A stretch of 64,000 bases of DNA from Heteronotia binoei. Taxonomy: Eukaryota. Within the stretch, counting starts at the first letter, position 1; the number at the start of each line of letters is the position of its first letter. The stretch is taken from contig NC_083223.1 in the NCBI RefSeq assembly GCF_032191835.1, positions 20,212,001 to 20,276,000 of the forward strand. Direction: 5' to 3'. Below the pieces are notes generated by a model. The model did no database searches and was not told the origin of the DNA. It was given only the letters and a program-made list of their open reading frames with translations. Made by a program: the position numbers and the translations under genes. Shown one piece after another: positions 1-64,000 of this stretch.

Positions 1-345
1 AGGGTCAGCAGAGTGGGGGCACCGAATTCAGTCCCTCCACCCCCCTGTGCCACTGCACAGCCTCACTGCCCCCCTATGCCATGCAGCCTCGCTGCCCTAC
101 CTCTTTCCCCTCGCGGTGCCGCACCAGGCTGCAGCCCGGTAGCAATCCACAGCTCGGGGGTTGGGGATACCTGCCCTATAGGAATCAGTCTCCATAGGGA
201 ATAATGGAGTACTCAGCAGACATATCTCCCCCCCCCACTTTCTGATGACTCTGAAGCGGGGGGAGGGTCTCCAAACCGGGGGACCGCCTGCCCCCACCTG
301 GGGATTGGCAGCCCTAAAAAGGAAACGACAAATCAGAAAAATTAC

Positions 346-459
346 CTATGGGTCCTGGAGGCCCAGTTTGACCTGATGGACCAGGAGGGCCAGGTGGACC
401 TATTCCTGGCACACCGGGAGATCCCTGCAGACCTGGTAATCCAGCAGGACCGGAATCAC
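346..459 (-). CDS. COL4A1: Collagen IV exon (E31-eq, 114 nt) (G)DSGPAGLPGLQGSPGVPGIGPPGPPGPSGQTGPPGPI(G)
   Basis: ttttag acceptor, gtaatt donor, phase 1-1. Confidence 0.93.
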
Positions 460-1357
460 CTAAAATGGAAAATTGAACATTTATCCATCCATTCATACTC
501 AATGGATAGCTTGCCTTTTGGCTTACCGCAATACTCTCCTAAGCCAAATCACACCCTTCTAAGCCCCTTGGCTAGTAGCTCATATATGTAAAAATGCAGA
601 TCAATTCAAAATCCAAGTAATAAAACCATAAAAATCTTAGAAGCGGGAGATGACATTAGCTCTTTCTCAAGTACCCTTTGTCCAAGATCATTAAAGGTTA
701 TCAGGTCATAGCAGGAAAAGTGTCCCACAGTCTTTGACACCCAGTGCCACACAGAAGCATGATAGAAGGATTCACACACAAGTCTAGTCCCAGCAGAGCT
801 TCGTGTAGGCCCTTGAAATTAGATTACTGCGATGCGCTCTGCGTGGGGCTGCCCCTGAAAAGCTTCAGGAACTTCAACTAGTACAGGACGCTGCAGCCAG
901 GATTCCATTCCGGGAGTGGGTTGTCAGGACTGAATCACTGTAGTTTTGGGCCCATCTACACTGGTTCTCAATTGTCTCTGGTCCCAGTTCAAGTTACTGA
1001 CCTTGGGACTAGCAAACCTTGAGGGCGACCTACTCCCATACAAACCTATCTCACTAAGTTCATCTTCTGAGGTTCCACTTTGGCTGCCCTTGCCTTCTGA
1101 GGTTAGGTGGGTGGCAAGTCAAAGACAGGGCCTTCTTGGTTAAGGAGCCAAAATTATTGAACTCCCTCTTCAGGAGTATTCACCTGTCTCCTTCCATCCC
1201 TCTCTTCCACCAGCAAACAAAGACTCTTTTCTGTTTTGTCTGGCATTCCCTTCTCTTTCCTCTCCTATGTCTTAATGGCTGTTTTCCGTGTTTTTACACA
1301 TGTGTCTTAGATGCGGATTAAATTGGCTTTATGGTTTTTTTATAACGTTCATATGAA

Positions 1358-1555
1358 CATATGAAGCTGCCCTATACTGAATCAGACCCTCGGTCCATCA
1401 AAGTCAGTATTGTCTTCTCAGACTGGCAGCGGCTCTCCAGGGTCTCAAGCTGAGGTTTTCCACACCAATTTGCCTGGACTCTTTTTTGGAGATGCCAGGG
1501 ATTGAACCTGGGACCTTCTGCTTCCCAAGCAGATGCTCTACCACTGAGCCACCAT
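1358..1555 (-). mobile_element. tRNA-derived SINE family B (other copies about 58516-58703, 59805-60000, 26275-26406, 50735-50820)
   Basis: GGTGGCTCAGTGGTAGAGCATCTGC head, GGCAGCTTCATATG tail. Confidence 0.8.
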
Positions 1556-1664
1556 CCCTCCCCCACCGTCCCTCCCCTCTGCTTATTTTAATGCTTGGCT
1601 GCTTTGGTGGCTCTGATTGGGCACAAAGGTGGAATGTAATTTTTGGAAATAAATAAATGTATGT

Positions 1665-1798
1665 CAGGGCTTTTTTGTAGCAGGAACTCCTTTGCATATT
1701 AGGCCACACACCCCAGATGTAGCCAATTCTCCAAGAGCTTACAGTAGGCCCTGGAATAAGAGCCCTGTAGGAGTTCCTGCTACAAAAAAAAAGCCCTG
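1665..1798. mobile_element. Palindromic hAT MITE (internally deleted)
   Basis: CAGGGCTTTTTT..AAAAGCCCTG family. Confidence 0.8.
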
Positions 1799-2228
1799 GT
1801 ATAAGTCATAGGTATAGTTGAGGTTCCACCTGGCTGACTTGATCCTTATTTTTTTCTTCTTTCCTTTATATCACCCTATTCATCAGAACTGTCCCCATTA
1901 AGCAATACCCTCATGACTGAGGGATGTTTTCCAGCCCCAGCAAGATGTGGGGCTCAGCCTAGATGAGATGCAACAAAGGCCTGCCCACCAGCTCCTCTTC
2001 CTCTCAGAACAGCCTGTATTTTTGCAAGGCCCAGAGGCTGTTAACACCACAGATTATATTTGTAATTCACTCTTCAGACCTGTGAAATCCATCTACGCTC
2101 TCTTCATAAAATGAAGTATATGGCCAGTCAGTTGACAGGTGGCTTACAAATTTCATCTCATTCACATTTCCACGCAGAGAAAAAAATTACCACAGAGCAA
2201 TTTTAGCCAGTTACAGAAAAGGAGTTAC

Positions 2229-2379
2229 CTTGGAGACCTGGTTGTCCTGGCGCACCCGGGAATCCTTTTTCTCCTATTAATCCAGGCAGCCCTTGATCCC
2301 CTTTTGGTCCAGGAATGCCATCTCGTCCTTTTGGGCCAGGAAACCCTTTCTGACCTGGGAGGCCTACACCAGCGTCACC
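2229..2379 (-). CDS. COL4A1: Collagen IV exon (E30-eq, 151 nt) [21 protein letters not shown]...GQPGLQ(G)
   Basis: gtcaag acceptor, gtaact donor, phase 0-1. Confidence 0.92.
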
Positions 2380-3374
2380 CTTGACATATGAATAATAAGT
2401 CATTGATGATAATGGCAAAATAAAACAGAAGACCAGCCATCATAACATCAGACAAAGGTTTTCAAAGCTACATCCAGTTTCATCCTAATAAGACAGGAAG
2501 ATCAATTAAGCTAAAATTGTAAAAACTGGCTACCGCATGCAACCTCCTCTCCACCCTCTCTGGGTCAACCATTCACTAAGCCGCTATGATGTTATGGAAT
2601 TATGACGAACATTCTAGCTTGTGGGGATGAAGGTACGAGCAACAGAATGAGGACAAGCTCTGGAAACGTCACATGGATCCTAGGAAGGACAGAAGCTACC
2701 GTACTTGAAGTCAGCAGGAAGTGTGTGTGAGGGGGCGGGGCGGGGGTGAAAGCAGGAAGAAAGAGAGTTGTGGGGGCAAATGAGGTAGAATAGCTGAAAG
2801 GGAAAGGATGGAACAGGCCAACAGCATGATATGAAGTGACCTGAGGTAATTATGTACCAAGCAGATACAAGGCAAAGAGGGGAAAGGAGCAACTGGAGAA
2901 AGAACCATGAGGAGAAACTTCATACAAGTCAGCAACAAGAGGCAGCCAAGGGTGCAGGAACACCAAGGTTGCAGGGGAGGTAGAAACTGAATGTCATGTA
3001 CTGATTTGAATTAAAAATCTAAAGGTCTCCAATTGTATGTATGTATTTAAAAACATACTTGATCTTGTCTACTGACTATGTGGCTCCTGAATAATATACA
3101 CCTCATTCTTTGTTTTACCTTGGTTGTGGGATATTCAGATTCTGTTTTAATGTTTACGATATCCTCTATCCCCCCCCCTCCCCTCTGCCTCAGTGAAGTC
3201 CTATGCAGTCATACCTCCCAATCTCACCTATCCACTAATGCTAGGAGAACACAGAGATGTTGCCAGGTGGGATTTCCCACATTATGAGGAACACCTTGAA
3301 GATAAGAGCAGACAAACGTCGGAAATCAAGGTTGCTAGCCTCTGTGGCCAGGCAGGGGTGGTGAGTATCTAAGT

Positions 3375-4252
3375 CAGGGGTGTCAAACTCGTTTGTTATG
3401 AGGGATGGATCTGACATAAATAGGATTTGGTGGAGCCAGGCCATGCATATCACAAAATGTAATGCCAGGTAGTGGAGGTATAAACTTTATAAAGGATACA
3501 GAAAAACACAAAGATATTATTTTTTACTTAAAATAGAAACACGCTTAAAACTCTTGCAATTTTTTGTTTAAAATGGAAAGGCGGGGGAACAGTGGGATTT
3601 GGCAATGCAAGTTTCAAAATAAGACATCAAGAAAAAGCACAAGGATCACAGCAGAAACTAAAAATACAAATCAAAACTATAAAATGCTCTGAGCCCAGGA
3701 AAAACTGAAATGGCTGCGCATTGCAAGTTTCTCCCCCTGCCTCCAGGTCTACTCAGATTGGCAATGGCTCTTCAGTGGATTCCCAGGGTAAAGAACTCAC
3801 TAGACACCAATTCTAAAGTCCATTCAGCAAAGACATGCTGGCTCAAAGCATCAAGCCTTTACCTGCAAGGTCACACAACTCCAGCAAGGCTATATAAACA
3901 ATGGAAAGTGAAACTGAGCTCCACTCCATTAGAACACATTGCAATACAGACAAAGCTGCAAGGAAAACATGGAATGGATTTTCCATTAAGGTCTCTGTGC
4001 CCGGATAAACTACTCCCAAAGCAGTCTATCTGGGGACAGAGACCTTAATGGAAAGTCCATTCCACATTTTATTTGCAGCTTTGCAAGCCCAGAATTGCTT
4101 CCTGTTTCAGCCTGCAAAGACAAGGAAAAAGGATCTGGGAACTTCAGCAGCCTCAGAGCTCCAAAGGGTAAGGACAGGAGGGGGGAGAAAGAAGCTCCTC
4201 AAGACTGACCTGGGCGGGCTGATTCTGACCCGTGGGCCATTGGACAACCCTG
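3375..4252 (+). mobile_element. Non-autonomous hAT element
   Basis: CAGGGGTGTC...GACAACCCTG TIRs, perfect TSD ATCTAAGT. Confidence 0.82.
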
Positions 4253-4324
4253 ATCTAAGTGGTCATTATAGCCAGTCCCAGCAGTTGCCCTTCTCCCAAG
4301 TTAGCCCAAGAAGCTTGCACTTAC

Positions 4325-4422
4325 TTTGGGGCCTTGCAACCCTGGTACTCCAGGTAACCCGGAGGAACCAGGATTGCCCTTCTCCCCAATGGGACCAGGT
4401 GAGCCTTGCTGCCCTGGGAAAC
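4325..4422 (-). CDS. COL4A1: Collagen IV exon (E29-eq, 98 nt) (G)FPGQQGSPGPIGEKGNPGSSGLPGVPGLQGPK
   Basis: ttatag acceptor, gtaagt donor, phase 1-0. Confidence 0.93.
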
Positions 4423-4590
4423 CTATAAAACCAAATCAACACACAATATTGTTAACAGAGCATGCTAAATGCCCACATCTACCCTCCACCCCCGCAAATA
4501 AAATATATTTCGGGGATTGTTTTGATTCGAGGTAGGAGAAAACAAAAGCTAGTGATGACCAGCTTATGAAGATAACTGAATGCTGTTTCT

Positions 4591-4926
4591 TAGAATCACA
4601 GAGTTAGAAGGGACCTCCAGGATCATCTAGTCCAACCCCCTGCACAATGCAGGAAACTCACAAATGCCTCCCCCTAAATTCACAGGATCTTCATTGCAGT
4701 CAGATGGCCTCTGTTTAAAAACCTCCAAGGAAGGAGAGCCCACCACCTCCTGAGGAAGCCTGTTCCACTGAGGAATCGCACTAACGGTCAGGAAGCTCTT
4801 CCTAATGTTGAGCCAGAAACTCTTTTGATTTAATTTCAACCCACTGGTTCTGGTCCTACCTTCTGGGACCACAGAACACAATTCCACACCCTCCTCTATA
4901 TGACAGCCCTTCAAGTACTTGAAGTA
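4591..4926 (-). mobile_element. CR1 LINE 3' fragment
   Basis: FWLNIRKSFLTVSAIPQWNRLPQEVVGSPSLEVFKQR ORF2 C-terminus and 3' UTR. Confidence 0.9.
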
Positions 4927-6287
4927 CTTCTTACGGTAGGCAGTAGAGGTGTGGGTTTATCTTAGCTCTGGATCTGAGCAGCTGGAAGAAATTAGTGAAG
5001 ACTTCCCAGGAGATCAATGTTAGAACTTCTACAGAATGACAGGCAGGACCGTCATTGAGGAGGGGGCGCAAAATTAATGACACCCCCTTATGGGCCCATA
5101 GAATAGAATGAATTGCATACCCAATTCGGTGCCCCCTCTCCAGTGGTGCCCAGGGCAAGCGCCCCCTCTGCTCCCCCCTAGATCCAGCCCTGAGGACAGT
5201 AGAAATCTAACTCCTGCCAACAAAATGTGGTGACAATCTAGAGAAGGCAGAGGCAGGCCTGGCACTTTGTAGAGTTTACTACAAAAAAGGTACTGCCGGG
5301 CTGTCCAGGCTTGGAGGCCTCAGCCTGGATCTTAACTTGGCCTCTTCCTTCCTTGGACAGACTTGGCCAGCAGAAGAGGGAGCCACAGAGGGCTGTTGCC
5401 AGGATTTTAAATTAGATGGGGCCACAGGCAGGATATTTGGTTTACGGGGGGAAGGCTCTCCGTTTCAACTCTTCGAAATGTCCTGTGAACCCCTCTAAAA
5501 AACCCAAATGCCACATTATCCCTTTTATTATCACAAAATTATGCCTGAGCTTTCATCTTCCCCTGCACATTGTATCAGGCTGGATGGTAAGGGGTGGGGA
5601 AGGAGAAAGAAAGGGGTTAAGGAAGTCTTGCCAAGTCCCCCACATCCTCCAGCAGGGGACTTTTTTCACACACGCCATGGAGTTTTCCCTCTCAAATTGC
5701 TGGAGCGTCCAGGAAAACCATAGAGTTTTTCCGGAAACGGCTAGAGTGGCCAGTGTGCGATGTCGCCGGCACGATGATGTCACCCCCAAGTGAGGTCATA
5801 GCGCCAGTGACATCGGAGAAGGTTCCCCCACTCCCCACTGGTCCAATGTGAGCCGGCAGGTTGGGAACCTCCAGGGTGGGAGAAGCCTTAGGGCCCCACC
5901 GTAGCCACAGGCCGGGAGCCACAGCAAGACGGATTCTGCCCGCCAACTGTGACCACCTTCTCCTTCCTTGCTGCGCACCCCACAGCGTATTCATGGCCAG
6001 CCCGTCCAGCTGCAAGGAGAAGGAACTGGAGGGAGGGATGAGAAGGCCCAGGTGAGACGAGCACACCTTTGTACTGCTCCTGCCCACCACCTTCAGTTTG
6101 TCTTTCAAAACAGGTGAGCTATAAATACGGAATGTGAATCGACTTATTTTATGCTCATTGATGGCTGCCTCCATACCACCACTTGTTAAGATCATGATTT
6201 GCAGCAAATGTGGACCACGTGAGACAGCAGTTGCCTCTTGAGATTGTCACAGGTGGAAAGTTAAGTTTTGCTCACCACTTTGCAAAC

Positions 6288-6480
6288 CAGGGCTTTTTTT
6301 GTAGCAGGACCTCCTTTGCATATTAGGCTACACGCCCCCCCCCCCGCCCCGATGTAGCCAATCCTCCAAGAGTTTACAGGGCTCTTCTTACAGGGTCTAC
6401 TGTAAGCTCCAGGAGGATTGGCTACATCAGGGAGGTGTAGCTTAATATGCAAAGGAGTTCCTGCTACAAAAAAAGCCCTG
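6288..6480. mobile_element. Palindromic hAT MITE
   Basis: Near-perfect self-complementary arms. Confidence 0.85.
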
Positions 6481-6919
6481 GTGTAACCTATACCTGGAAC
6501 GGCAAGCAAAATTGCAGTTTTTCTTCTTTGTGAATGATTCCTGTGACACAGACGCAGAGATTCTAAGAGTTCTCCCAGAATTACAGCAGATCTCCAGGTT
6601 ACAAAGATCTCCAGGTTACAAATGGCTGCTCTGTAGGGTGGACTTTCTGCTATTATAACCCTGAGGACATCATACTCTCCTCCCCAAACCCTGCCTTCTC
6701 CAGACTCCACCCCCAAAGATCCAGGAGTTTCCCAACCCTGAGCTGGCAACCCTACACTAGCTGAAAGCAGACATCATCAGGGTCTCTGCAAAGGGAGACA
6801 GCAGCTCTGTGAGTATTGAGGGCAGGGTCTTTTGCTCTAGAACATCCCTCCATTCCCTTCAAAAGATATTCTCTCGACTGGGAAACTCTCTTCAAATGTT
6901 CCAATTACTTTTCATGGCA

Positions 6920-7205
6920 TAGTTTGGTGTAGTGGTTAAATGTGTGAACTCTTATCTGGAAGAGCTGGGTTCTTCCCCACTCCTCCACTTGCAGCTGCTG
7001 GAATGGCCTTGAGTCAGCCATAGCTCTCACAGAGCTGTCCTTGAAAGGGCAGCTTCTGGGAGAGTTCTCTCAGTCCCACCTACTTCACAGGGCGTCTGTT
7101 ATGGGGGAGGAAGGCAAAGGAGATTGTAAGCGGCCCTGAGACTCTGAGATTCGGAGTGGAGGGCAGGGTATGAACCCAATATCTTCATCATCATCATCAT
7201 CATCA
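6920..7205 (+). mobile_element. tRNA-derived SINE family A (CORE-like centre, L2-type tail)
   Basis: AGTTTGGTGTAGTGGTTAA head; GGGCAGGGTATGAA..(TCA)n tail. Confidence 0.85.
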
Positions 7206-7208
7206 TAC

Positions 7209-7313
7209 CTGGAAGTCCTGGAGCACCTGGAAAGCCAATTCCTTGTGGGCCTCTTCCACCTTTTTCACCTGGCAGGCCAGGTCTTCCTGGGATCCCCGCA
7301 TCACCTTTGTCAC
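7209..7313 (-). CDS. COL4A1: Collagen IV exon (E28-eq, 105 nt) (G)DKGDAGIPGRPGLPGEKGGRGPQGIGFPGAPGLP(G)
   Basis: gtacag acceptor, gtatga donor. Confidence 0.92.
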
Positions 7314-7426
7314 CTGTACAGTTCAAAGACAGTAGATCATATTTACTGTTTTTCCTGCAAGCGGAGACTTGTGGGTGGGGTGAAAGCAGTCCCGGACACG
7401 CCTTGCATGGAAATGAGACAAGGTAC

Positions 7427-7519
7427 CTTGGACGCCTGGTAGGCCAGGAGGCCCAGGAACACCGGCTGGCCCTGGAGCACCGTGCAAGAAAATGGCCTGC
7501 CCAGTTTCACCTTTAGGCC
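7427..7519 (-). CDS. COL4A1: Collagen IV exon (E27-eq, 93 nt) (G)PKGETGQAIFLHGAPGPAGVPGPPGLPGVQ(G)
   Basis: ttccag acceptor, gtacct donor. Confidence 0.92.
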
Positions 7520-7624
7520 CTGGAAATGCAAGACAAAGATGCAGCGATTGAATGGGCACATCTTTCCACCCATCTGTAATTCAGAGCAAACCCTGATTCT
7601 CTTCTGAGAAGATGTAGGTGTGAG

Positions 7625-8888
7625 CACGGCAGGCCCTCCCATTAGGCAAATTAGGCATTTGACTAGGGCGCCAGCCCTGGGGAGGGGAGCTGAATTGGGC
7701 ACCCTCCACTCATAGATGCCTTCCCCGCTCTCGTGCTGGCTTCCTCGCTTTCCTGCCACCTTTCTCTCTCTCACGCTGGCTCTCCTGCTGCCTTTCTCCT
7801 GCTTGTCCCTGGCTCTCGTGCTTTCCTGCCGTCTTTCTCCTGTTTGCCCCCGGGTCTCTTGCTTTCCTGCCACCTTTCTCCTGCTTGTCCCTGGCTCTCT
7901 TGCTTTCCTGCTGTCTTTCTCATGCTTGCCCCTGGCTCTCTCACTGTCCTGCCATCTTTCTTCTGCTTGCCCCTGGGTCTCTCGCTTTCCTGCTACCTTT
8001 CTCCTGCTTGCTCCAGCTCTCTCGCTTTCCTGATGCTTTTCTCCTGCTCACCCCAGCTCTCTCGCTTCCCTGATGCCTTTCTCCTGCTTGCTCCAGCTCT
8101 CTCGCTTTCCTGATGCCTTTCTCCTGCTTGCTCCTGCTCTCTCACTACCTGATGCCTTTCTCCTGCTCACCCCAGCTCTCTCGCTTTCCTGATGCCTTTC
8201 TCCTGCTTGCTCCGGCTCTCTCGCTTTCCTGATGCCTTTCTCCTGCTCACCCCAGCTCTCTTGCTTTCCTGATGCCTTTCTCCTGCTTGCTCCAGCTCTC
8301 TCGCTTTCCTGATGCCTTTCTCCTGCTTGCTCCAGCTCTCTCACTTTCCTGATGCCTTTCTCCTGCTTGCTCTGGCTCTCTCGCTTTCCTGATGCCTTTC
8401 TCCTGCTTGCTCCAGCTCTCTCGCTTTCCTGATGCCTTTCTCCTGCTCACCCCAGCTCTCTTGCTTTCCTGATGCCTTTCTCCTGCTTGCTCCAGCTCTC
8501 TCACTTTCCTGATGCCTTTCTCCTGCTTGCTCTGGCTCTCTCGCTTTCCTGATGCCTTTCTCCTGCTTGCTCCAGCTCTCTCGCTTTCCTGATGCCTTTC
8601 TCCTGCTCACCCCAGCTCTCTTGCTTTCCTGATGCCTTTCTCCTGCTTGCTCCAGCTCTCTCACTTTCATGATGCCTTTCTCCTGCTCCCCCCAGCTCTC
8701 TCGCTTTCCTGATGCCTTTCTCCTGCTTGCTCCGGCTCTCTCACTTTTCTGCCGCCTTTCTCCCATTCCCGCCTCCATCTTGCCTTCCTCGCTGTGTGGG
8801 CGGTAGGGTGCAGTGTTTGGGGCAGCGCCGAGGCAGGTAGCAGGCGGTGGGCTTGCCTAGGGTGCTGCACGTCATAGGACTGGCCCTG
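7625..8888 (+). mobile_element. Non-autonomous hAT element containing an expanded minisatellite
   Basis: Perfect 8-bp TSD GGTGTGAG; ends resemble the element at 28467-29197. Confidence 0.82.
7724..8765. repeat. 40-bp minisatellite, about 26 units (CCAGCTCTCTCGCTTTCCTGATGCCTTTCTCCTGCTTGCT)
   Basis: 40-bp periodicity visible in the line columns; variant units recur in 4-5-mer blocks. Confidence 0.95.
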
Positions 8889-9140
8889 GGTGTGAGCCTC
8901 TGTATTCCATGAGTGAGCGGAGGATCCAACTAAACAGATAGAGGGTCAGAATCTCAGCATTTGGTTTTGACTTCCAAGCCCTAGATGATGGGGCTGCTGT
9001 TGTGACTGAGGAAGTCAGGAGGGAGAATGTTTGCGTTTTTCTTTCCAAACCCTCTCCTGATTTACCCCCCAAACACATACACAAAGACACACAGTTGCCG
9101 TTAACTTTGCAATATGCTGCACAGTTTGTTTGGGTCTTAC

Positions 9141-9309
9141 CTGGAAGTCCTGTAGTGCCAGGGAACCCTGAACTACCCTTTTCCCCTTTAGCACCAGTTG
9201 GTCCTGGAATCCCTGATCCGGGATTGCCAGGGAAGCCCCTTTCTCCACGGGGTCCTGGAAACCCACTTGTCCCTGGAGGGCCACGGTCGCCTTTTAAGCC
9301 AATTGTTCC
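9141..9309 (-). CDS. COL4A1: Collagen IV exon (E26-eq, 169 nt) [25 protein letters not shown]...GTTGLP(G)
   Basis: aatcag acceptor, gtaaga donor, phase 0-1. Confidence 0.93.
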
Positions 9310-9499
9310 CTGATTGTAAAGAGACAGGGAAAGAAGTCACTTTCTTCTACATTAGCATTTCATGTGGCCTTCAGACTATACAGAACATTTAATATGCTTC
9401 CATTAGTTCAACTTGGACAGTGGATTTTGGTGCCCCCCTGCAGGATGATTTACTCAGTGTGTTAACAGGCTACAAACAAGGGTTCCAGCAACATCAGAT

Positions 9500-9972
9500 G
9501 CAGGGCTGCCAAGCTCCTGCTGGGCTCAGGGGATCCCCTGCTTTGGCAGCTCCCAACCCGTTGGCAGGGCAAAGCTGCCAGGGGGATCCCCCCCCCCAAG
9601 AGTCCCATCACCATATGCCCAGAAGTGACATAACGCGCGGGGCATGTTGCACGGGGACGCTCTAAGAATTTGTGGGAAACTCTATGGTTTCGCGCGGGGA
9701 CGCTCTAGCAATTTTTTTGGGGGGGAAACTATATAGTATGGAAAACTCTATGGTATGCTTTCGCGTGGGGATGCTCTAGCAATTTGGGAGGGAAACTCTA
9801 TGATACTCTATGATACCATAGAGTTTCCCCCCAAATTGCTAGAGCGTCCCCACGTGAAAACATAGTTTCCCACAAATTCCTAGAGCGTCCCCGTGCAACG
9901 TGCCTGGTGTGATACATCACCAAACAGCAGAAAAGTCCCCTGTCGCCAGCCCTGGAGGACTTGGCAATCCTA
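9500..9972. mobile_element. hAT-Tip100-like non-autonomous element with internal tandem/palindromic GCTCTAGCAATTT..AAACTCTATG repeats (relatives near 163-316, 5660-5880, 34505-34730)
   Basis: AGGGCTGCCA...TGGCAATCCT ends. Confidence 0.6.
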
Positions 9973-10093
9973 ATCAGACTCCTATCTAGGTAACATTTGG
10001 GTAGGACTTCCTGGATATATGTAAATTCTGTTTCTGCAGTTCAGTAATTTGAAATCTCTTGCTATTCACATTTCAGTGGCTGTCCTCTTAGCC

Positions 10094-10782
10094 CAGGGGT
10101 TCTCACTCTTTTTAAGCCTGTGGACACATTTTGAGTTCTGACACAGTGTGGCGGGTTCAGCTATAAAATGCCTGCCGTAACTTACTGTCAGTCACACATG
10201 GGATATTTTTGTGCTATGGCTCTGAAACTTTTTAAAATCTGCAATGGCCAATCTGAAACCCTGACAGCCCACCTGGCCCTATTCACTTTCTAAAAACACT
10301 TGGCGTGTTCCCAGAAAGGTGTCAGCAGGTGCTATGGTGACCATTCAGGGCTTTTTTTAAAAAAAAAAAAAACAGGAATGCATAGGAATGTAGTTCCAGC
10401 TGGCTTTGGTGCCAGAGGGTGTGGTGTAATATGCAAATGAGTTCCTGCTTGACCTTTTCGATTAAAAAGCCCTGTATGAAACAATGGTGCCATCAAGGGG
10501 GTGTGGCCTAATATGTAGATGAGTTCCTGCAGGGCTTTTCCTACAGAATAAACCCTGTGCCCACGGACACCACCAGGGCTTTTTGGGTAGCAGCCGCAGG
10601 AACTCCTTTGCATATTAGGCCACACTCCCTGATGTAGCCAATGCTCCAAAAGCTTACAAGTATCTTAGTATAGAGCCTACTGTAAGCTCCAGGAGGATTG
10701 GCTACAGCAGGGGTGTGTGGCCTGATATGCAAAAGAGTTCCTGCTCCAAAAAAAGCCCTGGACACCACGTTGGAGACCCCTG
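10094..10782 (+). mobile_element. hAT element with two nested MITEs (about 10346-10557 and 10574-10760)
   Basis: CAGGGGTTCTC...GAGACCCCTG TIRs; inner TSD GACACCAC perfect. Confidence 0.75.
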
Positions 10783-10942
10783 GTCTCAGCACAACGCAAG
10801 AAAGAGGACCAGTGGCTGTTTCTGCACACAGACATATTAGGAGTATTTGCTCACTTAGTCAGACTGGAAACCAAGGCATGACATGTCCTATGATTTCATC
10901 CTGGCAAAGAGTGGAAGGTGGCCGGCCCTTAATTCTGAAGGG

Positions 10943-11132
10943 CAGGGCTTTTGTTGTAGGAAAAGCTCAGCAGGAACTCATTTGCATATTAGGCCACACA
11001 CCCCTGACATCGCCATTGTTTCACATAGGACTTTTTTGTAGGAAAAGCCCAGCAAGAACTTATTTGCATATTAGGCCACACCCCCTGACACCAAGCCAGC
11101 CGGAACTGTGTTCCTGCTCAAAAAAAGCCCTG
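10943..11132 (+). mobile_element. Asymmetric hAT MITE built from two tandem half-arms
   Basis: CAGGGCTTTT..AAAAGCCCTG, TSD CTGAAGGG/CTGAAGGA. Confidence 0.78.
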
Positions 11133-11897
11133 CTGAAGGAAAAAGAACAGAAGCCAGAGATACCAAACAGGGAACTCCACAAGACAAGTTTTCAACGGAA
11201 CTGTGAAACTGAGGCCTCTGGTGGTGACGGAGGTGTTCTGCAGCTACTGGAAGTCACAAACTGGGTGAAAGTTAAACGTGACATCAGGGGCTACAGCACT
11301 CCTAGCCAAATGCCTTTCGGCACTATTACAAACAACTAAAAAATACAAAGTCACACCTCCAAATTAAAAACCACTTTCCAAGAAGGAACACATTTCTTTC
11401 CAGTGTACTTATTGTTCATTTTGCCTTTTTGTATTAACCCTCCAGTGCACAGGGAGAGTGGAAACACCATCCCCCTCCCCACACATTTAAAAACCCTTCC
11501 CTGGGGGGGTGGGGGACAAGCAGCAGTCATGGTATTTTAAAAAAATTGCCTTTCCACGTCCATGTTTTAGTGCATCGTTTTTTTAAAAAATTAAAAGGAT
11601 CCCATTATCTTATAAGGAAATGTTTTCCTGCCTTTGACTCCCCCCTCCCTTTCCTGTCTGACCCCATAATTTACAGTACTGGAAAGCTGAGCCCCATCAG
11701 CCATTGCATTTTTAAAAAAAATGTCTTTCATGCAGTGTTTTTTTTTTAAGCAACAAGAGGATCCCATTGCCTTATAAGAAAATATTTTTTATCCTTCAAA
11801 TTTCACCCTTTCTGCCTGACACCATGATTTAGAAGAAGAAGATAGAAGAAGATTTACAGTAATGACCTCCATTTTTCACCCTTCCTTCTTTTGAAAA

Positions 11898-12168
11898 AAG
11901 AAGAAGAAGAGGAGGAGGTTGGTTTTATATCCTACCCTTCACTCAGAGCGGCTTACAGTCTCCTTCCCTTCCCCTTTCCACAACAGACACCCTGTGAGGT
12001 AAGTGGGGCTGGGAGAACTCTGACAGAAACTGCTCTTGAGAGAGCAGCTCTGAGAGAACTGCGGCTTGCCAAAGGTCACATCAGCAGGTGCACGTGGAGG
12101 AGTGGGGAATCAAACCCGGCTTTCTCAGATTAGAGCCCGTCCTCTTAACCACTACACCAAACTGGCTC
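11898..12168 (-). mobile_element. SINE family A
   Basis: Reverse-complement match to the other copies. Confidence 0.85.
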
Positions 12169-12939
12169 GTGGGACCCCCAATAAAGGGACTGCTGATCAT
12201 TAGAAATACAAGCAAAGGAAACCCACAGTGAATAGTACATTACAGTCTTCATTAATACTATACCATGTAATAGTATATAATAATATCAAACAGACACCTC
12301 TCATACAATAGCAAAACATCAGGGGTGTGGCCTAATATGCAAATGAGTTCATGCTGGGCTTTTTCTTCCAAAAACAAAAGCCCTGGCTATGAGTAAGGAC
12401 TGGGACAAATGAAGAGGAGGTGTAAGTTTGCTTCATTGGGCACAATAATAATTTATAAAGAGTGGAGAACAAAAATATTCACAGGTGTGACATAATTCTT
12501 GTTCCTTAAAAAAATCTATTGTCCATCTCTGGACCAAAGGAAGCCAGGCTATGCTCCACACCGGCTAGGGCTTTTTTGGTGGTGGCACCAGAAATGTGGA
12601 ATGCTCTCCTGGAGGCCATAAGGGCCCTGCGGGATCTTTCACAATTCCGCCGGGCCTGCAAAACTGAACTGTTTCGACAGGCCTTCAACACCTGAATCTG
12701 GGAGAGAACCACTACCTCTCACCACTGAGGAGCTACGAATATCATGGGATCATTAACAGAAAAAGGAAAGATCCCGCCATATCCAAGTGTATAGCACCAC
12801 AAAATGTTTTAAATTTATTCTATTGGTTTTAAATTGTTTTATATAATTGATTGTTAGCTGCCCTGAGTCCGCTTGTGGAGAGGGCGGGATATAAATTTAA
12901 AGTAATAAATAATAACAAGTAATAAATAATAATAAATAC

Positions 12940-13131
12940 CGAGGCGCCTTTAGGACCTGGCACACCTGGCACTCCATCCCGCCCGGGCCTCCCGTCTTGG
13001 CCAGAAATGCCCGGAAGCCCAGGGAAACCAGGGTCTCCTTTGTCACCCTTCAAATCAGAGTCAAAGAAAACATCTCCGGGTTCTCCTTTAGCTCCTGGGC
13101 TTCCAATTAATCCGGGTACACCAGCAGGACC
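12940..13131 (-). CDS. COL4A1: Collagen IV exon (E25-eq, 192 nt) [38 protein letters not shown]...GPKGAS
   Basis: tttcag acceptor, gtattt donor, phase 0-0. Confidence 0.93.
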
Positions 13132-13226
13132 CTGAAATGAAATTCAGATTCAGCATCATTAAAACAAAGCATAATCAAGTAATGTCATTAAAGCTGCGAT
13201 CCTGAACACTAATTAGGAAGTAAATC

Positions 13227-13745
13227 CAGGCCTCAGGTTCAGCAGGAGCTCACAGGAGTGCCGCTCCTGAACCTTTCTAATGGCCCCCCTATGCCCCCTC
13301 GATCTTGTCCATTGAACAGTAGGTGCAGCTGCATAACAATCCCTGGATTAGGAGAGCAGGCAGCCAGCCAGTCACCAGGAGCTTTGCCATGCCCCCAGCA
13401 GCCCTCATAAACCCCTAGAGAAGCCTACACCACCTTTTCTCCACTTATGTGATTTTTTGGTGGAAGGAGCTTGCTGGCCTTTTGACTGTGGGACTGTATC
13501 GAACGCAGTATTTAACAATGCCTTACTGTAGCATTTCCCATTTGCAGGGTCGTGACCTGGTACTAGGCCACAGAAGCCTCAATACCGGCTTGATCCAAAA
13601 TGTTGCAAACTGGTAAATTCAGTGGGATTTATTCAGGGGCCATTTTGTAGAAAAATAAGTGGTGGAGCTCATTAACATTAGCATATGCTGCCCCCCCATG
13701 AGCCAAAAGCAACTCGACACAAGAAAGGAAAGCCCCGAGCGAGCG
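13227..13745. mobile_element. Same hAT family as 47795-48263, split: 5' half on + (13227-13497), 3' end on - (13634-13745)
   Basis: Homology to the intact copy; TSD AGTAAATC vs inverted AATAAATC. Confidence 0.75.
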
Positions 13746-14222
13746 CTACAGACACTGCGTGCTGGCCAGAAGCCCTTCCCCGTCCCTCTCTGATGTTCAG
13801 AAAGCTCCTGGCCGGCGTGCAGTCTCTGTATTGCTCCCTGAGTGTCCTCTGCCTGGACCACAGGGAAGGAGCCAGGCCATGGAGGGGAAAAGTTTGGGAA
13901 ATTCTCCCTTACTGAAATTCTTCTAGTCCAGATTGCCGGACATTGCATTGAGGGCGGGGAACCTAGCTAGAGGAGGGAGCCGGCTCGGCAACTGTCGCTG
14001 TCCTTCATCGAAAGCCTGGTGGAACATCTCTGCCTTACGGGACCTGCAGAACTGTAAAAAGGTCTCACAGGGCCCTGATGTTCTCTGGCAGAGAGTTCCA
14101 CCAGGTCGGGGCCAAGACTGAAAAAGTCCTGGCCTTTGTCGAGGACATCCGGACCTCTTTAGGGCCAGGGACCACCAGGAAGTTTCGACCAGCAGCGGAG
14201 GAGGCAGTCCTGTAGATACGTC

Positions 14223-14394
14223 CAGGGGTGGAATTCTAGCAGGAGCTTCTTTGCATATTAGGCCACACCCACCTGATGTAGCCAATCCTCCAAGAGCTTA
14301 CAAGGCTGTTTTCTGTAAGTTCTTGGAGGATTGGGCTACATTAGGGGTGTGTGGCCTAATATGCAAAGGAGCTCCTACTAGAATTCCACCCCTG
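14223..14394. mobile_element. Palindromic hAT MITE (CAGGGGTGGAATT subtype)
   Basis: TSD GATACGTC/GATACGTT. Confidence 0.88.
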
Positions 14395-14434
14395 GATACG
14401 TTGCTCATGGCCTTAGTCATAACCATTTACTTAC

Positions 14435-14505
14435 CGCCACTCCAGGAATGCCGTCGTACCCATGATTGCCCCTGTCCCCCTTTGCACCTGGAGGGCCTGG
14501 AAAGC
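14435..14505 (-). CDS. COL4A1: Collagen IV exon (E24-eq, 71 nt) (G)FPGPPGAKGDRGNHGYDGIPGVA
   Basis: tgaaag acceptor, gtaagt donor, phase 1-0. Confidence 0.92.
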
Positions 14506-14754
14506 CTTTCAAAGAAGAGAGAGGGAGAGAAAGAAATTCATTCAACTGACAAGTGTGAATTGCTGATAATAAAGGCTCTCTTTAGCCCTTGCTCTCAAGA
14601 CTCAGTTCACAGGAGAAGAGCAAAATATTTGCAGATGCAATCAAAGCGAACTGCGGGGCAACACCAGTAAAAAGCATCTGACAGTCTAGCCCCCAACTTC
14701 TCCTTTAGCAACGCACTCATGCTAGCCAGAATCCTTGCTACAAAAAAAAAAAAA

Positions 14755-15048
14755 GAACATAAAAAAATAAGAGAAGCCATGTTGGATCAGGCCAATGGCC
14801 CATCCAGTCCAACACTCTGTGTCACACAGTGGCCAAAAACCCCAAGTGCCATCAGGCGGTCCACCAGTGGGGCTAGAAGCCCTCCTACTGTGCCACCCCT
14901 AAGCACCAAGAATACAGAGAATCACTGCCCCAGATAGAGAGTCCCATCAATACGCTGTGGCTAACAGCCACTGATGGACCTCTGCTCCAGATGCTTATCC
15001 ATTCCCCTCTTGTAGCCGCCACCACCTCCTGTGGCAGTGAATTCCAAG
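14755..15048 (-). mobile_element. CR1 LINE 3' fragment (second subfamily)
   Basis: AAGAACATAAGAGAAGCCATGTTGGATCAGGCC tail; WNSLPQEVVAAT. Confidence 0.88.
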
Positions 15049-15588
15049 AATATACAGAAGGCTCAGATAAAGGTCTTGCAAGGTCACAAAATTGAGGCAG
15101 GGGGAGGATATCCCTAGTGGGCAGGGCTGGTTCTGGGGGGGGGGGGCTGGACAGAGAGTGCTCAGGGATCCCCTTCCTAACGCCACCTTCTGGGATTTTA
15201 ACTCTTCTCATGTACCTTCTCTTCTACCTGTGTGGTCCTCTATCATTGCCCGACTGCCCTTCCCATGAACCCTCCTGCCACGTGTGTTCCTAGTGACACA
15301 TGTCCCCTGCATGCCCTTTCTCTAGAGGCGCTGGGTAGCATATGCAGTCAGCTGGCAGAGCCCCCAGCCTGAGCATGGGGGTGGTACCAGCAGCGGGCCC
15401 TGTTGGAAGTCTGGGCTTTGGCAGCTGCCCCACTGTGGGGTATGTTCTGGCTTCATTTGGGGCAGGAGCTCACAGGAGCGGAGCTCCGGAACCTCTAAAT
15501 TTTCATGTGCTCTCTCTTTCTTACTTCCCAACCCCTGCCGAACACTGCTGAGATATTAGATCTAAATGGATGTTTAAGAACACCGACC

Positions 15589-15768
15589 CAGGGCTCTTTT
15601 TCTAGCAGGAGCTCCTCTGCATATTAGGCCACGCCCCCTGAGGTTGCCAATCCTCCCAGAGCTTACAGGGCACTTAGTCCAGGGCCTACTGCAAGCTCCA
15701 GGAGGATTGGCTACATCAGGGGGCGTGGCCCAATATGCAGAGGAGCTCCTGCTAGAAAAAGGGCCCTG
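15589..15768. mobile_element. Palindromic hAT MITE
   Basis: Self-complementary arms. Confidence 0.82.
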
Positions 15769-16485
15769 CCGATTGCCATCCTTAAACTGTATGGAAATTA
15801 GCACCAAATTGTTTTAAAATTGTTTTAATCTATATTTAATTTAACAGCTTTTATTGTTACTCTATTATGTATTGTGAGCTTCCCTGAGCCTGCTTCGGTG
15901 GGGAGGGCGGGATATAAATCAACTAAACTAAACTAAACTACACTGCCAAATACTTGCTTCTGGGCTCCATTGCTCAACCCCCCTCTGAGAATTCTGCTGA
16001 ACTCTTTAAGACTTGACAAACTTTCCCCACAAAAAAAGGGAAAATAACCAAAACATATAAAGCAGACAGATAGAAATCTTCCTCATGCCACTGTGGCCGC
16101 ATAGAAGAAAGTGATTTGAAAAGCATGATGGGAGTAAGGTTTTATTATGACACTTATAATTCCAGAAGCATTTGAAGGCAGATGCTGAGCTAATGGGATA
16201 CACCTTCCGGTGATGTCAGGGGCATGTGGCAACCCATCTCTGACCCCTGCTCAGCTTCCAAGATCAGGGTAGCCTGGCCCATGCGGGCCAGGGACCCAAT
16301 CACAGTATCGATCTTTAAAGGAATGCATTCTCCGTACAGCTTTGCTCGCTATGAGTCCCTTTCTTTGCTTGTGTTGGAAATGGACAGTGAACAAGGTTAC
16401 GCATTATCATGGTTCAGCACTGATGCTACAGGCCAATGAAGCTTGGCGCGTGAGTTTTGAAAAGTGTATAGAGCTCTCTCTGGAC

Positions 16486-16861
16486 CAGTGTTTCCTCTAA
16501 GCGGTGAAGTCTTGTGAGCAAAAATTCTACTTTGTGAGCTACTGGCAGGACTTTTTTTTGTAGCAGGGAATCCTTTGCATATTAGGCCACACCCTCCTGA
16601 TATAGCCAATCCTCCAAGATCTTACAGTAGGCCCTGTAATAAGAGCCCTACAAGCTCTTGGAGGATTGGCTACAAAAGAGGGGTGTGGCCTAATATGCAG
16701 AGGAGTTCCTGCTACAAAAATAGCCCTGGCTACTGGCATTAAAAGTTGTGAGCAAACAATTGGGGGACTGCATAAATTAGTTTGCTCTAGGGCCATCCTT
16801 CCTGAGCTAAGACAAAAAAATGTGAGACTAGCTCACACTACTCAGCTTGGAGAGAACACTG
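16486..16861 (+). mobile_element. hAT MITE (CAGTGTT..AACACTG) with a nested palindromic MITE at 16546-16728
   Basis: Outer TSD CTCTGGAC perfect; inner TSD GCTACTGG perfect. Confidence 0.88.
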
Positions 16862-17844
16862 CTCTGGACCCTTGCCAGTTAACATGAGCTTCCTCTTAGG
16901 AGGTTGTCCTCAGGTTATCCTGTACTTTGAACACAATCTTACAAGCTCACTCATAGGCTGTGATCAGACGGACAGTTTGACCTGATATAGCTGCTTTCCC
17001 CTAACAGATTAAAATGGCTCGGTCACACAGTTACATCCGGCAGCCGTTTCCCAGTCCCACTCACCCCGCCGTAAGACAAGTTGGACACCAGGTGAATTCC
17101 AGTGCTTACACACCCCTACACATTCAACCCGCGTTTCTGAATGTCTGAACTCCTCCAGTGCGTGTTCAGAAACCATTTTGGAGGTATGAATCTTTAATTC
17201 CGATTTTGCCGTTTTGTTTTTTTTAAACTGATAGTGCACATGCGCATGGGTGCATGTGTGCACTTAAGAAATGTTTTTTCCAAAAAAGTCAAAGTTGTTT
17301 GTTTGTTTGTTTTCAAAAAAGAAGAAAACCAGACTGCACACTCCATGCACTAATCTGAATGGTCAACGATGGAAGAAGTGCGCAGCAAGACCGGATCGGG
17401 CGTGTGGGAGGTGTCTGATGGAAAACCTCCATCACAAAATGAGACAGAGTACTTAGCACTGCCTCCAAAGCACACCAAGCTGCCAGTCTGACCGCAGCCT
17501 TAGTGATCCCAAAAAGTGGGATGGACGGTGTTGCAATCACAGGCCTTATCATCAATGGCAAGATTCACAGGAATGCAATACGCACGCCAATGAGCTTGAG
17601 AGCCAAAATTCAGTTTTTACATTTCACGGAAGTAACTTTATGTTCTGGCATTCTTTCTACTGACAAGCCTCTGCCCTGATGACAGCTAGCGGACAAAGCC
17701 ATTAAATTCCTTTACACGTGTGTTATAGCAGAGGCCAGTAGTGTTAGTCCGTGTGTGAAGCAATTTGAAACACTGCAAAACAGGAATGAGTCCTAATGGA
17801 ATTTTCCCTTTGCGGCCTAGTGGAGTTCTTGTTTGATGCCTTAC

Positions 17845-17928
17845 CAGGATCTCCTGGGAGACCTTGGGGTCCTGGTGGTCCAGGAAGTATTGGCACATCA
17901 CAGGAGATACAGCTTTCACCACTGTCAC
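17845..17928 (-). CDS. COL4A1: Collagen IV exon (E23-eq, 84 nt) (G)DSGESCISCDVPILPGPPGPQGLPGDP(G)
   Basis: cggcag acceptor, gtaagg donor; CxxC interruption. Confidence 0.93.
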
Positions 17929-18025
17929 CTGCCGGACAAAGCACAGAGATGGTTAATGGGAGTCTGCTTACAATTATTATTTTTAAAAACCAAAACCTTT
18001 ATGATTGCCACAGAAAGGGGATCTG

Positions 18026-18416
18026 TAAGAACATAAGAGAAGCCATGTTAGATCAGGCCAATGGCCCATCCAGTCCAACACTCTGTGTCACACAGTGGCC
18101 AAAAAAAATTATATATATATATATATATATACACACAAATATATATACACAAATATATATACACACATATATATACACACACACACACACACTGTGGCTA
18201 ATAGCCACTGATGGACCTCTGCTCCATATTTTTATCTAACCCCCTCTTGAAGGTGGCTATGCTTGTGGCCACCACCACCTCCTGTGGCAGTGAATTCCAC
18301 ATGTTAATCACCCTTTGGGTGAAGAAGTACTTCCTTTTATCCGTTTTACCCTGTCTGCTCAGCAATTTCATTGAATGCCCACGAGTTCTTGTATAGTGAG
18401 AAAGGGAGAAAAGTAC
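18026..18416 (-). mobile_element. CR1 LINE 3' fragment with a (TA)n/(CA)n microsatellite
   Basis: Same tail as 14755-15048. Confidence 0.88.
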
Positions 18417-18488
18417 TTCTGTCTTTCAAGGAGACCTGAAGATTTTACACCAAAGTGCCTAGGAACTATATTTTTAGAAAGGTATAAA

Positions 18489-18669
18489 CAGGGCGTTTTT
18501 TTGTAGCAGGAACTCCTTTGCATATTAGGCCACACACTCCTGATGTAGCCAATCCTCCAAGAGCTTGCAGGGCTCTTAGTACAGGGCCTACTGTAAGCTC
18601 CAGGAGGATTGGCTACATCAGGGGGTGTGGCCTAATATGCAAAGGAGTTCCTGCTACAAAAAAGCCCTG
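18489..18669. mobile_element. Palindromic hAT MITE
   Basis: Perfect TSD GGTATAAA. Confidence 0.9.
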
Positions 18670-19307
18670 GGTATAAACTCTGTTGAGGCTTTTGAGCATC
18701 AGGGAGATTCGAATCTTTGTGACAAGCAGTGTCATACAAACAGAGAATCTTCAAGAGCACTTTGTATGTAGTTTGAGGAAAATATCTCCTGCCCACTTCC
18801 TCCCTCGGGAGTTTTCAGCAGCCAACTGTGTGAAGTCAGGAGAGTAATATGATGTGTGCCTGAAAATGCACATGGGTTCACTCAAGGCTTGGTCTGGCCA
18901 ATCTGGGGAAGTCTACTCGAGACTGGTTGATGAGGAGGTGTGCCCTCTGCGTGCACAAGCCCAAGAAGGGGAAGTGGTGTTGTGAAAGAACCATTTGTTC
19001 CACATGATTGTGAAGGTTAATGTGTTCCACAATCACCATCAATCTGAGAGGCGGAAAGGCCTGCGTGCCTCAGCTCAGTGTAGGCAGGCAAAGAGGAAGT
19101 GGGCAAGGGTGGTGGTGTGCTGGCTACTGTGGTAGGTGACAAAACCTAACTGTGACTTGTGTTCTTTTCACAGTTTACACAGAGGATTGGCTTGCTGGTA
19201 GGTGACCAAAGCCTCAGGGGAATCATGGGACTCCTGGTTCCAGTGGATTATGGGTAAAGACAGGTTGCTTACCTGTAACTGTAGATCTTCGAGTGGTCAT
19301 CTGTGCA

Positions 19308-19458
19308 TTCACACTCATGGGGATAGTGCGCCTGCGCCGATCCCCGAATCGGTATCTGCAAAAGCCCGGGATTTTTTCGCGCTCGGCGCCACCAGGCATG
19401 CGCAGGCGACCCACTGCGCATGCCCACCGGCGCCCGCGCGGCAATCCCGCCAGTTCCT
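19308..19458 (+). repeat. DIRS 3' ITR core (151 bp)
   Basis: Exact reverse complement of 24875-25025. Confidence 0.95.
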
Positions 19459-19524
19459 CCCTGACCGCTGAAAGCCCCTTTCTGGAGAGAGAGAGACCGT
19501 CAGCAGCGGGGAAGGAGGGCGGGT

Positions 19525-19618
19525 AGTGTGAATGCACAGATGACCACTCGAAGATCTACAGTTACAGGTAAGCAACCTGTCTATCTTCTTCGTGGTCTCT
19601 GTGCTTCACACTCATGGG
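19525..19618 (+). repeat. DIRS internal complementary region (ICR)
   Basis: 19525-19582 is the reverse complement of 19258-19315; 19583-19618 is the reverse complement of 25012-25047. Confidence 0.95.
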
Positions 19619-19657
19619 AGATTAGCAAGCAAAGCATACCTGGAGGCGGGAAGACGG

Positions 19658-22480
19658 TCAGCCTGAAGACACAGCCTGTAGCACCGCAGCTCCCAACCGA
19701 GTCCTCTGCTGAGCATGCACTTCCAGCGCGTAGTGCTTCATGAAGGCATGCGGAGAAGACCAGGTAGCCGCCTTGCAGACATCAGAAAGGGACACACCTT
19801 TCAGGAATGCCACCGACGTGGCCATCGCCCTAGTGGAGTGTCCACGCACAGGTCCAGGTAACGGCTTTTTAGCCAACAGATAACAAAGTTTGATCGTCTC
19901 AGTAAGCCACTTGGAAAGTCTTTGAGACGAAATCTTGGACCCTAACTTGGGGGCAGAGTAGGAGACAAAAAGCTGGTTATCCTTACGAAAACCCCTTGAA
20001 CGGTTTAAATAAAATAGGAGGGCACGCTTAACATCCAGTGCATGTAGCCTCCGTTCCTCGTCCGAGGAAGGACTAGGGTAAAAAGTGGGTAACCAAACTT
20101 CTAAGTTAAGGTGAAACTGGGAAACCACTTTCGGGAGAAAAGTAATGTCCGGGGCCAAAGAAACTCCGGCCTCCCTAAAGGCAAGGTATGGGTAGTCACA
20201 CCGCATCGCTGTGAGCTCCCCCGCACGACGTGCTGACGTGATGGCAACTAAAAATGCAGTCTTCCAGGACAAGAGCTGCAGGGAACATGTTGCCATGGGT
20301 TCAAAGGGACGGCGAGTTAACTTGTCCAAAACCAAAGTCAGGTCCCACAACTGTGGAGGGGATCTAGAGGGGGGATGAAGCCGGAACAGGCCCTTTAAAA
20401 ATCTTTTGGAATGCGGGTGTGCAAAAACAGAGTAACCCTCGACCGAAACATGGAAGGCAGAAATAGCTGCCAAATAAACCTTGATGGAGGAAAAAACTAA
20501 CCCCTCATCGATCAAAGACAAAAGAAACTCAAAAATTGCCGGGAGTCCAACCGAGTTGGGTGGCACAAGAGAGTCAGCCATGAAGTCACTGAACTTCTTC
20601 CACTTCCTCTCATAAGAGGCACGGGTGGAAGGTTTCCTGCTACTCTGGAGCACCTGCTGAACCCTGGTGGAAAAGTCTAGTGGTCGATGAACCACGCTGT
20701 CAGCTTCAGGTGCGGCACGTTGTGATGGAGCACGTGTCCGCCCTGGGCCGACAACAGGTCCGGTTCCGCCGGGAACTGGTAAAAGATCCCCTTCGACTGC
20801 TGGAGCAGAATCGGGAACCAGCTCTGACGGGGCCACCACGGGGTCACCAGAATGCATCGTGGTCTCTCCTGCACTAACTTGTGGACCACTCTCGTCAGCA
20901 GAGGTAAGGGTGGGAACATGTACAGGAACCAACCCTCCCACTGAAAAAGGAGTCCGTCTCCCAGGGAAGTCGGGTCCGCACCCCCCCTGGCACAGAACAA
21001 GGGGCACTTCTTGTTCCACGCTGTGGCGAAAACATCTAGCTGCGGATAGCCCCAAAGTTGGAATACTGGTTCCAGGAACTTCCACTGCAGTTCCCATTCG
21101 TGTGGGGATGCTGCACCCCTGCTGAGAGAGTCCGCCTGTACGTTGAGGACCCCAGGCAGATGCGTAGCCTTCACAAAAATGTCCCACTGGAGGCACTCCC
21201 TCCAGAGATCTAATGCCAGTGAGCATAGCCTGCGAGACACTGTCCCTCCCTGCCTGTTTATATAACACATGGCAGTGGTGTTGTCCGTCAGTAATGCCAC
21301 GGTCTTCCCCGCTAACAGAGGGCGGAAGGATCGAAGGGCAAAGTGGACCGCCAGCAGTTCCAGGTAATTTATGTGGTACTGGCCGAGTTTCAGTGGCCAC
21401 TTGCCCCCCACACATAAGTCCTCCAGATGAGCTCCCCACCCCCACATGGAAGCATCGGTGGCGATGGTCACGGAAGGGGTTGGTAGATGAAAGGGAGCCC
21501 CTTGGCAGATGTTGCTCTCCGACCCCCACCATTGCAGGGATTGAAGAGCCTCGGATGGGATGGTGAACCTCTTCCGAGGTGAGTCTCTGAGGGGGCGAAA
21601 ATGGCGCAAGAACCATAGCTGTAGGCCCCTCATGTGCAGTCTTGCAAAGCGCAGCACGCTCGTCGTCGCAGCCATCAGTCCCAGCATCCGCTGGATCTGT
21701 TGTGCTGTGCCCCATTGTCGCCTTTGGAGAAGCTGTACCAGAGTCATGATGTCCCTTGCTCTCTGAGCGGGAAGAAACGCTCTGTGCTGATCCGTGTCCA
21801 ACAGAGCCCCTATGAATTGAACTGTCTTTGACGGGGTGAGATGAGACTTCTCCACGTTGACCTGCAACCCCAGGGTGCCGAGAAGACGCAGAGTAATGGC
21901 GATGTGAGAAGTTAAACTCTCCCTCGACTTCGCTACAAGAAGCCAGTCGTCGATGTACGGAAAAACAACGACTCCCTGAAGGCGAAGATGAGCAGCCACC
22001 ACACTCATCAGCTTCGTGAACACCCGAGGAGCAGTAGACAGTCCAAACGGCAGGGCCCTGAATTGGAAGTGACGAGCACCCACTGCAAATCGTAGGAAAC
22101 GCCTGAACGCGGGATGGATGCTGACATGAAAGTAAGCATCCCTGAGGTCCAGGGTCGCCATCCAATCCCCCTGATTGATGAGGGGCAGGATCGTTTGCAG
22201 TGTAGCCATTCTGAACTTCTGGTATAGAATGAATTTGTTCAGACCCCGCAAGTCCATGATAGGTCGTAGACCCCCGTCCCTTTTGGGAACCAGAAAGTAG
22301 CGGGAGTAGAAACCTCCCACCCTGGTCTCCGGTGGAACAACCTCTATGGCTTGTTTCTGTAGGAGGTTGCTCACCTCCGCCAGCAGAGGTGGGGAAGGGG
22401 GAGTGGTAACTACCACGGACTGGTTTGGGGTCTGGATAAACTCTATCTTGTAGCCCTCTTGAATAATGGACAGAGCCCAC
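19658..22480 (-). CDS. DIRS tyrosine recombinase ORF (940 codons from GTG; N-terminal about 600 codons overlap RT in another frame)
   Basis: TSARRAGEL, HSTRAMATS, AATWSS...FMKHY catalytic motifs in the C-terminal part. Confidence 0.93.
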   Translation of the reverse strand: MGSVHYSRGLQDRVYPDPKPVRGSYHSPFPTSAGGGEQPPTETSHRGCSTGDQGGRFLLPLLSGSQKGRGSTTYHGLAGSEQIHSIPEVQNGYTANDPAPHQSGGLDGDPGPQGCLLSCQHPSRVQAFPTICSGCSSLPIQGPAVWTVYCSSGVHEADECGGCSSSPSGSRCFSVHRRLASCSEVEGEFNFSHRHYSASSRHPGVAGQRGEVSSHPVKDSSIHRGSVGHGSAQSVSSRSESKGHHDSGTASPKATMGHSTTDPADAGTDGCDDERAALCKTAHEGPTAMVLAPFSPPQRLTSEEVHHPIRGSSIPAMVGVGEQHLPRGSLSSTNPFRDHRHRCFHVGVGSSSGGLMCGGQVATETRPVPHKLPGTAGGPLCPSILPPSVSGEDRGITDGQHHCHVLYKQAGRDSVSQAMLTGIRSLEGVPPVGHFCEGYASAWGPQRTGGLSQQGCSIPTRMGTAVEVPGTSIPTLGLSAARCFRHSVEQEVPLVLCQGGCGPDFPGRRTPFSVGGLVPVHVPTLTSADESGPQVSAGETTMHSGDPVVAPSELVPDSAPAVEGDLLPVPGGTGPVVGPGRTRAPSQRAAPEADSVVHRPLDFSTRVQQVLQSSRKPSTRASYERKWKKFSDFMADSLVPPNSVGLPAIFEFLLSLIDEGLVFSSIKVYLAAISAFHVSVEGYSVFAHPHSKRFLKGLFRLHPPSRSPPQLWDLTLVLDKLTRRPFEPMATCSLQLLSWKTAFLVAITSARRAGELTAMRCDYPYLAFREAGVSLAPDITFLPKVVSQFHLNLEVWLPTFYPSPSSDEERRLHALDVKRALLFYLNRSRGFRKDNQLFVSYSAPKLGSKISSQRLSKWLTETIKLCYLLAKKPLPGPVRGHSTRAMATSVAFLKGVSLSDVCKAATWSSPHAFMKHYALEVHAQQRTRLGAAVLQAVSSG

Positions 22481-22860
22481 CTGTCTGTGGAGATCAACTC
22501 CCAGGCAGGCAGGAAAGGGCGTAGGCGAATGGAATGGTCGACAGTGGGGGCGATGACGCGTGCTTGCGGGAAGTCAAACCCCCTGCTTCTGTGGCCGAGC
22601 CCCCTTAGATTTATTAGAAGGCTGGCCCCCATAACGGTTTCTGCCGTTGCCGGAGTAGGGTGGCCGTTCAGGTTGCTGCGAGCGAGGACGCCACTGCTCA
22701 GGGGAGAACTTCTGATAGGGCTTCTTGGTCCAAGGTTTGGACCATTGTTTTGACTTCGGAGACTTGGAGGAAGGTTGGACCCCCAAGTTTCTGGATGTCT
22801 TGACACTCTTGTCAAACTCTTGCAGCGCCGTGTCGGTCGTAGTGCTGAAGAGCCCGTCAC
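20677..22860 (-). CDS. DIRS RT-RNase H-methyltransferase-like ORF (727 codons; first ATG at 22632 in gttATGg context)
   Basis: RALPFGLSTAPRVFTK, YIDD, RNase H TDAS-WGWG / NYLELLA / TDN, C-terminal DVFA...YMFPP. Confidence 0.95.
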   Translation of the reverse strand: MTGSSALRPTRRCKSLTRVSRHPETWGSNLPPSLRSQNNGPNLGPRSPIRSSPLSSGVLARSNLNGHPTPATAETVMGASLLINLRGLGHRSRGFDFPQARVIAPTVDHSIRLRPFLPAWELISTDRWALSIIQEGYKIEFIQTPNQSVVVTTPPSPPLLAEVSNLLQKQAIEVVPPETRVGGFYSRYFLVPKRDGGLRPIMDLRGLNKFILYQKFRMATLQTILPLINQGDWMATLDLRDAYFHVSIHPAFRRFLRFAVGARHFQFRALPFGLSTAPRVFTKLMSVVAAHLRLQGVVVFPYIDDWLLVAKSRESLTSHIAITLRLLGTLGLQVNVEKSHLTPSKTVQFIGALLDTDQHRAFLPAQRARDIMTLVQLLQRRQWGTAQQIQRMLGLMAATTSVLRFARLHMRGLQLWFLRHFRPLRDSPRKRFTIPSEALQSLQWWGSESNICQGAPFHLPTPSVTIATDASMWGWGAHLEDLCVGGKWPLKLGQYHINYLELLAVHFALRSFRPLLAGKTVALLTDNTTAMCYINRQGGTVSRRLCSLALDLWRECLQWDIFVKATHLPGVLNVQADSLSRGAASPHEWELQWKFLEPVFQLWGYPQLDVFATAWNKKCPLFCARGGADPTSLGDGLLFQWEGWFLYMFPPLPLLTRVVHKLVQERPRCILVTPWWPRQSWFPILLQQSKGIFYQFPAEPDLLSAQGGHVLHHNVPHLKLTAWFIDH

Positions 22861-24613
22861 CCTCGAAGGGTAAGTCCTCGATAAAGGTCTTGGTGTCTTG
22901 GTGCAGTGCCGTCGACCTGAGCCAGGAGTGTCGCCTGATGCAAACTGCCGATGTAATGGCTTTGGCTGAGGCTTCCACCATATGTTTCGCTGCAGCCAGT
23001 TGCTGTCTGGCTACAGCGAGACCTTCCTTTTGCAATTTCATTGCCGCCGTCTTCTTGTCCTCACTTAGTGAAGAGAGGAAGGGGGAAAGCTGTTCCCACA
23101 CGGCATACTGGTACCTAGCCATGCAGGCTGCATAGTTAGATACCTTGATGCCGAGTGCCCCCGCTGAATAGACCTTGCGGCCCATCCCGTCGATTTTCCT
23201 ACCCTCCTTGTCCGGTGGGGAGGAGTGCACCTTCCTTGGCTTCGAGGAGGAGGAGACCACCACAGAATTCGGACGTGGGTGGGTGAACAGAAATTCAGCA
23301 CCTGCCTCCTGAACCCTGTACATATGGTCCAGGCGTTTGGAGGAAACGGGTGTCGAGGAAGGCTTCTTCCAAGATTCTTTGATGGCCTGAAGAATCACCT
23401 TGGTGACTGGAAGGGCCACCGCAGTGGACGTGTTCCTCTGCATTATATCGAACACGTTGTCATCCACTACGGGTTCCGGTTGGGTCACAGGCAGTCTGAG
23501 GGTGGAAGCGATGCGCCTCACGAGGTCGCCATAGGATTTTAGGTCTTCCGACGGCGAGATCGGAAGATCCTCCGCCGTGTTGGAACCAGGTGAGGGTTCC
23601 AGATCAGGGATCTCACTGTCCGACTCCGATGACGAGGAGTCACGCTGAGTGGAATGCTCGGAGAGCCTCGGTGTCGACGCTCGCGGTTGAAGTTGTACCG
23701 ACGATAGTCTTGGAGGAGCTTCGACCGGGACTAGCTGTCGATCCGGGGGGACCGACGCCGACGCCTTTCGGGAGTGATGCGAGACCCTCGACATCGCAGA
23801 AAACTCCGAAGCTTGCTCCCAGTCTTGGTAGTCCTCCGGGTACCACCGACAGGATTCGTATCTGGAGTAGGGAGGCTGCCACCGCCGTTGCTCCCATGGT
23901 GGTATTGGGAAGCGTTGCGGGGTGTAGGATAGGTCCCGTCTGGGTCGGGGCTTGAAGGGCGGGTCTACGACCGGTGCCGAAGCGTCTACCCCCGACGTCG
24001 ATCCGCTGCTCGACCGACGCCGTGAGCCTGAGGATGAAGACCGTTGGGTGAGGTCAATTTCCGGCTCCTGCTCCGACGCCGACAGGCGTTGTTGGGCTGT
24101 TGGGCTCCTGCGCGGAGAGACCCGAATCGATTTCGGCGGTTTTGCCGACGTCGATGCGCCTTCCGACGGAGAAGGAGTGCGGGGTCGCTTGCGCTTCTCC
24201 TTCGATTTCGCCTTTTTCGGAGCTCGGGTCCCCGAGTCCTCTCGGCGTTTTGTAGCGGGCGCATCCACCGAACCCTCGTGGGGACGCTTCGTGGAGCCAC
24301 GCTCTTCCGGCAATTCCAAAGTCAGAATCGGAGCAGCATCGGCCGATGCAAGCTCCTGTGCCGGGGTGTCGGTCGACTTCGGTGCCGAAACCTCCATCGG
24401 TCGATGAGGTCGAAGCGCCGATTCGGTGAGCGCTGCCGATAATCGAGCCGCACGGTTCTTCCTGGTCTGTTTCGAGAACCGAAGGCAGTGCGGGCACGAC
24501 TCAACTCTGTGCGCCTCCCCCAAACACAGCAGGCACAGGGAATGTCCGTCGGGAGGGGCAATCTTCCTCCCACAAGCCCGGCAGCGCTTAAAAAACCCCC
24601 AGCGACTTTCCAT
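22574..24613 (-). CDS. DIRS ORF1 Gag-like, 679 aa (N-terminal Cys/His finger; C-terminal LAP2alpha-like region)
   Basis: CRACG...HSLCLLCLGEAH...CPHC motif; uninterrupted ATG-to-TGA ORF. Confidence 0.9.
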   Translation of the reverse strand: MESRWGFFKRCRACGRKIAPPDGHSLCLLCLGEAHRVESCPHCLRFSKQTRKNRAARLSAALTESALRPHRPMEVSAPKSTDTPAQELASADAAPILTLELPEERGSTKRPHEGSVDAPATKRREDSGTRAPKKAKSKEKRKRPRTPSPSEGASTSAKPPKSIRVSPRRSPTAQQRLSASEQEPEIDLTQRSSSSGSRRRSSSGSTSGVDASAPVVDPPFKPRPRRDLSYTPQRFPIPPWEQRRWQPPYSRYESCRWYPEDYQDWEQASEFSAMSRVSHHSRKASASVPPDRQLVPVEAPPRLSSVQLQPRASTPRLSEHSTQRDSSSSESDSEIPDLEPSPGSNTAEDLPISPSEDLKSYGDLVRRIASTLRLPVTQPEPVVDDNVFDIMQRNTSTAVALPVTKVILQAIKESWKKPSSTPVSSKRLDHMYRVQEAGAEFLFTHPRPNSVVVSSSSKPRKVHSSPPDKEGRKIDGMGRKVYSAGALGIKVSNYAACMARYQYAVWEQLSPFLSSLSEDKKTAAMKLQKEGLAVARQQLAAAKHMVEASAKAITSAVCIRRHSWLRSTALHQDTKTFIEDLPFEGDGLFSTTTDTALQEFDKSVKTSRNLGVQPSSKSPKSKQWSKPWTKKPYQKFSPEQWRPRSQQPERPPYSGNGRNRYGGQPSNKSKGARPQKQGV

Positions 24614-24874
24614 AAGCGGTCGCGCGGGAAAAATTTTTCCTTCTGCTCAGAAACGCCTGAGAGAAAGGGGGGTAAAAACGGAAATGGACCACCCCAAAGG
24701 GCGATCCGCCGGACAACAAAGAAAACGCTTCTTCTTTTTTTTTTTTTTTACTAACTATCACTAATAACTAGCTAACTAACTATTTACAAGACCAAACGGG
24801 CTGGAACGAGAGAAAAAATCGCTCTCACCGACCGGAGAATCAGAAAGGGAACCTCTCTAGCGCAGCGGTCAGAA

Positions 24875-25025
24875 AGGAACTGGCGGGATTGCCGCGCGGG
24901 CGCCGGTGGGCATGCGCAGTGGGTCGCCTGCGCATGCCTGGTGGCGCCGAGCGCGAAAAAATCCCGGGCTTTTGCAGATACCGATTCGGGGATCGGCGCA
25001 GGCGCACTATCCCCATGAGTGTGAA
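24875..25025 (-). repeat. DIRS 5' ITR core (151 bp)
   Basis: Exact reverse complement of 19308-19458 by eye. Confidence 0.95.
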
Positions 25026-25515
25026 GCACAGAGACCACGAAGAAGATTGGGAGAAACCAGTGTGATGTCTTCCAATATGCCAACAGCGCCACCTGGTTAG
25101 GAGGAGGAGACTGAAGTTCTGCTTTGGACATGACCCAGAGGAGGCACCATGTTTCAAGTGAAGGGGCTTGTGCCGCAGGTTTTGGGACCCCATGGCGTCG
25201 GCTTGGCCTCAGACTGCAGCAATTGCCACCACAGACCAGCTCCCCGGCTGAGTGGACCTTGCCAGAATCACAGGGGCTCCTAGTTGGCAGTGGCTTGCCA
25301 GGAACTCTCCTGGTAAGCAAAAGGACCAGCTTACGCATAGATGTTCGTATGACTCCGCTCCGCACTTTTCAAAGAAGAACCTTTGCTTCTTTTGCCTGAA
25401 ACTCACTTTAAAGATAAATGAAAGGTCGCCTCATTATATCTTTTCTGAGGACAGGCAAGGACAGCAAAATTGAAAAACAACAACAACAGCACAAAAGCAA
25501 GGTCAACAGTATTAC

Positions 25516-25611
25516 CTTTCTCTCCCCTTTCTCCCGAGAAACCATGTTGGCCAGGAGTGCCCGGAGCACCAGGGTCACCAGGGGGACCAGGCTGACATCC
25601 CAGAATTTCAT
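25516..25611 (-). CDS. COL4A1: Collagen IV exon (E22-eq, 96 nt) (D)[31 protein letters not shown](G)
   Basis: ttgcag acceptor, gtaata donor. Confidence 0.93.
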
Positions 25612-25741
25612 CTGCAATTTGAAAGCAAGAATGAAGGGCACTGTTCCTAAATGTCAGACTCCATCTTAAAACATCTGCAGCTCAGAAGGACCCGAGTCAT
25701 CAATATGGACAACCATGAGCAAGAATACGTAGACAAAAAGG

Positions 25742-26006
25742 AGATATTGGATTTATATTCCACCCTCCACTCTGAATCTCTGAGCGGCTCACAATCTCCT
25801 TTACCCTCCTCCCCCACAACAGACACCATGTGAGGTGGGTGGGGCTGACAGGACTCTCCCAGCAGCTGCCTTTTCAAGGACAACTCCTATGAGAGCTATG
25901 GCTGACCCAAGGCCATTCCAGCAGCTGCAAGTGGAAGAGTGGGGAATCAAACCCAGTTCTCCCAGATAAGAGTCCGTGCACTTAACCACTACACCAAACT
26001 GGCTCT
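25742..26006 (-). mobile_element. SINE family A
   Basis: Reverse-complement match to the other copies. Confidence 0.85.
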
Positions 26007-26406
26007 CTGACCAATTCGAGTTGTGTGCAGATGCAACACGAAATTCCTTCTTGCCTAAAGCTGGGCCAAAAGCAGTTTTATCCCATATGCAAGCCATCCA
26101 GAGGATGCTCAGCTCTGCGCTTGTATGATACGATATATGATATGATATAACATGCAAAGTGGAAGATCACGGAAGCTCCTGGTATCTGCTTCTATGACCT
26201 GCTGATGCAAGTGAGGGGGGAAAAAGCACTTGCTGCTGGATGGGGAAATGGAAAGGACGGGCAGGGAAGAGGACAAGCCTTGGTGTAAGAGCATCTGCTG
26301 TGCCTGCAGAAGGTCCCAGGTTCAATCCTCAGCATCTCCAGTTAAGAACATCAGGTAGTAGGTGATGCGAATGATTTCTTCCTGTGTGAGACTCTGGAGA
26401 GACACT

Positions 26407-26520
26407 GGCTGCAATCGCACAGACTAAACGCACTTTCCAACTGGATTTTGCCAGTCCACACAGTAAAATCCACTGGAAAATGCATTGAAAGTGCATTATT
26501 TAGTGTGGGTGATCGCAGCC
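26407..26520. mobile_element. Small palindromic MITE, possible 3-bp TSD (ACT)
   Basis: GGCTGCAATCGCACA...TGTGGGTGATCGCAGCC inverted ends. Confidence 0.6.
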
Positions 26521-27000
26521 ACTGACTGATCGGACTGAACCAATCCTTTCCTTTAAACCCACCAGCTTGATTCTGTCCATCAAGATCTGCTTGAGGAGCT
26601 TTGCATTCCTCAAATTCTGGGGGTTTGGGGGGACAGTCAAAGAATTGTCAGGAACAGCATAGGACGCGAAGGATGAAGTGGCTGGATGCAAATGTTTTCC
26701 ACATAGCCTGTGGTATACGCCTTCATCTGCAACCCACACTAAGCCTAAGCCTAACCGTGTGGAACTGAAATGGACATGGAGTCTTCCCCTCCCTCCTCTA
26801 CATGTCGGATATCCTGTAAAGTGACATGCCCTTTGGTACACGCCGGCACTAAATCAGTTATTAAAAAACAAAACTTCTACTGCCTTTGTCCCCCAGTTGT
26901 AAATGTGTATTTCATCGCAATTATTTGTCCAGGATTTTTGCAATTTGTATTGATGTCACTAATTGCATATGGTTTGCAAGACAATCCTCTTTGGCTGTCT

Positions 27001-27201
27001 NNNNNNNNNNNNNNNNNNNNNNNNNNNNNNNNNNNNNNNNNNNNNNNNNNNNNNNNNNNNNNNNNNNNNNNNNNNNNNNNNNNNNNNNNNNNNNNNNNNN
27101 NNNNNNNNNNNNNNNNNNNNNNNNNNNNNNNNNNNNNNNNNNNNNNNNNNNNNNNNNNNNNNNNNNNNNNNNNNNNNNNNNNNNNNNNNNNNNNNNNNNN
27201 N
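27001..27201. other. Assembly gap (201 N)
   Basis: N run. Confidence 1.
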
Positions 27202-28190
27202 TTGCTTGACACAAGAGCCATACGGGAAAAAAAAACATCAGATGTTTGAGAGCCACAAGACACGAACATCAGATGTTTCAAAACCAGGAGGGAGGGAAGG
27301 AGGGAAAGAAAGCAAATAGATGGGGGGAGGCGGAGGTGGAAAGAAAGCAACTTTAAATGCATTCTCTGAGATACTGGCTTGGCTTGGAGAAGTGATTTAA
27401 AGAGAGAACTGCCTTCTCCAAGCTGGCTGACAGGGCAGTGGGGGCTTCAAGAGCCAAACTATATGTGTGAAAGAGTCACATGTGGCTCCCAAGCCACAGT
27501 TTGGCCACCCCTGATCTAATCTGTCTAGTACTGCTAATACAGCTATCACCTTCTAATACTTTCCTATTTGGCTTAGCCTTTTCTGGGGTGTTTCTGGGTT
27601 GGGGGCAGGACTTTTTAAAGGGTTAGTGGGAAGTTCTTTGGAGACTGAATGTTGTTCCATCATACAGCTCCAGCTCAAGGGAGAGAATAACTTGCTTATT
27701 ATCATTGTATGAAATGCGGCAAAGAGATGGAAGGCTATCCCACACAACAGTGGCCATCCGCATTTGTAATGATGAGTTTGGATTGGAAGCTTTGCAGTGG
27801 AACAAAGCCAGGGGTGGGGGTGGGATGCAGGACTACCAGCTCCCCATTCCTGCTTCACCTACACACCTACAGACCCTCAGGGTCAACGCACCTTCAAGAT
27901 CAGTGGGGGGGGGGGGCGGTGTGTGGCAAAGTGAGGATCTGCAGAGGGAAGGGGGAATTGGCAATTCATTTATACCCCACTTTTCTCTCCAACAGGACCC
28001 AAAGTGGCTTATAACATTCTCTCCTTCTCCATTTTATCCTCATAACGATCCTGTGAGGTAGGTTATGCTTAAGGAGTGTGACTGGCTCAACACCCAGCAG
28101 TCTTCCATGGTTGAATATTCTAATGTTTTCTTCTTATCTCACCTCTTCCTGCACAAACACCACGATTATAGTCATGCATTGTGGGTATCA

Positions 28191-28367
<177 letters not shown>

Positions 28368-28466
28368 TTAAGCACAGGAACACAGAGAGAAGAAGGCAGG
28401 CATGAGAACCAGCATCTTTTAAAAAAGAAAAACCGTCAACCAAGAAGTTTATAGTATGCTAATGGC

Positions 28467-29197
28467 CAGGGCCGGCTTGCCCACTAGGCAAACTAGGCAG
28501 TTGCCTAGGGCTCCAGGAGGTGGGGGGAGCCGAATTGGGCTCTCCCTCCCTCCTGGTGCCCATGGCAAACACCTATGGTTTGTCTGCTTCCCTCCCCCCC
28601 CCACTGCGCGCACCCTCCCTTGTGCTTCGCCCGCCCGCCCCCTGCCAGCCACCCCTTCTTTTGCGCTTCGCCAACAGTCTGCCCACACACCCCAATCAGT
28701 GTTCTTTCTAAGCTGAGTTAGCGTGAGCTAGCTCAGAGACTTTTAACCTCCAGCTCACACATTTTTGTCTTAGCTCAAGAAAAATGGCCACAGAGCACAA
28801 TAATTTATGCAGTAGCTCACCACTTTAATGCCAGTAGCTCACAAAGTAGAATTCTCCCTCACAAGACTCTGCAGCTTAGAGGGAACATTGCCCCCGATCG
28901 TGCCGAAGCTGGTCCTTACTGGCTTCGATGCGGCTGGCGCAGCTTCTAACCCTTTGAAGAGCCCACGAGAGGATACTTCGCTCTCCCTCACTTCCAATTT
29001 TGGGAAGGTGGGGGAGCGAAGTCTTCTCCCATGGGCTCTTCAAAGGATAAGATGCTGCGCCAGCCACAAGCCGATAAGGACCAGCCTTGGCACGGCAAAT
29101 TGGGAAGGGGGGCGACGGAGCGCTGTGAAGGGAGGGAGGGTGGTGGCAGCGGGCAGGGAGCCTGCCTGGGGCACCCCGCACTGTTGGGCCAGCGTTG
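28467..29197 (+). mobile_element. Non-autonomous hAT element with a nested hAT MITE (28697-28890)
   Basis: CAGGGCCGGC start, perfect TSD CTAATGGC; nested CAGTGTTC...GAACATTG element. Confidence 0.8.
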
Positions 29198-29982
29198 CTA
29201 ATGGCAACCGCCTCCACCACTGCCAGGTGATTTAATCCGTAACTACTGGGGAAATCAAGTAAGTTATTTAGCACACGTTAACTTCCACATTGTGAACATG
29301 CTACAAAAGCCACAACCCCGAGCAGATTATAGCGATAACAGCCACAGAAAACTTTTGCACAGCAGAGGAAGCAGAAAGCAACACAGGATATTCCAGGAAA
29401 TATTTCATTTCTTATCTTAGTATACCACAGAGTTATAAAAATCATACCGTTTCTATATTATAGTGTTTCTATACTGTTTTGCTTAATATTTACTATCAGT
29501 CTTAAATTGTAATTTTGTTTAAGTATCATAGTATTTTTTGCTTTAGACTCTTAAATATGGCATAACAATCAGTAATTTGCTTGCTGAATGTGAGGCCTTC
29601 ATAAGTGTACCAAATGTAAATGTGTATATTCTAACAATGAAAATGCATCTAGATATTTTTATAAGATTTATATAAGTAATAGTAATTTATCTACTAAGGG
29701 TTGTACTGGTCACACTTACTGTTTTTTTTACTATCCTATCTGATGGTTATGTATGGAAAATGTTGGTTGTAATAAAATATATATATCTTAAAAAGTCATA
29801 TGGCTAGTTGACTTTATCAGTATTTTATGAGGAGAGAAATATTGTTCAGAGATGCAGAAGTGGCGGTTGTGCTGAAACTAAAAAAAAAGAGGGAGAGGGA
29901 GAGAGAGATGATATTGAAGAGATTTCAGAATATGAGCAGAGAGGCAAGATTTCTCCTCAGACAAACAAATTGCTTCTCTCAC

Positions 29983-30018
29983 CTGCAGGACCGGGCAGGC
30001 CTGGGAGACCTTGAAAGC
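29983..30018 (-). CDS. COL4A1: Collagen IV exon (E20-eq, 36 nt) (G)FQGLPGLPGPA(G)
   Basis: ttgtag acceptor, gtgaga donor, phase 1-1. Confidence 0.92.
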
Positions 30019-30073
30019 CTACAAAACACAAAACACAGGAATGTTAGAAGTTGGTCTTTCAATTGGTCAAGGC

Positions 30074-30566
30074 CAGGGGTCCCCAACCCCCGAGCCGTGG
30101 ACCGGTACTGGTCCGTGGCCTGCTAGCAACTGGCCTGTGGGCTGTATAATTATTTCATTATATATTACAATGTAAGAAGAAGAAGACAACGTTGGATTTA
30201 TATCCCACCCTCCACTCCAAATCTCAGAGTGGTCCACAATCTCCTTTATCTTCCTCCCTTACAACAGACACCCTGTGAGGTAGGTAGAGCTGAGAGAGCT
30301 CTCCCAGAAGCTGTCCTTTCAAGGACAGCTCTACGAGAGCTATGGCTGACCCAAGGCCATTCCAGCAGCTGCAAGTAGAGGAGTGGGGAATCAGACCCAG
30401 TTTTCCCAGATAAGAGTCCACACACTTAACCACTACACCAAACTAATAGAAATAAAGTGCACAATTGTATCATCCTGAAACTATTGCGCCCCCCACCCCC
30501 CGGGTCTGTGGAAAAATTGTCTTTCACAAAACTGGTCCCTGGTGCCAAAAAGGTTGGAGACCACTG
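30074..30566 (+). mobile_element. MER1/Charlie3-like hAT MITE interrupted by a SINE (30175-30444)
   Basis: CAGGGGTCCCCAACCCC...GGTTGGAGACCACTG; TSD GTCAAGGC/GTCTAGGC. Confidence 0.8.
30175..30444 (-). mobile_element. SINE family A nested in the MER1-like MITE
   Basis: Interrupts the hAT MITE. Confidence 0.85.
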
Positions 30567-31184
30567 GTCTAGGCACTTGATTGACCATAGAGTCCACCCT
30601 CCAAAGCAGCCATTTTCTCCAGGGGAACTGATCTCTGGAACCTGGAGATCAATTGTAATAACCAGGAGATTTCCAGATTCCACCTGGAAGTTGGCAACCC
30701 TTTGGCTGGGTCCAGACGGGCAGCTTGAGGCGACACGGGGACATCAAGTTCAGATGCGAACATCTGGAGACCACCCTGCTCACATACTCACCCCGTCCTC
30801 GAGCACCACTAAAGCATCCAAAAAAGTTACCACTTTCAAAGTGGTAGCAAAATCACCTCGGCGCTTCCGGCTACCTTTCCTGGTTGTCTGAACGGCCAAG
30901 GAATGCCTGGGAAATGCCACTCAAGCACTTGAGCGGTCTGACCGCTCCTCCAGAGTGTGCACGGCTCATCCCTGTCCCAGCAGCGGGCCACGTGTAGTCT
31001 GACTGCCCCCGGCGCTTTCCCCTCTACCGGCTCACTTCGAGATGGGAGGCACCTGCCCCAAGCTGCTGGTCGGGACCTAGCCTTTAAGTTGCTGGTTTTT
31101 TTAAATGACCACTTCTCCTCATAGTATGGCAAAACAGAATTACTTGGGAAAAGAGCAAGAAATCAGCTGTTTACAATCTCACTA

Positions 31185-31478
31185 AAGGCAAAGGTAGCCC
31201 CCTGTACAAGCACCAGTTGTTTCCGACTCTGGGGTGATGTCACATCACGACATTTTCACGGCAGACTTTTTACAGGGTGGTTTGCCACTGCCTTCCCCAG
31301 TCATCTACGCTTTCTCCTCAGCAAGCTGGGGACTCGTTTTACCAACCTCGGAAGGATGGAAGGCTGAGTCAACCAGGAGCCAGCTACCTGAACCCAGCTT
31401 CCGCCGGGATCGAACTCAAGTCGTGAGCAGAACTTGGACTGCAGTACTGCAGCTTTCCACTCTGTGCCATGGGGTTCC
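31185..31478 (-). mobile_element. Sauria-SINE-like (RTE/BovB-mobilised) element
   Basis: AAAGGCAAAGGTAGCCCCTG tail; perfect 12-bp TSD ACAATCTCACTA. Confidence 0.75.
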
Positions 31479-31564
31479 ACAATCTCACTAGCAAGTCCCA
31501 TTAAAGCATGTCATTAGTTTGTAATTTCAAGTTGCAGTAAACTAAACAGAAGAGACAAACACAC

Positions 31565-31658
31565 CTTTGTATCCCAGTTCCCCTTTTTGTCCTGGAAGTC
31601 CTGGGGGGCCCGGATCTCCCTTTTCCCCATATAGTTCCACTTCATCTACACCAATAAC
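31565..31658 (-). CDS. COL4A1: Collagen IV exon (E19-eq, 94 nt) [31 protein letters not shown](G)
   Basis: cttcag acceptor, weak gtgtgt donor, phase 0-1. Confidence 0.88.
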
Positions 31659-31689
31659 CTGAAGAAAAAGGGAAAAGACTAGTCAGAAG

Positions 31690-31883
31690 CAATGTTCACT
31701 CTAATCCGTGTGGTCTTGTGAGCAAAAATTCTACTTGGTGAGCTACTGGCATTAAAGGTGTGAACTACTGCATACAATAGTTTGCTCTGGGGCCATTTTT
31801 CCTGAGCAAAGCCAAAAATATGTGGGCCGGAAGCTAAAAAACTCTGAGCTAGCTCACACTAACTCAGCTTATAGGGAACACTG
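31690..31883 (+). mobile_element. hAT MITE (family of 16486-16861)
   Basis: Perfect TSD GTCAGAAG. Confidence 0.85.
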
Positions 31884-32101
31884 GTCAGAAGGAAACTCAA
31901 ATCCCTCCAATAGGTCAGAGCGATGGGCTTCCTACGGTACTTTGTAGACGTTGCTTGCATTGTTCCTTTAGGGTTCAACAGAGAGTATGCCAACCGCAGT
32001 TGCAAAATGCTATGGGACTGTGTATCATGTACATGGCTTGGGTGATTCAAGGCTGACAAGGAACAGTTCTCAGCACATTTGGAGGTAGTTTCAGTTATCT
32101 G

Positions 32102-32546
32102 CAGCCCTCATTTGGGGCAGGAGCTCACAGGAGCGGAGCTCCGGAACCTCTACATTTTATTTTCTTTCTTATCCCCCTCCCCACAAAAAACCCTTGCTTC
32201 TGGGCTCCATTGTTCAAACCCCCTGTGAGAATTTTGCTGAACTCTTAAGATTTGACAAACTTTCTAATATTTTATCCCAAAGAAATTGTGAAAATAAACT
32301 AAACATCATGTGGACACATGGAAACCTTCATCATACCACTGTGGTCACATAGGAGAAAGTAATTTTAAAAGTATGATGTAAGGTTTTACTGCAACAATTA
32401 TAATTCAAAAAGCAATTTAAGGTAGATGCTGAGCTGATATAGTTTAGTACACCTTCCATTGATGTCAGGGTGTGTGGCATATGCAAATGAGTTATGCAGT
32501 TGAGCTAATGAGCTCCAGCACCTCTTCTTCTACAAAATGACCCCTG
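32102..32546 (+). mobile_element. Non-autonomous hAT element (same family at 63272-63700 and fragmented at about 15447-16230)
   Basis: Shared GGGGCAGGAGCTCACAGGAGCGGAGCTC head and ATGCAAATGAG...CCCCTG end; near-TSD GTTATCTG. Confidence 0.78.
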
Positions 32547-33572
32547 GTTTATCTGCATATATCAACATGACACTAAGTGAAAACATCTCTCGAGGCAGGG
32601 TGAGAAGGGACAAAGACTTGTCTCTCCAAAGCAACTTTATGAGCCATCAAGAATTCTGCAGGTCAGTCAATGAATCTACCTTGTGTTCTAGCCAACAAAT
32701 TATAGAGGCAAGAGAAAGATCTAGCAGGTGATAAAAGTCTGCCTTAACTTCCCTGGTCCAGAAAAAGCCATAATGTTTAGGTTGCCTGAGAAATCATCAG
32801 ATACAATCTTTAAACCATTAATTTGAGAATATTTTCAAATAAATGTACTGAGGACTACATATTCTTAGTCCAGTGACTTTTATTAGTTGCTCGTGTGTGG
32901 GGAAAATTGTATTTTTGCATACATACAAAGCCACAGATGCACTGACTGTGAGCCTCAAACTTAAAAGTACACCCATGAGCTCCTTCATAAAATGAAGCCA
33001 TCAATGTTTATTGCTTTCTCATCGTCAAATGCTGGTCGCGGCCCTATGCATTAGCAGATCAAGCATTTCAAGTGGTGTCAAGTGATTTTTTAAGAAATTA
33101 TCCCTTCATGAATTTGAGGTAAATAGACCCACAGAAAAAGAACTCTCAAATTATGATCCCATAAAAAAGAAACAATCTCAACTGCATAAAACGAACTGGT
33201 AGACAGGGCCTTTGTTAACGTGTAACCAAGGAAACAGCATACCATGGTCATGGTATGGTTACTTCAGACATTTAAACCTTTAAATATAAGGTTTTACTAG
33301 GGTTGCTAGGCCTCCCAATTGCTGCTGTAGGAGAAAAATAAGAATAAAAAAGCTGCCAGCCTTTGTACTGGTATGTCACTTACTAGTTAACTGCTAGAAA
33401 CTCTATGGTTTTACTATAGCATTTCTATGGTTTTACCACAGAGTTTCTGGTGATTCCTAGAGATAGCCATTGCCACTTCTAAGCAATGTCAATAATGTCA
33501 CCAATGTCACATGCCCCATGTCTCCCCGCATCCTCCCATAGGTGGCCTGGCAACCATACGTTTTTCACTTAC

Positions 33573-33614
33573 AATTCCTGGAGGGCCTGGAGGACCAGGT
33601 ATACCCTTATCTCC
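33573..33614 (-). CDS. COL4A1: Collagen IV exon (E18-eq, 42 nt) [14 protein letters not shown]
   Basis: tttcag acceptor, gtaagt donor. Confidence 0.92.
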
Positions 33615-35023
33615 CTGAAAGAAAGAAACAGCGTGCATTCATAAAAAGGTTAAAGGAAACTATTTTCACACAACCCAAGGTAAAACAAAAATCCAATGGC
33701 ACCTTAACGGCTAATAACATTTATTTCAACATGAGCTTTTGTGAGTCACAGAACACTTCCGACACATGAAGGAAAAATCATGCCGGGAAGTTATCTTATA
33801 ATGAAATGTTGTTAGCCGCCCTGAGCCTGCCGAGGTGGGGAGGGCGGGATACAAATAAAATTTATTATTATTATTATTATTATGAAAACTGTGTGAGGGG
33901 AGTTGAGGCACAGAGGTTTGGTGTGAATCCCCTTATGAACCTTTCAAATGTAAATTCAGGAATATATAAGGGAAATGTTGAATTAGGAAGGTTAGGTGTG
34001 AATTCCATCAGAAGTCAACAGAATTAGCAACTACACATACTGGATAACAACAGAGGTCAGACGTTTGACTAGATAAGCAAATAAATGTAGATTATCTGAT
34101 ATTGGTACAAAGTTATAAACAGAATTTCTAAAAAAGCGAAATCCGATAGAGTTTGTAGTGAGCATGGAAACCCAAGTGTTTGTTTAAGCCATTATGCACT
34201 GTGGCCAAGTAACACAGAGGAAAGCCATGCACAGCCACATAGCATCAATGCTTACTAGCTCCCACCCCCCACTCCTGGATTATTTAGCACTCCTGGAAGC
34301 CTCCACAAGGTGCTCTTTGACTATGCTCAGGACAGCATCCAATGAACATTCCACCCACTCACTTTCCCTGTGTTATTATAGTACAGTATAGGACAGAAAT
34401 AAGTGAAATTCTGCAACTAATGTTGTTGCCCTCAAAGATAATCAAGTACTTCCCCTTAAGAACATGGAATATAAGTCAAAGCTGAAATTCTGTGCTCAAC
34501 TGCAAGTAGGGTTGCCAAGTCCCCCGCAGTCCTTGTACCATAGAGTTTTCCTTCCCAAATTGCTAGAGCGTCTGGGAAAACCATAGAGTTTTCCTGGAAA
34601 GGCCTAGAGCGGGCGGTGAGCAATGTTGCCAGCATAATGATGTCACTTGCAGGTGACATCATCGTGCCGGTGACATTGGGGGAGGTTTCCCACACTGGCC
34701 AAATGTGGGCTGGCGGGTTGGGAACCTCCCGGGCAGGAGAACCCCTGCTCAGACTGCAAGAGACATAACAAAAGCGAGACCTTTAAACCTGCAGTGCGTG
34801 CAGTCAAACTGTAATGGTGCTATTGGTCCACTGGGCAAATTGAACGCATGCAAAGGCTATCTAAAGGGTATTTCTGCATCATTTAAAGTGTCATGCTTAA
34901 ATGCTTACGCTCTTTTTCAGATCTCTGTGTGTTTTCAAATTTCTGCAATCCAAACTTTGTTGCCCTGTTTTATTAGATGCCCATGTGGTTGACAGTATTT
35001 CTCTTCAAAATGTATCTACTCAC

Positions 35024-35077
35024 CTTAGGGCCATCAGCACCAGGCAATCCTGGAAATCCTGGTGGACCATTTGGTCC
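35024..35077 (-). CDS. COL4A1: Collagen IV exon (E17-eq, 54 nt) [18 protein letters not shown]
   Basis: ctgtag acceptor, gtgagt donor. Confidence 0.92.
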
Positions 35078-36791
35078 CTACAGGGAAAGTAGGAAAAAAA
35101 TACCAACAAAAGCACAGTATCAATGACAGTTCCTGTGAAGAAATGTCTTCCTTGTTGGAACTTTCTTTTAAAAAGGGGCTGGGGTTTTTTTCTGTGGGAG
35201 GGACTCAGCTCACAGCTCACTTACAGCAGACTGCTCTCTCTGCATCTGCAACTCCCCTTCTTAACCACAGAGGAGTTATTTGCTAGAGAGGCATGATCTA
35301 AATAGGAAGTTCCAAACATACTTTGGGGCTTTTCTTCCTAGAGTGCTCTAGGGAAATGGTACCCAGTTCTTGGGCAGGAAAAAGAATTTGGAGATATTCC
35401 CTGCGAAGGGAGAAAGAGGAGGGACTGGGAGTATGCTAGGCCCTCAAGGAGAGCAGACCTCTGGCTGCACTGCACGGTGGCCATTTTGAGAGACCGGGCA
35501 GCCTGTTGAGAAGCTGCAGATCTCTCTGGCGATGTAAAGGGCTACAGACCAAATTTGCAACTTTCTAACATTATGCCTGCTCTGCTCAAAACTAGCTAGA
35601 GTATGTGTGAAAGGAAGACCGCATTTATTGTTAAGTTTCTTTTATTTCTGTTTTGATGATCTGGTGCTGGGTTAAGGGTATATACGCAGACTTTATCTTT
35701 TCAATACATATTATTACCTTTTGATTCTGGCAGTGTTCTCCAGTCACTTGGACACGCTATTGATTTGCCAGAAGGGTCCCCAGAGTGGGAGGGAAGTGGT
35801 CAAGGAACCTGTTGTCAGCCTTCCAGGGGAGCCCCAAGGAAGGAAGTCGGTCCCTGCATTGACCAGGTGCTGGCTAATAGGAAACCAGAGGAAGAGCCTC
35901 GGGTGGGAAGGGGGTTAGGAGTCTGTCCCTCCCAGCAGGAAGACCCCAAAGGGGCAGTGACGGTGGTGATACCCTAAGTGGCAGGAAGTGGAATGGCTCC
36001 CTCCAGGAGTTGGCAACCCAATGGAGGGCGTGGGCAGAACTGCAAGGAAAAGCAGGCAGGTTCTGCCTCAGTTCTCTATGACTGAACTAAGATAAATGCT
36101 ACTCTTGTAGCAACAAATGCAGAGTACAAATACGTCTTATGCAGGGAATTCAACTAAGCCTGAACCCTGCCCCCCCACTGAAAGGGTGGGTTGACGGGGC
36201 ACTCTTAGTAAACACTGCAACTCTAAGAGTTTCTGGCATTAACCGAAGCCTGCAGGACTGGTGATCAAACTTTGCCCATCAATCACCTCCCATTGCCTGC
36301 CTAGGTCTGCAAGCCCTGGAGACAAGCCCCAGGGGGTACCAGAAGATGAGAGTCAGGCGCTGGGCAGGCCACAATGCATCTACATGACATATGTCTAAAG
36401 AACTTCAGACTAGCAATGAATGCCATCAGAAATTAAAGGACATTAGCACTAAATTGTTTTAATTGTAAAACTGATCATTTTAAATATTTAAGTAATGTTT
36501 GACTGAATTGTTTTCTGTGATTTTATTGCTTGTGAGCTGCCCTAAGCCGGTTTCGGCGGGGAGTGTGGAATATAAATCTAATAAACAAACAAATGAATAC
36601 ATAAATAGTGTTTGGCTCATTTGACAATGTGGGCATCCATGCCCGAACCACCATGGCAAGCTGAAAACAACTAAGGAGAATTAATCGGAACTGGAATGAA
36701 CCCAACTTCATTTTGAAGGCGTTACTAGAAAGAAGACTGTGAAGAAGTATGTAGAAGCAAGACAACATGGAAGACAAAATGAAATACGTAC

Positions 36792-36836
36792 AGTTCTTCC
36801 CTTTTCTCCATCTTCTCCATCTTTTCCAGGTCGTCC
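36792..36836 (-). CDS. COL4A1: Collagen IV exon (E16-eq, 45 nt) GRPGKDGEDGEKGRT
   Basis: ttacag acceptor, gtacgt donor. Confidence 0.92.
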
Positions 36837-37469
36837 CTGTAATGTGAGAAGTTTAGTTTTATTTGATTTTTTAAAAAAGAATATGTGATATGAAATGTTA
36901 AGATTACACAATTAATTCTTATTATAATCCATGAGTCCATCTGAGTCTGTGTCTCTATGGGTGGTTTCACACTGTGAAATTGATGTGATTCCATCCCATT
37001 GGGAAAAAACCTGCTTGAGTTTGATCCGTTTCTGGGCTACCAGACAGCTGCCATTTAAGCAGCAGGATCTCAGCTCCCGTCTGTGGTTGCCCATTCACAC
37101 TGCTAGCACACCTCAACCATGGACCCGTGTGGAAAGTTTTTTGTTTTTTTTTAAAGTACCCCAGTGTATGAGCTCAAACAGAGAAGCGCACAAACGCACC
37201 TTGGAGAGGAGTTAGGGGGAAAAAAACCTCCGACCTTGCCAGAAACAGCTTGGTGCAATCACACAGCTCTTCCACGTATGAATCATACCTGGGCATTCAG
37301 ACAGTAGCCAATTATTGAACCTAGATGCGATTCAGGGGGAAACTACCAGGAAAATCCAGGTGGTTTTTTAATTTGGATAGGAGACGTCTGGAGACGAGGA
37401 GAACAGGTGTGGTTCAGAGGGCAGGTGTGCTCGTGTGATTGTGAGCTTTTAATCCGAATGTGTGGCAGA

Positions 37470-37710
37470 GCTAGGTTGGGCCAAATCTTTTGTGTGAAAC
37501 CACCCTATGTGTTTTATCTTTGTTTGTGTCTCTATTTGTGTATCTGCAACCGTCTCTGTGTCATTATCTCTATCTCTATATCAATTCCTGCTAGGTTGGG
37601 CCAAATCTTTTGTGTGAAACCACCCTATGTGTTTTATCTTTGTTTGTGTCTCTATTTGTGTATCTGTAACCGTCTCTGTGTCATTATCTCTATCTCTATA
37701 TCAATTTCTG
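37470..37710. repeat. 120-bp tandem duplication (2 copies, 2 mismatches)
   Basis: GCTAGGTTGGGCCAAATC starts at 37470 and 37590. Confidence 0.95.
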
Positions 37711-37866
37711 TCTCTTTCAAAACTGGACTTTTCTCCAGAATTTCCTCATTTCTGAATCACTTCCTAAAACATGCTATTATTAAGGTCTAGCATTGGTAGA
37801 ATTTGAATAAGAGAATGCTTTTATGCCGTCAGAAATTGTGGTCTGTGATGAGATTTTGTATATTGT

Positions 37867-38036
37867 CAGGGGTGGAATTCTAGCAGGAGCTCCTTTGCAT
37901 ATTAGGTCACACCTCCTGATGTAGCCAATCCTCCAAGAGCTTACAAAAAAGAGCCTTGTAAGCTCTTGAAGGATTGGCTACATCAGGGGTGTGTGGCCTA
38001 ATATGCAAAGGAGCTCCTGCTAGAATTCCATCCCTG
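37867..38036. mobile_element. Palindromic hAT MITE
   Basis: Perfect TSD TATATTGT. Confidence 0.9.
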
Positions 38037-38305
38037 TATATTGTTATTGCTGGTCAATTGACCATAATAAAACTGGTGTTTTTTTTTTTTAAAAAAAACC
38101 TGGTTCTATGCCATAAATGCCCTCATGCTCTCCAAGAGGGGTTTTGAGGGGGGGGGGTTGTTTTTTTGCAATGGTAATGCATTATTTCCATAAAGAGAAA
38201 AAACTATTAATGGAAGTACACACATTTAAATTCAATGGGACTAGTCATCATGACAATCCTTGATTAGGAAAAGCAAAAAGATGAATAAATGCCAAATGTA
38301 CGTAC

Positions 38306-38365
38306 CCGTGGACCAACTTTCCCAGGTTCACCTTTCTCTCCTTTAATGCTTAAGCCCGGCGATCC
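38306..38365 (-). CDS. COL4A1: Collagen IV exon (E15-eq, 60 nt) GSPGLSIKGEKGEPGKVGPR
   Basis: ttaaag acceptor, gtacgt donor. Confidence 0.9.
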
Positions 38366-38459
38366 CTTTAAAAAAATCAATATTGATGTTATCCAGCTTT
38401 CCTTGCTCATTTCTATATTAGTTTTTAAATGCTGAAAATTAACCCCCCAGGATATGTTT

Positions 38460-38734
38460 AGAAGAAGAAGATGATATTGGATTTATATCCCGCCCTCCAC
38501 TCCGAAGAGTCTCAGAGCGGCTCACAATCTCCTTTACCTTCCTCCCCCACAACAGACACCCTGTGAGGTGGGTGGGGCTGAGAGGGCTCTCACAGCAGCT
38601 GCCCTTTCAAGGACAACCTCTGTCAGAGCTATGGCTGACCCAAGGCCATTCCAGCAGGTGCAAGTGGAGGAGTGGGGAATCAAACCCAGTTCTCCCAGAT
38701 AAGAGTCCGCACACTTCACCACTACACCAAACTG
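38460..38734 (-). mobile_element. SINE family A (fills most of the E14-E15 intron)
   Basis: Full head-to-tail copy. Confidence 0.88.
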
Positions 38735-38788
38735 TCTCTCCTGGTTTATTGCCATATTGCCGAAGAAGCAACCAGCAGTGTTACTCAC

Positions 38789-38824
38789 CGGAAAGCCGGG
38801 ATCTCCCTTTTCCCCTGGATCACC
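38789..38824 (-). CDS. COL4A1: Collagen IV exon (E14-eq, 36 nt) GDPGEKGDPGFP
   Basis: taacag acceptor, gtgagt donor. Confidence 0.9.
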
Positions 38825-39332
38825 CTGTTAGAATCAGAAGATAAAGCAGATGAGTAAACCACAGTGTTGGAGGACTGCACTGCTCTTCCTGTGGTCCCTC
38901 CAACCTACACCTGCTTATCACAATGTACGGTAATCAGGCCATCTACTGGGAACAGCGACAAAGCTTCTGATAAGTTAGTGGGGAGATTTTCTTAGGCTGT
39001 CAATTTTCTATGAGATTGGGGAAAGAAAGAAGCAGAGAAAAGACAAGGCAGAGAATTCTTCTTTAAACAGTAGATGTTCCTTTGCCTTCTGAGCTATACC
39101 TCACCGAGGAAATTATTAACATGGGAAAGCATTCTGGATCTTTTTGGCTTTGCCCAGTTCCCTGAAGCAAGCATACTTGTTAATACACAGTCTCTAATTC
39201 TCTATTCCTATCTGCTGTTCCAAATCCCTTTCTCGCATGGCCTGTCATCAGTAGTTTTCTCTTCCTTGCATCTAGTCTGTTCCTCTTGCTTTCTCTACTT
39301 TCATGTCCTAACCTCCCCTCCCTCTTTGCCTG

Positions 39333-39402
39333 CCTTCCTTCCTTCCTTCCTTCCTTCCTTCCTTCCTTCCTTCCTTCCTTCCTTCCTTCCTTCCTTCCTT
39401 CC
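39333..39402. repeat. (TTCC)n microsatellite
   Basis: Direct reading. Confidence 0.95.
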
Positions 39403-39786
39403 TCCCTTCCTCTGTTCTACAGGTCTTGAGTAGTATGAATCAATGAGTCAAGCTAGGAATAGCAGGAAGAAAGTGATGGGGGACCCCTGAATAATTAATG
39501 AATACCCCTATAATAATGAATGAAAGCATGTGTCTGCCTTCAAAACGAGGCCGTCTGATGCAATGTTTGTTAGAAGCACAGACAGCCTTCAGTGGGTGTG
39601 TGTTCACAGATGTGTATTAGGATAAGACAAAGGGCCTCATTGAGAAGCTTCTTGCTGGAGCTGATAAAGTAAGGAGACAGGAGGAATGGAAAAGTACTAG
39701 AAGGAATTGCAAGGGGGTGGGGAATGTTGAATCAGATAAACTTGTGAGCCTGCCTGCTAAGCTTGCTTTGTGCTTAAAAAGACAGT

Positions 39787-39924
39787 CTGAGGATCGGGAG
39801 GGGGGGGGGGGGGTTCAGTATTTTGGAGCTATGCTGCTCAACTGGATCCTGCTTTTGGTACCAGAAGTGAAAAAACTTCACTGCATACCAGTAATGTGTG
39901 CAGCTCCATTATTTTCCTGCTACA
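39787..39924 (+). repeat. ERV 5' LTR, R/U5 part (U3 probably about 39460-39786, TTAAAA near 39774)
   Basis: Direct repeat of 45508-45640; ends ...CTGCTACA just before the PBS. Confidence 0.8.
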
Positions 39925-39930
39925 TTAACC

Positions 39931-39949
39931 TGGTGCAATTGGCCGGGAA
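39931..39949 (+). promoter_or_regulatory. Primer-binding site, tRNA-Gly type
   Basis: TGGTGCAATTGGCCGGGAA vs the expected tRNA-Gly complement TGGTGCATTGGCCGGGAA (1-nt insertion). Confidence 0.8.
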
Positions 39950-40391
39950 ATGATGGGGTAGGATTTTTCCTTCCCCTTGGGCTGGCTGCATAACTGTTTG
40001 CCTTCCACCCTCATTGCAGGAAGAACAGAATAGGTCACATTTTTGATCGAGCACAGCTCTCTTCGCCCCAGTGGGGGAAGGTGCCCGGCCAGCCAACCAA
40101 GATCCCGTGCCTGGTTGAACCGATGTGTGCAGGGAATCGGAAGATCTTCAGGATTATGAGTATGAACTGTTTGGGAATCTGGATTACATCTCCTTAGGAG
40201 AGAAGAAGGGCCCGATCACCCCTTAAGTACTGCTCAGTAGGCTCCGTTCTGGCACTGAAGCACAAAGGCTAGGATCTGGGAGGATTTCTGTGGGGTGTGT
40301 GTGTATGAATGAGAGGAGGTGCAACGTCTAAGCGATTTTTGTACCCACCGGTACCAAGGTTCTCAGTCACACGAGTGTGTCTGAGCCGGGG

Positions 40392-40836
40392 TGTCAAGCC
40401 TGTATAAAACTCTGGTCAAGTCTGTACCTAACATTGGCTCAGGAGAGAAGCATCCTGGGTAAAGCCAAACTGTATTCCATTGCTGCTAGCTCGAGCTCTC
40501 CCTACCCCCCTCCTTTTCTTTGTTATGTAGTATTGCTTTGAAATGGGAATATGTGAACGTTTTATCTGAGCCTTCTCAGGCCTGGCACCGAGGGAGGTTG
40601 GAGCCAGAGACGCTCAAGGCCAAAGCGGGCCTCAGGACGAAGTGGTAACATCAATGTGTGAATGTGCCCTGCATAGTGCCCCTCCCTAAAGAATCCCTTT
40701 GAAGTATACCTTATATGATTGCATTCTACTGTATGATCTTTAGTCTTTCAATATCAACTTAGTCGTGAACAACAGTATCAATAAACTAGTTAGTTTGTTT
40801 CAACAACGACTTGTTATTGAATCTGCCGACTTGACA
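40392..40836 (+). mobile_element. Solo LTR (445 bp) nested in the ERV leader
   Basis: TGTCAAG...CTTGACA terminal inverted ends, AATAAA at 40780, perfect 5-bp TSD CGGGG. Confidence 0.88.
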
Positions 40837-40952
40837 CGGGGAAGTGGGGAAGCGATTGGTTAAGGCTTCCTTTTTGTCAGAATCCCACTGGCAGCTCACC
40901 CTCCCTACCCTCTGTGTGTTTCAAAGTGTGCCTTGTCTAAACGTCTGGTGCC

Positions 40953-42915
40953 ATGGGTGGAATTCAGTCAAAAACTTCGCTAGAATATATGTGTAAGAAT
41001 TTTAAGGAACATTTCTGTGATGATTACGGAGTCAAACTGACTCCTGAAACTCTGAAAGCGTTATGTCAGAAAGACTGGGTGGCCTTACATGTAGAATGGC
41101 CGCCTGAGGGTAGCTTTGACCAAGGCTTGGTTCACCGAGTTTATAAAAGCATGTTACAGACCCCGACTTGTGAAAGTCAGTTTCCCTACAGTGATAGTTG
41201 GGCAGCTACGGTGCAGAAGTCCTACTGGTGGCCAAAGAAATTACAGAGCAAGAAGAAAAAGTGGGCTCAGAGGGCCGCTGATGAAGCTGCAAGTCAAGTT
41301 ATGGCTTTGCGCCAGGTTGTGTTAGTAAAAACAACGATCCCTCCAAAGAAGGGAAAGCCTCCAGTGTTAGATGCCGATCCGGAAGACCCTTTGGCTAGTC
41401 CCCCGCCATATGTTCCAGTATACCTTCTTCTCCCGATGCAGCCAGCTGAAGAAGGTCCTGAGGCAGCAGAAGGAGATACTGATGGCAAGGATCAAGCGCA
41501 GGTAGCTAAGGGCGCTTTAAAATCCTTTGATGAAGCGAGCCAGGAAATAGAGATGAATGAGGGAGCTAGAGCTGGAAAAAGGCGAGCGACACCCCTGCGA
41601 ACTCTAAATTCGGTTCAGCAGTTGTTTTCAGAGCAACTGTTTTTTGCAACAGCTCCTCATTACTCCACACCTGTGTTTAATAGTCAGAGGTTGGCTGCAA
41701 GTTTTAATTCACCCCCTGAGCCTCCCCTGCATACAGAACTCTCAACAAGTACTGAGAAAACTTCCAGTTCTTCTACGGCTTCACCCCCAACTTTTCCAGG
41801 TTTTACATCCAGCACAGTGGGCTCACTGCTAGCTCCTCTGATATGGGGAAGCCCATATCAACAGAGACCCGATACATGTATATGTCTTTCACTTCAAGTG
41901 AACTAATAAACTGGAAAACCCATACTGTTGCATTTTCTGACAATCCTGCCCCAATGACAAATCTGCTAACCAGTATTATGGCTACACATCAGCCTACCTA
42001 TGCAGACTGTCAGCAGCTTTTACTGCCCCTCTTCACAACTGAGGAGAGAAGCCGTATCCTGCCTCATGCTCAAAAACATGTAGAAGGAAAAGTTCCTCAG
42101 GGAACTGCAGATAGAGAGGAGTGGATAAAGGCCCGTTTTCCTGCAACAGATCCAAATTGGGACCCCAATTCTCAGATTTCCAAAGAGCATCTACCAGAAT
42201 ATAGGCAGGCAATCTTAGAAGGGATGAAAAAAGTAGGCAAGAAGCCCATTAATATAACTAAAGTCAGCGAAGTACTCCAGAAAATAGATGAAAGCTCTGG
42301 AACTTTTGCTGAGCTCATGATGCAGGCATTTCAAATGTACACTCCATTCGATCCTGAGGCTGCAGAGAACTTGCGCATGGTAAATACAACTTTTGTTGCT
42401 CAATCCTATGCTGACATTCGCAAAAAGCTTCAGAAGCAAGATGGCTTTGCTGGCATGAATTTATCCCAACTGTTAGAGATTGCCCAGAAAGTTTATGCCA
42501 ATCGGGATGTAGACCAGAAGCGGGAGGCAGAAAGAAAGATGAAAAAGAAGGCTGATTTGTTGGCAGCAGCTTTGGCTGGGCAGCCACCTATAAGAGGCAG
42601 AGGGGCTGCTCGAGGGCAAGGAATGAATGGCAGAAATCAAAGAATGGAGATGACCAATGTAGATCCAAACCAGTGTGCGTTTTGTAAGGATTTTAGGCAC
42701 TGGAAAGATTCATGCCTGAATCGACCCTCCCCCCTCCGCACTCAAGAAATTCAAAACGCTCCTAGACAGATGACAGGACTGAGTGTAAAGGCCGAGGCAG
42801 CAGAGGAGCCAGAGCGAGGGGAAGAGGAAGAGGACAAGTCCAGAATGGCAGATATTGGAGGAATGAAGAAGAGCCTTTCCAGGGCTTGGTTGGGCTGGAA
42901 AGATGGGATGACTAG
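40953..42915 (+). pseudogene. gag: ERV gag, frameshifted
   Basis: MGG start, WPPEGSFD matrix motif, PPPY late domain, capsid LINWKTH...FSDNP, knuckle CAFCKDFRHWKDSC, amber TAG at 42913. Confidence 0.9.
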
Positions 42916-45440
42916 GACAGACCGGGCACCGACAGTCCTGACCCTGCGGAGCCTATGGTCACAGTTGATGTGGAGGGTCTGGAGATCGCATTCCTTGTGG
43001 ATACTGGGGCTGCACGATCTGTTGTGCCCGATAAGATTGCTCCTTCAATTTGCAAGTGTATTAATATAATTGGAGCTACAGGGCGTAGACAATTCAGACC
43101 ATTTCTAGCCAAACAAATTTGTACAGTAGGAGGCCATATGGTCCGTCACAATTTTTTCCATTTGCCTGATTGCCCAGTGCCGCTGATGGGAAGAGATTTG
43201 CTTTCCAAGTTAAGACCCCAATTGACTTTTGAATCAGAACGTCAAATGAACTTTGAACTGCCTTATATAACCTCAGAAGGCAAATTACATTATGAAGGTG
43301 CATATGTTTTAGAATGCCCCCGAGGAGTGGAGGCTTTACCAATCAGCTCCTGTAATGGCCGTCAGAAGTCTGGGTTCAACAATTTCCAGATGTATGGGCA
43401 GAAGAGAACCCGCCTGGGCTAGCAGTAAACCATACGCCTATTAAGGTAGAATTAATCCCAGAGGCCGTTCCAGTCCGAGAACTCCAGTACCCGATCCCTA
43501 AGAAGGCAGTAGCTGGCATCCAGAAACACCTTGAGAGGCTTCTTGAATATGGAATTCGTGTAGAATGTCAGTCTCCACGGAACAGTCCCCTTTTGCCAGT
43601 CCAGAAGCCAGGCAGCGATGATTACAGACCAGTACAAGATTTACGATCTATTAATTCTTGCACACAGACTTTGCATCCTGTCGTTCCAAACCCATATGTC
43701 TTACTGGGACTTATACCTGCCTCAGCCACTTACTTCTCAGTGGTAGATCTCAAGGATGCGTTCTTTTGGTAAGACTGGCACCTGAAAGTCAGTCACTGTT
43801 TGCCTTCCAGTGGGAAAAAAAAGAGACTGGTAGAAAGCTAAAATATACATGGACCCGTTTACCCCAGGGGTTCGAAAATTCGCCCACCCTTGTTGGCAAT
43901 GCCCTCAGTAAGGACTTGAGACGGTTCCCAACTGGGCCAGGAGAAGCTGTGTGTCTTCAATACGTTGATGATATTCAGATGGGGTCAAAGACTTACAGAC
44001 TGGCCAAGGTGCCACTGCTGCCCTTCTAACACTTCTGACTGAGGCTGGGTATAAAGTGTCTCGGAAGAAAGCTCAGCTATGCCAAGAGACAGTGAAATTT
44101 TTAGGCTTCCATATATCCCAGGGCAGATGGCAGCTAGGCAGGGAGTGAAAAGAGTCTGTGTGTGCCATTCCTGTGCCCACTACCAGGCGCCAGCTGAGAG
44201 AATTCTTAGGAGCAGCAGGGTTCTGCGGAATTTGGTTCCCCAATTTTGCCATAACAGCTAAGCCCTCATATGAAGCCACTAAGGGGGGAGAAAAGCACCT
44301 TTTAAATGGACAGAGCAATGTCAAAATGCCTTTGAAGCCTTAAAACGCCAGCTCATGCAGGCCCCAGCTCTGGGACTACCTGATACTGACAAGCTCTGAA
44401 CCCAGCCTCTTTGTTGCCAATTCCTGATGATGCGCTGGAGCACGATTGCTTAGAAGTTATGGAAGAAATATTCTCCAGCTGGCCAGATCTGAAAAATGCC
44501 CCATTTTCAGATCCTGATATTGAATATTATACCGATGAGAGTAGCTTTATCCAGGATGGGAAGCGCAGAGCAGGATATGCAGCAGTCACTCTAGAAACAG
44601 TGACAGAAGCAGAACCGCTGCCTGTTTCAACCTCTGCACAGAAAGCTGAGTTAATTGCCCTCCTCAGAGCACTCCGGTTAGCAGAGGGACTTAAAGTAAA
44701 TAGTTACACAGACTCTAAATATGCTTTCATGATGCTGCATGCCCATGGAGCCCTATACAAAGAGAGAGGCTTAATTACTGCGAGTGGCAAAGGAATTAAA
44801 AATGGTAAAGAGATTTTGGAGATGTTAAAAGCTGTCTGGGCACCCCGGCACATAGCTGTCATCCATTGCCAGGGCCATCAGAAGCCCCTTAGTCTGGTAG
44901 CAAGAGGAAATTGGAAGGCAGATTTAACAGCTAAGGGGACAGCACTAAAGCCTTATCAGGGAAGCACAGAAATTCTGCCTGTTTTTCAAGTGTCCTTAAC
45001 CAAATGGAGTTCTCGGTATTCACTAGCTGAGGAGCAGTGGTTTCAAACTAAAGGGGCAGTAACCAAATGAAGGGATGGCTGGTATGTTCTCCCTGATGGC
45101 AGAATTTATATTCCAGAAGCTGTCGCATGTACATTAATTCAGAATCTGCAGGAGGGAACACATTATGGAAAGACTGCGCTAGAACACTCTGTGAGTCAGT
45201 GGCCATATATTAATCCTGTGAGTTCACCGAAAGCCCAAGCCTCTGCACAATGTGTTACATATGCAAAGAATAATCCAAGGTTGGGTCCCACTCAACTCCC
45301 AGGGAGTCAGCCAGTGGGAGCAACACCTTTCTCCTCCCTAGTTATGGATTTCACTGAGATGCCCAAAGCTGGACATTACCGTTACATGCTTGTATTTGTT
45401 TGTATGATGTCTGGATGGATTGAAGCTTACCCCACACACA
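42916..45440 (+). pseudogene. pol: ERV pro-pol (protease, RT, RNase H, truncated integrase), disrupted
   Basis: FLVDTGA; LPQGFENSP; YVDD; YYTDESS / SAQKAELIAL / YTDSKYAF; MDFTEMP...WIEAYP, then truncation. Confidence 0.92.
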
Positions 45441-45507
45441 CAGCCGAAGCTCTGAGGCAGCAGCCTTGCTCCAGCTACACCCGGAAGCTGGCTGGTCTAC
45501 ACACGGC

Positions 45508-45640
45508 CTGAGGATCGGGGGGGGGGGAGGTTCAATATTTTGGAGCTATGCTGCTCAACTGGATCCTGCTTTTGGTACCAGAAGTAAAAAACCTCGCTTC
45601 ATACCAATAACGTGTGCGGTTCCGTTATTTTCCTGCTATA
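45508..45640 (+). repeat. ERV 3' LTR remnant (R/U5 only)
   Basis: Direct repeat of 39787-39924 with about 10 substitutions; AGTAAA poly(A)-like signal. Confidence 0.8.
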
Positions 45641-46063
45641 AAAGGAAGAGTGCAAGCCAGAGAGGGCCTCTCCCCCATCAGTAGTTCAATACCAGATCTC
45701 TTGCCTTTACATCTTTACTGTGCAATTTTCAGGATGCAGCTATAAGATCTAAAGGTTAAACTCAATCTTTAACATAAATGTGTGGAACCCTTCCCACCTC
45801 TCCTCCACCCCACAAAACGAGGGACAATGGAGATGGGCAAGCAAAGCAGAAGAATTCAGTTCCTCTCATTTATGTGCTCTTTTTGATGTTAAGATGAGAT
45901 GTGCATAACCACACCCAGTTTGTCAGTGGAGGGAGTATTGCTAGAGGAAATTGGGCTACTAGAGGTTGGAGGACCTGCTTCTTACTGCACATGTGCCAGT
46001 ATTTTGCACATGTGCAGGAAAAAATGTTCACATAGGCAAAATGGGTGAGATGGATTGTGTGAG

Positions 46064-46232
46064 CAGGGGTGGAATTCTAGCAGGAGCTCTTTTGCATGTT
46101 AGGCCACACACCCCTGTGTAGCCAATCCTCCAAGAGGGTACCAAAAAAAGCCTTGTAAGCTCTTGGAGGATTGGCTACATCAGGGGTGTGTGGCCTAATA
46201 TGCAAAGGAGCTCCTGCCAGAATTCCACCCCG
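46064..46232. mobile_element. Palindromic hAT MITE
   Basis: TSD TGTGTGAG/GGTGTGAG. Confidence 0.86.
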
Positions 46233-46381
46233 GGTGTGAGCCTGCTTGCCCCCTCCTCAGTTATTGTGCGGTGACAGTAGCATGATGCATAACTCATCCC
46301 ACACCATGACCATAGAGAAGATTGTGGATGAAAGGGATGAAAGTATTAACTCCATAATTCACAGAATAATTTACTTACAAG

Positions 46382-46561
46382 CAGGGCTTTTATGTAGCAG
46401 GAACTCCTTTGCATTTGGCGCCACACACCCCTAATGTAGCCAATCCTCCAAGAGCTTAAAGTAGGCCCTGCAGTAAGAGCCCTGCAAAGTCTTAGAGGAG
46501 TGGCTACACCTGGGGTGTGTGGCCCAATATGCAAAGGAGTTTCTGCTACAAAAAAGCCCTG
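46382..46561. mobile_element. Palindromic hAT MITE
   Basis: TSD CTTACAAG/CTTACAAA. Confidence 0.86.
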
Positions 46562-46669
46562 CTTACAAAAGGAAAAACAAGGTGCAAAGCAACTGCATTT
46601 ATTTCTAGTTCTATGACCTTTTCAATCCTTGTAATCATTTTTAGACACAACGCCCTTATAATATCATGA

Positions 46670-46860
46670 TGGAAAGTGCCACCAAATCACAGCTGACATG
46701 GTGACCCCGTGAGGTTTTCAAGGCAAGAGGCATTCAGAGGTGGTTTGCCATTGCCTGCCTCAGCATAGCAACCCTGGACTTACTTGGTGGCCCCCCCATC
46801 CAAGGACTAACCAGAGCCAATCAGCTCAGCCTCTGAGATTTGTGCCATGAAGGTCAGGGC
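46670..46860 (-). mobile_element. 5S-rRNA-derived SINE relic (also about 16232-16290)
   Basis: CCCATCCAAGGACTAACCAGAGCC..CAGCTCAGCCTCTGAGAT resembles the reverse complement of the 5S internal promoter region. Confidence 0.55.
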
Positions 46861-46900
46861 ACCATCAATATCTACAGAGCAAGAAGAGCCATGATCTTAC

Positions 46901-46990
46901 TTTGTCCCCTTGGATGGCGATGGTCCCTTTTTCTTGCTGCTGTGGGGTACCTCCTTGAGGACCTGGAGGGCCCATGACTCCCCGTTCACC
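46901..46990 (-). CDS. COL4A1: Collagen IV exon (E13-eq, 90 nt) GERGVMGPPGPQGGTPQQQEKGTIAIQGDK
   Basis: ctctag acceptor, gtaaga donor. Confidence 0.92.
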
Positions 46991-47794
46991 CTAGAGATAT
47001 CACAAACGAGAAAATCAGCATTCAGCGTTGAAGTCGACATAGCATAGCCCGAAAAGGAATACTGAGGGGAAAAGAAATACAATTAAACTCTTCTACTCAC
47101 TTCAAAATTTATTTTTTTAAAAAAAGATTCAAGCAAGAATTGAGATACAAATAACGTGGAAAGATCAAATTAAGTCAGACCGAGCTTGTCTTTTCATCCT
47201 GTATGATTGTGATCCAAGAGACTCTGGTCTTTTAAAATAATGGCAACGGATTTTTTTTTTTAAATAAGGATGGTTATAACAAGTTTTATTTATTTATTAC
47301 ATTCAATTTATATCCCGCCCTCTCCGCAAGCGGACTCAGCTTATACAAAAGAAGCTATTTTTAGGAGGGAAGTTATGTTGGTCTGCAGCAGAAGATCTTC
47401 ATTTGGGTCCAGGAACACCCTAAAAATTAGCACGATTGTGGGGGTATATCAGAGGGAAGGAGCTTTAACTCTCAAAAGCTTATCCTGTGAGCGCCTGCTG
47501 AATCTGAGGCCCGAGTCAATCCATCTATCCCACTATTATCTATGACAGCAGGCTGTAACACATCATTGTCTCCGTACAGAAAAGAGCTTCCCAAGCACCT
47601 GATACTTTATTTGTCAGTGCTGGGGACTGAGTTTGGAAGTTCTGTATGCAAAGCTGCTGATAAACACTGCTAGGTGTTCGTCCCACGTCTGGCAATGGAC
47701 TCATCAGGAACCTTGGGCAAATTATGATCTCTCTGTTGGAAGAGGGGTTAGGGATAAATGGAGCTAGGTTAGAGTTTGAAGAGGTAGCTTCACA

Positions 47795-48263
47795 CAGGCT
47801 TCAGATTCAGCAGGAGCTCAAAGGAGCACAGCTCCTGAACCTTTCTGAGAGTTCCCCCTCTTCCTCCCCACCTACCTTGTCCATTGAATAGTGGGTGCAG
47901 CTGCATAATAATCCCTGGGTTAGGAGATTGGGCAGCCAACCAGCCACCAGTGGCTTTGCCATGCCCCCAGCAGCCCTCATTAACCCCTGGAGAAGCCCAC
48001 ACCACCCTTTTCCCACTTCTTATGTGATTTTGGGTGGTGGGTGGTTTGCTGGCCTTTTGACTGGGGGTGGGGGCAGCTGAGGAAAGCCCCAGGCAAGTGA
48101 GGCCTGCTTGGGCTGGATGGATCTCTAGCCAGCCCAAGCAGGCCTCGCTCACCCGGAACGCTCCTTTCTTGCATTGGGTTGCTTTCGGCTGGTAGGGGGT
48201 GGCATATGCTAATGAGTTATGCTAATGAGCTCTGCCACCTACTTTTCTACAAAACAACCCCTG
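47795..48263 (+). mobile_element. Non-autonomous hAT element (469 bp, internal hairpin)
   Basis: Perfect TSD GCTTCACA; CAGGC...CCCCTG ends. Confidence 0.85.
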
Positions 48264-48866
48264 GCTTCACATACTAATAGTAAGGATGGACAGGAATCAA
48301 CCTCAATCATTTTGATAGAAAGTGAAAGATATGCAGAATATACACATTTTTTTGTTGTTGTTGTAGGCAACAGCACTCACTCCGAGGCATGCCTGCTGCT
48401 CCTTTAAAAACTTGCCAGATAATTTCGGAGAAAATAAAATCGAGGTACCTTCAAGATCAGTAAATATCACTATTCCCTAAAAACCTTTCTCCTTTCCTCC
48501 CTCCATTTCTTAGTTAGCTCTTGTGTGCATTTTGGTTTTATTCTTCTCTTTTGATAAAAAATCTTACCAGTTGAACATCTGCCTGGTTTATCTGAGTGTT
48601 CTCTTAAAGGGAAAAGTCCTGGTTTACATTGGTGGAGATCCCAGTTATACCCGCCTCTTGCTCTGTCTCCTTTAGCTAATCCCCCCAAGTTAACGGGAGA
48701 CTGCCCTCTTCGGGTATCACAGTGATGTATTAACCCAATTCTTGCAAGTGTCTGTTTGCTATTAGGGCAGAAGTGCAACCTCAGACTTAAAAAAAACAAA
48801 AACCTCAGTCTGTATCTTCACTGAATTAAATAAAACCCAGCAGAAATGACCAATCATTTATAGAAG

Positions 48867-49048
48867 CAGGGCTTTTTTTGTAGCAGGAACTCCTTTGCAT
48901 ATTAGGCTACACTCCCCTGATTTAGCCAATCCTCCAAGAGCTTACAGGGCTCTTCTTACAGGGCCTACTGTGAACTCTTGGAGGATTGGCTACATCAGGG
49001 GGGTGTAGCCTAATATGCAAAGGAGTTCCTGCTACAAAAAAAGCCCTG
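48867..49048. mobile_element. Palindromic hAT MITE (a second copy follows at about 49107-49288)
   Basis: Perfect TSD TATAGAAG. Confidence 0.9.
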
Positions 49049-49522
49049 TATAGAAGGAAACTCGGTCAGCATCCTTCCAGCAAGGGACTCATTTTCTTTG
49101 AAGGTAGTGGGCTCTTTTTGTAGCAGGAGCTCCTTTGCATATTAGGCCACGCACCCTTGATGCAGTCAATCCTCTTGGAGCTTACAGCAGGCCCTGTACT
49201 AAGAGCCCTCTAAGCTCTTGGAGGATTGGCTACATCAGGGGGCCATGGCCTAATATGCAGAGGAGCTCCTGCTACAAAAAGAGCCCTGCCGGGTACCTGA
49301 GCCTTTTAAAAAACTGGTTGCTGTCCAGACATCCCGCAGCAAAGAACCACATCAGGCAGGGTCACTCTTTGAAGGCTGAGTGGTTGACCAGCATTTGAGG
49401 TCCAGCTAGACTCAGAGGTGAGCCCACAGCAAAAGGGTGAGCTTTGCAAGCACTCCAACTGCAGGCTCTTCCCAGCTGCCACAGCAAGTATAGATGAATG
49501 GCTTTCAAATGGACAAGCTTAC

Positions 49523-49564
49523 CTTTTCACCTTTTGGTCCTTGGAAACTTAAGCCCATATGGCC
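49523..49564 (-). CDS. COL4A1: Collagen IV exon (E12-eq, 42 nt) GHMGLSFQGPKGEK
   Basis: ttgcag acceptor, gtaagc donor. Confidence 0.94.
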
Positions 49565-49700
49565 CTGCAACAGAGAGAGGAAGCATTTTAGCAGGAAGAA
49601 AGCCCACTTGAGATATGGTCCATTTTGTTTTCGGACACATTCTTATACTTAGCTTCTCAGTTGACAGGTTCAGAAATGGAGAATCTGTTATTATAAAAAC

Positions 49701-49847
49701 CAGGGGTGGAATTCTAGCAGGTGCTCCTTTGCATATTAGTCTCCACCCCCCTGATGTAGCCAATTCTCCAAGAGCTTACAAAAAAGAGCCTACATCGGGG
49801 GGTGGGGCCTAATATGCAAAGGAGCTCCTGCTAGAATCCCACCCCTG
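49701..49847. mobile_element. Palindromic hAT MITE (internally deleted)
   Basis: Perfect TSD ATAAAAAC. Confidence 0.88.
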
Positions 49848-50539
49848 ATAAAAACAGCAGCAATGTGTTGTCATCTGAGGGATACGGACAGCCTGTACTG
49901 TGTACTCTGGGGATCCCCACCTTTTTGAGCCCGTGGCCCTCTTTGGAATTCTGGCCCAAGGCGGTGGGAGCGAGAACAAAATGGCTGCCCTGGGAGGCAC
50001 AGCCACAGGGATACCCAGAGGAAATTCAAGTTCAGAGCAGAAGGGATTCTAAAAAATACACTGGGAAAAGAGAAATAAAACTAGCTGCTGTTGAAACAAA
50101 GTTGTTTTAATCTGCACAGACAATCGGATCTCCAATGTCTTATTGGAAGCTATGCTGTTAGGCCTGGCTCTCCTTCAACAATAACGACTCTCCATTTTCA
50201 GGATTAGTGTTTATTATAAGGCAGGATACAGTGACACGGACTTGAGTCAGTGTCGAAACAGGTATATAGGTTCAGGTGGGTTTGTTATATATTATCATAG
50301 TGACCATTACATGCGCACCTTTTGGTTCAGGTGTGAGATTAGTTAAAACTTCTGTTACAATTCAAGCATTCTCACACTACAAGTTATATTATCATCTATT
50401 TTTAATTCTGGGGTTTCCCCATTAATAACTTTGTAGTATTTTATCTATGCTGGTCTTTGACTGTACAATAAATTAAACTAAATACACAGCTCCTCGTTAC
50501 ATGAAGCTGCCTTATACCATGCTCTGTCAATATCTAGAT

Positions 50540-50721
50540 CAGGGCTTTTTTTGTAGCAGGAACTCCTTTGCATATTAGGCCACACATCCCTGATGTAGCC
50601 AATCCTCCTGGAGCTTACAGTAGGCCCTGCACTAAGAGCCTTGCAAGCTCTTGGAGGATTGGCTGCATCAAGGGTGTGTGGCCTAATAGGCAAAAGAGTT
50701 TCTGCTACAAAAAAAGCCCTG
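50540..50721. mobile_element. Palindromic hAT MITE
   Basis: TSD ATCTAGAT/ATCCAGAT. Confidence 0.87.
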
Positions 50722-50825
50722 ATCCAGATCAATATTGCTTGCTCTAACTGGCAGCAGCTCTCCAGTGTCTCAGGCTGAGGACCCTCACATGGCCCCTTAC
50801 CTGGTTCTTTAAACCGGAGAATCAT

Positions 50826-51262
50826 ATAATAGAATCATAGAGATGGAAGGGACCTCCGGGGTCATCTAGTCCAACCTCCTGCACAATGCAGGAAACTCAT
50901 AAAAACCTCCCCCTATATTCACAGGATCTTCATTGCTGTCAGATGGTCATCTAGCCTCTGTTTAAAAACCTCCAAGGAAGGAGAGCCCACCACCTCCTGA
51001 GGAAGCCTGTTCCATTGAGGAACCGCTCTAACGGTCAGGAAGTTCTTCCTAATGTTGAACTGGAAACTCTTTTGATTTAATTTTAACCCGTTGGTTCTGG
51101 TCCTACCTTCCGGGGCCACAGAAAACAATTCTACACCATCCTCTATATGACAGCCCTTCAGGTACTTGAAGATGGTGATCATATCACCTCTCAGCTGCCT
51201 CCTCTCCAGGCTAAACACCCCCAGCTCCTTCAACCTTTCTTCATAGGACTTTGTCGTCCTCC
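50826..51262 (-). mobile_element. CR1 LINE 3' fragment
   Basis: YEERLKELGVFSLERRQLRGDMITIFKYLKG...FKQRLD. Confidence 0.9.
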
Positions 51263-51404
51263 TCTGAGATGCCAAGGATAGAATCTGGAACCTTCTGCAT
51301 GCCAAGCAGATGCTCTCCCATTGATCCATAATTTCCCTAAGGAAATGGGTGCCTAGGAAAATGTGTTTCAAAATATTTGCATTCTTGATTGAGTTTATCC
51401 TTAC

Positions 51405-51440
51405 CTTCTCCCCTTGTACACCAGTTGGCCCTGGAGGACC
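51405..51440 (-). CDS. COL4A1: Collagen IV exon (E11-eq, 36 nt) GPPGPTGVQGEK
   Basis: ttgcag acceptor, gtaagg donor. Confidence 0.92.
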
Positions 51441-51984
51441 CTGCAAAAGAGGACATTTTGTTAATTCTACTGTTTATTAATTCTTTTCAGACTAGCCACT
51501 TCTTTGACAAAGAGCTACTTAATAAAAAGAGTCTTCATTTCCATTACATTTTTATTCCAGCCCACCTCTTCAGCTCAGAGCAACAGACCACATTCTCCCC
51601 ACAACAACCCTGTGATAGGCAGGTTAGAGCTAAGGGTTTAAAGACAAAGATTATATATCTGTTTTCTTTGCAGAATGCAAACAGAAAGCCCACACATCCT
51701 CTGTTTGCCTTGAAGTCTTGCTGGGCATGTAGAGGGGATTTGATGCTTCATCTTCTGCTCAGTTTTTTTACTCAAAACTAGCCCCCCATTCTACTCAATA
51801 GAATTTTAAAGGGGAGTCTTTTACAACTCCAGTATTTCCCCCTTTGAAATGCTAATACCAAAGCTGGGGGCTAGCCCCAACCATGATACCCGAGTCTCTA
51901 CTTTGGCTGTGGTCAGACAACAGGCTTAGAGCAGTCTGGCCACACCTCTAATTAATCCAAGTTTTTTTTGTAACAGAGAGTTTT

Positions 51985-52060
51985 GAAGAACAAGATGATA
52001 TTGGATTTATATCCCACCCTATACTCTGAATCTCAGAGTGATCACAATCTCCTTTACCTT

Positions 52061-52103
<43 letters not shown>

Positions 52104-52283
52104 CCTGTGAGGTGGATGGGGCTGAGAGAGCTCTTGAAGCAGCTGCCCTTTCAAGGACAACTCCTGCACGAGAGCTATGGCTGACCCAAGGCCATTCCAG
52201 CAGGTGCAAGTGGAGGAGTGGGGAATCAAACCCGGTTCTCCCAGATAAGAGTCCGCGCACTTAACTACTACACCAAACTAGCT
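51985..52283 (-). mobile_element. SINE family A with internal (CA)n expansion
   Basis: Full copy; (CA)n at about 52043-52098. Confidence 0.85.
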
Positions 52284-53092
52284 CTTGATCAGACATCCCA
52301 CTCTTAACTCACTTCACTGCGCATTCACTCTGTGGTTGATTGATCAGAGTTTTGCTGTGTGACAACCACCGAGTGGGCAGTCAGGCAGCTTTTAAAAATC
52401 ATTTGTCTTCTGAGCATGTGCGTAAGCATGTATTGGAAGCAGAACTTCAGACTCCTGGAAGGATGACAATGGCTGGTGGTTGATGGGATTGCTGCAGGAG
52501 GCTGCTGGGATATGTAGTGTAGCATGGGGGAAGTGTTCTTGAAACTGTGCTTTGGAGGTTTTCTTAAGAAAAGCACAGTCTTAAGTAACTCCCATGAGAG
52601 AGAGAGAGATGCCTGCAAACTGTCTATACAAAATAAACACACAGGCAATGACTGATGACCCAGGGATGATTAACTGTCCATTGCAATCTGATTTAAAGTG
52701 GAGGAGCAGAAATTGATAGGAAGGTTCACACTTCCCAACCAGCTTGAGTTCACAACAAGGGAGTGCTTGGGGGGGGGGGCAACAATGGGAGGGCTTCTAG
52801 TGTCCTGGTCCCACTGATGAACCTCCTGGCACCAGCTGTGTTTTTGGCCACTATGTGACACAGAGTGTTGGACTGGATGGGCCATTGACCTGATCCAACA
52901 TGGCTTCTCTTATGTACTTATGAGTTCAGACATCTGGAAATTTGGGATAAAGGGGTTAAAATCCGTAAAGACCGGACTTTCCCTGGTGCCTAATAACTCT
53001 GATTCGAAGGCAGGTCAGAATGGGGTGCCAATGACTGGGGAATAGGAGGCAGATGTTACTGTCTGATCATGCATTTTAAATCTGGAAGGGCA

Positions 53093-53477
53093 AGGAGGAT
53101 CGTTTATGCAATTTATTAGAAATCACCACAGATACCGAAGAGAGAAGAGTTTGTTCAAAAATTGCTTGAAACAGCAGAGTTATTCCTTTCAGTGAAATTG
53201 AAAGAAGGGAATATTAGAGATTGTAAAGAAACTTGGCAACCTTTATATGGTTGGTTGAAAATGGTATAATAGGTAAGAAAATGAAAGAAGCAGAAATAAG
53301 TGAATTGGGCCTAGGAACAAGTAGCAGTTAGAAACAGTATTGATGTAATATATTGTAAATAACAGGTTTGAACTCTTGCTCTCCAATTTATTGTTTAGCT
53401 ATTTTGTGTCATACTTGTATGTCTTTATATTTTTCTGTTATATGTTGGAAATAAAATATTTGAAATGGAAAAAAAAA
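53093..53477 (+). mobile_element. 5'-truncated L1-type LINE
   Basis: 16-bp TSD TAAATCTGGAAGGGCA at a TTTT/AAA site, AATAAA plus poly(A), ORF2-like end ETWQPLYGWLKMV*. Confidence 0.82.
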
Positions 53478-55126
53478 TAAATCTGGAAGGGCACAGTAAT
53501 GACCAGATCAAACTGCTTGTCTGACCACAACCTTAGTTTCCATATTCAAAATTGGGTTCCCTGCCACTCACCCACCCTTTTTTTCTCCACATGGTCCCAA
53601 GGCAACTTGAGGCTACATGAGGCTGTCATTTGCATTTCATGTGCATAATAAGATGTCTGTTCTTCATCTTGTTCGTTTGAGTCTTGGGAAAAAGTGGCTA
53701 GCCCAGTGGCTCCATGAGAGCTTCATGGGAATTTCAGTCCACTTTAGATTGCCCTGACTTGAGCTGGATTTCCACTGGATCTGCTCCAAACGGAGTTTGC
53801 ACAAGATTGAAACTGACAAACATTCATGATGCAAAAAGGCTGAGTCAGCTAGATCCTTGGAGAGCTGACCTGGCTTGAAGCCAGCCACGTAACATTCATT
53901 GCTTTGCTTCCTTTCTAAGCGACAGCTCAGAGAATAAACATCTTTGGGGAAAAGAGACTGAATCGCCACCTTTCTTGTTTATTCCCAATCGCTGTAATTA
54001 AATTTGCTGCACTGTCAAAGTCAGAGAGAGTGGCTTCAGGCCTACATTTACAGTGCCCACAATTTATGGTCCCCAGTGACCTACTTCCCCCCCCCCCCAT
54101 TTGTGTGAGTGGAGTGAACTTTCATACACCCAGGAACAAGAACAAAAGCAGCTGCAGATTGAGCAACCCAAGCTGGAGGCTGCTTAGACTCAACTCATGC
54201 CAACTGATTCTCCTCAACAAAGGAGGGAAACTCTGGAAGGAAAAGCCTGGTGGGTGCACCCACACTATAAATGAGTACAGTACAATAATCTGAATTTTGA
54301 GCATATTCTCTAATAAATCTTGTCACGATTCTAGGCCTAGTGTGGCCTACAGGCTCTAGGGAAGCCTGTGTTGGAGTTGCTAGTGGGCCTAAATCTCCCA
54401 GGATCCCTTCAGTCCCTCTGATTGGGTAGCAGAGTTTTGGAGGGAAAACTAGCCCAGAGGGATGGAACCTGGGAGGAAAGCATAAAAAAGGCTTGGCTGG
54501 AAAGGGAGGTTGTTCTCTCTGGAAAAGGCTGCAGGAGAGAAGGCAGCAGGAGATCTCCCTCACCCAAAGTGGATGGTGAATCTTTGGAGTTATAGCAAGC
54601 GAACATCTAGTCAGACACGTCAGGGCTTTTATTTATTTACACCAACCTTTACTATTTTCTATATTCACTGTGCACTAAATGTTTTTACTACTCACTTGTT
54701 CTAGATAGAGCACTTGTGGAAAATAACACTTCTGTCACTTAAACTTCAAGCAGATAGGTTTTTACTTTATTTGTATGCTATACTAAACTTAGATGTTCAG
54801 GATCTTAAATCTTTATGTATAATTTTAGTTGGCTTTTTCTTTTATAATATAATTGTATTGCCTCTTACTTGTTATTATCTGGATTCCTATGAACTGGTCT
54901 ATGGCCATTAAATAAATAAACACTTACAGTCAGTCACACACTCTCAGCCTAATCCACACGGTGATTGCGAGGATAAAATGGCGGAGAGAATGGAATGTCA
55001 GCTGCTTTGGGTCAATATTGGGGAGGAAGGAAGGGTATAAATGAAGTATGTCAAAATAAAAAAACAAAAGGAAGATGTACATGTTGCCAGAGCACTGTGA
55101 CTTTGGGTCAGCCATATACTCTTAGC

Positions 55127-55303
55127 CAGGGCTTTTTTTAGTAGGAACTCCTTTGCATATTAGGCCACACACCCCTGATGTAGCCAATCCTCCCAGAGCT
55201 TACAGGGCTCTTAGTACAGGGCCTACTGTAAACTCCAGGAGAATTGGCTACATCAGGGGTGTGTGGCCTAACCTGCAAAGGAGTTCCTGCTACAAAAGCC
55301 CTG
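55127..55303. mobile_element. Palindromic hAT MITE
   Basis: TSD CTCTTAGC/CTCTCAGC. Confidence 0.87.
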
Positions 55304-55584
55304 CTCTCAGCCTAACCTACCTCACAGGGTGATTGTGAGGATAAAAATGGAGGAGGACAGAACAACATAAGCTGCTTTGGGTAGAAAGGCAGGGAATCTT
55401 CAAAGCAAATAAATTACAAAATGGAGTGGAGAGCTTTAAAAAAAAACCCCAAAAACCCTATACACAAATCAGGACACTAAATTGGAACTGGAAACACTCC
55501 AAGTAATGAAGGCACTTGCATTCGGAGGTCACAGTGAACTGGAGCTTGCTCAGAAGAGGATTTTTGCCTCAAGCTCTGTGCAAG

Positions 55585-55869
55585 AGAGCCAGTTTGGTGT
55601 AGTGGTTAAGTGATTGGACTCTTATCTGGGAGAACCGGGTTTGATTCCCCACTCCTCCACTTGCAGCTGCTGGAATGGCCTTGGGTCAGCCATAGCTCTC
55701 ATAGGAGTTGTCCCTGAAAAGGCAGCTGTTGTGAGAGCCCTCTCAGCCTCACCCATCTCACAGGGTGTCTGTTGTGGGGAGAGAAGATACAGGAGATTGT
55801 AAGCCGCTCTGAGTCTCTGATTCAGAGAGGAGGGCAGGGTATAAATCTGCAGTCTTCTTCTTCTTCTTC
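55585..55869 (+). mobile_element. SINE family A
   Basis: Full copy with (TTC)n tail. Confidence 0.85.
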
Positions 55870-56565
55870 AGAATGAGGGGAGGGGGAAGGTGTGCAGAAG
55901 CACAGCAACCAGATCGGAGTTTGATTGCAGCTCGACTTCTGGACAGAGTCTATAAAGCTTAATTTGATGGAGGTATCATCAGTTTGCAAGTTCATTACAC
56001 GCATAGGAAGGCAGATTCCAGAGGGAGAGGTGGTGTTCCATGGGAGGAAAGGCTGAACACGAGCAACGTGCCCTTTGGGAATGGAGAGACTAGGCAGACA
56101 AGGTTTGCATTTAAATTGATTATTAACCAATATGATGCTCGGCGGGCTATTTTTAATGTGTAGGTTGAGTTGTAATTCTTCTATCTCTATGGGAACATGG
56201 GAGAAGTTGGTAGGCACTGCAGCTAAGGGGCCAGAGGTTAAAAACAAATAGATAGACAAAAGTACATGAGTTTATTCAGGGCTTTTTTTACCAGGAATGC
56301 ACAGGAATGCAGTTTTGGCTGGCTTTGCATCATAGGGTGTGACCTGGTGTGTCAGGGTGTGCAAATGAGTTCCTGCTGGGTTTTTTTCTATCAAAAAATC
56401 CTTGTACAGTTTATACAAAAATATATAAAAACCTTATAGGGGTCCAAATGAAGCCTCATAAAATCATCAAAGTGACAAATGCACATAGAAGATACATACT
56501 GATGTTATACTGGCCCTCATAAGGGGATTTCACTTTTAGCACCTAACCTGGAAGGTACATATTTG

Positions 56566-56736
56566 CAGGGGTGAAATTCTAGCAGGAGCTCCTTTGCATA
56601 TTAGGCCACACACCCCTGATGTAGCCAATCTTCCAAGAGCTTAGAAAAAAGAGCCTTGTAAGTTCTTGGAGGATTGGATACATCAGGGGTGTGTGGCCCA
56701 ATATGCAAAGGAGCTCCTGCTAGAATTCCACCCCTG
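56566..56736. mobile_element. Palindromic hAT MITE
   Basis: Perfect TSD CATATTTG. Confidence 0.9.
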
Positions 56737-57871
56737 CATATTTGCAATAGTATTTGATGTATATGTCATTGCTGCTAACATAAGGCCAGTTGCATTTGTG
56801 GCTTTCCAAAAAATGTGTCATTCATTTCCTTACTGGAGCATTCCATTTTGGGTCCTATATTAATTGTTCATTGATTTATAAGTGTAACTGGGACTTTGTT
56901 GTATTTTGACCTCTGAAGAAAGCCTCTGCAGGCCAAAAGGCATCAGGTCATCTATGCATCTTTCACATGCATTTGTTACTTTGATGATTTTATGAGGCTT
57001 CATTTGAGCCCTGGCAAGGTTTTTATATTTTCTTGTAATAAATATGTATACTTTTGTCTACAACTACTGCTGTGTACTTTTGTACTTTTGTCTACAACCT
57101 TTGGCCCCTTAGTATTCTAAACTTCCTTTGGAGGTTTTTGCTTGATTGCTTTATTTTCTCTTCTCCTCTCTTTATGGAGGCACTGAAGCTACCCTATGTT
57201 GAGAAATAAGCCAGCACTGCACTGCACTGCACTGATATAAACCAGACACTTATCTTTATAGGGAATGTAGCCACTTCAAGGGCCCACTGAGCCAAACGGT
57301 AGAGCACAAATATACAAATGAAAGACAGACTGTCCAGCTTCTGGCAATCAGCTGTAGTCTTGGGGCCCACTAAGAATTAGGGTGTATTTAAACCTAGGTA
57401 CAGTTTGCTTCCTATTGCTGATCACAGTAGCCAGTATTACAGGGCTGCAAGAGGTCAGCAGGTCACCATTCAAACCCCTGTAATGTATCACAAAAGGATC
57501 CAAATGCCAGCACGCAACAGCTCAGCCCACACAGTCTAGGCATCAATAACAACAACATTCACGGTGCAGAGAGCTGTGCTGAAGCACTGCCAAGCTTCTT
57601 GTTACAGGGGAAGTTTAAAGAGATCCACATCATACATTCTAGGGAATGTATCTAGTTTGCCCATACCTTTGTGTATTGGAGCTCTTTGGCTCTTAAATCA
57701 GATCTTTACTTGTTCCAGCCCCACACATGCTCTTTATCTTTTTGGGTGGTGGTGGTGGTGGGAAATTCAAATAAACTCCTTTGCTTTTAATTGGAACGAG
57801 AGTCACTTAAAGGGAAATCCTTTTTGAGCTCATTATATACCCCAGGAACTCTCAGCCCAGATGTAGCAAAG

Positions 57872-58048
57872 CAGGGGTGGAATTCTAGCAGGAGCTTCTT
57901 TGCATATTAGGCCGCCCCCCGCCCCCCCCGATGTAGCCAATCCTCCAAGAGCTCACAAGGCTCTTTTTTGTAAGCTCTTGGAGGATTGGCTACATCAGGG
58001 GTGTGTGGCCTAATATGCAAAGGAGCTCCTGCTAGAATTCCACCCTTG
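57872..58048. mobile_element. Palindromic hAT MITE
   Basis: Perfect TSD TAGCAAAG. Confidence 0.9.
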
Positions 58049-59050
58049 TAGCAAAGTAAGGAAGGGCTTGCTTGTCTATTCCCTTCCTTTCCTTCTTGCA
58101 ACTCCCCATGGTCTGCTGTCCAAGGTGCTGAAAGGGAAGACTCATGAAGCCAGAAGCACCTGAACTGATTAAGAGCAACATTCCAGCGGGTGGCAGTAGC
58201 ACCTCCTTCTTCTACTTGGCTGTTGGAGGATTTCAGCTCCTTTTCCCCTTGCATCTCAATTTGAGGCCACCCCCCCACCCCCATCATCACAGGATGACAC
58301 TAGGTGGTGCTGTGAGTACAGGTTAAATGTTTGGGTTGGACAGTACATCTGAAAATGAAAGGCAGATGGGTTTTTTAAAAGGTTTTATTGTTCGTTGTAT
58401 GTTTTAAATTTGGATTTGTGAGCCATTGTGAGCCACAAAGGAAAGATGGGGCATAAATATTTTAATAAATAAAGTGGGGTGCAGCTGTGGACACCACGGC
58501 ACTGCCAGAACATAGGAAGCTGCCTTATGCTGAATCAGACCCTTGGTCCATCAGAGTCAGTGCTGTCTACTCAGACTGGCAGCGGCTCTCCAGGGTCTCA
58601 AGCTGAGGTTTTTCACGCCTATTTGCCTGGACCCTTTTTAGTTGGAGATGCCAGAGATTGAATCTGGGACCTTCTGCTTACCAGATGCTCTACCACTGAG
58701 CCACTATCTCTCCCTGAAAAGGAGCCAACTCTGACCTAGTTAGTATGGATTCAAAAGTCAGGGTGAAGTTTATTTGGATCAGTAACCCTTCTAGGGTTAA
58801 TTTGCAGAGCACCATAAAACTGAATTTTGAACTCTTGTATTTCTGGAAGAATCAAAGCAACAGCTTCCTGTTCACTTTCTGCAATGCTGTCTATGACTTA
58901 ATTGACTTTTGTCCTGTTCTTCTATCCATGCCATCTCCCTTCTTTTTCTTTGCTCTTGAACTCCCAGAATCCTTTGGCAAATGCAGAGAAACACGGACTG
59001 GAATTAAGAATTATAGCTAACTGAATGCAAACAAGAATACTGAGACTTAC

Positions 59051-59113
59051 TGGTCTTCCTTGGGGTCCAGGTGGTCCGACAGGGCCTGGAATTCCTGGGG
59101 GTCCAGCTACTCC
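59051..59113 (-). CDS. COL4A1: Collagen IV exon (E10-eq, 63 nt) [21 protein letters not shown]
   Basis: aaatag acceptor, gtaagt donor. Confidence 0.92.
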
Positions 59114-59314
59114 CTATTTATGAAAAAGCAATTAAAATGGAAATTATATTAGGCAGTGCATTATCTCATCCATTGACTTAGGAAGTGAAGGCAGAACTAA
59201 ACAAGGGACAATCTTGAATGAGTTGAAACAGGTCTCACTGATGGAGAAGGGGCAAAACCATTCCCAGAAGAAACTAGGGTCATCTGGGGTAGCAGTTAGA
59301 CTTAGCCCCTAGCC

Positions 59315-59742
59315 CAGAGGTGGCCAAAAAGTGGCTCAGGAGCCACTTGTAGCTCTTTTACACATATTATTTGGCTCTCCAAGCCTCCACTGCCGCATCA
59401 TCTGGCTTGGAGAAGGCATTGATCTCTTTAAATCCCTTCTCCAAGCCAAGCCAGGTGACAGCTTGGAGAATCCATTTAAAGTTGCTCTNNNNNNNNNNNN
59501 NNNNNNNNNNNNNNNNNNNNNNNNNNNNNNNNNNNNNNNNNNNNNNNNNNNNNNNNNNNNNNNNNNNNNNNNNNNNNNNNNNNNNNNNNNNNNNNNNNNN
59601 NNNNNNNNNNNNNNNNNNNNNNNNNNNNNNNNNNNNNNNNNNNNNNNNNNNNCAAACATCTGATGTTCATGTCTTGCAGCTCTCAAACATCTGATGTTTA
59701 TTCTATGTGGCTCTTAACGTTAAGCAAGTTTGGCTACCCTTG
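59315..59742 (+). mobile_element. hAT element spanning an N-gap (same family on - at about 27202-27513 and starting near 63961)
   Basis: CAGAGGTGGCCAAA...TTTGGCTACCCTTG; internal CAAACATCTGATGTT repeats. Confidence 0.72.
59489..59652. other. Assembly gap (164 N)
   Basis: N run. Confidence 1.
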
Positions 59743-60064
59743 CTGTAGCCCATTAATAGCCCTGACCATGCACTGTTTCTTTCCACACCAATATCAAAAG
59801 CACACATGAAGCTGCCTTCTACTGTGTCAGACCACTGGTCTGTCAAGGTCAGTATTGTCTACCTTGACTGGCAGCAGTTTTCCAGGGTCTCAAGTAGAAA
59901 ACAGTCTTTCATATCACCTACTACCAGATCCTTTTAACTAGAGATGCCAGGGGTTGAACTGGGGACACTTCAGCATGCCAAGAAGATGCTTGACCACTGT
60001 ACGCCCCACTTAGAGGCACCCACAGATAAATATACACCACTGCCTTATAACCAGTCAGGTAACC

Positions 60065-60199
60065 NNNNNNNNNNNNNNNNNNNNNNNNNNNNNNNNNNNN
60101 NNNNNNNNNNNNNNNNNNNNNNNNNNNNNNNNNNNNNNNNNNNNNNNNNNNNNNNNNNNNNNNNNNNNNNNNNNNNNNNNNNNNNNNNNNNNNNNNNNN
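60065..60199. other. Assembly gap (135 N)
   Basis: N run. Confidence 1.
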
Positions 60200-60654
60200 A
60201 TGTACAAAATATTGTATATAATTCAATAATACATCTAGGAGTGCTAAAATATCATTTAAAACAACAATTCTGTGGTTCAGCATATAAACACTTAATCCCA
60301 ATAGAAAGACAAATGTCCATTTACGTAAATCAAGGTTTAAAAGTACCTATTGTCTCTGAATGTAAGACCCAATATCAAATGTGTTTCAGCACTAGGCCTT
60401 CCTCAGTGGAATAATTCAAACTGAGCACTCCACTAATTTAACAAAGGCATCCCATAAACTGATCGTACACAGAACTGACCTCACTCACACTGAGTAGAAA
60501 GACTTTCTCTGTACCGTTTTTTTTTTTAAAAAATGCAAACTGCACAAAAATACATTTCAGACTCCATCTAGGTGCCCTGCTGTCTTTCCCACCCTGTTTC
60601 AATCCCACCTCTTTTAACAACAAGGAATGTTGCCAAGTTTAGAGAAAGTCTTAC

Positions 60655-60738
60655 CGGTAATCCAGGTTGTCCAAGGAATCCTTTTTCGCCTTTCAATATA
60701 CCACCAGGTAGTTGCCCAATAATTTCTCCTGGGTCTCC
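60655..60738 (-). CDS. COL4A1: Collagen IV exon (E9-eq, 84 nt) GDPGEIIGQLPGGILKGEKGFLGQPGLP
   Basis: ttgtag acceptor, gtaaga donor. Confidence 0.93.
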
Positions 60739-60829
60739 CTACAAGGAATAAATCAAAAAGATTACATACATGATTATCTGTTGTGGGGTGGCATCTGCTT
60801 CCCCCTCCCTCCCTAATGTTACGTAATAC

Positions 60830-61001
60830 CAGGGGTGGAATTCTAGCAGGAGCTCCTTTGCATATTAGGCCACACACCCCTGATGTAGACAATCCTCCAA
60901 GAGCTTATAAAAAAAAAGCCTTGTAAGCTCTTGGAGGACTGGCTATATCAGGGGTGTGTGGCCTAATATGCAAAGGAGCACCTGCTAGAATTCCACTCCT
61001 G
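60830..61001. mobile_element. Palindromic hAT MITE
   Basis: TSD CGTAATAC/CATAATAC. Confidence 0.87.
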
Positions 61002-61246
61002 CATAATACTCCCATCAAAGCACTCATAGGAGGTGACGGAGGAGGGACACATGAGTGGAGACCTCTTTCAGCCACAGGATTCCTCTTGCCGGGTTGATGT
61101 GACAAGACCTCATATGGAGTGCTTGTATGAATACACGGTGAAGGAAGGGATCGAGGTGCATTGGGACTACCAAAAACAATACTGAACAAGTACACACAAT
61201 ATTTTTGTCCCATATAAAAGGTTTCAAAATGCACATCATGAGTCAC

Positions 61247-62213
61247 TGTAGTGGAAAAGACCTCTGTACATCAAGGAGACAAGAGTGGTGATTCACTCCT
61301 TCTGACTAGTGTATCTCCATAGGAGAGCACCAAGCTGCAAAGAGTTAATTCCCTTCGCCTAGAGTTAGGTTTGCTTCAGCCGGTGATGCTGTGAAACCTC
61401 ACAGATAAACCAGTTCCAGCTGAAGCTGATTATTCAATGAGGTAGAGGTTGGTGATAAATGACTTCTAAATGGGCTAGGTTGGGGGGAGGTTCTTAGTTT
61501 TGTTTTCTGTGGAGACACTGAGGGAACCGCTGCCTGACAACTGAACAGACTGCTGGGAAAGCCTCTCTAACATGAGGGAGGGCACTCTTCCCTCTCCTGC
61601 TGAGTTCTCTCGGCTCCAAAATGAGAGGCAACCGTTTGGTTTGCCTTTATTTATTTTTTTGTCATCTAGGAAGAAACGTGATAATAGATAGTTAGTGGAG
61701 GGAGTTTAATCTAGAAGACAAGAAAGTAAACAGGTTGATATGATTATTGTTAGCATGGTGATTAGGATAAGATGAAATTGGGGAACTGAATGGTTTAGAG
61801 GAAACAAGTGACATAAGATAATAAGATTCAGAACAGGCAATGACTCTTGGTTAGTATATAGTGGATTAATTGTATGTGGATTAATTGGGGCAAGTTTTCT
61901 ATTGTATACTGCGGATGAACGGTGTAGCAGATGGATAGAATTATGTGGCAGATAACTTGTATTACTGTTCACCATAGATTTTAATTCAATAAACCGTTAA
62001 TACAGAGGGGGGGGCGGGAGACTGCTGGATGAACGGACGGTTGCTGAGAGAGAGAACGTGAGGAGCCTCCCCAGCAAAAGGGACAAGTGCACTCTTGAGA
62101 AGTAGATTTTTGTTGTTAACTTTGAGCTAGTTTGACCTTGTAATAAATAAAACCTGCTTTCTTTTCACAAACTTGTACCTGCCTGCTGAAATCTAAAGAA
62201 CATGGGCATTACA
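61247..62213 (+). mobile_element. Solo LTR (967 bp) between E8 and E9
   Basis: TGTAGTG...CATTACA ends, AATAAA at 62142, 5-bp TSD GTCAC/GTCAT. Confidence 0.8.
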
Positions 62214-62382
62214 GTCATTCTGTACTAAGGCCCACACTACATGGAATGACTGGTAGCGATTGGCTTTGAACAGTCAGGACCTGAATATAGATTATTAATG
62301 TTATGATGTTCTTATGTCATCTGCATAGTAATATAATGTAAACAATAAATAAAGTTTTTTTTAAAAAAAATTGTAAAATTAC

Positions 62383-62409
62383 CTTTATTCCTGGAATTCC
62401 TGGAGGCCC
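62383..62409 (-). CDS. COL4A1: Collagen IV exon (E8-eq, 27 nt) GPPGIPGIK
   Basis: ttctag acceptor, gtaatt donor. Confidence 0.9.
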
Positions 62410-62655
62410 CTAGAAAAGAAATGAAATGTTTTCTGAGAAAATGTAGATATTAAGCACTGATTTTTCTAAAAGTGTATGTTTGAAGTTACAGTAAAAGACC
62501 AAATGTTCAATCACATTTGCTTAACTTGTTCCCCCCCCCCTTTTATAACACAGGGGGTGCGTGTAAGGGAGGGTAGGATAAAAATCTAACCAAACAAATC
62601 AATAATAAATAATCTCATGCCAATTTCGCTTGAAATGTTTTTTAAAAGTGCTTAC

Positions 62656-62709
62656 TAGTTTTCCAGGTTGCCCAGGTAAACCTGGTGGACCCAAAGGACC
62701 TCTTTCACC
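62656..62709 (-). CDS. COL4A1: Collagen IV exon (E7-eq, 54 nt) [18 protein letters not shown]
   Basis: cattag acceptor, gtaagc donor. Confidence 0.93.
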
Positions 62710-62801
62710 CTAATGAAATACAGAGAAATGACTTCATTTTTGTACGCCGTCATGTAAACTGAAGCAGTAACATCACCAAAATGGTTGCTAAGGGTGTTTA
62801 C

Positions 62802-62864
62802 CTTTGTCCCATTGCATCCTGGGATACCAGGAGGTCCTGGTGGCCCATCTCCTCCAGGGATTCC
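62802..62864 (-). CDS. COL4A1: Collagen IV exon (E6-eq, 63 nt) [21 protein letters not shown]; 7S cysteine and N-glycosylation site
   Basis: attcag acceptor, gtaaac donor, phase 0-0. Confidence 0.95.
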
Positions 62865-62972
62865 CTGAATTAGGAGAGGGGACAGAAAAAAGCAGGTGCC
62901 ATATTAGCTGCTGGCAGACATCGGTAACAAAACCTTGATGGTGTATCAATTCTGAATGGATGCCATACGTAC

Positions 62973-63017
62973 AGGAAGGCCAGGGTTCCCCGGATAGCCC
63001 GCTGGACCTGGTGGTCC
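62973..63017 (-). CDS. COL4A1: Collagen IV exon (E5-equivalent, 45 nt) GPPGPAGYPGNPGLP
   Basis: tttcag acceptor, gtacgt donor, phase 0-0. Confidence 0.93.
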
Positions 63018-63271
63018 CTGAAATCAAGGAAAATAAGGAAGAGAATTAAAAATGAAAAGTTAAGAATGCAAAGTATAGATGGTTAATAACATAGCGATAA
63101 AAAGACATTGCTCTTAATACATGTACTGAAACTCTTCTTATTACGGTTTTGAATTCCACTTAATGTGGCAAATTGAATAACTGGCCAAAAAGATAATGGG
63201 GGAAAATATTTTGAGCATCCCAGCTCTGAACAAGGATGCATGACCAGTATCTAAGCTCTTTTGATGCCATC

Positions 63272-63700
63272 CAGGCCTCATTTTGGGCAGGAGCTCACAG
63301 GAGCGGAGCTCTGGAACCTCTAGATTTTATTGTGCTCTTTCTTTCCCTCCAATACTTGCTTCTAGGCTCCATATTTCAAACCCCCTGGGAAAATTTTGCT
63401 GGACTCTTAAGATCTGACAAACTTTCTAATATTTTTCCCTACCAAAAATGGGGAAATAACCAAAACATATAAAGCAGACAGGTGGACATCTTCATCATGA
63501 CACTGTGGCCACATAGTAATTGAAAAAGTATGATGGGAGAAACGTTTCATTATGACAATTATAATTCCAGAAGCATTTTAAGGTAGATGCTGAGCTGATA
63601 TAATTTAGTCCACCTTCCAGTGATGTCAGGGGTGTGTGACATATGCAAATGAGTTGTGCTAATGAGCTCTAGCACCTCTTTTTCTATGAAATGGCCTCTG
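63272..63700 (+). mobile_element. Non-autonomous hAT element (family of 32102-32546)
   Basis: Sequence similarity, 6/8 TSD. Confidence 0.75.
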
Positions 63701-64000
63701 ATACCACCTCTCCTTCCTTTCTGGAGTTTAGAACTGGTGTCACCAACAATAAAGATTTCCCAAGTGCCCTGTTAACCATTGACATTCTGCCCTCCTTCCC
63801 TTTGAAATGTCTGGATTAGGCTTTTAGCATATGATTTGAGACAACGTTCTTATTGACAAGAAACAGATCAGCTGCACCGAATAGATTTTTAAGTGGGAGC
63901 GGTTGCTTCACTGTCATCCCCAAATCATTGTGTCAGGTGACTCAGGAGAATCTCTTTGTGAAGGGGTGCCCAAACTGCAGCTCAACAGCCACATGCGGCT

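What the first reader, a model, noticed from the sequence alone, without database searches (positions are those of the whole stretch)
19258..25047. Complete, apparently transposition-competent DIRS1 element in a collagen intron
All three ORFs are free of stops and frameshifts, and the catalytic motifs are intact (YIDD; RNase H TDAS/E/D; YR R...HxxR...Y). The 151-bp ITRs are identical, the ICR matches both termini perfectly, and the gag region is CpG-rich while the neighbouring ERV shows CpG decay. These indicate very recent insertion. It is sense to the host gene, whereas the older ERV, both solo LTRs and the L1 are antisense, consistent with not yet having been filtered by selection.
Basis: partly seen in the sequence, partly recalled or inferred. 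Interest (0 to 1): 0.7.

Follow-up and report, generated by a model that had tools for sequence, protein, structure and literature searches.

The report
Young intact DIRS1 retrotransposon in collagen
This is a complete, recently inserted jumping gene of a known kind, one of about two dozen near-identical copies in this reptile genome, and its family's ends show that it lands at one fixed point without copying or matching the target DNA, likely by swapping a single DNA strand.

Summary
The anatomy is confirmed. This is a 5,790-bp DIRS1-like element with three open frames, intact catalytic motifs, identical 151-bp ITR cores and a perfect 94-bp ICR. It lies sense-oriented in a COL4A1 intron. It is young: the nearest copies differ at 7 of about 5,400 bases. 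It is not special: 24 copies share its subfamily marker, about 900 termini match exactly, and roughly 140 copies are probably intact (extrapolated). Competence is unproven. The copy has a private Asp-to-Glu change three residues after the catalytic tyrosine; RNA runs showed no reads of this copy; polymorphism was untestable. The orientation argument rests on one insertion. The family's junctions are more informative. Insertion is precise at (A)G^WT with no duplication. The circle junction (T^AT) does not match the usual target (G^TT), and reciprocal products are nearly absent. This contradicts the identical-triplet model here and fits integron-like single-strand exchange (about 45%), although the recombinase is Cre-like. 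The scan noted similar junction behaviour before in other genomes. A single conserved TGA likely controls both pol (+1 frame) and recombinase (readthrough) expression; this is untested.

The parts
19258..25047 (-). Complete DIRS1-like tyrosine-recombinase retrotransposon, 5,790 bp
   Evidence: ends fixed by 25 other copies with unrelated flanks
24863..25047 (-). Left terminus and left ITR (151-bp core 24875-25025; first 36 nt complementary to the ICR). Has one extra G in both ITRs, shared only with copy L003
24657..24828 (-). Candidate 5'-UTR intron: G|GTGAG donor (first intron base 24828) and pyrimidine-rich CAG acceptor (last base 24657), 43 nt before the gag ATG; contains this copy's private 10-nt deletion. 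Inferred, not seen in RNA
   Evidence: donor-like motif in 68 of 86 and acceptor-like motif in 75 of 86 full-length copies; deletion
22574..24613 (-). ORF1, gag-like (N-terminal Cys/His cluster, LAP2alpha domain), ending in TGA
22570..22579 (-). Conserved NTT-TGA-CT gag stop: ORF3 continues in the same frame, pol in the +1 frame; candidate dual recoding site
   Evidence: kept in 76 of 86 full-length copies
20677..23010 (-). ORF2 pol: RT (YIDD), RNase H (TDAS/E/D), methyltransferase-like tail; no conserved start codon
   Evidence: Met upstream of the gag stop in 3 of 9 subfamily representatives
19658..22573 (-). ORF3, 971 aa: about 630 codons overlapping pol, then a Cre-like tyrosine recombinase (about 19658-20695; R783, H912, R915, Y948; private Glu at 951)
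19525..19618 (-). Internal complementary region, exact mirror of the end-to-end (circle) junction
19258..19470 (-). Right ITR (core 19308-19458) and right extension (19258-19307), with an invariant CAG|GTAAGC splice-donor-like motif
19252..19257 (-). 3' host flank, begins TT (family rule); with the 5' flank 25048-25053 it gives an A^TT target and no duplication
17929..25515 (-). Host intron of the collagen IV alpha-1 gene that holds the element (1,797 bp without it)

Best explanation
This is a complete DIRS1-like retrotransposon, one of 24 copies of a young subfamily, in an intron of the collagen IV alpha-1 gene; it likely arrived within the last few hundred thousand years, and its own tyrosine recombinase likely inserted it by exchanging a single DNA strand at a fixed point in a short G/A^TT target. 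Shown from sequence: anatomy; youth relative to sister copies; one fixed crossover; no target duplication or loss; a target preference (A)G^(T>A)T that mostly does not match the element's own T^AT junction; near absence of reciprocal junctions. Inferred: RNA is reverse-transcribed, the ICR restores and splints both ends (established for Dictyostelium DIRS-1), and the 94-bp ICR:junction duplex within the single-stranded cDNA serves as the recombination site. The recombinase would then swap one strand and host replication would resolve the joint (about 45% for this step). Also inferred (about 40%): Gag ends at a leaky TGA that allows +1 shifting into pol and readthrough into the recombinase. The confidence figure is for the identity, the youth and the single fixed homology-free crossover.
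For: Anatomy. Copies: 21 other full-length copies at 98.9-99.6% with unrelated flanks; 24 exact hits of a subfamily-diagnostic 36-mer; 19 of 22 young copies have all three frames open. Age: 3 private changes in the 5.4-kb body, 0.2-0.6 Myr at assumed rates of 1-3e-9 per site per year. Right junctions: 827 end in TT, 24 in T plus another base; 61 of 73 further hits are AT, and 36 of 40 fetched from that list are true termini. Left flank: G at -1 in 51 of 69, A at -2 in 37 of 69; duplication of 2-4 bases in 1 of 69, of 5-6 bases in 0. Empty sites: where flanks lie in other repeats, the two flanks align to paralogues without gap at 90-96% identity (L017, L069, L073, L099, L110, L116, L118, L125, L129). 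Left junctions keep the element's A in 583 against 4. Searches for host bases inside either end found at most 6 of 44, 1 of 18 and 1 of 23 candidates. The same homogeneity test was used to show single cleavage by integron integrase, whose genomic consensus is G^WT (10.1101/2022.09.11.507474, passages). DIRS-1 cDNA is single-stranded and mostly linear, and needs the ICR (PMC7192593, passages). ORF3 over pol has 0 stops against 11.7-18.3 expected from synonymous shuffles, minimum 4-7 in 2,000, in 5 subfamilies.
Against: The recombinase is Cre-like, not integron-like. The profile hits Cre at E 3e-7 and no IntI. The model (pLDDT 93) matches Cre best (Foldseek TM 0.68; Z 20.3, rmsd 3.8, 304 aligned) and IntI lower (Z 15.5, rmsd 4.7, 267 aligned). 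Cre normally exchanges both strands (own knowledge). Uniform junctions could also come from strand-biased repair. No RNA support for this copy: 33, 160 and 42 reads among about 10 million each, mostly at termini, mostly 95-99% alike, none on the unique intron flanks, no joints. The contigs of run X1 carry 0 of 40 listed alleles of sister L002, so they come from another lineage. No stable RNA structure follows the gag stop (z -1.0, -1.6, -0.1), and the pol frame is no better conserved just after the stop than before it (0.49 vs 0.49). The mutation rate is assumed.
Confidence: 0.85

Rival explanations
1. Same element, but integration follows the published model: a double-stranded circle recombines with an identical 3-bp genomic sequence, leaving the triplet at both ends.
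For: Stated model in PMC3266345 and PMC7192593 (passages); the +2 T is shared by donor and nearly all targets; about 60-80 insertions do have the matching AT.
Against: Left triplet GAT in 50 of 69 and right triplet TTT in 69 of 69, against a TAT junction (43 of these were chosen on TT, 26 were not). Genome-wide the mismatching TT outnumbers the matching AT about tenfold. Table 3 of PMC3266345 itself lists lizard, frog and pufferfish elements whose end triplet differs from the junction.
Confidence: 0.1
2. A double-stranded circle and two strand exchanges are used, but mismatched overlap DNA is always repaired toward the same strand, or a host nuclease resolves the junction without branch migration, giving the same uniform ends.
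For: The recombinase fold is closest to Cre; the Tn1549 integrase, of a group that tolerates mismatched overlaps (own knowledge), is also similar (Z 16.0).
Against: Mismatch-tolerant integrases normally leave both outcomes after replication (own knowledge); here reciprocal ends are under 1% of junctions.
Confidence: 0.35
3. The family is active but this copy is a dead end: its private changes (Glu next to the catalytic Tyr, Pro in gag, 10-nt UTR deletion) or silencing stop it from producing offspring.
For: Private changes; Asp in 76 of 77 scored copies; no descendant on its branch of the tree; no matching RNA.
Against: The change is conservative and Glu occurs in 4 of 98 homologues; all catalytic residues and cis signals are intact; DIRS-1 RT works in trans (PMC7192593, passage); some private differences could be assembly errors.
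Confidence: 0.3
4. The near-identical copies are artefacts of assembly, segmental duplication or gene conversion rather than recent transposition.
For: One pair in the sample (L084/L085) is a segmental duplicate with shared flanks.
Against: The 26 best copies have unrelated flanks on many contigs, precise ends and private mutations.
Confidence: 0.02

Closest known systems
DIRS1-like retrotransposons of tetrapods (Anolis AcDIRS1/AcDIRS2, Xenopus DIRS-like families; PMC3266345 section 10; 10.1101/2021.08.05.455354 passages)
   Same: Size about 5.8-6 kb; ITR with conserved core and right extension; ICR halves 36+58 (Anolis 40+58 and 39+60); LAP2alpha-type gag; RT/RNase H/MT; long pol-YR overlap; hundreds of copies (775 detected in Anolis).
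   Different: A separate family: YR 50-60% identical to lizard and turtle homologues among full-length hits. The junction triplet does not match the target, which those papers treat as identical in general.
DIRS-1 of Dictyostelium discoideum (PMC7192593, passages)
   Same: ICR mirrors the end-to-end junction; insertion into own kind occurs (L017 sits in an older DIRS 3' end).
   Different: Dispersed over all large contigs, not centromere-clustered; no experimental cDNA data here.
Integron integrase IntI1 insertion at genomic attG sites (10.1101/2022.09.11.507474, passages)
   Same: Works like it: G^WT consensus, one fixed crossover, homogeneous junctions, likely a folded single-stranded donor.
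   Different: Not a member: eukaryotic retroelement, recombinase closer to Cre than to IntI, donor duplex would be a perfect 94-bp ICR pairing and not an attC hairpin with extrahelical bases.
Cre recombinase
   Same: Best sequence-profile and fold match of the YR domain.
   Different: 14-17% identity; no palindromic lox-like target and no sign of spacer homology at insertion sites.

Membership tests
DIRS1-like superfamily (order DIRS) | gag-like ORF1 | tested here: met
   679-aa ORF with LAP2alpha, E 4e-6
DIRS1-like superfamily (order DIRS) | RT and RNase H | tested here: met
   RVT_1 E 1.6e-24, RT_RNaseH E 4.8e-7; motifs
DIRS1-like superfamily (order DIRS) | Methyltransferase-like domain after RNase H | tested here: inconclusive
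   Expected position and DVFAT...YMFPP motifs, but Pfam Dam only E 0.24, below cut-off
DIRS1-like superfamily (order DIRS) | Tyrosine recombinase instead of DDE integrase | tested here: met
   R, HxxR, Y present; profile and fold match Cre
DIRS1-like superfamily (order DIRS) | Inverted terminal repeats with right extension (not split direct repeats) | tested here: met
DIRS1-like superfamily (order DIRS) | ICR complementary to both termini | tested here: met
   94 of 94 bases
DIRS1-like superfamily (order DIRS) | No target-site duplication | tested here: met
Published DIRS1 integration model (a mechanism claim, with listed exceptions; not used as a membership criterion) | Identical trinucleotide at circle junction, target and both ends | tested here: not met
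   T^AT junction against G^TT targets
Currently active element | Transcript, cDNA or polymorphic insertion of this copy | tested here: inconclusive
   RNA runs from another lineage, low depth, no flank reads; no DNA run of the same population was offered
Integron integrase system | IntI-type recombinase | tested here: not met
   Cre ranks above IntI by profile and fold
Integron integrase system | Single-strand exchange at G^WT | tested here: inconclusive
   Target consensus and junction homogeneity match; strand cleavage itself cannot be seen in sequence

The most novel reading that the evidence does not exclude
Vertebrate DIRS1 elements integrate like integron cassettes with a Cre-like enzyme: the single-stranded cDNA folds its ICR onto the end-to-end junction, the recombinase swaps one strand at G^WT with no homology, and replication finishes the job. 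One shifty, leaky TGA (NTT-TGA-CT) makes Gag, Gag-Pol (+1 shift) and Gag-recombinase (readthrough) from one RNA. This family, with about 900 scorable junctions and roughly 140 intact copies, would be a natural vertebrate system to test it.
Probability: 0.3. Interest if true: 0.72.

Novelty: new member of a known kind. Interest (0 to 1): 0.38.

Why it matters
The single insertion matters little: intact young DIRS1 copies are common in this genome and the superfamily is known in lizards and frogs. The family data bear on two open points. The specificity of the DIRS recombinase had not been tested experimentally as of PMC7192593, and the junction counts here argue against the identical-triplet model and give a concrete substrate and cut site to assay. 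How startless pol and recombinase frames are translated is also open. If the conserved acceptor 860 bases downstream of a COL4A1 exon captures host splicing, this allele could also be a natural collagen IV mutation, but that is untested.

Tried and rejected
Expression and presence/absence: the run search offered no DNA run holding the locus (best share 0.20). One usable lay gave no flank reads, no joints and no empty site, so it says nothing for or against polymorphism. Spliced-RNA-derived copies, as reported for Ngaro elements by earlier scan notes: 18 short copies had unrelated breakpoints and no shared GT-AG boundary, so there is no support. RNA structure behind the gag stop: none significant. 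A conserved start codon for the recombinase: none upstream of the SAM-like domain in all 10 representatives (best 9 of 10). ITR identity as a clock: too short; 4 of 49 broken copies also have identical ITR cores. A family-wide test of sense/antisense bias was dropped: no gene annotation, and flank strand skew would be underpowered. Rows dropped before the flank counts: L044 (non-canonical 5' start) and L085 (duplicate of L084); loci whose 5' end lay outside the fetched stretch gave no 5' flank. Literature searches found no paper on DIRS in geckos with recombinase data, on a DIRS-integron parallel, or on recoding at the DIRS gag stop. The library lacks the Goodwin/Poulter and Poulter/Butler papers (seen only as citations or quotes), so absence from print is not shown. 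No supplements were read; Additional File 3 of PMC3266345 may bear on junction annotation. PMC6681497 and PMC13003380 (passages) added nothing on DIRS1 target choice.
Full report
Observation. The ITR cores are identical over 151 bp, and the 94-bp ICR is the exact mirror of the joined ends. CpG observed/expected is 0.79 against 0.35 in the ERV and 0.25 elsewhere. The host exons are Gly-X-Y on the minus strand. The NC1 domain downstream matches collagen alpha-1(IV) best, so the element lies sense in a COL4A1 intron (17929-25515). The named homologues of the recombinase come from lizards, turtles, amphibians and fish; that the host is a squamate reptile is my inference.

Family context. A DNA search of G000 scored 26 of 6,206 candidates and returned 21 other full-length copies at 98.9-99.6%, one at 97% and three at 95%, all with unrelated flanks. 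A 36-mer diagnostic for the young group occurs 24 times. The exact 3' terminus followed by TT occurs 827 times. I fetched 60 of the first 63 such termini on contig C1 (the other 3 were already held). They form a radiation at about 72-95% identity that shares the same ends. 11 of the 63 have all three frames intact, which extrapolates to roughly 140 intact copies. Intact copies exist in at least five subfamilies. An intact DIRS1 is therefore ordinary in this genome.

Age and competence. Outside the low-complexity UTR the window copy differs from its nearest sisters at 7 of about 5,400 bases, with 3 private changes in the body. At assumed rates of 1-3e-9 per site per year this gives 0.2-0.6 Myr (95% range 0.04-1.6), an upper bound because RT errors add to it. 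Some sisters are younger (2 differences). The private changes are Ala to Pro in gag, one change silent in pol, and Asp to Glu three residues after the catalytic Tyr. Asp is present in 76 of 77 scored copies; Glu occurs in 4 of 98 homologues. There is also a 10-nt UTR deletion. An extra G sits in both ITRs, as in L003, which fits both ITRs being copied from one template. RNA runs under a coded species label gave few reads, mostly terminal and 95-99% alike, none on the unique intron flanks and no joints. Their alleles do not belong to this subfamily (0 of 40 in L002). Expression and polymorphism of this copy remain open.

Orientation. The ERV is antisense; the other three elements were not checked. 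One sense insertion cannot show absence of selection. There is a plausible cost to sense insertion: a conserved pyrimidine-rich acceptor lies 43 nt before the gag ATG (75 of 86 copies) behind a conserved GTGAG donor (68 of 86), about 860 bases downstream of a COL4A1 donor, and one AATAAA lies in gag. This is inference only.

Integration. The ICR defines the donor junction as ...CTGTCT^ATCTTC.... Right junctions read TT in 827 cases, T plus another base in 24, and AT in 61 of 73 further hits, of which 36 of 40 fetched were true termini. About 20 more ATC targets appear. The left flank has G at -1 in 51 of 69 and A at -2 in 37 of 69; position +4 is a pyrimidine in 78 of 85; there is no duplication. 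Where an insertion sits in another repeat, its flanks align to intact paralogues without gap (nine cases at 90-96% identity among 99 tested, most of which had no paralogue in the DNA held), so TT comes from the host and nothing is gained or lost. The published model needs an identical triplet in donor and target (PMC3266345 and PMC7192593, passages). Here most targets mismatch the donor at -1 and +1. Staggered two-strand exchange across such mismatches should leave reciprocal junctions. Left ends keep the element's A in 583 against 4. Of 44 left-end-like hits without that A, 21 are 3-nt slips, 17 are single substitutions and at most 6 could hold host bases. Of 18 right-end hits without the last T, one could; of 23 ATC hits, one could. 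All these patterns need exact inner matches, so decayed copies are not counted.

Mechanism. One fixed, homology-free crossover at (A)G^WT is shown. Integron integrase inserts single-stranded cassettes at G^WT and was shown to cut once by the same homogeneity argument (10.1101/2022.09.11.507474, passages). DIRS-1 cDNA is single-stranded, mostly linear and ICR-dependent (PMC7192593, passages). In such a cDNA the ICR would pair with the joined ends as a perfect 94-bp duplex, and cutting its second strand would break the element. I therefore favour single-strand exchange resolved by replication (about 45%), ahead of two-strand exchange with biased repair (about 35%) and the identical-triplet model (about 10%). 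Against it, the enzyme is Cre-like by profile and fold (Z 20.3 for Cre, 15.5 for IntI). I wrote this idea down before reading earlier scan notes, which report fixed-point insertion without target matching for DIRS, and folded-strand models for Ngaro and Crypton, in other genomes. Those notes are not independent support.

Translation. Gag and the 971-aa ORF3 share a frame across one TGA, and pol is +1. The context NTT-TGA-CT is kept in 76 of 86 copies, and in the 75% subfamilies it reads CTT-TGA-C, the bacterial RF2 shift site as I recall it. The ORF3 frame over pol has no stop where synonymous shuffles give 11.7-18.3, so it is kept open. Neither pol nor the recombinase has a conserved ATG. Long overlaps are known in about half of DIRS1 elements (PMC3266345 section 10). 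Dual recoding at this stop is my best guess (about 40%); no downstream structure supports it, and deleted copies show no splice signature.

Verdict. This is a new member of the known DIRS1-like superfamily, meeting every structural criterion tested except a weak methyltransferase score. It is young, probably but not demonstrably competent, and unremarkable as a single copy. The family-wide junction pattern is the part worth follow-up. Interest 0.38.

Noticed in passing
window 22570-22579 and homologous sites in L002-L130: Conserved NTT-TGA-CT gag stop with pol in +1 and the recombinase ORF in frame; ORF3 kept free of stops over about 630 pol codons. Candidate dual recoding site.
   Followed up: partly
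window 24657-24828: Candidate 5'-UTR intron conserved across subfamilies; its acceptor is sense to COL4A1 and could trap host splicing.
   Followed up: partly
window 19269-19277 and 19563-19571: Invariant CAG|GTAAGC splice-donor-like motif in the 3' terminus and, mirrored, in the ICR; role unknown.
   Followed up: no
L017 flanks; L037; L055; L092; L096; L106; L114: DIRS copies sit inside or directly beside other DIRS ends; L017 is inserted at AG^TT in an older 3' terminus.
   Followed up: partly
L099, L102, L110 3' flanks: Three copies of different length and identity have the same or nearly the same target in another repeat (TTGG^ATGTATGCC): a hotspot or shared ancestry.
   Followed up: no
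one search hits, e.g. G000:C2:75104819; L044: 21 of 44 variant ends or ICRs lack one TTC unit; a 3-nt slip that may pass from ICR to terminus.
   Followed up: no
window 20680-21120: Methyltransferase-like pol tail with FPP in place of the usual (D/N)PPY motif (recalled); may be catalytically altered.
   Followed up: partly
window 40941-45070 (+): Decayed ERV with Gag_MA, Gag_p30, protease and RNase H pieces in different frames, antisense to COL4A1.
   Followed up: partly
window 18500-18660: About 160-bp MITE-like element with 36-bp perfect terminal inverted repeats; similar sequences recur in the window.
   Followed up: no
window 7715-8763: Tandem array of about 40-bp units inside a COL4A1 intron.
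   Followed up: no
L084 / L085: Two copies with the same flanks 530 kb apart on C1: segmental duplication or assembly duplicate.
   Followed up: no
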